A DNA stretch of 63,754 nucleotides, filler included, from Atractiella rhizophila (Eukaryota), in NCBI GenBank assembly GCA_021432655.1. It is 4 parts of 3 records of this genome, joined end to end, with 100 filler letters (N's around TTAATTAATTAA, not from the genome) between each part and the next. Parts side by side here need not be neighbours in the genome. Positions count along the whole stretch, not along the records: positions 1 to 28,665 come from MU271221.1; 3 more parts are not named here. The stretch is one strand, 5' to 3'. Shown here piece after piece: positions 1 through 63,754 of the stretch. Under the pieces are notes generated by a model that saw only the letters and a list, made by a program, of their open reading frames with translations, had not been told where the DNA came from and searched no databases. Position 1 is the stretch's first letter. Each line of letters starts with the position of its first letter. The position numbers were made by a program, and so were the translations under genes.

Positions 1-49
1 CGTTTACCTGCTTCCATCCTCCCAATACCATCGAAACATTCATATTCAG

Positions 50-334
50 TTCATGGATTCGACTGATGTACATGGGGAACAGAGCAACATCCCTCCAGAA
101 TCCTTGCTCAAAGGTATCCGCGCCGCCTTCTGGACGGCGACGGGCATAGGATTCCTTTGCTCTCTTCTCGCGCTCCTCACGTTGAGAAACGTAGGGAGAG
201 TGGGAGCGAAGAAGACAATACGGAGGAGGGAGAAGGTACCGAAAATGGAGAAGAAGGAGACGGAGAGGGAAGGAGGGGAGGTAGGGGAGGAGAAGGAGGG
301 CAGAGTGAAAACAGGAGAGGACGGGGTCATGTGA
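50..334 (+). CDS. Last exon of an MFS (DHA2-like) transporter, copy 1; 5' part lies outside the window
   Basis: cag acceptor at 47-49; LLKGIRAAFWTATGIGFLCSLLALLTLRNVGRVG resembles the last TM helix of fungal DHA2-type MFS proteins, followed by a charged tail and TGA. Confidence 0.7.
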   Translation, partial: FMDSTDVHGEQSNIPPESLLKGIRAAFWTATGIGFLCSLLALLTLRNVGRVGAKKTIRRREKVPKMEKKETEREGGEVGEEKEGRVKTGEDGVM

Positions 335-1006
335 AGCGATAGACGGAGATGTCTTAGATATCGTTTGTTTTCATAGAGGCGTAGTCCACTTATACTTCGT
401 AATGGAGACTTGAATCTCTCACACTCCATCCTCTGATGGTATACTAATCCCCTACTCCAGAAAAAGATGTTCATGAAGGAAGCACTGAAGGAAGCACACA
501 GTTGTACAACTTCAACGGAAAAGAGCAAAAGAGACGATTTGAGGTCCCTTAATTTTATGAACTTTTGCAGAACTCTCTGCGTAGTCACAGCAATATACAG
601 ACGCAAGCGCCTACTAGTACGACGGGATGATATAATCCCACCGTGGGAGGTTTATGGAGCATCACCATATTCGCCTAACTTGAAGGATAAAGACCAAAAT
701 CCGGATTATGTCTCCAGTCACGACAGTAGCACCGTGTCTTCAGATAACACTCGTCAGAAGCGCGTCCCATCCGTGATGGGTACTCCATTCTTCCAAGGCA
801 CATTTGGTCAATCTTCCTGAAACTGGTTGTTGAAGAAGTGGCCGCAGCGGGATAACTTCGTGCCAAACAAAAATTAGTGGCCACCTCACCAAACGGCACG
901 CTCATTATCCCCTTCGTCCCCCCTTGTTAAGTGTTGGTTAGGTGAGTATTTCTATAGAACTGAAGAAGAATGGGCCGGCTAATGCTTTGAAGCCAGGGAG
1001 CAAGAA

Positions 1007-1540
1007 ATGTCGACGGTCCAACATGCGCCAGCACCACAACGGAGGGCTTCAAAATCGTCGAATGGACCTAATGCGAATGCCAGTGAAGGCAGCGGGAGTG
1101 GTACTGCTGCAAGCGGAGGTGGGAGGGGAAGGGGCGGGAGGGTCGGAAGAGGCAGGGGAAGGGGAAGTAGTGTGAGTTCAACCGCGAAGGAGAAGGAGGT
1201 TGGTGGTGCGACTACTTCTGCGGAAGGGACCGGGGGTGGGAAAGGAACTGCTGTTCCTATTCCTAAGATCAACACAACCACAGACACGAGCACGAGCTCG
1301 ACTGCTGAAGCATCTTCTGCTGCTCCCGCTTCTGCTTCCACTCGTGGGACAAGCGGCGGAAGGGGAAGAAAACGCGGTTCGATATCTTCACTTTCTGCTT
1401 CTGGTGTTCCCTCGACACCTTCTACTCCAACAGCGACCACCTCTCATCACGCCGCACCACACAGTCATATTCCCCGCGCTCGTGTCACCAGCGCGACTTC
1501 AGTCACATCCATCGCGTCCCGAAACTCCCGAACATCTCAA
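1007..1540 (+). other. Truncated duplicate of the 5' end of the Mim1-domain gene
   Basis: MSTVQHAPAP...SRNSRTSQ is near-identical to 2547-3080 and is cut at the duplication junction. Confidence 0.9.
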
Positions 1541-1589
1541 CGTTTACCTGCTTCCATCCTCCCAATACCATCGAAACATTCATATTCAG

Positions 1590-1874
1590 TTCATGGATTC
1601 GACTGATGTACATGGGGAACAGAGCAACATCCCTCCAGAATCCATGCTCAAAGGTATCCGCGCCGCCTTCTGGACGGCGACGGGCATAGGATTTCTTTGC
1701 TCTCTTCTCGCGCTCCTCACGTTGAGGAACGTAGGGAGAGTGGGGGCGAAGAAGACAATACGGAGGAGGCAGAAGGTACCGAAAATGGAGGAGAAAGAGA
1801 GAGAGAGGGAAGGAGTGGAGGGAGGGGAGGAGAAGGAGGGCAGAGTGAAAACAGGAGAGGACGGGGGCATGTGA
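1590..1874 (+). CDS. Last exon of the MFS transporter, copy 2 (orphan in this layout)
   Basis: Near-identical to 50-334; no upstream MFS exons between 1541 and 1589. Confidence 0.65.
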   Translation, partial: FMDSTDVHGEQSNIPPESMLKGIRAAFWTATGIGFLCSLLALLTLRNVGRVGAKKTIRRRQKVPKMEEKEREREGVEGGEEKEGRVKTGEDGGM

Positions 1875-2546
1875 AGCAATAGACGGAGATGTCTTAGATA
1901 GCGTTTGTTTTCATAGAGGCGTAGTCCACTTATACTTCGTAATGGAGATTTGAATCTCTCACACTCCATCCTCTGATTGTATACTAATCCCCTACTCCCG
2001 AAAAGATGTTCATGAAGGAAGCACTGAAGGAAGCACACAATTGTACAACTTCAACCGAAAAGAGCAAAAGAGACGATTTGAGGTCCCTTAATTTTATGAA
2101 CTTTTGCAGAACTCTCTGCGTAGTCACAGCAATATACAGACGCAAGCGCCTACTAGTACGACGGGATGATATAATCCCACCGTGGGAGGTTTATGGAGCA
2201 TCACCATATTCGCCTAACTTGAAGGATAAAGACCAAAATCCAAGATTATGTCTCCAGTCACGACAGTAGCACCGTGTCCTCAGATAACACTCGTCAGAAG
2301 CGCGTCCCATCCGTGATGGGTACTCCATTCTTCCAAGGCACATTTGGTCAATCTTCCTGAAACTGGTTGTTGAAGAAGTGGCCGCAGCGGGATAACTTCG
2401 TGCCAAACAAAAATTAGTGGCCACCTCACCAAACGGCACGCTCATTATCCCCTTCGTCCCCCCTTGTTAAGTGTTGGTTAGGTCAGTATTTCTATAGAAC
2501 TGAAGAAGAATGGGCCGGCTAATGCCGTGAAGCCAGGGAGCAAGAA

Positions 2547-5500
2547 ATGTCGACGGTCCAACATGCGCCAGCACCACAACGGAGGGCTTCAAAATCGTCG
2601 AATGGACCTAATGCGAATGCCACTGAAGGCAGCGGGAGTGGCACTGCTGCAAGCGGAGGTGGGAGGGGAAGGGGCGGAAGGGGCGGAAGAGGCAGGGGAA
2701 GGGGAAGTAGTGTGAGTTCAACCGCGAAGGAGAAGGAGGTTGGTGGGGGGTCCACTTCTGCGGAAGGGACTGGGAGTGGGAAAGGAACTGCTGTTCCTAT
2801 TCCTAAGATCAACACAACCACAGACACGAGCACGAGCTCGACTGCTGAAGCATCTTCTCCTGCTCCCTCTTCCGGTTCCACTCGAGGGACAAGCGGCGGG
2901 AGGGGAAGAAAACGCGGTTCGATATCTTCACTTTCTACTTCTGGCGTTCCCTCGACACCTTCTACTCCAACAGCGACCACCTCTCATCACGCCGCACCAC
3001 ACAGTCATATTCCCCGCGCTCGTGTCACCAGCGCGACTTCAGTCACATCCATCGCCTCCCGAAACTCCCGAACATCTCAAACCTCCCTCCCACACCCTCC
3101 TCGCCCTAATACACCCCTTCAATTGGGATACGACGACAAGCCGCTGATCATGAACCCTCCTTCTCCGCGTACAAGGAAGGTGAGCACACAGAGCGAGGGG
3201 TCCGCTACTTCTGCTTCTGGTGCCAAGTCAATGAGTGAGAGCGTTGGAGGGAGAAGAGTGAGGAAGAGCGAGGAACATGCGACTCAGAAAACCCCTCCAC
3301 ATGTTGGATTCGGGACTGGGCAGCAACGCAATCTTTCCCTCTCTTCATCGACACACTCAAACTCTCTCGAACTCCCACCCTCTTCACCATCCCTCTCGGC
3401 AGGAAGGAAACGAACCATTTCTTCGTCATCTACGCTGTCGAGTCGCAGTTCAAGGTCGGTGAATGAAGACGTGGGAAGCTTGAAGAACTCTTTGCAACGT
3501 ACTCCGTCGGCCGGGATTGGAGTGAGCGGCGGAGTAAATGGGACTGAGAGCGGGCGTGCGGAGACTGAGACGTTAGAGCTTCCCGGGGCAGAGGAAGAGG
3601 AATCTCCCATCACCTCTCCAGAAGCCAGTATGGACGTGGAAGACCCCTCGATCCTGCTCCCCACCAATGCCCGGGACAACAACTTGCAAGGCGACTACGA
3701 CGTCTCCTTCCCTTCTCTACCTGTCCTTGAAGAACCTGCCGAAGGAGAGGACGACGGAGGAGAGCAAAAAGGGAAGGAGAAGGACTATGAACCCGATCCC
3801 GAACCTGAACCTGAGCCAGGACCGGACCGACCTCCCTCACCCCAACCACCGCCGGTACAAATCTTCTCTTCCAGCCTCGAAATTCCCACACCAACCACAG
3901 CGAATCACCCTGTACCAATCCCCGTTGGAGAAGGAGAAAGCGTCCCCTTCCCCGTCCCTAACGAGGATGTGATTCCAGAGGAATCTTGGCCACCTCTCCC
4001 ATCGACGGCCCAAGAAGAAGAATCCATGCTATCTCCAATAGATGAATCCGACGTTCTTGTTCTCCCGGTCCGTCCCCAAACTCCCCTCTACGAGCGTCGC
4101 CGCTCGCCTTCGCCCTCACCTATTATTCCTCCTCGTAGGAACCTCACTCCATCCCCTGAGCCGGTACAGTCTCCCAAAAGCTTGGTTGGCCCGTTTTTGG
4201 CACCTTTCGAGCCGGATTGGAGCTTGCTGGGGGGATGGAATAGCGGAAGCCCGAAGGAGCAGAAAGGGTCACCATTGAAGGATCCGGAAGGCTACGAGTT
4301 GGAACCGCCTTTGGAGATAGATAGACAGGAGGAGTCTCAAGAGGCAGAGGTGGAGAAGGTGGTGGAAATAGAGGAAGTGTTGCAGGAGAAGGAAAGCGAG
4401 GGAGAGAATGAGATGGCAGGAGAGGAGGAGTGGGGAAGAAAGAGTGCAAAGTCGATGAGAGCGATGGAGGCGATACACAAGGCAGAGGAGCTTTTGAAGA
4501 AAATTGAGGAGCGACCTCCCGTATCCCCTCCCCCCGTGCATCCTGCAACACCAGCGCCACCGACAGATGTGATTGTACCGCCGCCAGCGGAGGTGTCGAA
4601 GGAAGAATGGCCGACTCCAGGGGAGATGGAGAGTGCGAAAGAGAGGGAACGGAATCCGCCATCTACACAGGAGCTGAGGAAGCGTGATCTCGGGCTCTCC
4701 CTTCATCATGTCGGCTCGACGAGACTTCCTGAACCTCCCTCCCGTACAGAAATCTTGAAGAGGGATCTCGGCCTATGTCTCCACCATATTGGCACAGTGA
4801 GGCTTCCTGCGCCGCCGTCAAGACTGCAGATCTTGAAGAGTCATTTAGGCCTGGAGATAGGAAAGGTTGGTTTGACACATGTCGATGATGAAAGACTACG
4901 AACGCTCGCCGGATCGATTGATTGCCGGGTTAATGAAGAAGCTGACGTTGTCGAAGAGGGAGAAGAGGAAGAGCTTATTCAAGAATTGAAGGACATGGAG
5001 ATGCTCCCTATCCCGGACATTCTTGAGGATATTCTTCCCACAGTTCCCGATCTATCCACCACTCTCTCTGCGGGCACCATCATCCCTTCTGTTAACTTCC
5101 CATCCTTCCTTGAAGACATTGATATCACCACCACCCACCCTGCGTCCGTCGGAACTTTCGCAGCCTACGAGCTAAGCGACATCCCCCAGTCTGTTCATCC
5201 AGCTGCTGTCATTTCCAAGATCTCGGATGAGGAACACCTTGAGGAGGACCCCCATGAAGTGGAACATCATGCACCATCACTCACTCTCAGTCTTGTCCAT
5301 GCAAGACGAACCAGTCCTGCACGACGCCTACTATGGGCGGCATTGTCTACCGTGGGCATTAACGTGATCCTTCCCTTCTTGAATGGACTTATGCTAGGTA
5401 CGTACTTTCCTATCCCGTCTGCTTTATCTTAAATTTCTCCGGCTTACCTTTGTTTCATAAAGGTGCTGGCGAGATCTTTGCACGTGAATTCTTGGGCATC

Positions 5501-5683
5501 TGGTTCGACTGGGGTCCGAGGAGCAGGTCATTAATCGCTGCACAGACTTCCGGTTTGCAAGCTGGGACATCACGCATTGGTTTGAGAGGTGGTGACCGGA
5601 GCCGAGGAACCACCGCAAGAAGTGTAGGGGATGCAGTTGTGGAAGAGGTGAAGGAGGTTTCGGAGCATGTTGCCACAGAATGA
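2547..5683 (+). CDS. MIM1: 1023-aa low-complexity protein with C-terminal Mim1/Tom13 mitochondrial outer-membrane insertase domain
   Basis: Exons 2547-5397 and 5463-5683 (gtacgt...taaag intron) give LSTVGINVILPFLNGLMLG-AGEIFAREFLGIWFDWG, matching the Mim1 signature INLxLPFxNGxMLGxGExxA. Confidence 0.78.
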
Positions 5684-6147
5684 ACGTGGGTCCTAACTCA
5701 CACTAGAGACACTATTTCCTTTAAAAGTTCATAGGAAGACTGAGAGATTCGTTCACCTTTTTGTTTCTTTCTTCTCCCACTTACCAATTAAAAACGAACG
5801 AATAATCAGCATTGTATAATGGCATCGTCGTTTCGTCTCTTCGGTATTGTATTCTTGACTTTTTTGAGGTTTCTTAATTTGTCGATTATCGTATCTGTCA
5901 AGGATTCCGTTGCAATCCATGCCTCAACCGCTCTCAAACTATCTCAAGGATTCTCGCTTGGGAACGGACTGTGTCTGCAATGCAAATAATCACAAATCTA
6001 AATTCTGTGCGTTTGTGATAGATTCGGGATGGCGGTTCTTCGGTCATTTCAAGGCTCGTCATCTACTCTGTCAAAGGAGCCAAAACTCTACCTAGGTCTA
6101 ACAGTGATGACAAACTGAGCTTTTATTTCAATGCTCATATCCTCATT

Positions 6148-7217
6148 CTATAAGTCTGATGGGTAGTGATGAACGTGATCACCATGCACCCAAGTCCTCT
6201 TTTCCATCCTCGAGGTAGCATTGTTCGAGGGTTCGACGCAAGTTTCATATCCTCTTGTCTCGCTGTATTGTCGCACACAACCATTAGGGCATGGGTATGT
6301 CTGTTCCAGCAAAGCTCTTCAATCATCTAGGAATTGCGGCAGGGAAAGTTTAAAGGAACAGGAAGGCCATCGCACCTCATTGTATTGCCACGAAAAGAGC
6401 GGATCCGTTTCGTTCGTCAGTATTTGACCAAGCATGATAGTTTGATACCCCGGGAGCTGGCGAGTTTGTTGAAACACATCGTAACTGCTCAGAGTGATGA
6501 CTCCCCATCCGACGTTATAGTTGTGCTCGATGGTCGTGCCGTAGATATATTCTAAAATTCACGCACATCAGCTTCTCTCCTCAAGATTCAATAGTAGAAG
6601 AGCCAACCCTTGAATCCAGCCCAACGGATGGCAGAAGCGCACATAGGACAAGATCTATGTGTTGCGTTTTTAGCTTCCCTTTTTTGATGACAAATACGTG
6701 ACCCACTCAGCATTCGTGTATATCGAGAGGTCGGCCCATGCAGCGTAGATCTCTGTTGCAGTCATATTCTTAGCCGCGAATACGGCAGTACAAGCATTGA
6801 TAGCTGAAATCTCCCCATGGATGCTACAATGCAGCCATTATATCGCCCAACATTCGCGTCAGCGTTTCACAAAACTAATGGGAGGAGAGAGGACGGAACG
6901 CACGTTGGGTCTCCAGTCCTAAAATTTGCACCTTGACAGACGATCTCGTCAGAGGTGTGATTCACGATGATGGTTCCGTATGCAGCGAAAGGACAAGGTC
7001 CGGATTGCTCGTAGAGCGCTTCGTTAGCCTGATCCGGAATCAAGATAAATGTTTCTTAGGAAGGAGAGCGCACCAATCGCATATATTTGACCCTTGTCGA
7101 GTAGGGAATACCGTTGACAATGACTCCAGTCATGTCCTGGTCATCGTTGGCGACCGTGAATTTGGCGGAGCTGCCTCCCAACAGGAGCGAAAGGAAAAAG
7201 GGGAAGGAAAGCAGCAT
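6148..7217 (-). CDS. Secreted cytidine/guanine deaminase-like zinc enzyme (multi-exon)
   Basis: Spliced reading: signal peptide MLLSFPLFLSLLLGGSSA, GDPTIHGEISAINAC (HxE), YTNAESCPMCASAIRWAGFKEYIYGT (CxxC); stop at 6148-6150. Confidence 0.85.
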
Positions 7218-8267
7218 CTTGAGGTGTGAAGAACCGTGGGGATACAGTTATCGAAAAGTCGAGCTCTTTCACATCTTTATAACTTCCCAACCTCCTGCTT
7301 ACTGGTATAAGTTTCAGAATCTGGGCGTCAGGAGCGGCCGAGAAATGATGAGAATTTCGTAACTGGTTACGTCCCGTCACGATAGAAGCTTGATAGAACT
7401 GCTGAAAAACTTGATGATAAGCGCCTGGACGATTGGACTGTCATTGATTTGAATTGCATCTTTGTCGGGACTGATAAGAGACGTGTACACGCTTGCGGCC
7501 GCAGTTGAGAGGCTTGAGGCGTTCGTTGATGTGAAGTGAAAAATCATGGCAACGTTCCTATGTTCTGCACTCTAGAAGGTGGATGTCGAACAAGGCGAGA
7601 ACATGTGGGCAGTTCCTGTCAGCGTTCGTTTAGAAACACCCAATGAAGCTGCGAAATGTTTCTCTTGCGTCCCGTCCCGATATTGAGCTAGACGATACGG
7701 CAACGATGATAGCCAATAATTCAACGGGTAGCAAATCAATTCCAGACAATGTTGGCGGGAGTTGAAACTGGTAGAAGGATGCATCACAGGACTTGCTTAG
7801 AAAGGCTTTCTCCATGGTCGAGGTGCTTCAGCTGGGGCATGAGGAAATGGGCTTGAAGGCGGCAACTGCCAAGCTTGGAGGTTCTTCTGAAGCGCACCTC
7901 ATCTTCATCCGCGGTGACAGTAGCATCGTTTAAACACCTATCAAGTTATATCAAGGATACTAGTAGTGCAGCTTGTGGTAAGCTGGCATATCGTGAGTCC
8001 GTTCAAGCTTGTTAAGTTGTTTTGACACTGCTTGTTACGTTGTACTACATCATCACTATTAAACCACCTCTGTCTGCTAATCTGGCTTGCGTCTTCCCTA
8101 GCATCTCCCCTCTCCAGGATTTGTCGTTTCAATGTCTGTTACTATTCGATTTGTAGTAAGGCCCTTCATGTTCTTCAGCTCTGAGTGAAATGATAAGCTC
8201 GCCCTTGTATATGGCCATACTACTTTGGGAGCCAAAACTTCCATCAGTGGACAAGACACAACTACAA

Positions 8268-9637
8268 TTACAGCAGAAACATGTTTACACTTGATCTAGA
8301 ATAACCAATCACGTAATCCGGCCATGTGCTCCAGTCACCAACGAAGAGTATGGCATCCTGGCAAGCACTGCCCAGACCTATTTGCAATTTGAGCTCAAAA
8401 AACACCTTACTCCAAAGACAGGGGACCCACCGGTATTATTCAACCAAGTTGGCTCCCAATAATGGACTCCTTGTCCCAATCCGTTTGGGAGACCGCGAAC
8501 GATTTGGTAGATCTTTTTCACCCATTGCTTCTGTCCGTCAGCGCTCACGGGGACGGAGGGTTCACTGAGCTGTGGCGCTGACGAGCCATTGCAGATGGCA
8601 GGGAAGTCTGTTTCTACAACCTGGATTGGCTTGGGGTACTTGTTTGCGATGGTGGTGAGCGTGTCTTGCAGATTAGCAAAAGTTGCTGCCGTTCCCTGGT
8701 GTTCTTACTCAACGTCGTAGGAGTGAGAAAGAGGAACTGCAAACGTAGAACGGGTAAATGGAGAACCCAAAAACGTCCCAATCTGCCAGGCTCACTTTCC
8801 CCGTCCCGAGGAAGGCCTCGAACCAGTTCAACTGTAACGTCTTGTTGTAGCCATTATCAATGTGTATCATCACTGCCGGCTTCGCTACTCCTGAAGCAAC
8901 CGCATCATCGACTCCTCGTCGGGCGGCTTTATAAAGAGTTGCCAGATTGGTGAAGTGTTGGATGCGAGCCGAGGTAGGAAACGTGTCCACGTTGACATAT
9001 CCAAAGGGCCATAGCATTCCTGTTGAGGATGAGGGTCATTCTTTCCTCCTCTCACGACTGCAATAGGATAGCACAGCGCACCATGCCTTATCTCGTTCCC
9101 TAGGCTAACAAGGTCTAAATTGACATTCCCGTTCTTGAAGGCGACGAGGGTATCCTTGACATATGCTCGCAAAGCGCGTTCGACACCGGAAAGGGTTTTA
9201 GGCCAAGCGGCAGGCACGGGTTGTTTTTGGGGATCTGCCCAACTATCCGAGAAGTGAAAGTCGAGGTAAATCTTGTAACCTTTTTTCGCGAAGCGTTGGG
9301 CGAGGTTCAGAGTGTAAGGCAGGTCATACTGCCCTGCATATTCACCGGTCGGGTTCACCCAAATCCTTACGTTTCCACTTCTGTCAAATCGTCATAAACG
9401 AGAAAGAGAATCGAACCGTAAGCGGACGGTATTCATCCCTCCATCTCCTAAAATATCTTCTGCTGGTCGAATGACATTCCCTCGTGCGCTGTCTGCGAAC
9501 GAGGCGGGGGTGCTGCCTAGTTCGACAACTCGGAGAGACGAGAGGTCATGTCCCTTGTAGAAGAACGGAGTTGTCTGAGCTGGCGCTCCTCTGATAACGG
9601 CGCAGAGTGCGAAAGGGAGAAGGAACGAGAACTTCAT
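8268..9637 (-). CDS. GH53 endo-beta-1,4-galactanase, secreted
   Basis: Signal peptide; KGHDLSS, GMNTVRLR, LDFHFSDSWADPQKQ, VSLGNEI (acid/base Glu), VVETDFP (nucleophile), YWEP. Confidence 0.93.
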
Positions 9638-10086
9638 GTCCTATCCGCCTTATCGATGTGATGTGAAGTATGAGTGCAGACTTTTATATCTTGTTCTCCT
9701 CCTCCTTTTATGATCGCGATGGTGCAACGCACATGCTTCAAAGCTTCAACTGTGGGGTCACCTCATTTCTCCCGGCTTCTCCACGACACAAGAGCACGAA
9801 TGAAATTGTCTGAGATAGTCTGGGATATTATCAATGTCATTCTGCCTGTTTCCGCCATTTCGGGCCGTTGTGTTTGCCCTAACAAAGAACAACAAACCTG
9901 ATTGCAGCTGCAGCTTGCCCAGACAAACCTCAACTTGCTCAGCATGAGACGTCTCGCACAAAGAGGTCGAGTTTTTCGACATTCCATTTTGGCCCACGAT
10001 ATGGAAAAAGCTGTTGACTATTCGCAATGACCAGGCTTCGCTGTTTCCACTCCCCGATTTCCTCTCCTATGATAGTCGACTCAGAC

Positions 10087-11250
10087 ATGGGGGCTTCCTC
10101 AATCTTACACCTTCCAGATGAACCTTTGGTCAGTCTGTTCGTCAGTGCGGAGGTTCTCTTAATGAATTGAGGCCGATAGAGAATGATAGCACACATGTTG
10201 CTCAAGCGGTCTGACCTCCTGAATTTCATGCTCACTTGCCATACCGTCCATCGCGCCATCTCCTCAGTTCTATACTGGTACCCTCGCTTATGGACACGAA
10301 GGAAGCTGTACACGTTTCGCGAGCGACTACTTCAGGACCGCTCCTTAGCTGGGCTTGTTCGGAAGCTTCGCATCGACGTGCCTCTCGTCCCCGTTGGGGC
10401 AGATCGCGAATATGATGAAGTCACGGACGGTGAACTAGCGGATGAAATACTTTGCCTCTGCCACTCTTCACTCGAACTTCTTACTATCAATCCGGAATCA
10501 TGGTCGAAAACCATACGATGCTGCGATCGTTTGCGGACCCTGAATATCTTCCTGGCTGTCCTAAAGATCGACCTTCAAAAAGAGATCAGTTTTCTTCCTT
10601 CGCTGAGAATTCTAGGCCTAGAGTTCTATCACAACCGTCAAATCCTCAATGCTGCTGCGTTCTCTGCCCCTCAACTCGAGGAGCTTCGAATTGACCTTCG
10701 TGAAGCTGGAGAAGGAATCGACGCCGCATCGTTCCTCGTTAAAGGCTGTCGAAACCTTCGCACGCTCAATTTCCGAGCCTCTCACTCTCCCTCTACCTTC
10801 CAGTACTTAGGAGAAGCTTTATCGAGTACACGGACCCTGGAACGTCTCCTGTTCCGAAATGACATTGCTCAAGAGCCAGCATCCGACTCCACAGAATTTG
10901 GGAGATTTCTCTCGAATATTACCAAGACATCTCAGCTCAAGGAGCTGTATGTAACAGGCGAACTGCTGCGTCAACTACGACCAGAGCCCCAGGTGCTAGC
11001 AGGCATTTCGGCGTTAGGTTTATTGCTCGCTTCGCTCTCAGACATTGTCGCTCTGGAGGTCTTGATTGATTCACGAGAAACGACACCCCAATTGGAGACG
11101 GTGAAGATTTCTACATCTGCTACACTGAAAGATGGTTCTTGGGCTTCTGCAGCCATAGCTCGACTTCCCAGGCTTTGCCTCTCAAACAACATTGCATTCT
11201 ACTCTCATGGACGATCTGAAAATGTACCTCAAATGTCATGGTTCATCTGA
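10087..11250 (+). CDS. F-box / RNI-like LRR protein
   Basis: Exon 10087-10128 (MGASSILHLPDEPL), 51-nt intron, then RMIAHMLLKRSDLLNFMLTCHTVH; F-box-like LPxE start followed by LxxLxL repeats. Confidence 0.7.
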
Positions 11251-11477
11251 CAGTGACAGTACTGCTTCTCGTTTGATGTTCCACCTCACATTTTTCAACG
11301 TCCTCTCCTCCTCTTGGTTTGATTCAGACTTCAGTACAGTCGTTTTGAATGTGTAGTAATCTTCACGCTTCTGAGTTCAATGTAGCTTCCCTTGATCGTT
11401 GATGTGGTAATGAAACAACAAAAACACTGACATTACAGACCCGACGGTGTGATCAAAGCATTACATGTGATAACATG

Positions 11478-14400
11478 TTAATCGTGCTTATCAGTGTAAA
11501 TACGAACAGCAATGTTCATAGCCTGCAATTCCTGGAAGAGAAGCTGTTCCATTCGTCAATACCTCGGCTTGAATACGAACAAGGAGCTCACCTTGGCAGC
11601 ATAAGGGATGTGAATTTGGGAAACTATCATCACTGCATTAGAACAAACCTGTTCATGAGGGCACAACACGTACTTGCTGTCCGATTCTTGCAAGACCGAC
11701 ACTCAAGAGTTCCTTTCTTCAGGTTGGCGATCGCCACCATTCCACAGCTAGGAAGTTCCATTAGAAGAGCCGCGACCAGAATAATGAATAACGTACATGT
11801 CACAGATATGTAACCGATAGCCATCACTCACATCAAACATTCGTTCCTTGAGAAAGCTGGCTATCCCGTGAGAAATCATACAATCCCGCTGATACAAACA
11901 TTAGAATCATCAACAAAGAGAAGAGACGGCATACCTCCATCTCTCCAAAGCGAAGCCCACCGTCTCGACTTCTTCCCTCCACAGGCTGTCTTGTTAAAAT
12001 CTGGACGGGACCCCTCGCTCTGGAGTGAATCTTATCGTCCACCATGTGCTTTAGGCGCTGATAGTATGTTGGTCCCAAGTAGACTTGAGCCTGTAGCTTT
12101 CTCCCAGTATGCCCATTGTACATGATCTCCAACCCTCGTGAATGATAACCGTTGTTTCTCAGAAGAGCTGAAACGTCCTCCACCGTAACATCGCTGAAAG
12201 GAGTTGCATCTCCTTCGTTTCCGGTGATCGTTGAGAGCTTGCTTAGCAAACATTCGACAAGATGGCCGATCGTCATTCGAGATGGGATGGCGTGAGGGTT
12301 GATGATTATATCGGGGGTTATGCCTTCAGCCGTAAATGGCATATCTTCCTGTCGATAGGTAATCCCAATCGTACCCTTCTGACCGTGTCGAGAAGCAAAC
12401 TTGTCGCCAATTTGAGGAATGCGAATTGACCGTATTCGCACCTTTGCAAACTTCAAACCTTCGGCATTCGTAGACATTAGGACTTGGTCGACGATCCCGC
12501 TTTCTGTACTCTTCAGCGGCGTCGAACAATCTCGTTTTGTGTGCATCTGCGTCTTCTGTCCTAACTCTTCGCTGTCGGCAGGGATGGGGGCAGTCTTTCC
12601 AATGATAATGTCTTCTCCGGATACTCGTTCACCAGGAATGATGAGCCCATCCTTGTCGATCTTGTCGTACGTTCCATGCTTCATCTTCAGCGTCGTGTCC
12701 CTTGTCGGCTTCTCAAACTGTTCCATCGTAAGGATTCCAGTTTTCTTTTCCATGTCTGTGTAACTTCGATAGTAGATTGAACGGAAGAGTCCACGGTCGA
12801 TAGAGCTTTGATTCATGATGACAGAGTCTTCTTGGTTGTAACCGCTGTAGCAAAGGATAGCAACGATAGCGTTCTGACCTGCAGGGAGCTCTCGGAAGTG
12901 AAGGTAATGCATCGAACGAGTGGTCGCAAGTGGTTTCTGAGGGTAGAATAAAACATTGGCCATCGTGTCCATACGCTGGAGGTAATTTGTCAGGTAAACG
13001 CCCATCGCTTGCTTGCCCATAGCGGACTGATACGTATTACGAGGAGACTGTTCCCGGACATCAGCTTGAATCAGGCGCAGAGGGACAAGTACCCACCTGG
13101 TTGTGGTCAGGGAAAGGAATGATGCTTGCACATATGCCTAAAATCATAGCCGGGTGAATCTCGCAATGCGTCCAGGTGTGGGCATACATCGAGCTCGACG
13201 TTCTGAACCTGGCACCCGTGTCAAGCGCGTTATCTTTCTCCGCGTATCCTTGATCGTGCGCCTGTTTCGAGCTGGCCAAATCTTCAGGGCTCATACAGAT
13301 CATGACTGTCTCTTCCTCCTCCGCATCCAGATACTCCACAACACCCTGACTCATCATCTCCTTCCAAGTCAACTTGTTCTCCTCATCTGTGAGAGCATTG
13401 ATGTGATCCTTCGTGATGACCAATTGCTGATTCTCCACAATAAAGAGCGGTCTACAAACTCGTCCCGAGTCCGTATAAAGCCTTAACTCCTTCTCTCGTA
13501 CATCTCGCACAATCGAAACCTCATCACTGATATCCTGACTCCTCCTCAACCGCTTCAACGTCCCCACCAAACTGGCCGGATCGCGATGAACTCCTTGCCA
13601 GACACCATTGACGAAGACTTTGGTGCCAGTCTTGAGCGCATCCGTCCCATAATCTTCCAAGTTTTCCATTCCCCATTCCTCCAGAAACTGCAAGATCGGC
13701 GCACTCGGACTGCCAACGGAGACGTACGCCATGAGTGCGAGATTCTTGACCAGTCCACAAGCCTGACCTTCAGGCGTCTCAGCGGGGCAAACCATTCCCC
13801 AATGGGTGTTGTGGAGCTGACGAGGCTTGGCAATCTTTCCGTCTCGACCTATCGGAGCGTTGCAACGTCGGAGATGGGAGAGGGTAGAGGCGAAGGTGTA
13901 GCGGTTCAAGACTTGGGATACTCCGGCTTTGGCGGACATCATTTTCTTCTGGTCTCCCCAGTTTCCGGTGGCGAGAGAGTAGCGGAGACCGTTGGTTATT
14001 GTGCCGGATTTGATGGCCTGGTTGAGTTGGAAGGGACGCTGAAGCTCGACGCACTGTCATTCCACCCATTAATCGTTCAACTTCGGTAGTAAGATATGAG
14101 TAAACGAGCACTGACTTTTTGTAGATGTCGATACACATCCTTTGTCAGCTTCCTAAACAGCATCCTGAACAACCCAGAAAGCAACGGTCCGGCAAGATCG
14201 AGCCTCTTCTTCCCAAGGTGATCACGATCGTCCAGTTCGCGTCTCTCCAAACTTGCCAGAAGCAAACGATGAATCATATATCCGAAAAAGAAAGCCTTCT
14301 TCGGGGTCGAACCTTCGCTCATCGAAATATGTGGCAACATCTCCTTCTGCAAAATCTCCTGCGCATATCTCAACCTCCTCTCCTTATTCAATCCAGCCGT

Positions 14401-15869
14401 CGTCCCTCTCCTCCCGATAAAATCCAGCGCATTCTCCTTCGTCTGAATGGGGAACGCTTCCTCCAACGAAGGTTTGAGACGTTCGAAAAGCTCAATGTCC
14501 TCCCTATCGTAACAAATGTGATCGAGAATGTCACGGTCGGGAATGATGCCCAGAGCACGGAAGACGATGATGATTGGGATGTCGTTGCGGATGTACGGGA
14601 GGGTGGTTCGGATGGTTGGACCGGCAGATTTATCGCCTCGTGCAAACATCTTTACTTGCATCGTGCTGATCGTCTTTCCTCCTTTCTCTACCGCCGATCG
14701 GATCTCTGAAAGATAGGACACAGGGGAGGGAGCAGCTTTGGCGAAGACGTAGACGTGATTGGCGGCCATTCGTTCTTGAGCAATGAGTACCTTCTCAGAT
14801 CCATTGATGACGAAATATCCTCCCTATGAACACGCCCATCACCATTTGTGGCCATCCAAGATTAGTAAGGACGCACCTTATCGTAAGGACACTCATTGAG
14901 CTCATACAAACTATCGTCATCCAACTCGCTAAGCGTACAAAAGTCGCTCCTCAACATGATCGGCACCTTCCCAACGTAGACTTTACTAGCACCATCCTCC
15001 GCGCTCTCTCTCGCCGTCTCCTCCTTATCCAGCTCCCACTCATAATCTCCATCCGGTCCAGGTTCGTTCGACTTGGCGATGAGGACCCGTTTGCGGATGT
15101 CGACGTAGAGAGGGGCGGAATAGGTCAGGTTTCGAAGACGCGCTTCGTTGGGATAGAGGAGTTGCACGGACCCATCGGCTTCTGTCATCGTGGGCTTCGA
15201 GAGGTAGATTTGACCAAAGTTGATCTCGTACCGCCGCTATAGGTGCGGAAGGATAGAAGGAAAGCATGGTTCAGTATACTATTGAGTACACAACTCGACA
15301 AGAGATTCATTCGGGAGAAAATAGGACAAATCAAGAATGTGGTATCATTCATTGACTTGGCCATGCCGCGACAAATAAAGTACATCAATAGTTGATCATG
15401 CTGACGGGTAGCCAGAAACAGAAACAGTGAGGGGGAGTAAGACTTCCCGTACAGACGACGTCTCGTTCCCAAACTTTGCGTGGCAAAATTAGCAGAACAA
15501 AGACGACTCACCGTCACGTCTCCGCTCCTCCCCGTATGCTGCATTCCCTGATCCAACACCAAACTAGCATTCTCATCCACCAATTCCTGCATCGTGTTAT
15601 GCACGAACTCATCGAAACTTGCCAGCTGTTGCGTGACCAGAGTCTTGTCTTGGAAGTAGGCGGCGACGACGTGCCAGCAGTCTTCTTGGGTTATCGTCTC
15701 GTTGTCATACTCATATCCTTTCTGTGGATATTGGGGTTGGGAGTAGTAAGTGTCTTGGGTGGTTTGAGTGTAACCGGGGTAGGAGGAGTAGTTGGAAGAG
15801 AAACCGTCTGGCACGACGGTGAGCGTCGACCGTACCCGTACAATGAGAGAAAGACATACAGGAAGACAT
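11478..15869 (-). CDS. RPB2: RNA polymerase II second-largest subunit
   Basis: [83 protein letters not shown]-terminal zinc-binding Cys; first exon ATG TCT TCC T at 15869. Confidence 0.99.
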
Positions 15870-16863
15870 TACGACCGAATGGAGATAATTTATATACTTT
15901 TTATTGCGTTTTACTGATTTTCTATGCTAAACTGTTGCAAGACGCGCCACCAACCCTTTCCGAGTATTCTTTCTGCACGACCGCTTAAATTTCAGTCCCT
16001 CCCTTGATCTCTAATGTTCCCAAAACCTTGCAATGCAGCCCGTCGATCGAGAGTGTCGAGGAGGGCAAAGGGATTGAAGGTTGCTGGATGCCAAATGGTT
16101 GTCCAGTGTAAGTCAGCAATGGTAAGTTCACAAATCTTTCACAGGCCTTGCACATGGAGAGTCATACACTTTGCTGTAGTCACAAACTACGTGATCGGCT
16201 GCATCTCAAGTGGCGCAAGAACGACGACAGTTCTGAGGTCCCAGTATTGGACAGGATAGGAAGGTAGCAGGGCCGGATTGAGATATTATAGCTGGGTGTA
16301 GCGTTGGCTGACTACTGGTAAGCCTTCCTTCTGGTGTTGTTGGGAGTGCGAGAACCCCTTGGGTCGTCAGGAGTCTCGCAAGGATGTGATATGTTGAGCT
16401 CAAATCCTCAATAGAGCATTCTATTTCCCGATCATATTTATCTCTAGTCAAAACGTAGTACACTAGATGTGTCCACAGTGATCTCAAACGCGTAAACTGT
16501 CTGCAAGCTTGTGGATAATATAGCGTTAGCTCTTTGGCATTTATCCTCTAATATATTGCTTGCTATTAAGCCATCTGTTTGAGAAACATTTCTGTTTCTT
16601 CAGTAATATAGTCAAAATTGACGCGAACTCCTGCTTGTCGTGGAATGAGAGACCAGTTATGAACTGTACATGTGCAGAGCAGAACACGTTATGTTATGAT
16701 CATTTGACCTGCTGTTTATGTGTTGAGCGTACCTGAGCTTTGACTCCCTTAATGTTTATATGTTCACAAGAGAGCTTTCTGGCCCTTGGCATTATGCAAT
16801 GTTTAACTTGCTTTGGCGCATGATAAATGCTAACAAAAGATCGATTGTTCCGACCAGATCACC

Positions 16864-19800
16864 ATGACTTCCACCACCTCACCAACCTCCGCTCGTCCTC
16901 CGCACAAACGCGCCATCTCCCATCCACACCTACTCAACAAACCCGCCTCTCCCATCTCCGCCGCCGACGCTCTACCGACCTACGTCTCCTTTCCACACAG
17001 CCATCACGTCCATTTTCCCGACATGGACGATCCAGACGGAGAAGCAGAAGGTGAGGGCATGACGGGAAGCATGCTTGGTTGGGTGAAGCGTATCGTTTCC
17101 GGTGGTTCGACCGTCAGCGCCGGTTCAACGTCAACAATTACTCATGGGAGAGAAGCAGGGACGAATAGCTACTTGTCATCGGTAACAGCTACAGGCAGTG
17201 GAAGCGGGAGCGCGACCCCTGCCATTTCCACGATCGGAGCGAACAGCGTCGCTGGGAGAGAGGAAGCGAGCGAAGCTGCCGAGCGATTGAAGGGACTGTT
17301 AGCTGCACGCGAACGGGGCAGCGATGGATCCCTGGCATCCATGAATCGTCCACCTCCTCCAAACCCCTCCCACCTCAAGAACCCACATCTCGCTCTCTAT
17401 CCCACCCATTCTTTCGCCTCCACACTCTCTCCAACGACCGCTCATCGGAGTGGCGTCCAAACACCCGCTATATCCTCTATTGGCATTCCTGGATTTTCGT
17501 TGAGGAGGACGGAAACCATCGATTCAGACGATGATAGACGTAGCATCAGGAGTAGCAATACTCTGGCTGGTGCAATGCAGAGCAGCATGGTGCATGCGTT
17601 CAGGAGGTTTGGAGGAGGAGCGGCTAATGAGGAGTATAAGAAGTACTGGATGGCGGACGACACTACGGATACGTGCGAGGCTTGTAAACAGCATTTTCAT
17701 ACGTTTCGGCGGAAGCATCATTGTACGTTACCCACCTCCTCCCTCCTTTCCACAGTGGTGTTTGACATGGCTGTGGGATGGACAGGTCGAGTTTGCGGTC
17801 TGATCTTCTGCTCCCAATGCGCATATCAGTTCATCCCCGGTCCTCCTCTTGGTCTCCCCGAAGCGGCAGTCCGAGTGTGCAACGACTGTTGGAGGAAGAC
17901 CTCGCACGCTCGCATCCGAGGTCGCATCTCAGCACCGATCAACAACGCCCATAACAATACCCTCACCAGCAACACTTTCTCTCCCGTCTCTCGGTCACCC
18001 TCCCCCTCTTCAACCTATTCCGATTCCGAATTCGAGGAAGAATCAGGCGATGATGATGAGGACCTCGATCCGAAGCGCGCACCGTTTAGACGGAAGAGGT
18101 TGAAGAGCACCATCGCTCCGCCGATAGATAAGGTCGTGGAGAGGATGGACTTTTTTGGACCCAGGACGCGACATAAGAAGAGGATGAGTCGGAGTCGCGC
18201 AAGGATCGATGAGGAGGAGGAAGGAGCGGATGGCGATGGCGATGCTGAAGGGAAAGGAGCGGACGTGGAGAGATTACAGAGTGGGAGGAAGAGCAGAACT
18301 GAGGCTCTCGCGACGACAACGACCAGGAAGGTGTCGGTGAATGAGGATCGAAGCGACACGCCGATTGGAGCGTTTACGGGAATGGCAAAGGTGCCGAGGA
18401 GCTTGAGGAGCCCGGTTTATGAGACTAGGGATAGAAAGGATTCGAGCGCGAATTATACTGCTATTCCCGCTGGAGAGGAGCTTACGATGCACGCCTTCGA
18501 TTATCTACGGTTAATGATTCGTCAACATCTCAATAGGCTGGAAGTGCCAGGTGTACAACAGTGGGAGGGTGAGATGATCAGGCTCCTGATCAAAGTCGCA
18601 AAGTACATTAAGTTGGATGCTCGACGAGGAGATCCAATGGATATTCGCAACTTTGTCAAGATCAAGAGGATCCCAGGAGGTCGTACACAGGATTCAGAGT
18701 ACGTTGATGGGTATATTTGCTCGAAGAATCTCTTGCACAAGCAGATGGAGAGAACTGTGCAATTCCCTAAAATTGTGCTGTGTGATCTGGGCAATGCATC
18801 CCGAGAGGAGCCAGAGGAGGAAAAGGCGAAGAAGGGAGGTTTTGAGTACCTCAATGATGTGAGGAGGCAAGAGGACATCAGAGTTCGAGCCTTGAATTCA
18901 CTGGGCGATCGTGGTGCTGACGTTCTTCTCTTCTCTTTTCGAGTCCCTCGACAAGTCCTCGAGCATCTCAGCAAGAAGGGTGTTTCGGTAGCTCACGATG
19001 TCAAATATCGAACAATGGAAGCCGTCGAACGAATCACCCGAGCGAGTATAGTCACCGTTCCTGAATTAGAGGCATACATTGTGAAAATGGACGAATGGGA
19101 GACTAAAGAGACGAAAGAGAAGGAGAAGAAGGAGAGGGAAAAGGAGGACACGAAAAGGAGCGGACTTTTCTCCCTTCTCAAGTCGAAGGAGAAGGAAGAA
19201 TCTCCCGCCCCACCTCCTATCACTTTTGGCGAGTGCACCACCTTCCGCCTGCACACCTACGTCCACACCTTCATCCCTGAGCGACGAAAAACGATCATGC
19301 GTTTCGAAGGCTGCCCAAAGGACCTAGGATGCTCGCTTCTCCTTCGAGGAGGGACACTAGAGAACCTGGGAAAGGTGAAGCGAACGCTTGACATGATGGT
19401 CCAGCTTGTCTACAGCCTTAAGCTTGAATGTCACCTGTTAAAAGAGGAGGGTGCCGGACCAGTTTGGCCGCTCAGGTTCGATCGAGGAGTCTCTGAAAAT
19501 GCGGAGACCACCTTCTCAAAAGAGAAGAGAAATATCGCTTTTGAGACATTGGAACGGGATCGGCATGGATTCGAGCGGGCAAGGCTGAGTCGGAGGATTC
19601 AAGATAGCTTGAGGCCGTATACTGAGGTTTATTTGAGCGGAAGTCCAAGTGTCAGGTTTCAACCTCCCTATCCCCTAGCTATCATGGAGAGGTTGGATAG
19701 AGAGGTGAACCTTCTTCGACGACGCTGGGCTGAGAAGGAAGCGGAATTAGCGAAGAGACGGGCTCAGATGGCCGATGACGATGACGAGAAGGAGAAGCTG

Positions 19801-22800
19801 CCCACTGAGATCGAGGTCGATCCGGAGAAGGCACTTGAGAAGATGGAGCAACAGTATGATGGGAAGATGGCTCAAAAGGAGAAGGACAAGATGGAGGACA
19901 AGAAATATCAGACTCTGGACAGCGTCAGTGGCATAGGCACCCTTATTGCCCAGAGATTGTCGATTTCGGATCGTTTCTTTGGCTCTCAGAACCCTAGCCC
20001 GTCGACTGAACCTGTCGATGCAGGCACACGCCAGGCCAAGTTCGACGAAAAATTCAACCAAGTTCTTGTTAAATCTGAGGATTTGTTTCTACTGGCCCAG
20101 TTGCAAGAGATGGAAGTTCGACATACCGAACGTCTCAGAGCTTGGGAGAACTACTTGATCCTAAACCAAGATAAGTTCACTCCTGAAGACCATCAAAACA
20201 TCTGCCTTCTCCAGAGTACGGTCTCCGTCGAAACAAAGCAACCTTGTCGTGGACCGCTTCTCGAGCAAATATCGTTCTACAACTTACACGACTTCACGGT
20301 GGGACAAGTTATAGAGAGTCGCTTCAATGACTTCAACCAGATCTGTACAGCACAAAAGTGTGGAAAGCCAAACCACAAGCATTACCACACTTGGGTCCAT
20401 GGAGACGTCAAGCTGATGATGGAATACGAAAGGAAGCTTCCGAAGGAGTTAGAAGACAAGTTTCAGCAGATGGGAGAAGACATCCAGATGGCCAGTACCT
20501 GCAAGCGCTGCAACTCAGGTCCTCGCTGGAGCTATGTGTCGCAAGAGACATGGAGATACAGCTTCGGAAAATTCCTACAGACTTGCTTTTACCCTGACAA
20601 TCTCGTCACCAATGGGGTTGAGGGATGCCAGCATAATCCAGTTTTAGACTATGAGCGAAGGTTCGTAAAGGAGAAGAAATGCTGCCTAGTTTTCACTGCA
20701 GAAAAGGGTGAGCTGTCTCAGGAACTTGGAGTTTTAGCTGATCGTGAATAGTTCAACTCGCCGACATCGTTGTACCTCCGCTCCAGGTTCGAACCTCCCC
20801 TTCCCGTCAACTTCAACTTCGCAATGAAGAGTACAAGTCACTCTACAGCCACAACGCTGCCTTTTGGGATTCGGTCCTTACTCGTATCCACACCTTCAGC
20901 CATGAGAGCGTTGCTGCTGAACTTCGGGAAGCCAGTCGAGCCGCGCTTTCGGACATCGAGAGAGCAGTAGCGTTAGATAGAGCAGAAATAATCAAATTGG
21001 CTGATGACGTTTATCGTCGCTGCACAGGCAATGGAATGGAGCTGAACTCTGTCTGGAAAATTCTCCACGTGAAGGCGTCTGACTTTAACCAACGTTTCGA
21101 GGAATTCCGACATCAGTTCTTCCCGTCCATTCTTTCTCATAAAGAATTCTCAAAGTTGACGAGTCAACAGTTCAGAAGGTTATACCCATCATTCGAGGAA
21201 TTCCGACATCAGTTCTTCCCGTCCATTCTTTCTCATAAAGAATTCTCAAAGTTGACGAGTCAACAGTTCAGAAGGTTATACCCATCTGTAGCTGACCGTT
21301 CTGCACGCTCAATATTTGGATCATTCGGAACTGAAGCATCGGGGAACACTCCCAGCGGGCTCCTTTCACCTGCCTCGGACTTCTCAGGATCAGAATCACC
21401 GTCACCAATGCCATTCTCGCTCAATCAGCTAACAGAGCTGGACGAAAAGATTGACAAAGAGCTTCACTCCCAAGTTCGGCGTGGCTCTGAATCAAGCGTT
21501 CAAAGCGACTCCGCTGCTTCCGAAGAAGTCAGTGTCGATACAGCACACTCGACTCTGAAAACGGGTTCGGTTCCACCTATCATTGAAACTGAAGAAGACA
21601 ATGGAAATGAGAGTGATTCGACAGCTCGTGGAGTGGACCATCCTAGCTCTTCCGCCGCGGAAGGATTCCCACTATCCGACGATAGCGACTCTCCTGAATC
21701 TACTCGAGCTAAAATACTGCGAACAAACGCTGTAGCTGCGCTGGTGAGAAAGTTTGATCCTCTTTCCGACGGCCCTGGAAGCCCTCCCATTTCTGGCATT
21801 CCGAGACCCAGTCGAAATCTCAAAATGAGCGATTCAGAATCGGAGGCGCGCCGCCCTCGACTGCCTCATAGCCGAACTGGAAGCAAGTTGCCCCGACCAA
21901 AGATCAACGAGAGCAATGAGATGATTTCAGAGGGAGAGGACACTCCTCGAAGAATCGGCAGTCCCTCAAATAAGTCTCGGTTTACATCCAGACCTTTAAA
22001 TCCACCAGACGTTGTTGCACAGTCACCATCTCTTCCTTCCGCCCGGCACACAAACACCAAGACTCGTTCTTCACGGTTTGGCAAACCCCACACCCCCAGT
22101 TCTCAACTATTCGGGTCTTTTACTAAGGACAGATCGCGCAGACGGACCAATGGGGATGATCGCGCTTCGGATGCCGAGCCTCTCCCTTTGAAAGGCACAA
22201 CCCGCCAAAATAAACCTTCAACATCGAAGGATGGGCTGAAGGCTAGCGAAAAGAAGTACAAAGGTCCGTTCTCGTTCGGAGGAAATGTATCTAGCATGGC
22301 CCGCAAGTGGGAACAATACGGACGTGCTCATCAAGCAAGATTCGACAACCGTCAAAAAGCGAGGCCATTGGTCAATCCAACAGTATCGGTTCACAATTTC
22401 GCCAACGCCAGAGCCGCTGTAAACGACTCCGATGATGAGGAAACGAAACCACCTAATGCAGAGCCTGATGATGGCTCCGAAGGTGACAACGAAGATGACA
22501 ACGAATCTCCCAGTAACAGTCGTGACAAACTGTCTGAACCTTCTGGTGTCGATCCTGAGCCGTTTCCGCCTGCACCGTCACCCCCTCTCCTTACTTCCGA
22601 ACCGCCCCCAATCACCCCAACTGAGACGCAGTCATCCTCCCTCCCTTCACCAGCCATATCTCAGACAGAAGAGCCTCCGTCACCTGTGTCCTATCATCGG
22701 CCGTCCACAGATTACGGACCATCGCCTGCACTGTCACCGCTTGTGCACAAGTCGTCTTATTTTTCGGACACGGAGAGCAATGCTGGAGGATCTGAAAGAG

Positions 22801-23942
22801 GCTCTATTCTGAAGACATTGACAAGCTTCTTCCCTTATCGTCACCCCGACTTCGCACCTATCAACTGGCCGCTGAGCAACACGGAGCACGTCTTCAAGGA
22901 CAATCAGGTTATTGTTAGGGAGGATGAGCCTTCCTCCATTGCAGCTTTCGCTCTGAGGTGAGCAGCATCTATGGTTGAAGATTCGAGCTGATGCGTGGGA
23001 AAGCTCCGAGAAATATTCCCACAATCTTGCTCAGCACAGGCGTTCAGACAATAACATAAAGTTAGGAAAGGGCAAAAGTGAAGTGTTCATGCCTGACGAT
23101 GGCGACGAGGCGAACAGCTCTCGAGCATCGACATGGGAGTACGTAGAAGCAGAAGCAAGCGCAGCAGTCAACGACTTAGAAGCGCGCCTATGCAGTCCTC
23201 GTGATTGTACTTTCCAACTGGGTGAGTGCCCACCTCCGATGGCCCCGTAATATAGTTTAATAAATGTCTAGACTTTGTCACCGATGACTTCAGTGACGAG
23301 AGGACAAAGGAGAAAACCAAGTTTCTTGCTATCTGCTTCTTTGCGGACCAGTTCGAAGCGCTCCGGCAAGTCTGCAAGTGCAACGACAACTTTGTAGAGA
23401 GCCTGTCGCGTTGTTCAAAATGGAACACTACTGGGGGTAAATCAGGGAGCGCCTTTTTCAAGACAATGGACGACAGGTTCATCATCAAAGAACTATCCAA
23501 AGCGGAGATGAAAAGTTTTGCGGACTTTGCACCGAGATATTTCCAGTACATGGCTAGAGCTCACTTCAGAGAGGTTCGTGTTGTCTCCTGGATTCAAAAA
23601 ACAATACTCAAAAGAAATGCAGAAAATTCCTACGCTTCTGGCCAAGATTTTTGGCGTTTACAAGATACACTTACGAAATCCGGCCACCAATCGGACAATT
23701 AAACTCAATATACTGGTGATGGAGAACCTACACTTTGACCGTACAATAACCAAGGTCGGTCTAATATCCTCTAAAACCTGCGTAGTCTCACGGTATCACA
23801 GAAATTCGACCTCAAAGGCTCAGTTCGCAACCGCCATGTTCAACTCAGTTCTGACAAGGGCAATCATGTCCTTTTAGATGAGAACTTGATCGAAATAGCG
23901 CATAAGGATCCACTCTTCGTTCGGGAGTTCTCCAAACGCCAT
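16864..23942 (+). CDS. FAB1: PI3P 5-kinase Fab1/PIKfyve; 3' end lies in the mirror-reversed block
   Basis: FYVE (YWMADD, RRKHHC-R across intron 17723-17785, RVC), TCP-1-like domain (VKIKRIPGG), Cys/His-rich region, kinase N-part ([34 protein letters not shown]); the normal frame loses homology after SKRH. Confidence 0.96.
21096..21286 (+). repeat. Exact tandem duplication, period 96 bp, in frame within FAB1
   Basis: 21096-21190 is identical to 21192-21286; [32 protein letters not shown] appears twice. Confidence 0.95.
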
Positions 23943-25206
23943 GGCGGTTGTCGCTTAGCTATCGTTTCTAGCTGTCCAGAGAGAACCAGGAACATGACCT
24001 AGTCCTGGCTGGCTGCTGAGCTCTCCTTCAGAGAACCCCCAACACCCATCCTCTACCTTTCTTAGCTACCAAGCTGTTTGTGGTCACATTGATCAAAGGG
24101 TATGGAAGGAAGTGGGGAGCGACTTCGAAGTATGTCACTAACAGAAACTGTTGCCAGCGTGACCGAAGTTGCCTCTTGTGAGGTACGAGCTACCCTGTGG
24201 GTGTAGGGCAGAGTTGCTGAAGGATGAAGCAAGGTAGCGGCGCGCGTGGGAAGGTAACCCTCTGAGCGCGGCGAGGAACGGAGGAGGGTGGTTTGAGGTT
24301 ACCCTAGAGTCGGCGCGCAGGGTTCTTGTGTAACCGTTTCGTCTTTCGCTGAAGTGTCGAGACTACCCGTTCGTAGTTGAGAGCCATGACCTGATGCGGC
24401 CCATACCTTTTGGGCTTTAGTTCAGCACCTTCTGTAGTGGACTAAGCACCCGAGTCTACCACTACGTCGACCGTATAACCTTCGAATCACGAGTGTTCTT
24501 CCGCTTTCGAAACCGCAACCGACCCTTCCTCCAGCCTCTCCCTCTCCTTCAGCCTCTCGAGCGACCTTGCATGCTCTCGACAGTCTGGGCAGCTAAGTTT
24601 GCTCCTGCGTGTCTCCAGTAAGCATGTCGGCCGTAACTTCAAGCTCTTACCACATTGTCGTACAGTCTACCTTTATAGAGGTCGCACTTCTCTGACCTTG
24701 AGAAGGCCTTCCGAAGACGACGAGTATAAGCGATGCGACCAACCCGTCGCCTCCCTGTCCCTCATCTGTCCGTAAACAAGCCACGCTGAAACGCTGAAGA
24801 TTTACCTCTAAAGAGATTGCGATTCGTCCGAATTTCGACAACGAGTTCCTCCTGCTCTTCTACGGTCTGTAAATGTGTCTAGGGAAGAAACTCTTCAGAT
24901 TCTTCACCCAGAACAGCTGTTCAGTCGAATCGAGACTTAAAAAGCTCCCTACCCCAATACCTCTTCCATACGCGGACTACGAAGACTCCTCTAGCGGTAC
25001 GAATGGAACCGGATCAACAACTTCTGCCTATACCCAACCGCATAAGACACTTGCTAGCGTCAGAAGCGAAATGTTAGTGTTGTTACTTACCCCTACGTCT
25101 CCAGGAGTCTCCTAAAAACCTCCTTAGCACGTCTCTCTGCTCTCGCTACCAGCTCCTTCGCTACTTCCTCCTCCGACGCAGGTTCCTTGTCGTTCGATTC
25201 GAGATC
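23943..25206. CDS. CAT2: 3' half of carnitine O-acetyltransferase, readable only as plain complement left to right (minus strand once the block is re-oriented)
   Basis: Complement reads ANSESIAKIDRSLLVLVLD...NRWFDKHQ/LIVFDNGRTGFNGEHSMLDGTPT...SPDSWAQMVMQLAY...GTYESCQTRRFKRGRTEVIR...GQGVDRHLF/G...LSTSQL...EQQAKL-stop, with three GT-AG introns. Confidence 0.95.
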
Positions 25207-25548
25207 TGTGTCCGCACATCTATTACAACGAGATACTTCTTCTATTACGGTAGTAAACACGCCTCACACCAGAAGAAGCAGGACGGACAGTCTTTACTTC
25301 TATGTAATCCCATTTACGAAACAACTTATGTTAACTAGATCGTGTTTGTTGTCCTCTGTTGACCGTCTTTTATGTGTTTATGCCGTTCCTTGAAATGTAG
25401 CATCTGAAGAACCTGTCTAGACAACCAACGTCCTCCCTTAGGCACCTTGGTCGTTACCTCGGTCAAAGTCAGAAGGGGCCGAGAGCTGAATGTAGGCCAA
25501 CGCGGATGTAGGACTTACAGTTACTGTACCACTGGTCCTCTTCTTTAA

Positions 25549-25980
25549 AGTTTGGGAGTACTAATCGGTAAGAAGTAGCTTCATGCGAAGTGGGAGCAGA
25601 GGACGAGGAGCGAAAGGGAGGTACCGTTCTTAGCGTAAGTTCGAGAAGCCGACCTAGGTGAATAGTCCCTGGATGACTTCCCCAGTTGAAAGGAGTTCGA
25701 CACGCATCCCATCTGCTTGGTATTACTTTATAGCGAGGTAGCGTAGGGACTTAGATAACGCTATGACTTATCCTCAGTGTTAGCAACCAAGAAAAGCCGA
25801 CTTGTTACGTCAGAGAAACTGGGTTCTGAGTTGGACAAACAGTTCGCATATGCAAGCGTCTTTCAGCTATTGCGGTTGCTGCTCGAGGACGGCAAGCGAC
25901 AGTTCCGGCTGCTACTCGCTTATCAGGTACTATAACAATAATCTATCCTTTTCCCTTAGTAACTTATTTCGCCACGCATC
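25549..25980. CDS. FAB1: 3' end of FAB1 kinase domain, readable only right to left without complementing (plus strand once re-oriented)
   Basis: Reverse-only from 25980: [55 protein letters not shown]...EPTIVTPIQYRNRFRDAMERYFIM/VPDKW...LIMRV-stop (TGA at 25551-25549). Confidence 0.95.
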
Positions 25981-26375
25981 NNNNNNNNNNNNNNNNNNNN
26001 NNNNNNNNNNNNNNNNNNNNNNNNNNNNNNNNNNNNNNNNNNNNNNNNNNNNNNNNNNNNNNNNNNNNNNNNNNNNNNNNNNNNNNNNNNNNNNNNNNNN
26101 NNNNNNNNNNNNNNNNNNNNNNNNNNNNNNNNNNNNNNNNNNNNNNNNNNNNNNNNNNNNNNNNNNNNNNNNNNNNNNNNNNNNNNNNNNNNNNNNNNNN
26201 NNNNNNNNNNNNNNNNNNNNNNNNNNNNNNNNNNNNNNNNNNNNNNNNNNNNNNNNNNNNNNNNNNNNNNNNNNNNNNNNNNNNNNNNNNNNNNNNNNNN
26301 NNNNNNNNNNNNNNNNNNNNNNNNNNNNNNNNNNNNNNNNNNNNNNNNNNNNNNNNNNNNNNNNNNNNNNNNNNN
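25981..26375. other. Assembly gap (395 N) that should contain the middle of CAT2
   Basis: Run of N; once the block is re-oriented it is flanked by CAT ...ETLAPEAV and ANSESI... Confidence 0.9.
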
Positions 26376-26573
26376 CCGACAGCTTCAGGGGCGAGGGTCT
26401 CGGTCACTACGAGTTTTCGGAATGCGAGGATCCCGCGGGTGAGGAGAGCTGCACGAAGGGTTGGGGAGGGGGGGGTGTGAGGGACTGGGGCGTGGGAATA
26501 GAAGTAGTTCACCCAGGGTACTAGTGGGTCACGAGGTTGGAGGTATGCGTAGTAGTTCCACCAATCAGCCAGC
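26376..26573 (-). CDS. CAT2: Carnitine acetyltransferase internal exon (partial, runs into gap)
   Basis: ctgac...tag acceptor, then LADWWNYYAYLQPRDPLVPWVNYFYSH (carnitine acyltransferase WW..AYL..RDP motif). Confidence 0.9.
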
Positions 26574-27432
26574 CTACGCCGTTCAATGTCAGTTACCTGA
26601 TATACGACATCCAGAGACATGTGATGTGTCACGTCCAAATTGCATGAAATTGTTCGCAAATACATGACAGACTCTTCAGAGGGAAGACAGCAATGATAGC
26701 AATATTTCTCATTCACTTGATCTTATTCCCATGCTCCTCTTAACGCCAGATGAATAAAATAAATGTTCAACTTTGCGCAATATTGTGATTTGCTCAAGAA
26801 GATAAGAGGTATCATCGTCTCCCTTCTATCCACAAATCACCTTCAAGGCAAGACCACTCGTTAAGGAGCAGTAAGTGCAGCGTGGAAGAGAAAGGAGAAA
26901 GCAAAAGAAGACATGGGAGGATGGAAAGCATGAAGGTTACTCCCGTCTGTTCCGTTCTCACTGCACAAGCTGGGGAGGAGAGAAGTTATCACAAACAAAT
27001 CAACAACCGTCCTCAATCTCCTGTTTGACGTGGAGAACAAAATGATTGGACTGTTCCGTATTAACTCCTTCTACAAAGGCGATATAGATAAACCGTCTCT
27101 TTGGTTTATTCCACTCTACTCTCGAGAAGAAATACTGAAACATTAATGATAAGCTCTAAGGCACTTCTTTCTGTCCCTAAGATATTATAGGCGTGCTTTA
27201 ATGAGCTGCTGCCTGAAAATTAAATAAATGAAGTATTCGTTACGATAATGCAATTCACAGGAATCATCCTTTAATTCTTCCTCGCTGTTTGTTGAGGAGC
27301 ATGAACTGGGATACTGGCTGACCATACCCCCTGAGCTACTTGCCAAAAAAAAATGCAGAGTAATAGCAACCACCCCACTTTTGCCTTTTCCCCACCACCA
27401 AACTTCAACTCTACCAAATAGAAGAAACCTAC

Positions 27433-27648
27433 CAGTTACCCTTCGACTCCGGATCCCTCGCTCTCTCCTCCAACCTCTCCTGGAGTGTCCTAACAAGGGG
27501 ACTCTCCTTAAACTCCTTCACAGCCTCTCTACTCCTCCTTTCCTCCTCCTTCGTCTTCCAAAACGCCTTCAAACTATCCAAATACCTCTCCGCCGTCTGC
27601 TCGATGCTCGGCACCGGCAGAGGAGGCAACGAGGCGTCAGAAGCGAGT
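27433..27648 (-). CDS. CAT2: Carnitine acetyltransferase N-terminal exon, copy A (partial)
   Basis: SLPPLPVPSIEQTAERYLDSL...RARDPESKGNW then gtaggt donor; phase fits the exon starting at 26573. Confidence 0.85.
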
Positions 27649-28469
27649 TGCATGAAATTGTTCGCAAATACAGCAAGTCACATTTGACAGACTCTTCAAA
27701 TAGAATATAGCAATGACGGCAATATTTCTTATCTACTTTATTTTATTCCAGTGTTCCTCCAACGCCAGATGAAATGCCACTGTAATAAATAAACGTTCAA
27801 ATTTGGGCAATGTTTGCGATTTGCTCAAGAAAATGAGGAGTATCGTCTTCTCCCTTCTATCCACAAATCACCTTCAAGGGGAGACCGAGAAAGAAAGCAA
27901 AAGAAGAAATGGGAGGAAGGGAAGCACGCAACCTACTCCCGGCTCTTCCGTTCTCACTGCACAAGCTGGGTAGGAGAGAAGTCACACAAAACAAATCAAG
28001 GCTATCGCGCAACAGCACTTGTACCAACCTAAATCTCCTATTTAACCTGGAGAATAAAATGATTGGACTGTTACGTATTAACTCCTTCTACAACGGCAAT
28101 ATAGCCAAGCGTCTCTTTGGTTTATCCCAGTCGACATATTAATATTACCATTAGCTAGTCTCGATAAGAAATACTAGAAGATTAAGGATAAGCTCCAAGG
28201 GGCATCTTTCTGTCCCTGAGATATTATATGCTTGCTTTAATGAGCATGCTGCCTGAAAATTAAATAAATGAAGTATTCGTGACAATAATGCAATTCAGAG
28301 GAATCATCCTTTTTTTCTTCCTCGCTGTTTGTTGAGGAGCATGAACTGGGATACTGGCTGACCATACCCCCTGAGCTATTTGCCAAGTGCAAATGCAGAG
28401 TAATAGCAACCACTCCACTTTCGCCTTTTCTCCACCAAACGTCAACTCTACCAAATAGAAGAAACCTAC

Positions 28470-28665
28470 CAGTTACCCTTCGACTCCGGATCCCTCGCTC
28501 TCTCCTCCAACCTCTCCTGGAGCTTCCTAACGAGAGGACTCTCCTTAAACTCCTTCACAGCCTCTCTACTCCTGCTCTCCTCCTCCCTCGTCTTCCAAAA
28601 CGCCTTCAAACTATCCAAATACCTCTCCGCCGTCTGCTCGATGCTCGGCACCGGCAGAGGAGGCA
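28470..28665 (-). CDS. CAT2: Carnitine acetyltransferase N-terminal exon, copy B (cut by gap)
   Basis: PPLPVPSIEQTAERYLDSLKAFWKTREEESRSRE...GNW plus gtaggt donor; three amino-acid differences from copy A. Confidence 0.8.
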
Positions 28666-28765
28666 NNNNNNNNNNNNNNNNNNNNNNNNNNNNNNNNNNN
28701 NNNNNNNNNTTAATTAATTAANNNNNNNNNNNNNNNNNNNNNNNNNNNNNNNNNNNNNNNNNNNN
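28666..28765. other. Artificial 100-nt contig spacer (44 N + TTAATTAATTAA + 44 N)
   Basis: The same structure occurs three times; the 12-mer puts stops in all six frames. Confidence 0.97.
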
Positions 28766-30121
28766 CGAAAACATGGGGGCGAGGAGCAGGACGCCGGAGA
28801 ATTGTTCGATGTCGGGTGAAGCATGTCTTTCGCGTGTTGTGAGGTTAGTTGGGCTACTTGTGAGGAATTGATGACGTACACTTGTACGCTCCAGGCTGTA
28901 TTGGAAGCGACCCAACCGCCAAAGCTAGCGCCAGCAATGAACCACTTGCCCTTCTTCCTCCCCTATCGCCAGTACTGGACACTTAATCCTCTCTTCTTAT
29001 TCCTGGAAGCAGGAAAGGACGAACCGTCTTCTTGTCCTCACGTTGCACCTCTTCAAGCACCACCCTAACGCCTTCCACAGCTTGATCGAAGTCCGTCAAA
29101 TACACGTGCAAACCGCTGGACCTTCCATGGGAGGGGAGATCAGGGAGGATGAGACGGTATCCGGCTTCGAGAAAGAAAAAACAGTGATCCGTGAACTTTC
29201 CCGCTGTGACAAAGGTGTTACTTTGGAAATAGCGAGAAATGGGGGAGCGAACCATAATCGTTGATTCCATGGACGAAGACAAGCGTTCGGTAATGTCCTG
29301 AAAGAAAAATATTGTTAGCTTGTTGTGCCTTCAAATGCCAATAGCGGCAGAAACAAGATATCCAACTGTGAAGATAGATGATGGATAGTTTGTTTGATTT
29401 CAACATCGTGTCACAATGGATGAAAAGGCCCTACTGTCCTACTAGAGCGCGGACATTATTTATCTTCGTCATCTCAAATGCTAGACGAGGAGCTCAAGCG
29501 CTCTGTCCTTTTCGGAACGTTCAAGGCTGGGTCTCACTCGAAACCCAGTATACATGAACTTAAGCTAAGAGCAAAGTTGTGGGATAATTGAGAGGAGAGC
29601 GAGCCCGAGAGTTTGGAAGAATGCTATCAAGCGTGCTCTACCTATTTCTATTTATCCACTAAAAGCATCACAGTTAAGATGAAGGCATTCCCTTCCACTG
29701 CGCAGGGAACAGAGTGTAAGATGTAGGTGGTACAACGAACGTAGGCAAAGTGCACTGATAAAGCATGTGGTAACTGCGTCTGCCTTTGAAGGGCAATCAA
29801 GGGCGAATCAATCCCTCCATCGCTCTCCCTTCCAATAAATAAAACAAGCCACACCTTTCTCGACCACCTTTTCTTTCCAGCTAATCTCCTGCCACGCAAC
29901 CCATTCCTCTCCCCTAAACACTCTCTTAATTTCATACTCCAGCCGCCTATCATCTCTGACCTTCTCCTCCCGGGGACTATGCGGCAGATCCCACCTCCCA
30001 TAGCTGCGGTCCTTCTTGGGGAAGAAAGGGTCGAGGAGTGCGGGGATAGGATGGGTGAGGATGAGGACGGGGATTGGAGCGTGTAGTATGGTGCGTGTGG
30101 CCAGCCTGGCGCGACAGGCAT
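28766..30121 (-). CDS. Alpha/beta hydrolase (Hydrolase_4, lysophospholipase/monoglyceride lipase-like); 3' end in gap, start uncertain
   Basis: LVFVHGINDY, ILPDLPSHGRSSG, FIAGASFGG (GxSxG), GVLLLAPMF; upstream exon ...YGRWDLPHS...EKVVEK joined across a 557-nt intron (29298-29854). Confidence 0.85.
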
Positions 30122-30536
30122 TGTATAGAATATGTCTAGGACGGTGCCCTGTTAAAATAATGGGAGTGAAAGGGTATGTTGCTGAGTCTGCGCACTGTTG
30201 AAGCTGTTGAAAGTTGAAAGTTGAACATGGAATGATCGGAGATTAGATTGTTGCTGAAGAAAGTAAATGACAAACAAAAAACACGACCAAGACACGACAC
30301 AAAGCAACTTTGGCAAGACGGAGGGTGCTGTAATGCGATGGAGTATATATAAGGGACAAAAGAGACGCGTAAATTTGAAAGAAGGGGAGAAATTTGATCG
30401 TCCTCAGGTTCATTCGTCCCTATTTCCGAACACATTTGCGAGAGGTCAACAATTCGACCAAAGTGGATAGATGAATATCAAGCGCTTTCAGAGTTTCCAA
30501 AGTAGGGAGAAGGTGTATATGTTTCGATTTCTCAAT

Positions 30537-31661
30537 CTAAATCTTTACACGCCCATTTATCTCATCAAGCTCCTTGACCCTCTGTACCATCTCCATCAAA
30601 TAAGTATCCTCGCTCTCTGGCGCCAACTCCGCAATCGATTCAACGAGCTTGAAAAGATACTCCTTTAGTTCCCTCAATCAGTCTTCGCCCCGAGAAAAGG
30701 CACTAGCACAAACCTGGTTGGGACCTGATGGACCTGATTGTGGTCGTCAGCCATTGTGAAAGGAAAGTCGAAGCAAACACCAACCGACACTCCGATGCAC
30801 TGTTTCAGCAACAAGGGAAAGCTTCTCATATCCGGCAAATGAAGGATTTGATAGCTCGCCTACGTAGGTCATAGCCTTCGATTCGTGAACAGGCAAGTGT
30901 CAGCATCAGCATCAGGCTCTAGGTCAGGAAGGAACCAACTTTGGAGACGAGCACTCGCTCCCCAGTGCCGTCTTCAGAGGGACCGTACAAGTCGACGTTT
31001 CTGAGAGTATAACCATCCTGATAACCCGTCAACCGGATTGAAAACAAATGAGTGGGACGCGCCTTTTCTCGATGATCCAGGTAGGCAAATACCTCTTTCT
31101 CGTAAGCAGGATCGATGAGATAGGCTACTCCCCAAACTATGCATTCTTCGGATGAACGTAGATGCTCATCCTAACATAATAATCAGTACTTAATCAGCCA
31201 TGCTGAATGTGTGAAGACCTGCATTCTGTGACACAGTTTTCCAATCATCAGCCGTCAGGAGAGTGACGACTCTCCCTGGTGCCTATATCCGTGCATAATT
31301 TTAATGAGCTTTCATCGCCAAACAAAGCGGTGGAAGGTAAGAGGTGAGGGGATGACGAACACCAGGAACGCCACGATGGTCGTGCGATTTTTGGGCGAAG
31401 CGTCTGACAAATCCCTTAACGTAGCCGGGAACTGCCTTTCATGTGAATCAAAAAGAAGTATAATAATGCTCACAGAGCTAGAGGCTTACTTCTTTCTATT
31501 GTGTGCGGTGGCGGCTTCCAGATCAGAGCTAAAGAGAAGATGTTTGGCGAGTCGTTGGCAGAAGGTATAACGTCAGGTTGAAAGACCTACAGCCGTATCT
31601 AATCGACTAGATCAGACCTGCAAACAGTGAAAGAAAGAGGCACTGACCCATACACATACAT
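30537..31661 (-). CDS. ChaC-family glutathione-specific gamma-glutamylcyclotransferase
   Basis: Spliced MYVYGYGSLIWKP, RRFAQKSHDHRG, PGRVVTL, VWGVAY, YLDHREK-DGY, GPSGPNQ-EYLFKL. Confidence 0.92.
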
Positions 31662-31881
31662 CTCTTGTTCTATGATTGCGCAAAGCAAAGCGATTCAGAG
31701 GGAGAAATCAAGGTTCGTAATACTACTGTGTTATTACAAAGATTTACTGATTAGCTCTACTGCGAGTTGACAAAGGTTGCATTGAACTTCTTTTCGCAAA
31801 TTGCGACAATCATGGACGACTCTGTAAGTACCTCTACCTAAGAGCTCAAATGCGACGTTGATTGCGCTATCGCAGCTTGAA

Positions 31882-33519
31882 ATGCTGCCTTTCAGATTCG
31901 AGGAAAGGGTCCCTGTTGAGCTTCTCCGTCTCATCCTTGCTCATGCACTTCCACCTTCGAGTCAACAAAGTAACTTCTACCTTTTTGCACTTGTCAACTA
32001 TCGGTGGTCCTTAATCGCATCAGAACTCCTTCTCTCGGTTCTCTCTATTCCCGGTCACATTGCCTCCTCTCCTGTGAAGACGCTGTTTCAAGATCTCGAA
32101 GAAAACGGCCTCAAGCTTCTGGACCTACTCGTTTCTAATCCTCAGAAGGGAAATATCGTGAAGACACTCATTATTGACTGCACCGAGGTTTATTTGGCCG
32201 CACAGCTTTTACTCTGCGTCCCTAATCTTGAGGAGCTTATCGCTTATACTAGAGACGTCGCACATGACAAGAACCTGATCATGATTCCTCCCCTACGGAG
32301 GCTTAAATATCTTGTTTTCCGTGCGACCTCGATGGCGGTGCCTTTCGACTGTCTATTCCCAAAGATCGGGGAATCTCGTTTGTTAAAGACGTTCACGCTT
32401 CAACTTCAAGATTGTCGATTACCGTCGCCATCAGCCTTGCTCTCCCAGGATTTCGATACCATACGCCACCTTACAGTCAACGTCCCGTCCACAAGTACAC
32501 TTGAAAGATTTCTCGCCAGCGTCCGCATTCTGCAAACTGTCCAATTGCACGGCTTCTCTCCTGCCGAATTCGAGGTGGTCTCGCATTTCGTATCACAGTG
32601 TATCCACCTATCGAAACTCAGCCTCAGAAGTGACTTTTACATTCACACCGGTTTCCTCATACCACTCCCGCCCCATCTTCATTTCCTCGAGGTAGCAGAT
32701 CTCGCAGTTGCCCCTTCCCTCGTCGAACGCCGCAGGGATCTAGACATATCCCTTTTCTTCACGAACCTCAAGTCACATCCATCTCTCACATCTCTATCCC
32801 TCACACAGGTGCCAGTGTGGAATCCTTTTCTCTATGGGGTCTTTCCAAATCTCAATGACATCCAGCTGAGGAGATGTACAGTGCCGGTTCCCAGTCCAGA
32901 TGGGACAGGCTTCCGAAGTGGGTTCGGATGGGAGGACCAAGTGTCACGAAACGTCTTCCAACCTACCTTCCGACGATGGCTCGAGGACGGTATCAATGGG
33001 ATGAGAAACATCACCTCGTTATCTATATCTGTGCAGGGCTACCATGAAGCCACTGGCGCTGCCTCCCTCGCTCTCATGCACCAACTCTCCGAACGAAAAG
33101 GAACCCCTGTGATCCTCTCGGTCTTTTTCGAGAGTTCTGCCGCAGCTCACAATACAGTCCACCTCCTCCCTGCTTTCCTCCGTTTCCGTATTCTAAGGAT
33201 CGGGAACATTTCTGACACCCTAATTCAATCGCACAGAGGGGTCAGTGATATTTTGACGCAGCTTCTGCGCGCGGACGAGTGCGCGGTTGAGGTGTTCCAT
33301 TTTCGTGGCAAGATACTGTTCTCTCGCTTGTTGGAAGAGGAGAGGGATGTGACGGGGAAGGGAAGAAGTCTAAAGAGATTGAAGGCTCTGATTATCAATG
33401 AGAAGAAAGAAGAGTCGGGCGAGTGCCAGAGGAAGTGGTGTGAACAAAGAGGGGTGGATTTCACAGCGGAAGAGTGGAGCACGGAGCTTGCGTACACTTT
33501 CTGGTATCGATACCGATAA
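31882..33519 (+). CDS. Intronless F-box-like / LRR-like protein
   Basis: 545-aa ORF; RVPVELLRLIL...FALVNYRWS F-box-like start; many LxxLxL repeats; paralog of 45451-47040. Confidence 0.72.
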   Translation: MLPFRFEERVPVELLRLILAHALPPSSQQSNFYLFALVNYRWSLIASELLLSVLSIPGHIASSPVKTLFQDLEENGLKLLDLLVSNPQKGNIVKTLIIDCTEVYLAAQLLLCVPNLEELIAYTRDVAHDKNLIMIPPLRRLKYLVFRATSMAVPFDCLFPKIGESRLLKTFTLQLQDCRLPSPSALLSQDFDTIRHLTVNVPSTSTLERFLASVRILQTVQLHGFSPAEFEVVSHFVSQCIHLSKLSLRSDFYIHTGFLIPLPPHLHFLEVADLAVAPSLVERRRDLDISLFFTNLKSHPSLTSLSLTQVPVWNPFLYGVFPNLNDIQLRRCTVPVPSPDGTGFRSGFGWEDQVSRNVFQPTFRRWLEDGINGMRNITSLSISVQGYHEATGAASLALMHQLSERKGTPVILSVFFESSAAAHNTVHLLPAFLRFRILRIGNISDTLIQSHRGVSDILTQLLRADECAVEVFHFRGKILFSRLLEEERDVTGKGRSLKRLKALIINEKKEESGECQRKWCEQRGVDFTAEEWSTELAYTFWYRYR

Positions 33520-34799
33520 AACCCTAGGGAAGCTCCAGCAGTCGTTGCGTCATCCCTTCATACCACAACGGTCCAGTTATTCGGACCGTCAGGGGAACTC
33601 TGCTTTACAGTAGGTTGAGTAGAGCGGACGAGGAAAGGAGTTCCTCAAGAGAGGAGCTTGGAAATGTGAGGGTATATTCCTCCGTTAGTCTCGTTTTGGT
33701 ACCACCACCATCTCGATATTGAGCTGGATATCGAGCTCATTTATTCACGGTTCCCTAACGTTGAATTTACACTCAGGTGGCGAATAGGATGAATGGACAT
33801 GGCTAGCCATGGAACAGGCTTCTTTTCCCCTTGTTCTTCTCAGAGCATGGCTGAAGTAGCAGTCCGATTATCGCTTTCTTCAGATCTAATATTCCTAACG
33901 AAACGAAACTGCCTATAAGTCGCTTCTAGTGAACTCAAAGGATCATGGTCTAAATGACTACGAGCAACGAATAGACTAAACATTGACATTCCTATTCGTA
34001 ATTCGTACAGCGAACATTATGCGAGGTATGAAATAACTCATGACCCTACTCTTCTCTGCCAAATGCATGAAAAGGGCATAAATTATATAAATATGTCTAC
34101 AACTGAATGTGTGGTTTATAAGGCTTGGATTTTTAAGCATGCGGCCAGAATAATTCCGAACTGAAGAAGAGCACGAGGTAGATATGACTCGGTGTCATGA
34201 ATTGCCCATGGATTTATCTAGACCCTAGTTTGCTGTTGAATCTTCAAGTTGGGAGAGGGATAAAAGGCGTTTGTGTAGATCGTAGGAAGGAAGGGCCAAG
34301 GGAAGCAGTTTGCTGAGCTTGATGAAGCAGGAGGGAAATCGGCTCATGATTTAGCATTCGAAGATGGTTTGATAGGCTTGCCAAGTCCCTGCCCACTGTG
34401 GGGAGGTGATTATCGCCCTTGCAACTCCAGCTGGAAATCTGCTGAGATAGTGGGCACATTTGGCAAACATTCAAAGCAGGGAATGATTATGGCACTGAAA
34501 ATCCTGTAGAGAATATGTAAACTCTTGGCATCATTGCAAATGCGGGCTCCTGGTGACACTTAGTTGATTTTCGAGTGTCGCGACTGCTCAATCCCGCTCT
34601 GCAAATCGCGGATGAGAAGAAGCTGGACTCTCCGCGCCCTCACTTAACCAAGCAAAAGCTTACCTTTGATTTTCGAGCGCTTTTCCATACCGTGGTGATC
34701 TCAACCTACCATCCGAGTCCAAGTTATAAAATGGATGTTGTTTGTCTACTGCTTATGCTCCTGGTTTTATTTTAAAGACCTAAAGGTGATCCTGCGACT

Positions 34800-36894
34800 A
34801 TGGCTACGACTTTTATCCTCCTTGCTGATCCGCAGATTAACAAGGCTCCCGAGCCTGAGCGATACGAGACGTGCGGTAACCTCAATGTTGCGCTCAATAA
34901 CTTCAAACAGAATAATGCCGTGTACCCTTCCATTAAAGGGATCAACTGTGCCGGACAGCCTATTGCTCCCATCGCTGCAACTTTCATCGCCGGAGACCTG
35001 ACTCAGTTCGGAGGGAACTTGAATAGGGGAGAACAAGCGGATTTGACGAAAGGTCCTGCGACGTATGTCGGGGGCGAGTTTGTACGTTGCTCCTCATTCT
35101 TCAGAATTTATCGTCGTGCAGGGGAGGTACTGATGCACTCAAATGTTCGATAGTTGAGAAGACTCAGAGCACTTTACTGCCCTGGAGCAGGCAAAACCGG
35201 CAGTGACAAGCAGGTCGAGAAGTTGATAGACACAGGTCCAATCTACTTTGGGTTGGGGAATCATGGTACGTCACCCCGTTTCAGCTCACCTAATTTGTCA
35301 GACTAACCAGCAATCGTTACAGACCTGGAAGGCGCAGCTGGGGAAGGACCACCTGGTTGGAGATTCTCAAACGGCGCGTATTCCACACCAAATAACCATT
35401 TCAGGTGAGGATAAACCTTTCACATTTCCTATATGACGCGCTAAACGTGGTACGACATGGTAATACAGGTATCAGATGTGGAATTTTATCAATCAGATGC
35501 ATGGGTACGTCTAATCTTGTATTCAGCCACAGAACTCAGTACCCTCTAGCTCTCCAAAAGCACCCTTCAAGATCCCTGCACTGTACAAGGGCGGATGGGA
35601 CGAGACGGGACGGCACCTTCAGATGGATTGCCCTCTGGAGGGATCATACGAATGGCAAAAGTATTCAATGAACTACGTTGTGAATTTAGGGCCAGGCGAG
35701 TCTTATCCTTTCCCTAACTCCACATTCACCTGAAAGTTTGAACAGTTGACGTCTATCAAGTCGGTATTTCTTTCCCTGTTGTTATTTTGGTCTGAACAAT
35801 CTACAGCTCCATGTCTTCGGTGGTGACCCGCGACATGGGAGAAACGATGGATTGGAATGGCTGAAGAGGACGCTTGCGATCAAAGGCTATTCTCGACCAG
35901 TCATAATTGTCCAACACGACCTTCCATCCGAGACGCAAGATCAGTGGGTCGATGAAGAAGCTACAGTTCACGAGACGAATCATCTCATGGAAGTTCTCCT
36001 TCCTTACAATGTGATTGCCTTTCTAGTCGGGCACAATCACGATCAGGGTCCGTGCCCCCGTTGGCTTGAATTCCCTAATCAGATGAACACCTTCCCTCGC
36101 GATGCTCCGAAGAAGAAGTGCCCCGAATTCCGCCCCGGTTGTGCTTTCGATCAACATTTCGGACTGTTCAGGATTACGAAGCAAGCAGGGATTGATGGTA
36201 TGTACGATTTGAACGTGCTTTACGGAACGGCGAAAAATCAAGCACCTTTCCTTGTTTGGAATATTGGGTACACTCACACATTCTCTCGAAAGCCAACCGT
36301 ATGGGTAGCGGGTATCAGCGTCTGTTCACAACCTGACTAGTTCTGCCATAGCTCAATTAGTCATAGATCGTCCTCACTCCTGATGAAAAGCATACGAATC
36401 CTAACGTTACTCATACGGTCACCGAACTGAGTGGACAAAGCGCTGACATCAATGATGGTTTCGGAGGCAGGTTCGTATTCTGCTCCGTTCTATCACTTCG
36501 ATCACTCTCACACGCTTGATAGCTTCGTATGGGTTCATCCGATTTTGACGACAGATCGATCGCAAGCCATAACCGGCATCAAGCTCCACATCCTCAAAGC
36601 GGAAATCAGCGGCTGGGGAGAAAATGTCGGACAGGGAAGGGGGAGTGGAGGGTACGATATTCGCGTTCCATATCCCGTTGCTCACCTTGGAGCAGATATA
36701 ACTATCGGTACCTCGAGACCGTTCGTGAAGAAGGAAAACCACCAATCACTGGACTCTCGTTCTTGAGAAGCGATAAAGCGGCTAGTTGTCCTCCTCATTT
36801 CAAGGATTATACGGGAGATATCAATGACAAGAGAGGAGGGTCTTTCCTGTATCTTTGTTGGAGGACTTGGGACGAGTGGACTCTCGACGACTGA
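34800..36894 (+). CDS. Calcineurin-like metallophosphoesterase fused to a C-terminal MABP-like beta-prism
   Basis: Motifs LADPQ, IAGDLT, GLGNH-D, IIVQH, VGHNH; C-terminal three-fold repeat including ADINDGFGGSFVWV / AITGIKL / PITGLSF...GDINDKRGGSFLYLCW. Confidence 0.8.
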
Positions 36895-37257
36895 GCGGTC
36901 AGTCCCCGGTCGACGGAAGCCCTTGTTATAAACACTCTGGGGTCCATAACTTTCTGCTATGTAAACAATGAATCCATTGAAATCGAACTTTGATCTTGAA
37001 GTTTATGGAACATGATGGGTCTTGAAGTGTTCTTTCAAGATCACTGTTGGAAGATTTATAACGCTCGGGCTATAAAATAATACTTACCCGAACTTCCTCT
37101 CCTATCGCATCAATGAAATCTGCACATATTCTCCTCTGCTGCTAGCTCACGGTAGATACGTTGTGGAAGCAGTGTGTTCACATGCAACAGTAGTAATAAT
37201 GGGTATAAACGAGAATCCACAATGTAAAGCCGGAAGGTATAAACATCGATTCATCAG

Positions 37258-39151
37258 TCAATCACGACCTTTTCCATCTTCTCCTCTCCCCAGGAGCTAC
37301 CACTGGCGCCCCTCCCAACCCACACTCCATCCTCGAGACTGCGATCATCCGAGGTCTCACTTCCCATCCCATCTAATTCACACGCAAAGCACGAAACAGC
37401 AATCAGTAATTGTCTTCAGGCGACGACAGATGGGACGAGAGGAAACGTACGGTCCCAGAACTCTTTGTTTGAGAGCACGATACAAGCTATCGCTGAACCC
37501 AGAGTCGCGAGGGTGACGAGGAGGGAACATCCGTCAAGAAAACTTATTGTTTGGTATTCATCAATCAATTTGCGACGATCGACTAAGAGAGGTACGCACA
37601 GGAGAAAGCCCCATGTGTCTTGGGGGAACATCTGTACTGACGTCAGGATGGCAAGAGTCACACTATCCAGTTCAGTTAGGACGGGAGTTCAGGAATACGA
37701 GAAGAAGACAGCGATGGGGGATAGCCAGGGAAGACTTACATATAAAGCACACCAAAAAACAAAAAAACCGCCATGCCCGCCTTCCTGGACACTTTCCATC
37801 CTCCGGACTTCTGTTCGAGATTAAACCATTTCCATTCTGCTTTCTCACCCTCTCCCAAGGTCCACCCTTTCACACGTTTCTTGCTCCTCATCCATTCTCT
37901 GACGCTTTCAACTCCTGTCCATCTCATCACCTTCCTTCCATTCTCGCTCAACTTATTCTTCGGTCCTCCCACCACCCAAAACCCAAGTGCCAGCCAAGGC
38001 ATAAAGAAGGCGGCGGCGACCGTGAGTACAATTGGCCAAATCGTTCTGACAGATTTATCAGTAGCGAAGAGTTCGTTGTCTGCTCGGGGGATGAGACTGT
38101 TTTGACCGAAGAGGAAGGAAAGGTAGATGCCGAGGGTGGTAAGGACGAAGAACATGGAGAGTTGGAGGTTGACTTTGAGTGATAAGACGGCTTTGTTGAG
38201 CGCGCTCTGGCGACGGTCGCCCCCGATTTTGTGCCAGGTGTTCCAGTCCAGGACGGGGTAGAGTTTCCAGGCGACGAGGCAGAAGAGGATGGTGAAGAGG
38301 GCTTGGGTAACGGAGATGGCTTGGGAGAGAGCGTATAGTTCGCGGAGGTATGATCTGTGTTAGTCATTGATCAATCAATGAGGTAGATGGTGGATGGACA
38401 CCAAGGACGCACGGCTTAAACCACATCTGCTCACAAGCTATGGTTAAGACTTCGTGGTGGAATTCACGGTGAAAGTAGGCCATTTGTGCAGCTTGGAAGA
38501 GGGAGTAAGCGAGGCTGAGGGTGTGAAGGATGAGGACAGAAATGAGGTGGGGAACAGAGGCATAGAGGACCTATTCCACCATGAACAACTCAGCAAAACG
38601 AAGCGCAAACGGGGAGATGAGGAAAGGAACAAAGGGATCAAACGGACAGTAACTAAGCAAGTGCCAGTGATCCATAACTGGTAGAAGAGGAAAGTGAAAA
38701 TCTGTCTCTGCAACCTCCTCATCGTCCGCAAAGGCTCGACGAGGGCAATTGAGCATTGGCGAGTAACGACGAGGGGTTCATCGTTACCATCGAATTGGAA
38801 GACAGCGTAAGTATCATTGAGGTTCCCTCCAAACAGCTGCTGGCGTATCGCATCCTCTGCCTCCCTGTCCCTCTTCGCTAATCCTGCTAGAGAGGAATTG
38901 AGCAATCGGAGCCCGCTGTCCTTGCCTTCGCTCGTAATCTGCACGACGTTAGGATTCGTTCCCAGTGGCGCCTCCTCGATTATTCGGAGAACGGGAATGG
39001 CATTCGTGGAGAGCGCAAAGGCGGCGGATTGGAGGGAGAGCTGGATGATGAAGTGGAGGAGGGAGAGGATGATGAAGGCTCGCAACGGCGAGGGGAGACG
39101 GCGTTTCGCAGCTTCGACGAAGGAGGAGGACGACGAAAAGAAGGACTTCAT
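37258..39151 (-). CDS. Multi-pass membrane protein of unknown function (multi-exon; 3' end approximate)
   Basis: Consecutive minus-strand exons with hydrophobic helices (AFIILSLLHFIIQLSL, IFTFLFYQLWI, IWPIVLTVAAAFFMPWLALGFW, LATLGSAIACIVL) separated by GT-AG introns. Confidence 0.7.
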
Positions 39152-40479
39152 GATGTTGTGAATGCGCGCCGCGTTGAACAGAGGAAAGCTAAGGCCAGCC
39201 TAGCCCGACAAAGGAAAGAGAGCCAGCTATGGTATGTAACCCAGCACCCAAGAATTCGTTCGTTTCCAAAGGAAGGAAGATACACCCCAAGCGACAATAC
39301 GGCTAGATTCTGACGTTGAAAAAGAGGAGAGGCTTATCAACTCAGACCCATGCTTTTTTGTGCGACCTGAAAAGACCGATGTGAAAATGAAACTGCGTGA
39401 TCGAAAGAGGAGGGAGGCAATGCAGTTTCCACGCGATCAACGGCACTCAACTTGACTGCACAGGAGCAGCAGTGACTGTTCTCGAGTCCTGTGAAGAGGC
39501 TCAATTCGGGCGTTGGATATGGGAGTGGAGGGAAGTACCGTCGCAGGTACAGTGAGTGACAAAGAGGACAAAATAGGGTCTCGAACGGTCGAAGTTAACC
39601 AAGATCATGCAAAGCTTTTGGTTTTTCTCATGTGTTTGGAGGATGAAGTAGGGTGAGAAAAAGATATCAGTGGGGAGAGAAGCTGGGAGGTGTGTCATTG
39701 CATCCATAATGTGACTATGGTCAGTGCTTCCGTTGAGTAACGTCAAAGTAATGAAGGGATGTCGTATGGCGGAAAGAATCGTCGTGAGTTGTGAGGTCTG
39801 CTCGGGCCGACTCGCTCATTCATGCATCATAAGTGAAACAGATTGGTTGAACAACATGGATACATGCCCACCTGTTACATTCTTCCTTGCGGGATAAACC
39901 TGCAGTTTCTGGTTCAGATGCTTGATCGAAAGGGATAAAACTGTTGCTTGAAACTTGTTTAGAGTGATTATTGTATTGCATGGGGAGTAGAACCCACCCC
40001 ATCGTTGTACTTCTCTTTTAACCTGCGGGTCCTGGTGAATCAGTCGGTATAACTGGACTGGATGATGCCCTCACCGGCAGAGCTCAACCTTCCTCAGGGA
40101 GATAGTTCTCCTCTACGTAAGTCCACTTCTGACTTGTTCAACAGTTCGCTGAGCCGCGGAGCATTATGGGTTGGCCGTCAACCTTTCGAGATTTCCAGAC
40201 CAGAAAAGTATCTCAAGCCGTTAATTATCGGTGAGCAAGTGTTCGTTGCCTTTTACTTTGCCGAGACAGGTAACTCTTCTACCTGCAGACATGAGCGCGT
40301 TGGATGTGAGAGATAAGCATAAGACTCAATAGCTCATATGCCTGCCTGACTGTCCTCTTTGCTTTGCGATTTCACCTCCACCGGTATTCTGTATTACCTT
40401 GGATTCATACGTACAGACTAATTGGAGTGATTTTCAGTCTGTCCATTCCCTCATTTCCTGCTCCTGTCGAAAGAGGACT

Positions 40480-41522
40480 TTCCTCACAGTTTTGCCTTCG
40501 TCGTCCCACCTGCCATTTTCGCAACAATGGGGGAACTGCGTGTCAGCAAGTTAACCGTGACCGAGTCCTGTTACCTGTATTGGGCTACTTTGGCAGAAAT
40601 TTGGACTTGTGAGATTGCTGGAGTTGCTGTTTTGTGAGAGTCAGCTCACCAGGGAGTTGCTCTGCTTCACGTTTTGGCCAACACCTCCCTTCTCGGGAGT
40701 TCGTCGCTGGCTCTTCCCTCGCGGGTACTTACTTCGGGAGCATGGCTTCAACCGCAAGCCGCAAACGAGACATGTCTACTTCTTGCTCCGAGTGCAAAAT
40801 GAAGCGCTGAAGGAAGCTGTGCGAACTGCTTCCCAGCTCCAATCGACTCCTCAGAGGGGTTCCTAATGCCGAGAACAAAGCATCGAGAGGCGCTGTGGAG
40901 AAGTGGGGACACCTTACCGTGGCCGATTGCTCCTCCTCGTTTCTCCACAGAGAGAATAGGACCATGTCGTGCGCACATCGGACGACGGTGCGGTTATCGG
41001 GATCAACGTCCTTCTTTGTATTTTTTCGCTTGACTTCGCCTTCCTCTTTCATTGCATTGCATCGGATACGAGTGAATTATGTTGTTCTTACCACCGGAGC
41101 CAGAACAATTATTCTCGGCAAGCTCGTCAATGCTGTAGTTGTTGATATCTGCCGAGCAAGATAAAAGAGGGCTTCGCGTTGGGTACTTCCCCAGGCCATC
41201 GTCTTTTGTACTCGCGCAAAACATATCACAGTCGTTGACTTTATCTCCAATCGTCTCTCATAAAATAAAACAAAACCCAAACCAGAATGCGGTCTATCTT
41301 CCAAGTACTCTTTGGTTCTTTCAGTTACAAATTTCAAACGGACGACAAAGGTCTGTTTGTTTGAATCATCCAATTCTTCACAGGCTCATAAATCAGTGGT
41401 TCAAGCTATCCGCTATCCCATCATTGATGAGGAAGAGTACACGTACTCTATCGAACCGATGAGAGGTCACGGATTTGGAAGCGCAACGCCATACCGCAGC
41501 ATGCTCCTTTGAGTCCTGACAT
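40480..41522 (-). CDS. Possible multi-exon hypothetical gene or remnant
   Basis: Several minus-strand gtaag/gtgag donors and ctgac..cag acceptors around short ORFs; no recognisable domain; boundaries are guesses. Confidence 0.25.
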
Positions 41523-42036
41523 CGTTTCCGTTCGTTTCTCTTGCCTCTTTCTCGGTCTTGTCTCATTCCATTTGTGAACCAGATTATCCTGGACCTAAAA
41601 TAAAATATGCCGCTTTATAGCTCAGCCACCTAATCCTCCTGCCTCTATTCGAGTCCGTCCGCTGGTGCGGCTGCTGTTGCATTCCAAACGCGTCTTCGCA
41701 TTTGAAGTCAGATGTAGAGTTGAAGTTTGTGGTCTGGCTGTCGAATATCAATTAGTCGGTGTTTTGCTTGCTTGTAATACCTCCTGCTCTGTAATCCAAC
41801 CCAACCCACTCGTGTCGACGTACATCCTATGCGATTAGGAACATGTCTTTCATGTCCATCATATTCTATATGTCATGGTTGTTCTCGACCCGTTCCTTCA
41901 ACCAACGCGGCAGAAGTGACTTCCCTGGTTATGTCCGCGCTTTGTAGAGGATGGTAAGTTCACTTGGTTTAGACCATATAAACACGTCGCTCTCTCGTTA
42001 GGCGTCGCCTCAACGGAGCAAACTCGATAGTGGAAG

Positions 42037-43072
42037 ATGCCCTCGAATCTGGTTGATCAAAATATCACACTCTACACTAATGTTCTCTGTCCTTCGTGCG
42101 CTTGATATCGCCCATTGGAGCTGCAAGTTAAAATTGACAGCAGGGCTCATCGAGCGAGACTCGCGCTGGGAGAGGTTGGCGCAAAGTGGGAAGCTGTTGA
42201 GATCGATTTATTCAACAAACCTTCTTGGTACAAAGAGAAGATTAACCCCAATGGCCTGGTGCGTCCTTTATGTCTTTTTTTGAAGTATGAGGTGCGCTGA
42301 AGCAAATTCAGGTACCCGTGATTCAATTCGGAGAGAGAGATGAAGCCAGAAAGGTTCCGGAAAGTGGAGTGATTGTGTGTCTCTTCTTCCTGCACCTCCT
42401 GACCTTGAAGCTCTCAATTTGTGCACACTTGACGGATGAATGCATATAGGTCGAACTTATTGATTCCTTATTCAAAGAATCTCGCCCCCTTCTCCCGTCA
42501 GATCCCCTGGAGAGAGCACAGATGCGATACTATGCTCAGAGGTAATTCTTCCATCTTTTCCCGTAATCCCAACAAACGGTGATTTCTAGATTCGACGACG
42601 TTCTGAAGCTCCCCATGCTTGGGTTCGGGAAAGATTCCTCGGTAGATAACTTCCTTCAAGGTATAGAGGAGCTTCAGGGCTATATCGCCGAAAGACCTGG
42701 GAAGTTTTTCTCCGGAGACGAGCTTGGATACTGGCACGTCCTCTTTCTCATATTTCGCTCGCGAGTTGACATTTTTCCGGTCCAAAGTGATATCATGGTT
42801 GCACCGTTCATAGCGCGCGGTTTTTACTTTGGCGAGTTCGGTGTTCAACCAATGCATGACGTTTTCAAGCGGATCGAATCGGAGGAGAAGTATAAGGTCT
42901 TCCAGGAGTATCTGAAGAACCTGGTAGAACATCCAGGGTTCAAGAAGAGTTGGAGTCAGGTATTTGTCTCCCACTCTGATGACAAAAACCAGTTTCATTG
43001 ATTTTCGACGGGAATCAGGAAGCGAACGTTGAGAATGCTAAAGAGCGGTTTGGATTCAGTGCTAAGCGATAG
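42037..43072 (+). CDS. Glutathione S-transferase, Cys-type (omega-like)
   Basis: TLYTNVLCP-SAHRARLAL, EIDLFNKPSWYKEKINPNGL-VP (cis-Pro), ES motif, LLPSDPLERAQMR, DIMVAPF. Confidence 0.9.
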
Positions 43073-43246
43073 TTCGGATTCGCAAGAGATGTATTTTGGC
43101 TGCAGTTAAACTTCCCTCCTGGCCGATGCGGAAAGATCGTTGATGCTCCTACTCACTTCGTGCAGGTTACGATACAAAGGAGCAGGCATAAGACACAGAG
43201 ATCACCAATGGCATAGAGAGCTCTACACCGTCTGTTGGCAAACAAT

Positions 43247-44991
43247 CTAATTGCCGGCTTCCTCCTCTGTAACTAAGCTGCCTTTCCAGATAAGAGGCGG
43301 ATCCAAGATCTGCAGAAACCTCTCCTCTTTCATTAAGACTACCTTCCGGTTCTCATACAGTGCTGAGATGACCTCTCGCTCCATCCAGTTCCGCAGATAT
43401 CGACCTTGCTTGTCCGGTCGTGCATCGGCGAGGAGAGGTTGGGGTACGAGGGAGTAGAGGATTTCAAGAGCGGAGAGGGAACCAGAGTAGTAGCTGTTGA
43501 AAATAAACAAGAGGATGGGTTAGTCTCGAGGTGTGGGAAAGAGAGGAGAGAAATGCAAAATGGCGGACACACGTGGAGAGACCTGTGTCGATTAGGATTA
43601 TAGTGCTGTTACAGCGCGTCTTTATGCCCTCCAAGCTATTCCATCCCTGTTAGTCGGCCCAGCTTTAGAGAATGATGAGACCAACAATGGTGTATGACCC
43701 ATCACCAGCCTCCTCACACCTAGCAACTCCCTCGTCCTCCTTCCCCACTCACAGACCAACCGCTCATCATTCTCCGTCGCAAACCCCCTCCACCACACTG
43801 GTCCCTCACTGGTCCCTCACTACTATAAAACTCCCTCTCCTCGGTAGTTGCATCGCCCGGCAGGGCACTGTTGGTGCTCGTCCAAGGTACAGGTCTCACC
43901 GCCTTCTCCAATAACGAGTGTCCGATTTCGTTCAACGATTTGAGGTGCGGAGCAGGAAGAGTGGTGAGATAAGCAGGAGATAGGCCACCGTGGACGAAGG
44001 AGGCGGCAGCGGTGGAAAACAGGGAGAGATTAGGGTGTGAGTAGGGTGGGAAATCTGGGAGCGGGGTGTAAGGATCGGGAGGTGGGAAGGCGTCTAAGGT
44101 TTGAGGTGGAGGAGAAATTGAAGGAAATGTCAGTGCGTAGGGTAGACGAGCTGTAGTGCTGTAGTTTTTAAGCCAGGATTGTCCGATCCATCCTTCTATA
44201 TTCAATTTATCAGAGTGTGGCGCAACACATGGGAGGAAGAAGGGAGCAACGAACCAGAGGTCATGGCTTGGCGTCTTGCACGAGCTGACCCAAACGTCGC
44301 TACATCCTCTGGGGTAACGTAGCGCCAATCTCCGAGAGCATTCATGTATTCATCTTCAAGCAGAAGTACAAGCATCGTAAGCATTATGAGACCAAAGGAA
44401 GACAGAAGACAAACGGTTTCCTAGCAAGGACACGACCTGGCCTTTTGCCTTCGCCGCTCCCTCCCGCAAGCTCTCCATAAGCTTATAGATTGCAATGGTA
44501 TCTCTACCTCGATCCACAATGTCTCCCGTCTCTGTAAGCCAATAACCAATGCATCAGCAACAAGACAGATGACACGAAGTATTAGATGTTTAGAGGCCGC
44601 TTGCGGACCGGCGACTCATATCGAAAGGGAAAATACCCACGAACTAAGATTGTCTTCTTCCCACTCCACTTCAGCCGATGGTCAGCGACGCTCGCCAGTC
44701 GCAGAATCCTCGTCAGATGAGGAAGATCTCCATGGATATCTGCGAAACCACAATGTCAATTATGATGTAATCAAGCTGTCTAACAGGTAGAATAAGTGAC
44801 AATGGACGGAGATACAGACCCCCAATGGCCACAATTCTCTTTCTAAATGTCCTTGGGGTGTATCCCTCCACACTATATCTGTAGCGTGTCAATGGCCCAA
44901 AGTGGGAGGTGTCGTATGAAAAAAGAAGGTAGAGGAATATCAAGGCGAGTGTCCCTAGCGTGAGCGAGCGCCGTGTAAGGCGAGGGGCCAT
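43247..44991 (-). CDS. Membrane-anchored calcineurin-like metallophosphoesterase (Shewanella-like phosphatase type)
   Basis: N-terminal TM (LTLGTLALIFLYLLF); RIVAIG-DLHG, TGDIVDRG, LLGN, FVHGG, GHT motifs. Confidence 0.85.
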
Positions 44992-45450
44992 GGTGAACTA
45001 TAGGAAGTTTGTCCTTTCGTTGGTATGTTTAACCAAACCTAAGCCTAGTCCAAGATTAAGTTTTGCTGCGAATAGACAAGGACAGGTTCCTACTTGTGTC
45101 TGAATTTTTCAGTGCTATTTGGGGTAGCGATAACGCTACTGTAGAATATTATTTGTATCACATGCCCCCATCTGGAGGTTTCTGGTTGAAATTGGGTCAC
45201 GACCACCCAAAGCCAACGGCCAGCTTGCCGGAAAACTTCCTGGAGTCCGTCCCTCCACAACACTAGGTCGCAGATGCTGATATTTTTTACCACACGGAGG
45301 ATATAAAGGCTACCGTGCGATTCAAACTGTAACCAATCCGATTCTCAACATTCACCATCTCGAACAATAATCCCCCACTGGTTTTCGTTGGTCTCTCTGC
45401 CAACTGACTGTCATTACTCGCTAATATTCCATTCGCGAGCAGAGTCGACC

Positions 45451-47040
45451 ATGTCCTCGAATTCTGGCGCCATTGCAGCAGAGAGCCCTTTTTTTTTCGA
45501 AGCGAAGATCCCACCCGAAATTCTTCACCAGATACTGTCTCACAACCTCCCACCAATTGACAACCAGAGTCACTTCGCTTCTCTCGCTCGAGTCAACAAG
45601 AGGTGGTCAGCACAGGTCTCCAAACTGCTGCTCTCAGCAATCTCCATCCCTGAACGCCTGGATCTGCAAAATGGCGAGAACCTTCTACAGTTGTTGGGCT
45701 CGTATCCCGAGAAAAGATCTCTAGTCAAATGCATTGAGGCGGATGGTTCAGATTTGGCTTGCAAACTGCTCATGATGCTTTCAAATATTCAGACTCTTAC
45801 TTTGGATACCAAAGTAGAAGGAACACTCACATATGCCATCCCGCCTCTTCCAAATCTCAGGACTCTTGGAGTCAAGCTTTTTGAAGCCCAACCAGACAAT
45901 TTCTTCCCTACCCTTCAAGATTGTCATGAGCTTCGAAATCTCACTCTAGGATCACTGTCGAATTGGACGAGAACACTCTCAGAGGTAAAGTTGGAGAAAT
46001 TAGAGTCCCTCAATCTGCAGTTGTGGAGTTACCACAAGGCGATATTCGACGCATTCGTGCCTTCTGCCTCCACCCTTCGAAAGGTCACTATACTACGAGT
46101 TCGAAAGCAAAATTTCGATCTCATCGACAACTTTCTTATGAAGTGCTACAATCTTGAGGTCTTCAACCTGCAAGCCGATTTTCAGCGAAGGAATATCTCC
46201 CTCTGCCTTCCTCCTCGTCTCAAGGCACTGGATGTCGCGAGTGTGCTTTTCGAGGAGGACCAGGGAGTTCTAGAACTTGGGCTAGACGCCGGGTACTTTT
46301 TCTCCAATTTGGCGAACAATTCGCATCTACAAGAGCTTCAGATTTCTGGGATAGCAATAAAAGATTCAAAGCTCTATGGTAGACTTCCAAACCTGGAAAC
46401 CTGCATTATTCACGAGAGGATCTTTCGTGATGACGAACTCCTATTGTTCAGTCTTCCAGCTGAGCTCCAAAACCTATCTATGGGTGCTCGTTTTGCAGAA
46501 GAGGTGGTTGAAAAAAGCCATTTGGCCTGCCTTGAACCTTGCTTCTTTCAAGAAAACTTCAAATTCCTCATGGTTCCTAGCAGCTTGATTGATGATCTCA
46601 GCATAATAAATGACCTTGTGAAAAACTTGACAAACAGACGGCCACCTATTTCACTCGGCGTCGAATTTGGAGGTAGACCCGTCCGGAATTGTTCCGAGTT
46701 ACTCAGTGCACTGATGCAGTTCCCGATCCTTCATCTATCAGGCATAGGGCGGAAAACATTAGAAAAAGAAACACTTTACGCGTTGGAAAAGATTATTGGC
46801 CATCAAAGCAAGAATGTCATCCTTTTCTCAAGTGATCTGTTGCTCTTTAATTATGTGCAAAGTGGATTGGAATGCCCTTTCGAGGTCCTCAAGGCAATGC
46901 TCATTCCAGTGGACTTTGGGACAAAGGTTGCTCAGAACCAAGCACAGTTTTGTCAACGGAAAGGGGTCGATTTCCTTCGTGCCCCCTTTAGCCAATCGGT
47001 CGTGAATCTGCTTTGTCGAAGGTTGGGAATTTGGGATTGA
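45451..47040 (+). CDS. Intronless F-box-like / LRR-like protein
   Basis: KIPPEILHQIL...LARVNKRWS F-box-like start; LRR-like repeats; shares N- and C-terminal motifs with 31882-33519. Confidence 0.72.
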   Translation: MSSNSGAIAAESPFFFEAKIPPEILHQILSHNLPPIDNQSHFASLARVNKRWSAQVSKLLLSAISIPERLDLQNGENLLQLLGSYPEKRSLVKCIEADGSDLACKLLMMLSNIQTLTLDTKVEGTLTYAIPPLPNLRTLGVKLFEAQPDNFFPTLQDCHELRNLTLGSLSNWTRTLSEVKLEKLESLNLQLWSYHKAIFDAFVPSASTLRKVTILRVRKQNFDLIDNFLMKCYNLEVFNLQADFQRRNISLCLPPRLKALDVASVLFEEDQGVLELGLDAGYFFSNLANNSHLQELQISGIAIKDSKLYGRLPNLETCIIHERIFRDDELLLFSLPAELQNLSMGARFAEEVVEKSHLACLEPCFFQENFKFLMVPSSLIDDLSIINDLVKNLTNRRPPISLGVEFGGRPVRNCSELLSALMQFPILHLSGIGRKTLEKETLYALEKIIGHQSKNVILFSSDLLLFNYVQSGLECPFEVLKAMLIPVDFGTKVAQNQAQFCQRKGVDFLRAPFSQSVVNLLCRRLGIWD

Positions 47041-49379
47041 ACAACGGCAAAGAAGTCTCTCAATCACACTTCCTAGTTGGCTCTCTTGATGTCTGATAGT
47101 GCCTCTGTCGTCTGCGAGCAAGTGAAGCTCTGCCACTTTAATGTGATTTTATCATACGAACCATCGCTACAGTTTAGTTCTGTCGAAAGAATCGTTCCAA
47201 AGGACCCCTAACACATTCCCCTCGTATTGGAACACATCCACGAAGAGATGTTTTCGTAAAGAGGAGGTTTCAGCAATCTCTCCATTATCGGCTCATGTGT
47301 GACGGTCTGTCAACTGTTCAAGAACTTCACGGAGTGACTTGAAGAAAAGACAAAGTGGGGGCAAAACGAAATGTCCATATTGTCCTTCCTTTAACATTTC
47401 GCTGTGGCGTACACTTCCCGCAGTGACAATGGATCGCTTAGGTGAATAGCCTTCGTTTTGGTTTTGTCAAAGGATAGCACCTCTTTCAGGAATCAGAAAA
47501 TGGGGGGAACAATGCAATGCCATTTCGTCGTGCAAGAGATGTGAACGACTTCCTGGTAGCCACACCTGTTATGCCAAGTGAACCAATACCAGGGTCTAAA
47601 AGCTAAATGAGGCTGGTAAAACGCTCCTTCTTGTCGCCATATCTCATGACGGAGGCTATGTGCTTACAAAGTGGGGATACATGCCATCTCTGGCTGAGAA
47701 AGTTTCCCACTTCGCACTGGAAATGGGGCTACGTTTCAAAGTCAGTGTATCACTGCAGAAACGACCCTTGCGAGATTCATAGTAAGCTCAGTCCTCAACC
47801 TTGTCAACTACTTCTCTTCTGAAGGCTGGTATGAAGAGGACAGAAATGTTGCACGAACATCATTCACGACGGACCAGTTCCCATCAGAACCGCGAGATGG
47901 CTCACTGATTTCTCCAAAATATCAAAATATCTGCGACACCATTTCCTCACTGCTCTCTCGCAAGGCAGCACACCCATGTAATTCGATGCAATCATTCCTA
48001 CTCGCTTTCTCCAACTATAGCTCCTGGCTACTGGTTCAACGCAGTAAGGTTAAGTTCTGTGTTTGGGTAGGTTGCTTCCGAACCAATGAAAATTAGCTTT
48101 GAATTGGTAATTGAGCTCCTATTATTCAATGTCGCCAGGTTCAATATTCGATGCGCTAATATGAGGCGCTTGGTCGTGAGTCGCCGCTGAGCCAGATGAG
48201 TGGCGATAGGAGGTGGAGGCGTTTGCAGGGATAAGAACTTTGCATGAACCGTCGCTTGTCACATCGTTAGCTGCATGTTTGGCGATCGTGGCTTTCGTAA
48301 CGCCAGTTCCAACGGCTTGCTTGCTTTTGAGAATATTTTCTGCCTGCTAGCTTGTCCAAGACAAGATAGGAGGTCCATTTCGTCCTTCTTTACAGTAATC
48401 GGACTGTTCGTCAATGTTACATCTCTAGGTGTTGCCACCTTGGGCTCTCGAGGGAACTGAACTCAGTGACTTTTAAATGCCTCTTTTTGCCTCTTCCACC
48501 TTTTCAGCCCGCGGCTCCTGTTTGCTGGACTTGTATCTGAAGGCGGCGCAGGGTGGCGTTCTTGGGGGAGATCCCAAAAGCTCTATGAACCTGAGCCTCA
48601 GATGGAGTTTCGAGGGTGTTTACATAACTCTCCTGCCGTTGGCTGGCAGAGAGCAGTCAATCCACCTCATTGGAGGACAAGAAGGAGACGTTTAGCGTGC
48701 ACGCAAGTTGCACGTTAGATAGCGCGTCGAATCGCTGTGAGGCGTGGGAAATTCTCATAAAGGTGCGCGTCTCAACGATCTCAACCACGCGTGCTCATCT
48801 TCCCGTCTTGGACTGTCTCACTCACATTGTCCCGCCTGGAGTCACTCATTTTTTCTCATGACGAGACTGCGTGACATCTTTTGAGCACGAGATATAAAAC
48901 GAGCCTGATCACTTCGTCCTCCTTCCCACTTTCGCCTTTCGAGGAACTTGTGGAGCTCTCGCAGCACTTATTCTTGACTATCTAGTAGGAATTAGGAAGG
49001 AAGGAAGAGTCAGGAGTTGGAATTGCCGTTTTTCTCGCTTTACTATATCACAACGCCTTTTTTAGGTTGGAATTCGGAAAGGATTTCGAGTTTTGGCTTG
49101 AGTTCACTTGTCGTCGGTTGACGCGAAGAAGGTTCGAAAAAGATTTATTGTTCATCGCTCGACCAGTCACCATCACCAACTCCCTCAACCTTGGTTTCGT
49201 CACATCACTTTGCTATAAAGCCTTAGTAACCTCTTCTTCCAATCACCATCCTCCCCTTCCCTTTTTCTTTTCTTTTTTCGCCTCTCTCCCGTCCGCGATC
49301 CCTCTTAGCAAGGAAGGAAGAGTTAGCCGTGAGTATTTTTTTATTCGTTTAATGTGTTACTGACTTTGTCATATAGGAG

Positions 49380-51481
49380 ATGTCCAACAACCAACAAACC
49401 TTCGATTTGGTCCTTAGAAAGCTATCTCAGCTCCGTCAAGAAGTTCAACCAATCTTTCACCTTCAACAAGAAGGAACGGAACGTCGCCCATCCGATTTGT
49501 TGCAGGGAGACATTGAAGAAGGTCTGTCTCCTGTCTCCCTCTTATTCCGAAGCTAGAGCTCACCTAATCTGCTTTAATGGGCAATCCAACAGCTCTCGCC
49601 ATGACGCCGTCTTCGAGCTGCACAGACGTAGTTTCCTGTTTCGACACGCCAGCATCATCACGCTCATTTTCGTTGCCTCCCACGCCGCATAAGGCGTCTA
49701 TGTCTGGGTCCTCAGAATCTACCTCTCCGGCTTCGGTCACGTCGCTCCTCTCGCCTTATCCCTATTCGAGTTCGATGCAAACGACCCCTGGTCCGAACTC
49801 CATCACGTCTTTCAGTAATCCGTACTCCTCCAACATCAAACCTGTTAGAGGTGTAACACTCCCTCATCCAGCCATATTTGGTTCTGATTATCGAGCTGTC
49901 GATTTGGAAAACTCGCCATCGACGTGGGAGCATGCGTCCAACGCTCTCACAGAGAACGGAGGAAGGAGTTTCGGTAACAATGTCTGGGCTCAAAGTAACG
50001 GCGAGAGGAGTAGGAAGAATAGCAACGAGATTTACGACGGCGATTACGGGGTCATTGGATCTATGACCGAGGGACAGAAGAGGAAGTTCGAGCTCGCACA
50101 GGCATTCCAGAGGAGGGAACTGATGGGAAAGTACGGTGATGCGAACGTTTATGACTACGGTCGACATGGTCTCCACGCAGAAGGCTTACATGGATCCCAA
50201 GCGAGGATTCCTTTGGCCTCAATCGACAATCTTCAACCTTTATTGCAGCCTCACATCCACCAACGACACTCGTTCCCTGTCATGCCTCAATCGTCTGGAA
50301 TGGTCTTTGGTTCTTCCTTGTCTCGTTTCTCAGAGCCTCAATTCCAGCTTCAGTCTTCTTCGGTCTCACATCTCCTTCCCGTTCCATCTCCTCAGATGTA
50401 TTCGCCAGCTCAGGCTCACCATTCTGCCTTATCCCAACCTAGCGGACGGACGACGTTCTACTCCTCGCCTCTGAATGAAAGCTACTTTCCGTCTTCGTCC
50501 TTTCAACCTCCTTCTTTCAATTCATCTGCATCTACCTCTCCTCAACCCACGGTCACCTTCAACAATTACGCACCGGTCAAGGTTCCCGCTCACGAGATGC
50601 CAGCTATGGGAACCGCGAGTACGGCCGCGACAGCCGAAAGGTATTCGAAGGAAATTCTGGAACTGCTTTCGGAGAAGGACCTTAATGCGCTGGCGGCGAA
50701 CCACGGTGGAAGAGCTCCCAACGTGGAGCAGATCAATCCTTTCCTCAAGGCTGAGAAGGAGCTCTCGATTAAGCAACCTAGCATCATCAACACAGGGAAT
50801 CAAGGGCCGATGGTCATGCAGCCAGGGGATTGGCACGTAAGTCTTTTCCAATTCCTCCTCTGTAGTACTCTACTAGAACAGACTCTAATTCTCGCTTTTT
50901 GATAAAACAGTGCGGAGTGTGCGGTTTCGTTAACTGGAGGAGGAGGAAGGTCTGTTTCCGATGCTTTCCCTTCGCTGGAGGAAACGATAAAGAGATTGGA
51001 GCGCTCATCGAACTCAACTCCAAGAAGGCAGCTCTCCTTGCCGCCGGTCATTCTCCTTCTTCGATCTCCGCTACTCTCCCTCCCCTAGGAGGTTTGGCAA
51101 AACATCACGTACCCCCCCATCACACTCCTCCTAAAGACGTTTGTCACTCCTCCCATTCCTATCGCTTCTCTATTGCATAGCATGCTGATTATTCGTTCAT
51201 CGGAACAGAGGAGAGTCAGATCTATCGCTATCACCGCACCAACGATCACGGATGGGAGCTCCAACGCCAAGGCGGACGAGCTGGAACTCCATCATCACCT
51301 TGCACAGATCGAGATGGCGCGCATCAAGAGGTCCCACACGCTTCCTAACGTCAATATCATGCAGAGCATGTGCGAACTCAGACTTCAAGACTGAACGACG
51401 GTGCATTCTTTTCTTCACGTAAGGTCTTCAAAACCAAGTCAACGAATATCGTGTGTCGAACGAACACTCACATCAAACTGA
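49380..51481 (+). CDS. Low-complexity protein with a RanBP2-type zinc finger (putative RNA binding); ends approximate
   Basis: MQPGDWH / CGVCGFVNWRRRKVCFRC across intron 50837-50910; upstream exon MSNNQQTF... splices in frame. Confidence 0.8.
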
Positions 51482-52513
51482 ATTATCGATGAAACCTCAA
51501 GCAAACTTATTAGCATCCAGTTTCCTCCTACTTATCACCATTATCTTATGTCGTCTCTTCGTTGGTCAAAAGATAAAAAGTTTGTCATCTATCCATACGT
51601 TTAAATGCCCTTCTTCTCTTTCGCAGAAGTTCGAAAGAGTGTTTCCCCCTCCAACAAACCTTCCCAATCTCCAATAACCTCGTCTTTCTATCTCTTCTCT
51701 CTCATATCCACACTACTACTGTTCTTCAAACCCGCTTTAAGAAGTAAACAAAACATTGTCTTAACTATTATGTGCCTCTCATAACCGCTATCACTTAGTG
51801 TTTGTCATGTCTTAACAACTCCTATCTGTCGCCTTTTCTTTCTATTTGTTTGATTTCTCTTCTCCGAGTCTCGTTTCAGTCAAGCTATCTATCGAATTGT
51901 CATTTTTAGCCTGTTGGTCTTCAAGTCAAAGTCTTTGTTTGTCTTCAGATCCATCCTTCCGTTATGATGTGGTTGTGGTATGTTGTTGGGGTTGAAGTCG
52001 AAGTCGAAGTCGAAGTTGTTTGGGTTTATGGTTTATAAGCAGCACGAGGAGTTGAACTGAGTTTTGATTACCCTTTTTGCTTCATCAAAACACTTGGTTT
52101 CACGGATGTGGAAGGAAGGATTTGGATGGAGGAAAGAGGAGAAAGGAGGCGCGGTTTACGACGAAGTTGATGAAGTTTTCGAGGAAAGTGGTTGAGGTTA
52201 ATTAAAGATGTTTTGTCCTTACCTGGTTTGTGGGGGTCAATGATGATGATGTTGCATATAGCTCCGCGCGCTCAGGTTTACCTACTCTCTCGCTAGCTCT
52301 CAGTAAATCCAATACCTATACAAAAATGTTACAAAAGAAATGATGCTGCATTCCAAGCCACTGGGAACTGAGCGCTCTTCGTAACCCGCAGTTAACTCAA
52401 TCTTAGAACTTGTCCGTTGAGCCTACCAGCTTCGCTGCAATTTCTCACTTCCGGTCCCTGTACGCCTGTTGCGATCCCCGACTACGTGGGTGTTTCTGAG
52501 CTATCAGGACAAC

Positions 52514-55500
52514 ATGTCTCTCTCAACGCCGACCGAATTTCCCTTCCCATTCACCCCATACGAAATCCAAGCGTCGCTCATGTCCTCTCTTTTCGGCACG
52601 CTCGAGTCTTCTCGTATAGGGATCTTTGGTACGTTTCTTTCCATTGTGCCAAAATTCGTCACTAAGATATGTGCGTGTAGAAAGCCCCACGGGCACAGGA
52701 AAGAGCCTTTCCCTCCTTACCAGCGCGCTGACCTGGCTGTCCATGCACTCACAACGCTCGCTGCATGCGGAATTGGACGCGATCATGTCCTCAAGTTCTG
52801 GCACAGGAGGTGCGGGAGGCGATGAGCCTGCTTGGGTGCGCGAGCAGGAGAGGGAACGGAGAAGGAGGGAAATTAAGAGAGAAGAGGACGAGCTGGAGGC
52901 TAGGTTGCGGGAATTGAGGGAGAAGAAGAAGGCGAAGGAGAACATGTTGGGTGTCAAAAAGCGGAAAAGAGGTGTTGAAGCGGAAAATGAGAGAACGGAA
53001 GAGAATTGGCTCCTCGAAGATAAGAGGGAGGACGCGATTGGAAGTGATGGTCTGAGTAATAAGGTCAGAGAGATGCTTCAAAAGTTCGTATATTCGCTTC
53101 CTTTCATGTCTCAGTATGTTGTAACGATGCATATGCTCACGATGGACTGATGGCAGGCAAAACGCGGAGCTTTTCTCAGATTCTAGCGCAAAGAATAAAT
53201 GGTTCACCGACCCCAAGACGGCACATTACGCTCCAAATGGGAGACTGCTCGTTTCTAAGGCATGCCAATTCATGCATCGTTCCAATTGCCGTGAATAACA
53301 GCAATTGAAGGTCTACCTTGCCTCCCGCACCCATTCGCAGCTCTCTCAAATGCTTCAAGAGCTGTCAAAAACGCACTTTCCCGAACAAGGACTTAGAGTA
53401 CTCGCATTGGGGAGTAGGAAACACCTTTGCGTTCATGAGGGTGTGAGGGATAGGGAGGATGTGAACGAAGTCTGTTTGGAGATGCAACGCGGTCTGTCTT
53501 TCACTCTCATCTTGCCCGCATCGCCACAAAGCAGCACTAAACTAACGGGATAGGTATGGCTCTTGCTCTTTGAGGTTTGGGCTGGAGAAATTGATGTCAA
53601 ATTTCTTCACGTTTACCAGCGGGAAACAAACGATGTCCTTATCTTCCAAAGATAGACGACCCAACTGACCCTCTGCTTGCATTCGCCGACGAAGCTTTTG
53701 TACGTCCTATTTGCCCAATCTTCCAACTTGACAATTCCAACTAGGCAACACCGCACGACATTGAGTCCCTCTTAGCACTCGGACAGGCACATAAACTCTG
53801 TTCTTACTACGGTGCGCGCAGAGCACTCCCCTTTGCCCAGCTCGTACTGCTTCCCTATCCCTTGCTACTGTCAGCAGAAGCAAGGGACTCTCTTGGTATC
53901 CCCCTGGATAAAGATGGGACGTGCGTGGTGATCGACGAGGCACATAACTTGCTCCCAACTTTGTTGCAGATGCATAGCGTCTCCATGGGCGCGCACCAGA
54001 TAGGGCTAATCGGGACGGCGACAGCAACATACGTTGCGAAGTGGGGGAGGAGGATGAAGGGGACCAATGAGGAGAAAATCAAGTCAGTCCTACCCTGTTG
54101 TCATTCTTTATCTCGAGAACACTGGCAGATCTTACTCTGCAGGACTCTGGAGGTTGTCATTCGGAGACTGCAGCAGTGGATGACAAAGGAGAAAGCCAGC
54201 GATGCGAAAGAACAGATTTGGAAAGTGGCGGAGGCGGTGGAAGAGATGAGGTTGCAGAATGTCGACCTTGGTTCTTTGAACCAATGGATGACCGATGCGA
54301 AAGTTGTACGCAAGGTATGTCTTTCAGTCGCCTCCGTCAGAGCAAGCTCAGCGCTATAACACCTACACAGATCGGAGGTTACGCAGATCTGTTGTCCTCT
54401 GAAGCTGCAGCTGAAGGGATAGAAAGCAAAAAGCGGAAACGAGGAGAAGAGCGGGTGCGAGCCCATACGGAAGCCAGTCGAGCTTTCTTCGCCCTCCAAT
54501 CTTTCTTGAGAGCGCTATCGAACCCTTCGAAGGATGGGAGGATCATCATTGGTGAAGAAGGAGGGACGAGGAAGATTAAATACCTCCTACTTAATCCTGC
54601 CGGCGTGTTCAGAGATGTGGTGGAGGAAACACGCTCGGTTGTACTCGCTGGAGGGACGATGCATCCCGTAAGCTTATTTTTGATACATTCTCCACGCGTG
54701 GAAGGTAGACTAATGTTAAGTAGACGGAAGAAGTCATCCATCAGATCTTTCCCAGAAAAGATGTTCAAGTCTTCGCATATGATCACATCGTCCCGAACCA
54801 GCATCTGTGTGTTCGAACGATCGGAAAGGGTCCGAAAGGGGAGAGAATGGCGTTTACATACGAGAAAAGGAACGATGGCAATCTCGTCTGTCCACTCACA
54901 CTCTCTGCTCAACACTATTAGTGACTGATACGATGTGGTGATATGTGATGTTGCAGATGGACGAACTGGGACGGACGATAATCAATATTGGAAACCTTGT
55001 TAAAGAGGGAGTTGTAGTCTTTTTTCCTAGCTATGACTTCCTGAAGAAAGTCAAGAAGAGGTGGATGGAGAGCGGGATATGGGCTAGACTGGAGGGTAAG
55101 AAGAAGGTGAGTTCGATCCTCATTGCGATCCGATACTCGCAACCTGAAATCGTCCACGTCCAACATCAGGTTTTCGAAGAGCCGAAGAACGGGAACGAGG
55201 TCGACGCGGTCTTGGCCGGCTACGCAGAGTGTGTCAAACAAGTGCGTATTTGCTCGGCAACCCTGATCCGATCCATCAGTGTTCTGACGGAATGGAATTT
55301 GGTAGAAACAAGGAGTAATCATGTTTGCGGTCGTCGGCGCGAAGCTTTCAGAGGGCATCAACTTCTCTGACGACCTCGCGCGGACGGTGGTCGTGTGCGG
55401 GATTCCTTATCCCAACGCGAACTCTCCTGAGCTGAACGAACGGATAAAATATGTGAACGAGCTCAATGGAGGAGAAGAGGCTGGGAGACAACTTTGTACG

Positions 55501-55883
55501 TCTAACTTCTTCCTTCAGTGCAGAAAGGTGATTGTGTGATATAGATCAAAATATCGCGTTTAAAGCGGTAAATCAGTCTATAGGTGCGTTTTTCCCATCT
55601 TATATGGAGGAGGTATGAATTCACAAAGACAAATAGGACGTGCAATTCGTAAGCGTGGCATATCTCGCTTGACTTGACTGCTGATGGAAGATGATTTTCA
55701 GGCCACGCAAACGATTGGGCATCAATCATCCTGATCGATGAACGGTATAGCTCGAAAGCAGTAAAGTCTAAGCTGCCGGGATGGCTCGGGGGACAGTCCA
55801 TCAAGACGTGCGAGTCGTTTGGCGAGCTTGTTCGAGACTTGGCTGGATTCTTGAAGGAACGTCGACGGACATCGAATTCTTAA
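52514..55883 (+). CDS. CHL1: Fe-S DEAH DNA helicase Chl1/DDX11
   Basis: FPFTPYEIQ, ESPTGTGKSLSLL, SRTHSQLSQ, VVIDEAHNL, LAGGTMHP, VVVFFPSY, VVGAKLSEGINFSDDLAR, NQSI-GRAIR-HAND. Confidence 0.95.
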
Positions 55884-56147
55884 CTGCTTTCTTTGTATAC
55901 CTTTCCTTTATTCCATATTCTTGTTTAGTGATGATGCCATATTGATATTTCTTGTTCACGGAATCTTGCTCAACCATTTGCTGCGTAAGCGACAATTGCT
56001 TGGCTCAATTAACATTCGGTGAATTATCCGACAGTCGGGTGTCTGCGCCGATGACAAATACGTGCATACATCCATTCATCAACGTTTTCACGGTTCCCCT
56101 AAATATAATCTCCACATCGACCTGGCCTCATTCCCCAGGTCAGCAGC

Positions 56148-59100
56148 ATGCCTCCGCCCGACCGTCCCCATACGCCACTATCAGCCTCGTCGCGGAACTC
56201 TTCGCCGTCGCTCCTCAAGCTGACGCTGCCGCTGCCCCGCCCTTTTCATCCGAAACAGAGCTCTGTGTTCAGCACGAGCAGCGCCATCTCCCGGGGGAGC
56301 ATACGCAGTGGGCGGAGCGGGAGGGAGGTGTGGGAGACGCCGACGGAGGAGAGGGAGAATATGTTCGATGAGCTCCCGCTCGAGGAGAGTGTGTCGTTCG
56401 ATGTGCCTGTGCCTCCTGAGAGCCAAACAAGCACGTCACAGTCTCAGGTGTGTATTCTTGTTGTAATTTTAGTTCAGACTATGTGGATGGTCTATTTGTG
56501 TAGGATGGATGTTGACGGTGTGATGTGATAGGAGACACACAAGGACGGTTTGGGTTTGATCAACATTAATGGTGTTCATCCACCGTCGCTGAAGGAAAAA
56601 GAAGACGAAGATGTCACAGCAAAGCACGCACCAGCTCCTTCCCTCCCTCTCCCTCTTTTACAACACGCGAAAGACACAACAACGTCCACCTCCACGTCCC
56701 TACAAGCAACTCGAGGCAACATCACGCACGAACCGCTCTCCGCCGAACCCGAAGCTCTATCTTCCTCGTCCCTTGCAACGCCTTCCCTCTCCCACCCGCG
56801 CTCGCACACAGTAGGGGGAGGATCAACGAGCCTCTCCCAGCTCGCAGCTTCGCTCCAGCCGCACGCCCACTCCCAACACGCCCACTTCGACGATCCATCC
56901 TCCCCCTCCCCCTCTCACTCCCGCCCGCATCCCCACATCTCCCACTCAGATCCGCACCACCGACTCCATCCCGCCGCCCAACGCCATCCAGACCCTTCCA
57001 CCTCCACCGCCCACTCGCACTCTCACTTCCCAACCCACTCCCACCAACACTCGCCGTCCGGCCAAATCCTCGGCGGCGTGTGTCCCTCCACCGCCATAGC
57101 ACGCACCTTCATAGGTCCTCACATCGTCCGTCTGCGGTCAAACAATCCCAATAATAACCTAGCGTCGACACTGAGCGGCGGGTTCTCTCAGGGAAGCTCG
57201 CAGGGAAACTCGGGAAGTTCGCGGCCTGGCTTACATAATAGGTTCACGAGCGACGTGCCGTCCATTGGTGGTGGTGGACATGCGGGGAGGGAGGTTAGTG
57301 GATTTGAGGAGTGGGAAGATATGGGGGCTAGCTTCACTGCTGCTGTTAATGGGCCTGCTGTTGGAACGGGAGGGCTTGGGGGGACGTTGGGTTTGGGCGG
57401 ATTCGGCGGTGGGGGTGGAGCGGGACAGGGGAGGAGGAGGAAGAGAGCGATGTGGGAGGGTGTGAGTTATGAGATTGGAGGGAGGGAGAGGGAGTGGGAG
57501 AGGTTCGAGGTGGAGAAGATGGAGAGAGAGAGATTGTTGAGGTGAGTGGATTTGTTGAGAGATTTAGGATTTGGATTGTTTCTTCTTTTTGAGCAGAAGA
57601 GAGAGGACGCGAAATAAGGAAGCGTTGTGGTGCTTCTGCTCTGTTGTCTATCTATCTCATAATTAGCAGCGAAAGGTTGCCTTTGTGCTCTATACGACAA
57701 TAGGGGCGTTACACCAATTCACATTCAAGCCGCCAGCCTTTTCGCCTCGTTATGGACCCAGAGATAGTTTTGCCTTGCCCTTAATAAAACAAGGGGTAGT
57801 TGGGACATCGGGAAAGCCTTGTGTGGGGAGGGAGGTGCAAATTGATTAATTTTGTGACTGATTCTTTACGTCAGTATGTGCGTTAGGAGGGGAGAATATA
57901 TTTCAATTTTCACCCCGTGTTGTGCTACTGCTGTGCAAAGAGGCGGAAACCACAAGCAGCGAAACCGTCGATAAGATTTACACTGTTGCGTTTGCTGACA
58001 TTAGAACCTTACAGCTCACACTCGTATTCCTTGAATGTTACCCATCCATCTCGCGTCGGTTCCTCCCACTCACATTCTCACTCGAACCAACCAGTCAACC
58101 TCCAAGCTTCGAACTCGACCGGCGCGACAACGCACCTATCCCACCTCTCCCATCACTCCGGTATGGCACTCCTATCCGACTCTTCGTCTACCTCGTCTCC
58201 GATCAAGACCCGCAAATCCTACCATTCTCCTCGGCTCCCCAGCACGAATTCGATCCTCTCTCGGTTTCGGAGCAGCTCGACTTCTCGTGAGAGGGAGAGG
58301 GAGAGGGAGAGTAGAGGGAAAGGAAAGGAAAGGTCGATGGATGGGGAGCCATCCGTCTATTATACTCCAGGAGACTTTAGCCTCGCCTCTCCTCCTGCTT
58401 TGTTGGAGAACGAGTATCCCGACCGCATACACGAGCTGTTGAGGACTAAAAGCGATAAGCCTTCGGCCACTGCTTCTGAAACGGAAGTGGAGCTTGATCG
58501 GCCGCACCAGGAGACAGGGGATGATGGGAAGGCTTTGAGTATCGCAGAGGGGGAGAAGTTTGAGCCGACTCGGAATAGTCTGCCTTCTCGGAGCGCCCTT
58601 AGGAAGATGAACATCGCTGGGCGGAATGAGGAGAAACTTAAGATCGTGCAGTTCGTGCACACCGAGCCTCCGAAGAAGGATAGAGGAAGGGAGAGGTCGG
58701 GAAGCGGAAGTAATACCGGAGCTTCTTCGAGTCGGGCTGGACAGCAGAGAACGTCGTGGTCCAAATTTGTAGTCAGTGGAGATCAGCCGCCGGCCAGTCC
58801 TGAACAAGTGTTGGCGAGGAGTACGGAGCAGGAGTTGATGGATTTCGTGCAACCTGATCCCGTTGAGAGGAGGAGAGTGGCGACTGAGAAGAATAGGCAG
58901 AGGATGATTATGCACGATCGAATGCTCGTCAAAGTCGAATGGACGATTCAGTCCCTCCCTCCAGGTTATAATGAGACCATAGCCTTGGGTATCAAAAAGG
59001 ACACCGAGCCTTGGGAGGAGTTTGCAGTCGTGTGGAAGAGGGGAAAGATCGAGTTATGGGTCGATTATAAGATCCCACTCAGGGAGTCATTTTCGGGTCA

Positions 59101-59643
59101 TAAGAGGCTTAAGCACGTTATTCCAATCAAGCCCGGGAAGACAAGGCTATCATTATACAGCTTCACTGATCGGATCTTTTGCCTCTATTTCGAGCCGACG
59201 GAGGTGTTCTCGAGAAATTCAGGCAAAGCTCAGAAGAGAGGGATCTTTCATTGGCGTCACGAAGGGACCAACATCTTCCTCTTTCGAGCTAGATGCCCCT
59301 CGATTGGGTCGGATTGGCTCTGGCAACTCTTCCTCGAGCTCGGAGGAAAGATTCCAGAGACACTCGAACTCAATATCTCCTCACTCGACATCACCGTTCG
59401 GTTCCCCATTCCGGAACTGGCGAGAGAAGGGGCGGCGGATTTTGACCCGGATGGTCAAACCGTCGGACAGATGTATGGGAAAGGATTGAAATTTTTCACT
59501 GTCCAGAATCTGATCGACCATTCGACGAGACTGTTGGAGGGCTATTCGGAATTTTCAAACTTAGTTGAGGAGAGAAGGAAGAAGGGAGGGGTACTTGCTC
59601 TCGCTTGGAGGAGGGGGCAGTTGCTTGATTGGGTGTCGGAAGA
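56148..59643 (+). CDS. Spo71/Mug56-like PH-domain protein; 3' end lost in gap
   Basis: RTFIGP N-terminal motif; DRMLVKVEWT, WEEFAVVW, LSLYSFTDRIFCL, IFLFRARC...DWLW PH-like region; introns near 56448-56531 and at 57542-58014; family call from recalled motifs. Confidence 0.68.
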
Positions 59644-59743
59644 NNNNNNNNNNNNNNNNNNNNNNNNNNNNNNNNNNNNNNNNNNNNTTAATTAATTAAN
59701 NNNNNNNNNNNNNNNNNNNNNNNNNNNNNNNNNNNNNNNNNNN
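59644..59743. other. Artificial 100-nt contig spacer
   Basis: 44 N + TTAATTAATTAA + 44 N. Confidence 0.97.
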
Positions 59744-60602
59744 ATCATCACGGTCACCTCGTTCGAAACCCTTGAGCAATCCATGACTATCGCTCCAATG
59801 CTCGCTCAACATCATCTCGAGTGTGGCCCAACTCGATGGCCGGCATAATGCCAGAACCGAGGGATACAAGACAGGCGATCTCAATATTGGATCCCCAAAT
59901 TCCCTTCGCTTCTTCAGGTATCGCTGTAGGATTGTCGCGAGCTACGTTAACGTAACCAGTGGAATCCATGTTGATGGGAGGAAAGAAGGGAGGACAGGCA
60001 GCGGTCGTTCTGCACCTTCCCAAACCTTATGAGTGGAAGCAGGGAATACTGGCGAGGATGCTGCATCGTAGAGGCGCATCTCCGTGGAAACGGCGACATT
60101 GGCCTCGTAGGTAGAAAAGACAACATTTTCGCATCTGTCTTGCACAGAATCATCTTTCACAGATAGTGATTTAGCAGAATCGTGAGAAGAGTTCGTATGC
60201 CGCTGGATGGTAGCGATGAAAATTTCTTCAAGCTTTTCCACCGAGTAAACGTATTCGCCACTGGAGATGGAGTCGTTTTCTACAAAGACTTTCTGTGTAA
60301 TCTGTTCATATGCCGCAATGGATTAGCGAAAGGTCATTTCCCAGCCTTCCAAGCATAAGCGCGATCCATCCGCCAGTGGAAGTTTCACAAATGAGGTCAA
60401 ATATATCGCAAGGACGAAGGTCCTCGCCTTCCGGCACGTTGAGAAGTTGTGCAGCGTGAAGCATGATCTGTTCCAGCATGTACGGAGCGGAAAAGGAACG
60501 AATGCCTCCATCATCGATGCAAAGGATCCGCAATCCCTTAGGATTCACTTTCTTGATGTTCTTGGAGATTTTAAAGATCTTGCTAGGAAAGTCAGTAGAC
60601 AT
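59744..60602 (-). pseudogene. Degenerate patatin-like phospholipase
   Basis: LRILCIDDGGIRS (cf. DGGGxRG), RPCDIFDLICETSTGG (cf. GTSTG), frameshift between KVWEG and RTTAACPPFF, no DGG motif, CLVSLGSG retained. Confidence 0.8.
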
Positions 60603-61255
60603 GGAGGCGAAAGCAATGGATTGGATTGGATTGGATGGCGTTGACGAAGTAGACGGTTGGTGTTGGTAGTATTTATTGTGCAGATTTGAGAGAAGAAAAG
60701 ATGCGAGGTTAGATTGTTCTAACATCAGGCTCTCAGACTCCCTCGGTGAGTTACGCATGCAGATTCATCATAGATCAAGCGTCTATGGTTGCCCTTGCGG
60801 ACCAATCAACAACGTAGAGATCTCGCTCCCCAACCAAGCTGCTTTGCAGTTCAGCTCTTCATCGGCCCTGTCACAGGTAGCACTGATATTCCTCTTAGGA
60901 ATATGTATGGAGCCTGCCTGGGAAACCACCCCAGCAGCGTAATTGAAGGAAGATAACCTCAGGAATGAAAAATTAGGCCTCCTCATCTCAAGTATTCGAT
61001 GGAAAGTTTAACAGCAGTTGAGGATATACATCGATCCTACCTCTGCACCATTTCCTGCACAAAAATCACGGAAACTGCTGACTGTTGAGAATAAACCGAA
61101 TGGTCTGTCCTAATCTCCCTCAGAATTGCGCTCGCCCTACACGGCGATATCGAAGTGACGACTTCTTTGTTCATGAAACTGTTTGACTCTTGCACTAGAC
61201 CAGACTCGACCAGACACTGGTTCTCCGTTCATGATAAGATGGGCATGTACGGGTT

Positions 61256-61446
61256 GGCTTCCTACGGAGCCGAAGCGGTCGGCTCGATTCTCGCACTGAG
61301 CTGTTCAGCAGCTTAGTAGTCTAGAACCAGCGCTCTATGCCCCTACCACTTGTTGATTCATTCCGACAATGGTAGGTCGAGTTGAAGTCGAAAGTGCCAA
61401 CAAGTAGTTAAATATCAAGCCGACCGCTTCGGCTCCGTAGGAAACC
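61256..61446. mobile_element. MITE-like element with 33-bp terminal inverted repeats
   Basis: ggcttcctacggagccgaagcggtcggctcgat (61256-61288) matches the reverse complement of 61414-61446 with 2 mismatches and a perfect 26-bp core; non-coding interior. Confidence 0.65.
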
Positions 61447-61491
61447 TTCGTTGTGGCATCCCAAAACTACATCTGCACCGTCCTGGACAAA

Positions 61492-62445
<954 letters not shown>

Positions 62446-62476
62446 GTGGAATTAAGACTTAGTCAATATCAACAGG

Positions 62477-62576
62477 NNNNNNNNNNNNNNNNNNNNNNNN
62501 NNNNNNNNNNNNNNNNNNNNTTAATTAATTAANNNNNNNNNNNNNNNNNNNNNNNNNNNNNNNNNNNNNNNNNNNN
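62477..62576. other. Artificial 100-nt contig spacer
   Basis: 44 N + TTAATTAATTAA + 44 N. Confidence 0.97.
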
Positions 62577-62650
62577 TTTGGTGGGGATTGGGCGGAGGGC
62601 AGGAGGGGAGTCGTTTCTGAGTCTTCTCCTTGAACGCGTTGTGAGTCCAT
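62577..62650 (-). CDS. 5' end of a gene cut by the gap, possibly a membrane transporter
   Basis: MDSQRVQGEDSETTPLLPSAQSPP; acidic-dileucine ETTPLL motif typical of fungal vacuolar/MFS transporter N-termini. Confidence 0.4.
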
Positions 62651-63754
62651 GATACCTTAGCTGCAGCTATTGTAGCAACTTGAACTCAGGCGACTTTGGA
62701 GCAACCAATCCTAATTTGCAAATCTTCGGAGAAGACGGAGTTCGGTGGATGAAACCAACGACGACTTTCACCAAACTTTCCCCTCAGCTGTTGGCAGCTT
62801 ACGAACAACTGGGACCATACAATTTTAGGGTGATAATGGGTGATAATGGGTGAAGCTGACCCAAGAGATGAAACTACGAAAAAGTGAACGGGGGCAGAGA
62901 TTAAAAGGTGGGAGTTGCTCCATTACGTATAATGGTGAAGGCGTTCTGTTCGGGGAAAGCGCTGTTGGTATCGGCAGACGTGTTGTAGCTTATGTAAAGG
63001 AGGGCATGATTCTAGCGACTTATGATCACTGATCAGCAATATGAAGGAGTCTGGCGGATCATTATCCTGACGCATATGCACCGTTCCTCCCTCTCAAAGA
63101 ATGAGGCGAGACAACTCGTGAGCTCTTTTAGGCGAACTCCATTCACCAATACTTGCCACAAAAGCGAAGCAGCTACATTTCGTTACCTTTTCAAGTCGTG
63201 ATTGAAGCCCTGTTCTCGAAGCCCAACTAAAACATGGAGCGAGAAGCTGACAGCTTATCTAAATATCAAATCAGCAATCGGCTACCCACTCACTAACATC
63301 ACATAAACTCCTTCCACAATATGTGGCCCCCATCTCATGACTGGAAATGATGTTTAGCCCTCAATTCACGCCTACAGAGTGTTCCGAGAGCCATATCCTT
63401 TGTAAACAAGAAGATTGTGGGCATTCAATCAGCGCCCGTCCACTCTCTCTTCGTCCTCTCCGAAATCGCCAAAACAGCGGCGTCCTCCCTCATTCCCTCC
63501 AGTGACAGTTTGTTTGGAGTTGCAATCCAAGCATCATTATTGCACATTTCCTGGACAAGCTAGTCATATAACAGGATTTGAACTTCGGATAAAGCAGTTG
63601 ACCGATCACTTTGTGGGCTACTTAAAACTGGATATTTAAACGAACCACAAGGTCGTTTGCAAGTTCTGTCACATCCGCGAGCACCCCACCGACATCCACC
63701 TTAACTCCTAGTCATATAATCCCTGGCTCACTTTCTCTGTGAGACTAAGTTTAA

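Follow-up and report, generated by a model that had tools for sequence, protein, structure and literature searches.

The final 2038 nt of contig sequence ahead of a scaffold gap in the window, the 63,754-nt stretch of Atractiella rhizophila DNA analysed here, are written in reversed letter order without having been complemented. The block occupies positions 23943..25980, and the gap of 395 N that follows it (25981..26375) is the sole long N-run and the only scaffold gap in the window. The block is almost certainly an artefact (probability about 0.97 or more), with assembly, scaffolding or the closing of gaps as the probable stage of the reversal error. The true locus is composed of two ordinary convergent genes, one for a FAB1/PIKfyve-type 1-phosphatidylinositol-3-phosphate 5-kinase (FAB1) that runs rightwards, and one for a peroxisomal-type carnitine O-acetyltransferase (CAT) that runs leftwards from the gap. 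As written, the two genes run into the block from either side and are truncated there. Apart from the reversed letter order the block is correct, its content, location and length being as they should be, and both genes are intact.

The correctly written part of FAB1 extends over 16834..23942 on the + strand, as defined by a Pfam scan and spliced contigs. The open reading frame at 16834-20748 predicts a FYVE finger (E 8.4e-11) and a Cpn60_TCP1-like domain (E 4.4e-16), and the next, at 20748-22958, has no family match in the Pfam scan. The kinase domain begins in the exon at 23256-23564, which matches positions 11-54 of the 288-position PIP5K profile (E 2e-11), and continues in the exon at 23802-23942, which matches positions 95-131 of 288 with an E-value of 0.0098 that is, taken alone, below the cut-off. 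FAB1/PIKfyve-type kinases have the domains FYVE, Cpn60_TCP1 and PIP5K in this same succession. The nearest full-length relatives, judged by identity over the N-terminal open reading frame, are from Phenoliferia (36%) and Microbotryum (30%), both Microbotryomycetes, followed by Tremellomycetes, which points to a probable Pucciniomycotina-like basidiomycete without close relatives among the proteins searched. No protein predicted from this same assembly was among the FAB1 relatives found, the closest being the 36% identical protein from Phenoliferia. Translation of the exon at 23802-23942 terminates in REFSKRH at 23942, the point after which the initial annotation had reported homology to be lost, and the frame as written indeed meets a stop 19 codons further on.

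The rest of FAB1 is found when the block is reversed as a string. Homologues were fetched with the correctly written part of the gene and comprise a set of 5 proteins and a further 28 long ones; the two references checked by Pfam both include FYVE, Cpn60_TCP1 and PIP5K. In tblastn searches, 5 of 5 and 27 of 28 (32 of 33 overall) match the reversed block starting at its first letter (38-61% identity, E-values of 1e-14 to 5e-35), and the one protein that finds no match (P0124) has no PIP5K domain on record. Against both strands of the block as written, the best E-values of the same queries are 2.4 (5 queries) and 0.014 (28 queries). A profile of the FAB1 tail aligns to the reversed frames over positions 307-406 of 416 (E 3.5e-47). 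In the corrected order, the kinase domain continues from the first reversed letter in a 261-nt exon that is in frame with the codon ending at 23942 and corresponds to the + strand letters read from 25980 back to 25720 (25720..25980). This exon is followed by a predicted in-frame intron of 48 nt (25672..25719), with GT..AG ends when read backwards, which falls in the size class of the RNA-supported FAB1 introns (46-50 nt). The last exon (25549..25671, also read backwards) starts with VPDKW and terminates in a stop codon at 25551-25549, 432 nt beyond 23942 in the corrected order, and several homologues align through it, with P0102, for example, reaching reversed position 405. The complete FAB1/PIKfyve set of a FYVE finger, a chaperonin-like domain and a full PIP5K domain is thereby obtained, with the remaining part of PIP5K and the tail present only in the reversed block. 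The tblastn and profile matches bear out the earlier proposal that the reversed string would supply an in-frame FAB1 tail, a GT-AG intron and a short terminal exon from VPDKW to the stop.

The position of the left breakpoint was determined by comparing, for each FAB1 reference, the end of the alignment to the left flank with the start of the alignment to the reversed block. In 23 of 27 references the left alignment falls one codon short of 23942 and that to the reversed block resumes two residues later; in the remaining 4 it falls two codons short of 23942 and the next resumes three residues later. No residue is lost or gained across 23942|23943 in any of the 27 homologues. As the reference numbering is continuous, and as alignments of contigs from public sequencing runs (below) stop at 23942, the breakpoint lies between 23942 and 23943; the accuracy of about 3 nt claimed for it previously was conservative.

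The 3′ two thirds of the CAT gene are also carried by the block, and are read from the plain complement of the written letters, left to right (23945..25206). A script assertion established that this complement is the same as the reverse complement of the reversed string. An exhaustive HMMER search yielded 96 representatives, of which 17 with lengths of 550-700 aa were used, and three of these references, checked by Pfam, contain a full-length Carn_acyltransf domain. A 115-aa exon, used in a word-index search, retrieved no full-length relatives of CAT. All 17 full-length references match the opposite strand of the reversed string in tblastn (E 1.6e-28 to 3e-66), the alignment covering reference residues ~260-617 and the block supplying about 370 residues of CAT, and the best E-value of these 17 queries against both strands of the block as written is 0.13. 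A CAT profile matches the reversed string over positions 262-606 of 609 in three frames that succeed one another as expected. Among 126 stop-free models with GT..AG introns, the one with the highest score has exons at 23945-24086, 24137-24781, 24829-24966 and 25016-25206, separated by GT..AG introns at 24087-24136 (50 nt), 24782-24828 (47 nt) and 24967-25015 (49 nt), all in the plain complement. The EHSMLDG motif, an instance of the E-H-x-x-x-D-G motif in which the histidine is catalytic, is located at 24175-24195 in the complement reading, and the stop codon is at 25204-25206. The predicted protein terminates in AKL, a peroxisomal targeting signal. The initial annotation had described a CAT reading of the plain complement with three GT-AG introns and a C-terminal AKL, and the model agrees with it, the introns being 47-50 nt long and thus similar in size to those of FAB1 with RNA support. 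All 10 of the peptide motifs that it quoted are present at the expected places in the translation of the reversed string, and the PIP5K tail and Carn_acyltransf homology that it expected there were found, both being absent from the block as written.

The remainder of CAT lies beyond the gap and is written correctly on the minus strand. An exon at 26378..26617 is placed by tblastn with residues 80-158 of P0007, and, tested over 26378-26722, gave a match to positions 61-126 of the 574-position Carn_acyltransf profile (E 1.3e-11, Pfam). A further upstream exon, near 27441-27599 on the same strand, corresponds to P0007 residues 26-77 (tblastn). Reference residues 26-158 and ~260-617 are thus covered, with the middle ~100 lying in the 395-N gap. 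The absent residues, ~159-259, number 101 and need about 303 nt together with one or two introns of ~50 nt, which matches the size of the gap, and the gap should therefore hold them. When the block is flipped end to end, the part of CAT that starts at about residue 260 adjoins the gap, opposite the exon at 26378-26617, and the two genes are convergent, an arrangement that had been anticipated. Their stop codons are separated by 342 nt.

Contigs from one of the public runs (X3, described below) join 26572 to 27432 on the minus strand and skip 859 nt with GT..AG ends, and in X3 a depth of thousands gives way to one of 16-91 from about 26675 to 27342. CAT may thus have a long 5′ intron, the other introns seen here being 46-50 nt long. 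The shorter side of the joint is only 28 letters and the skip would delete about 15 reference-aligned residues, so that its exact ends are doubtful.

An inversion of the ordinary kind, or a contig placed in the wrong orientation, would have left the block as a reverse complement, and real inversions are reverse complements. The site does adjoin a scaffold gap, a setting in which orientation errors are frequent. However, a reverse complement would keep its homology on the other strand, and none was found, as neither strand of the block as written gives a match below E 0.014 with 33 FAB1 and 17 CAT queries. This explanation is refuted, and is the least credible of those considered.

Stop-free frames in the block reach at most 111 aa as written versus 247 aa when reversed. 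Profiles built from the fetched homologues were run on the reversed frames, with ten other stretches of the window, likewise reversed, as controls, and neither the CAT nor the FAB1-tail profile matched anything in the 6 frames of the block as written or in the 60 reversed control frames. The direction of the k-mers was assessed using a strand-symmetric order-4 Markov model, trained on the rest of the window, that compares written and reversed versions of 500-nt windows; being strand-symmetric, it also detects blocks that are complemented only. Outside the block the direction score has a mean of +9.96 and a standard deviation of 5.96 (245 windows), and the 6 windows inside it score -12.2 to -19.0, about 4 standard deviations off. 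The 8 lowest of the 251 windows are exactly those that overlap the block. By this test there is no second reversed block of at least 500 nt in the window. A comparison of longest open reading frames in 1.5-kb windows flagged two other segments, 55501-57000 (156 vs 192 aa) and 33751-35250 (125 vs 150 aa), neither of which is supported by the direction test.

Public sequencing runs provide a further view of the joint. The highest word-index shares with 20000-25980 are 0.54 (X1), 0.53 (X2, from the same sample as X1) and 0.46 (X3), and no indexed run exceeds 0.54 of the sampled words, the correctly written part making up 0.66 of this segment. Small word shares with 20000-25980, seen in runs X4 and X6-X18 and in root and soil metatranscriptomes, carry no weight either way. 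Runs X1, X2, X3 and X5 were aligned over 22500-27500, and the evidence they give consists of contigs, not reads, with 30 letters of each loose end visible. Depth is 0 in every bin of 24003-26340 in all 4 runs, so the written order has no support there, and contigs of X1-X3 cover both flanks of the block. Alignments of contigs from X1, X2 and X3 stop at 23942, and the contigs run on for 131, 255 and 255 letters or more. The 30-letter consensus of these loose ends is identical in the three runs and identical, at 30 of 30 letters, to the start of the reversed block. Where the initial annotation had looked to sequence data on the block as written, spanning 23942/23943, as the observation that would speak against an artefact, the opposite is seen, the contigs following the reversed order. 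On the other side, contigs enter the gap from 26376 for 132 letters (X1 and X2) or 54 letters (X3), and real sequence must therefore exist there. In FAB1, four introns with GT..AG ends and lengths of 46-50 nt, all located from 22955 to 23800, are spliced out of X3 contigs, and three of the same four are missing from X5 contigs. X3 behaves like RNA, and transcription and splicing of FAB1 reach the joint and continue past it.

Contigs of X5 end at 23913 with a 23-letter loose end, which in our judgement resembles a sequencing adapter, and X5 is for this reason uninformative on the joint at 23942. In each of X1, X2 and X3, two contig versions occur at 23309-23432 and at 27309-27434, one nearly identical to the window and the other with 4-9 differences from it and 3 nt deleted at 27392, a pattern suggestive of mixed strains or of two haplotypes, as in a dikaryon or diploid.

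The runs show full-depth differences from the window at 23187, 23522, 23626 and 23640, and may represent another strain or haplotype rather than the source reads of the assembly. X1-X3 are independent evidence for the true order of the species at the joint. For the other ~2000 letters of the block, the reversed order is indicated by protein homology and k-mer statistics. Taken together, the E-values, the identity at 30 of 30 letters and the k-mer direction test exclude chance, and homology, contigs and k-mer direction all support the earlier view of the block as a string error in which sequence was reversed without being complemented.

The same differences bear on the idea that the block exists in the organism as written, as a true mirror copy that destroyed two genes, since the case against it draws on runs with a few fixed differences that may not be the source reads. 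Nevertheless, the contigs of three runs of the same species follow the normal order at the joint, with the written order absent from all of them, and FAB1 is transcribed and spliced up to and past the joint in X3. Both genes can also be read in the reversed block with frames and splice sites intact, which is not expected of dead, drifting sequence. To our knowledge, no replication, recombination or repair process reverses the order of bases without exchanging strands. A mirror copy is accordingly extremely improbable.

Given that the block is an artefact, the question is at which step it was made. The window has visibly been processed, as it contains three 100-nt spacers, each composed of 44 N, TTAATTAATTAA and 44 N, at 28666-28765, 59644-59743 and 62477-62576. 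These mark artificial joins, so the window consists of at least four separate pieces placed end to end, and genes are not to be read across them. The core, TTAATTAATTAA, provides stops in all six frames, and spacers of this type are described as a device for concatenating contigs into pseudomolecules. A reversal made after deposition, whether as an in-silico edit, a planted decoy or control, or a slip during concatenation, would fit a sequence handled in this way, and reversal without complementing is a standard device for making decoys (bioRxiv 10.64898/2026.04.14.718546). However, the direction test found no reversed stretch beside any of the three spacer joins, and the length of 2038 nt and a left breakpoint in the middle of an exon look undesigned. 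The block also ends exactly at the edge of the sized gap, and the gap length fits the absent part of CAT, which a random edit would rarely achieve. A later edit is therefore unlikely, if still the most serious competitor. From the coincidence of the block end with the gap edge, and from the fit of the gap length to the missing CAT segment, we infer that the error probably belongs to the assembly stage.

An error at the assembly stage could have arisen in one of two ways. A contig end may have been extended into the gap letter by letter, with the new letters kept in the order of their discovery. Had such an extension then been joined on unflipped, its first letter, the true neighbour of the contig, would come to lie beside the gap, as is seen here. 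Alternatively, a script that orients a piece by reversing it, instead of reverse-complementing it, would give the same result. The full-text literature searched, a limited collection, yielded no account of an assembler or gap closer making such errors, and the descriptions found of reversed, non-complemented sequence concern deliberate uses only (synthetic constructs and decoys). A systematic software bug that has left similar reversed blocks by other gaps, here and elsewhere, is far likelier than mirror DNA. If there is such a bug, gene models would be silently truncated, and if the tool is widely used, other public assemblies may be affected.

FAB1 is an essential lipid kinase, and the error strips any annotation of its catalytic end, together with two thirds of CAT. 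Standard checks are blind to a block of this kind, as it has a normal base composition and gives no BLAST match on either strand. The k-mer direction score could be used on contig ends beside gaps to find further cases. In the corrected order, the FAB1 (PF01363, PF00118, PF01504) and CAT (PF00755) genes of this locus are ordinary members of their families with nothing unusual, and the block holds no biological novelty; its value is as a quality-control flag for the assembly.

Two known situations resemble the block in part. Decoy DNA, produced by reversing sequence without complementing it and used to calibrate false-discovery rates (bioRxiv 10.64898/2026.04.14.718546), is the product of the same string operation, and in both cases composition is kept, homology is lost and the direction of the k-mers is flipped. 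Decoys, however, are purposeful and are kept apart, whereas the block is part of a scaffold, where it has its proper position and length and is flanked by correct sequence on one side and a gap on the other. In this it is like a mis-oriented contig on the side of a gap, since both are found at a contig end by a sized gap, with content and position right. The genes of a mis-oriented contig can be detected on the other strand, but those of the block have homology on neither strand as written.
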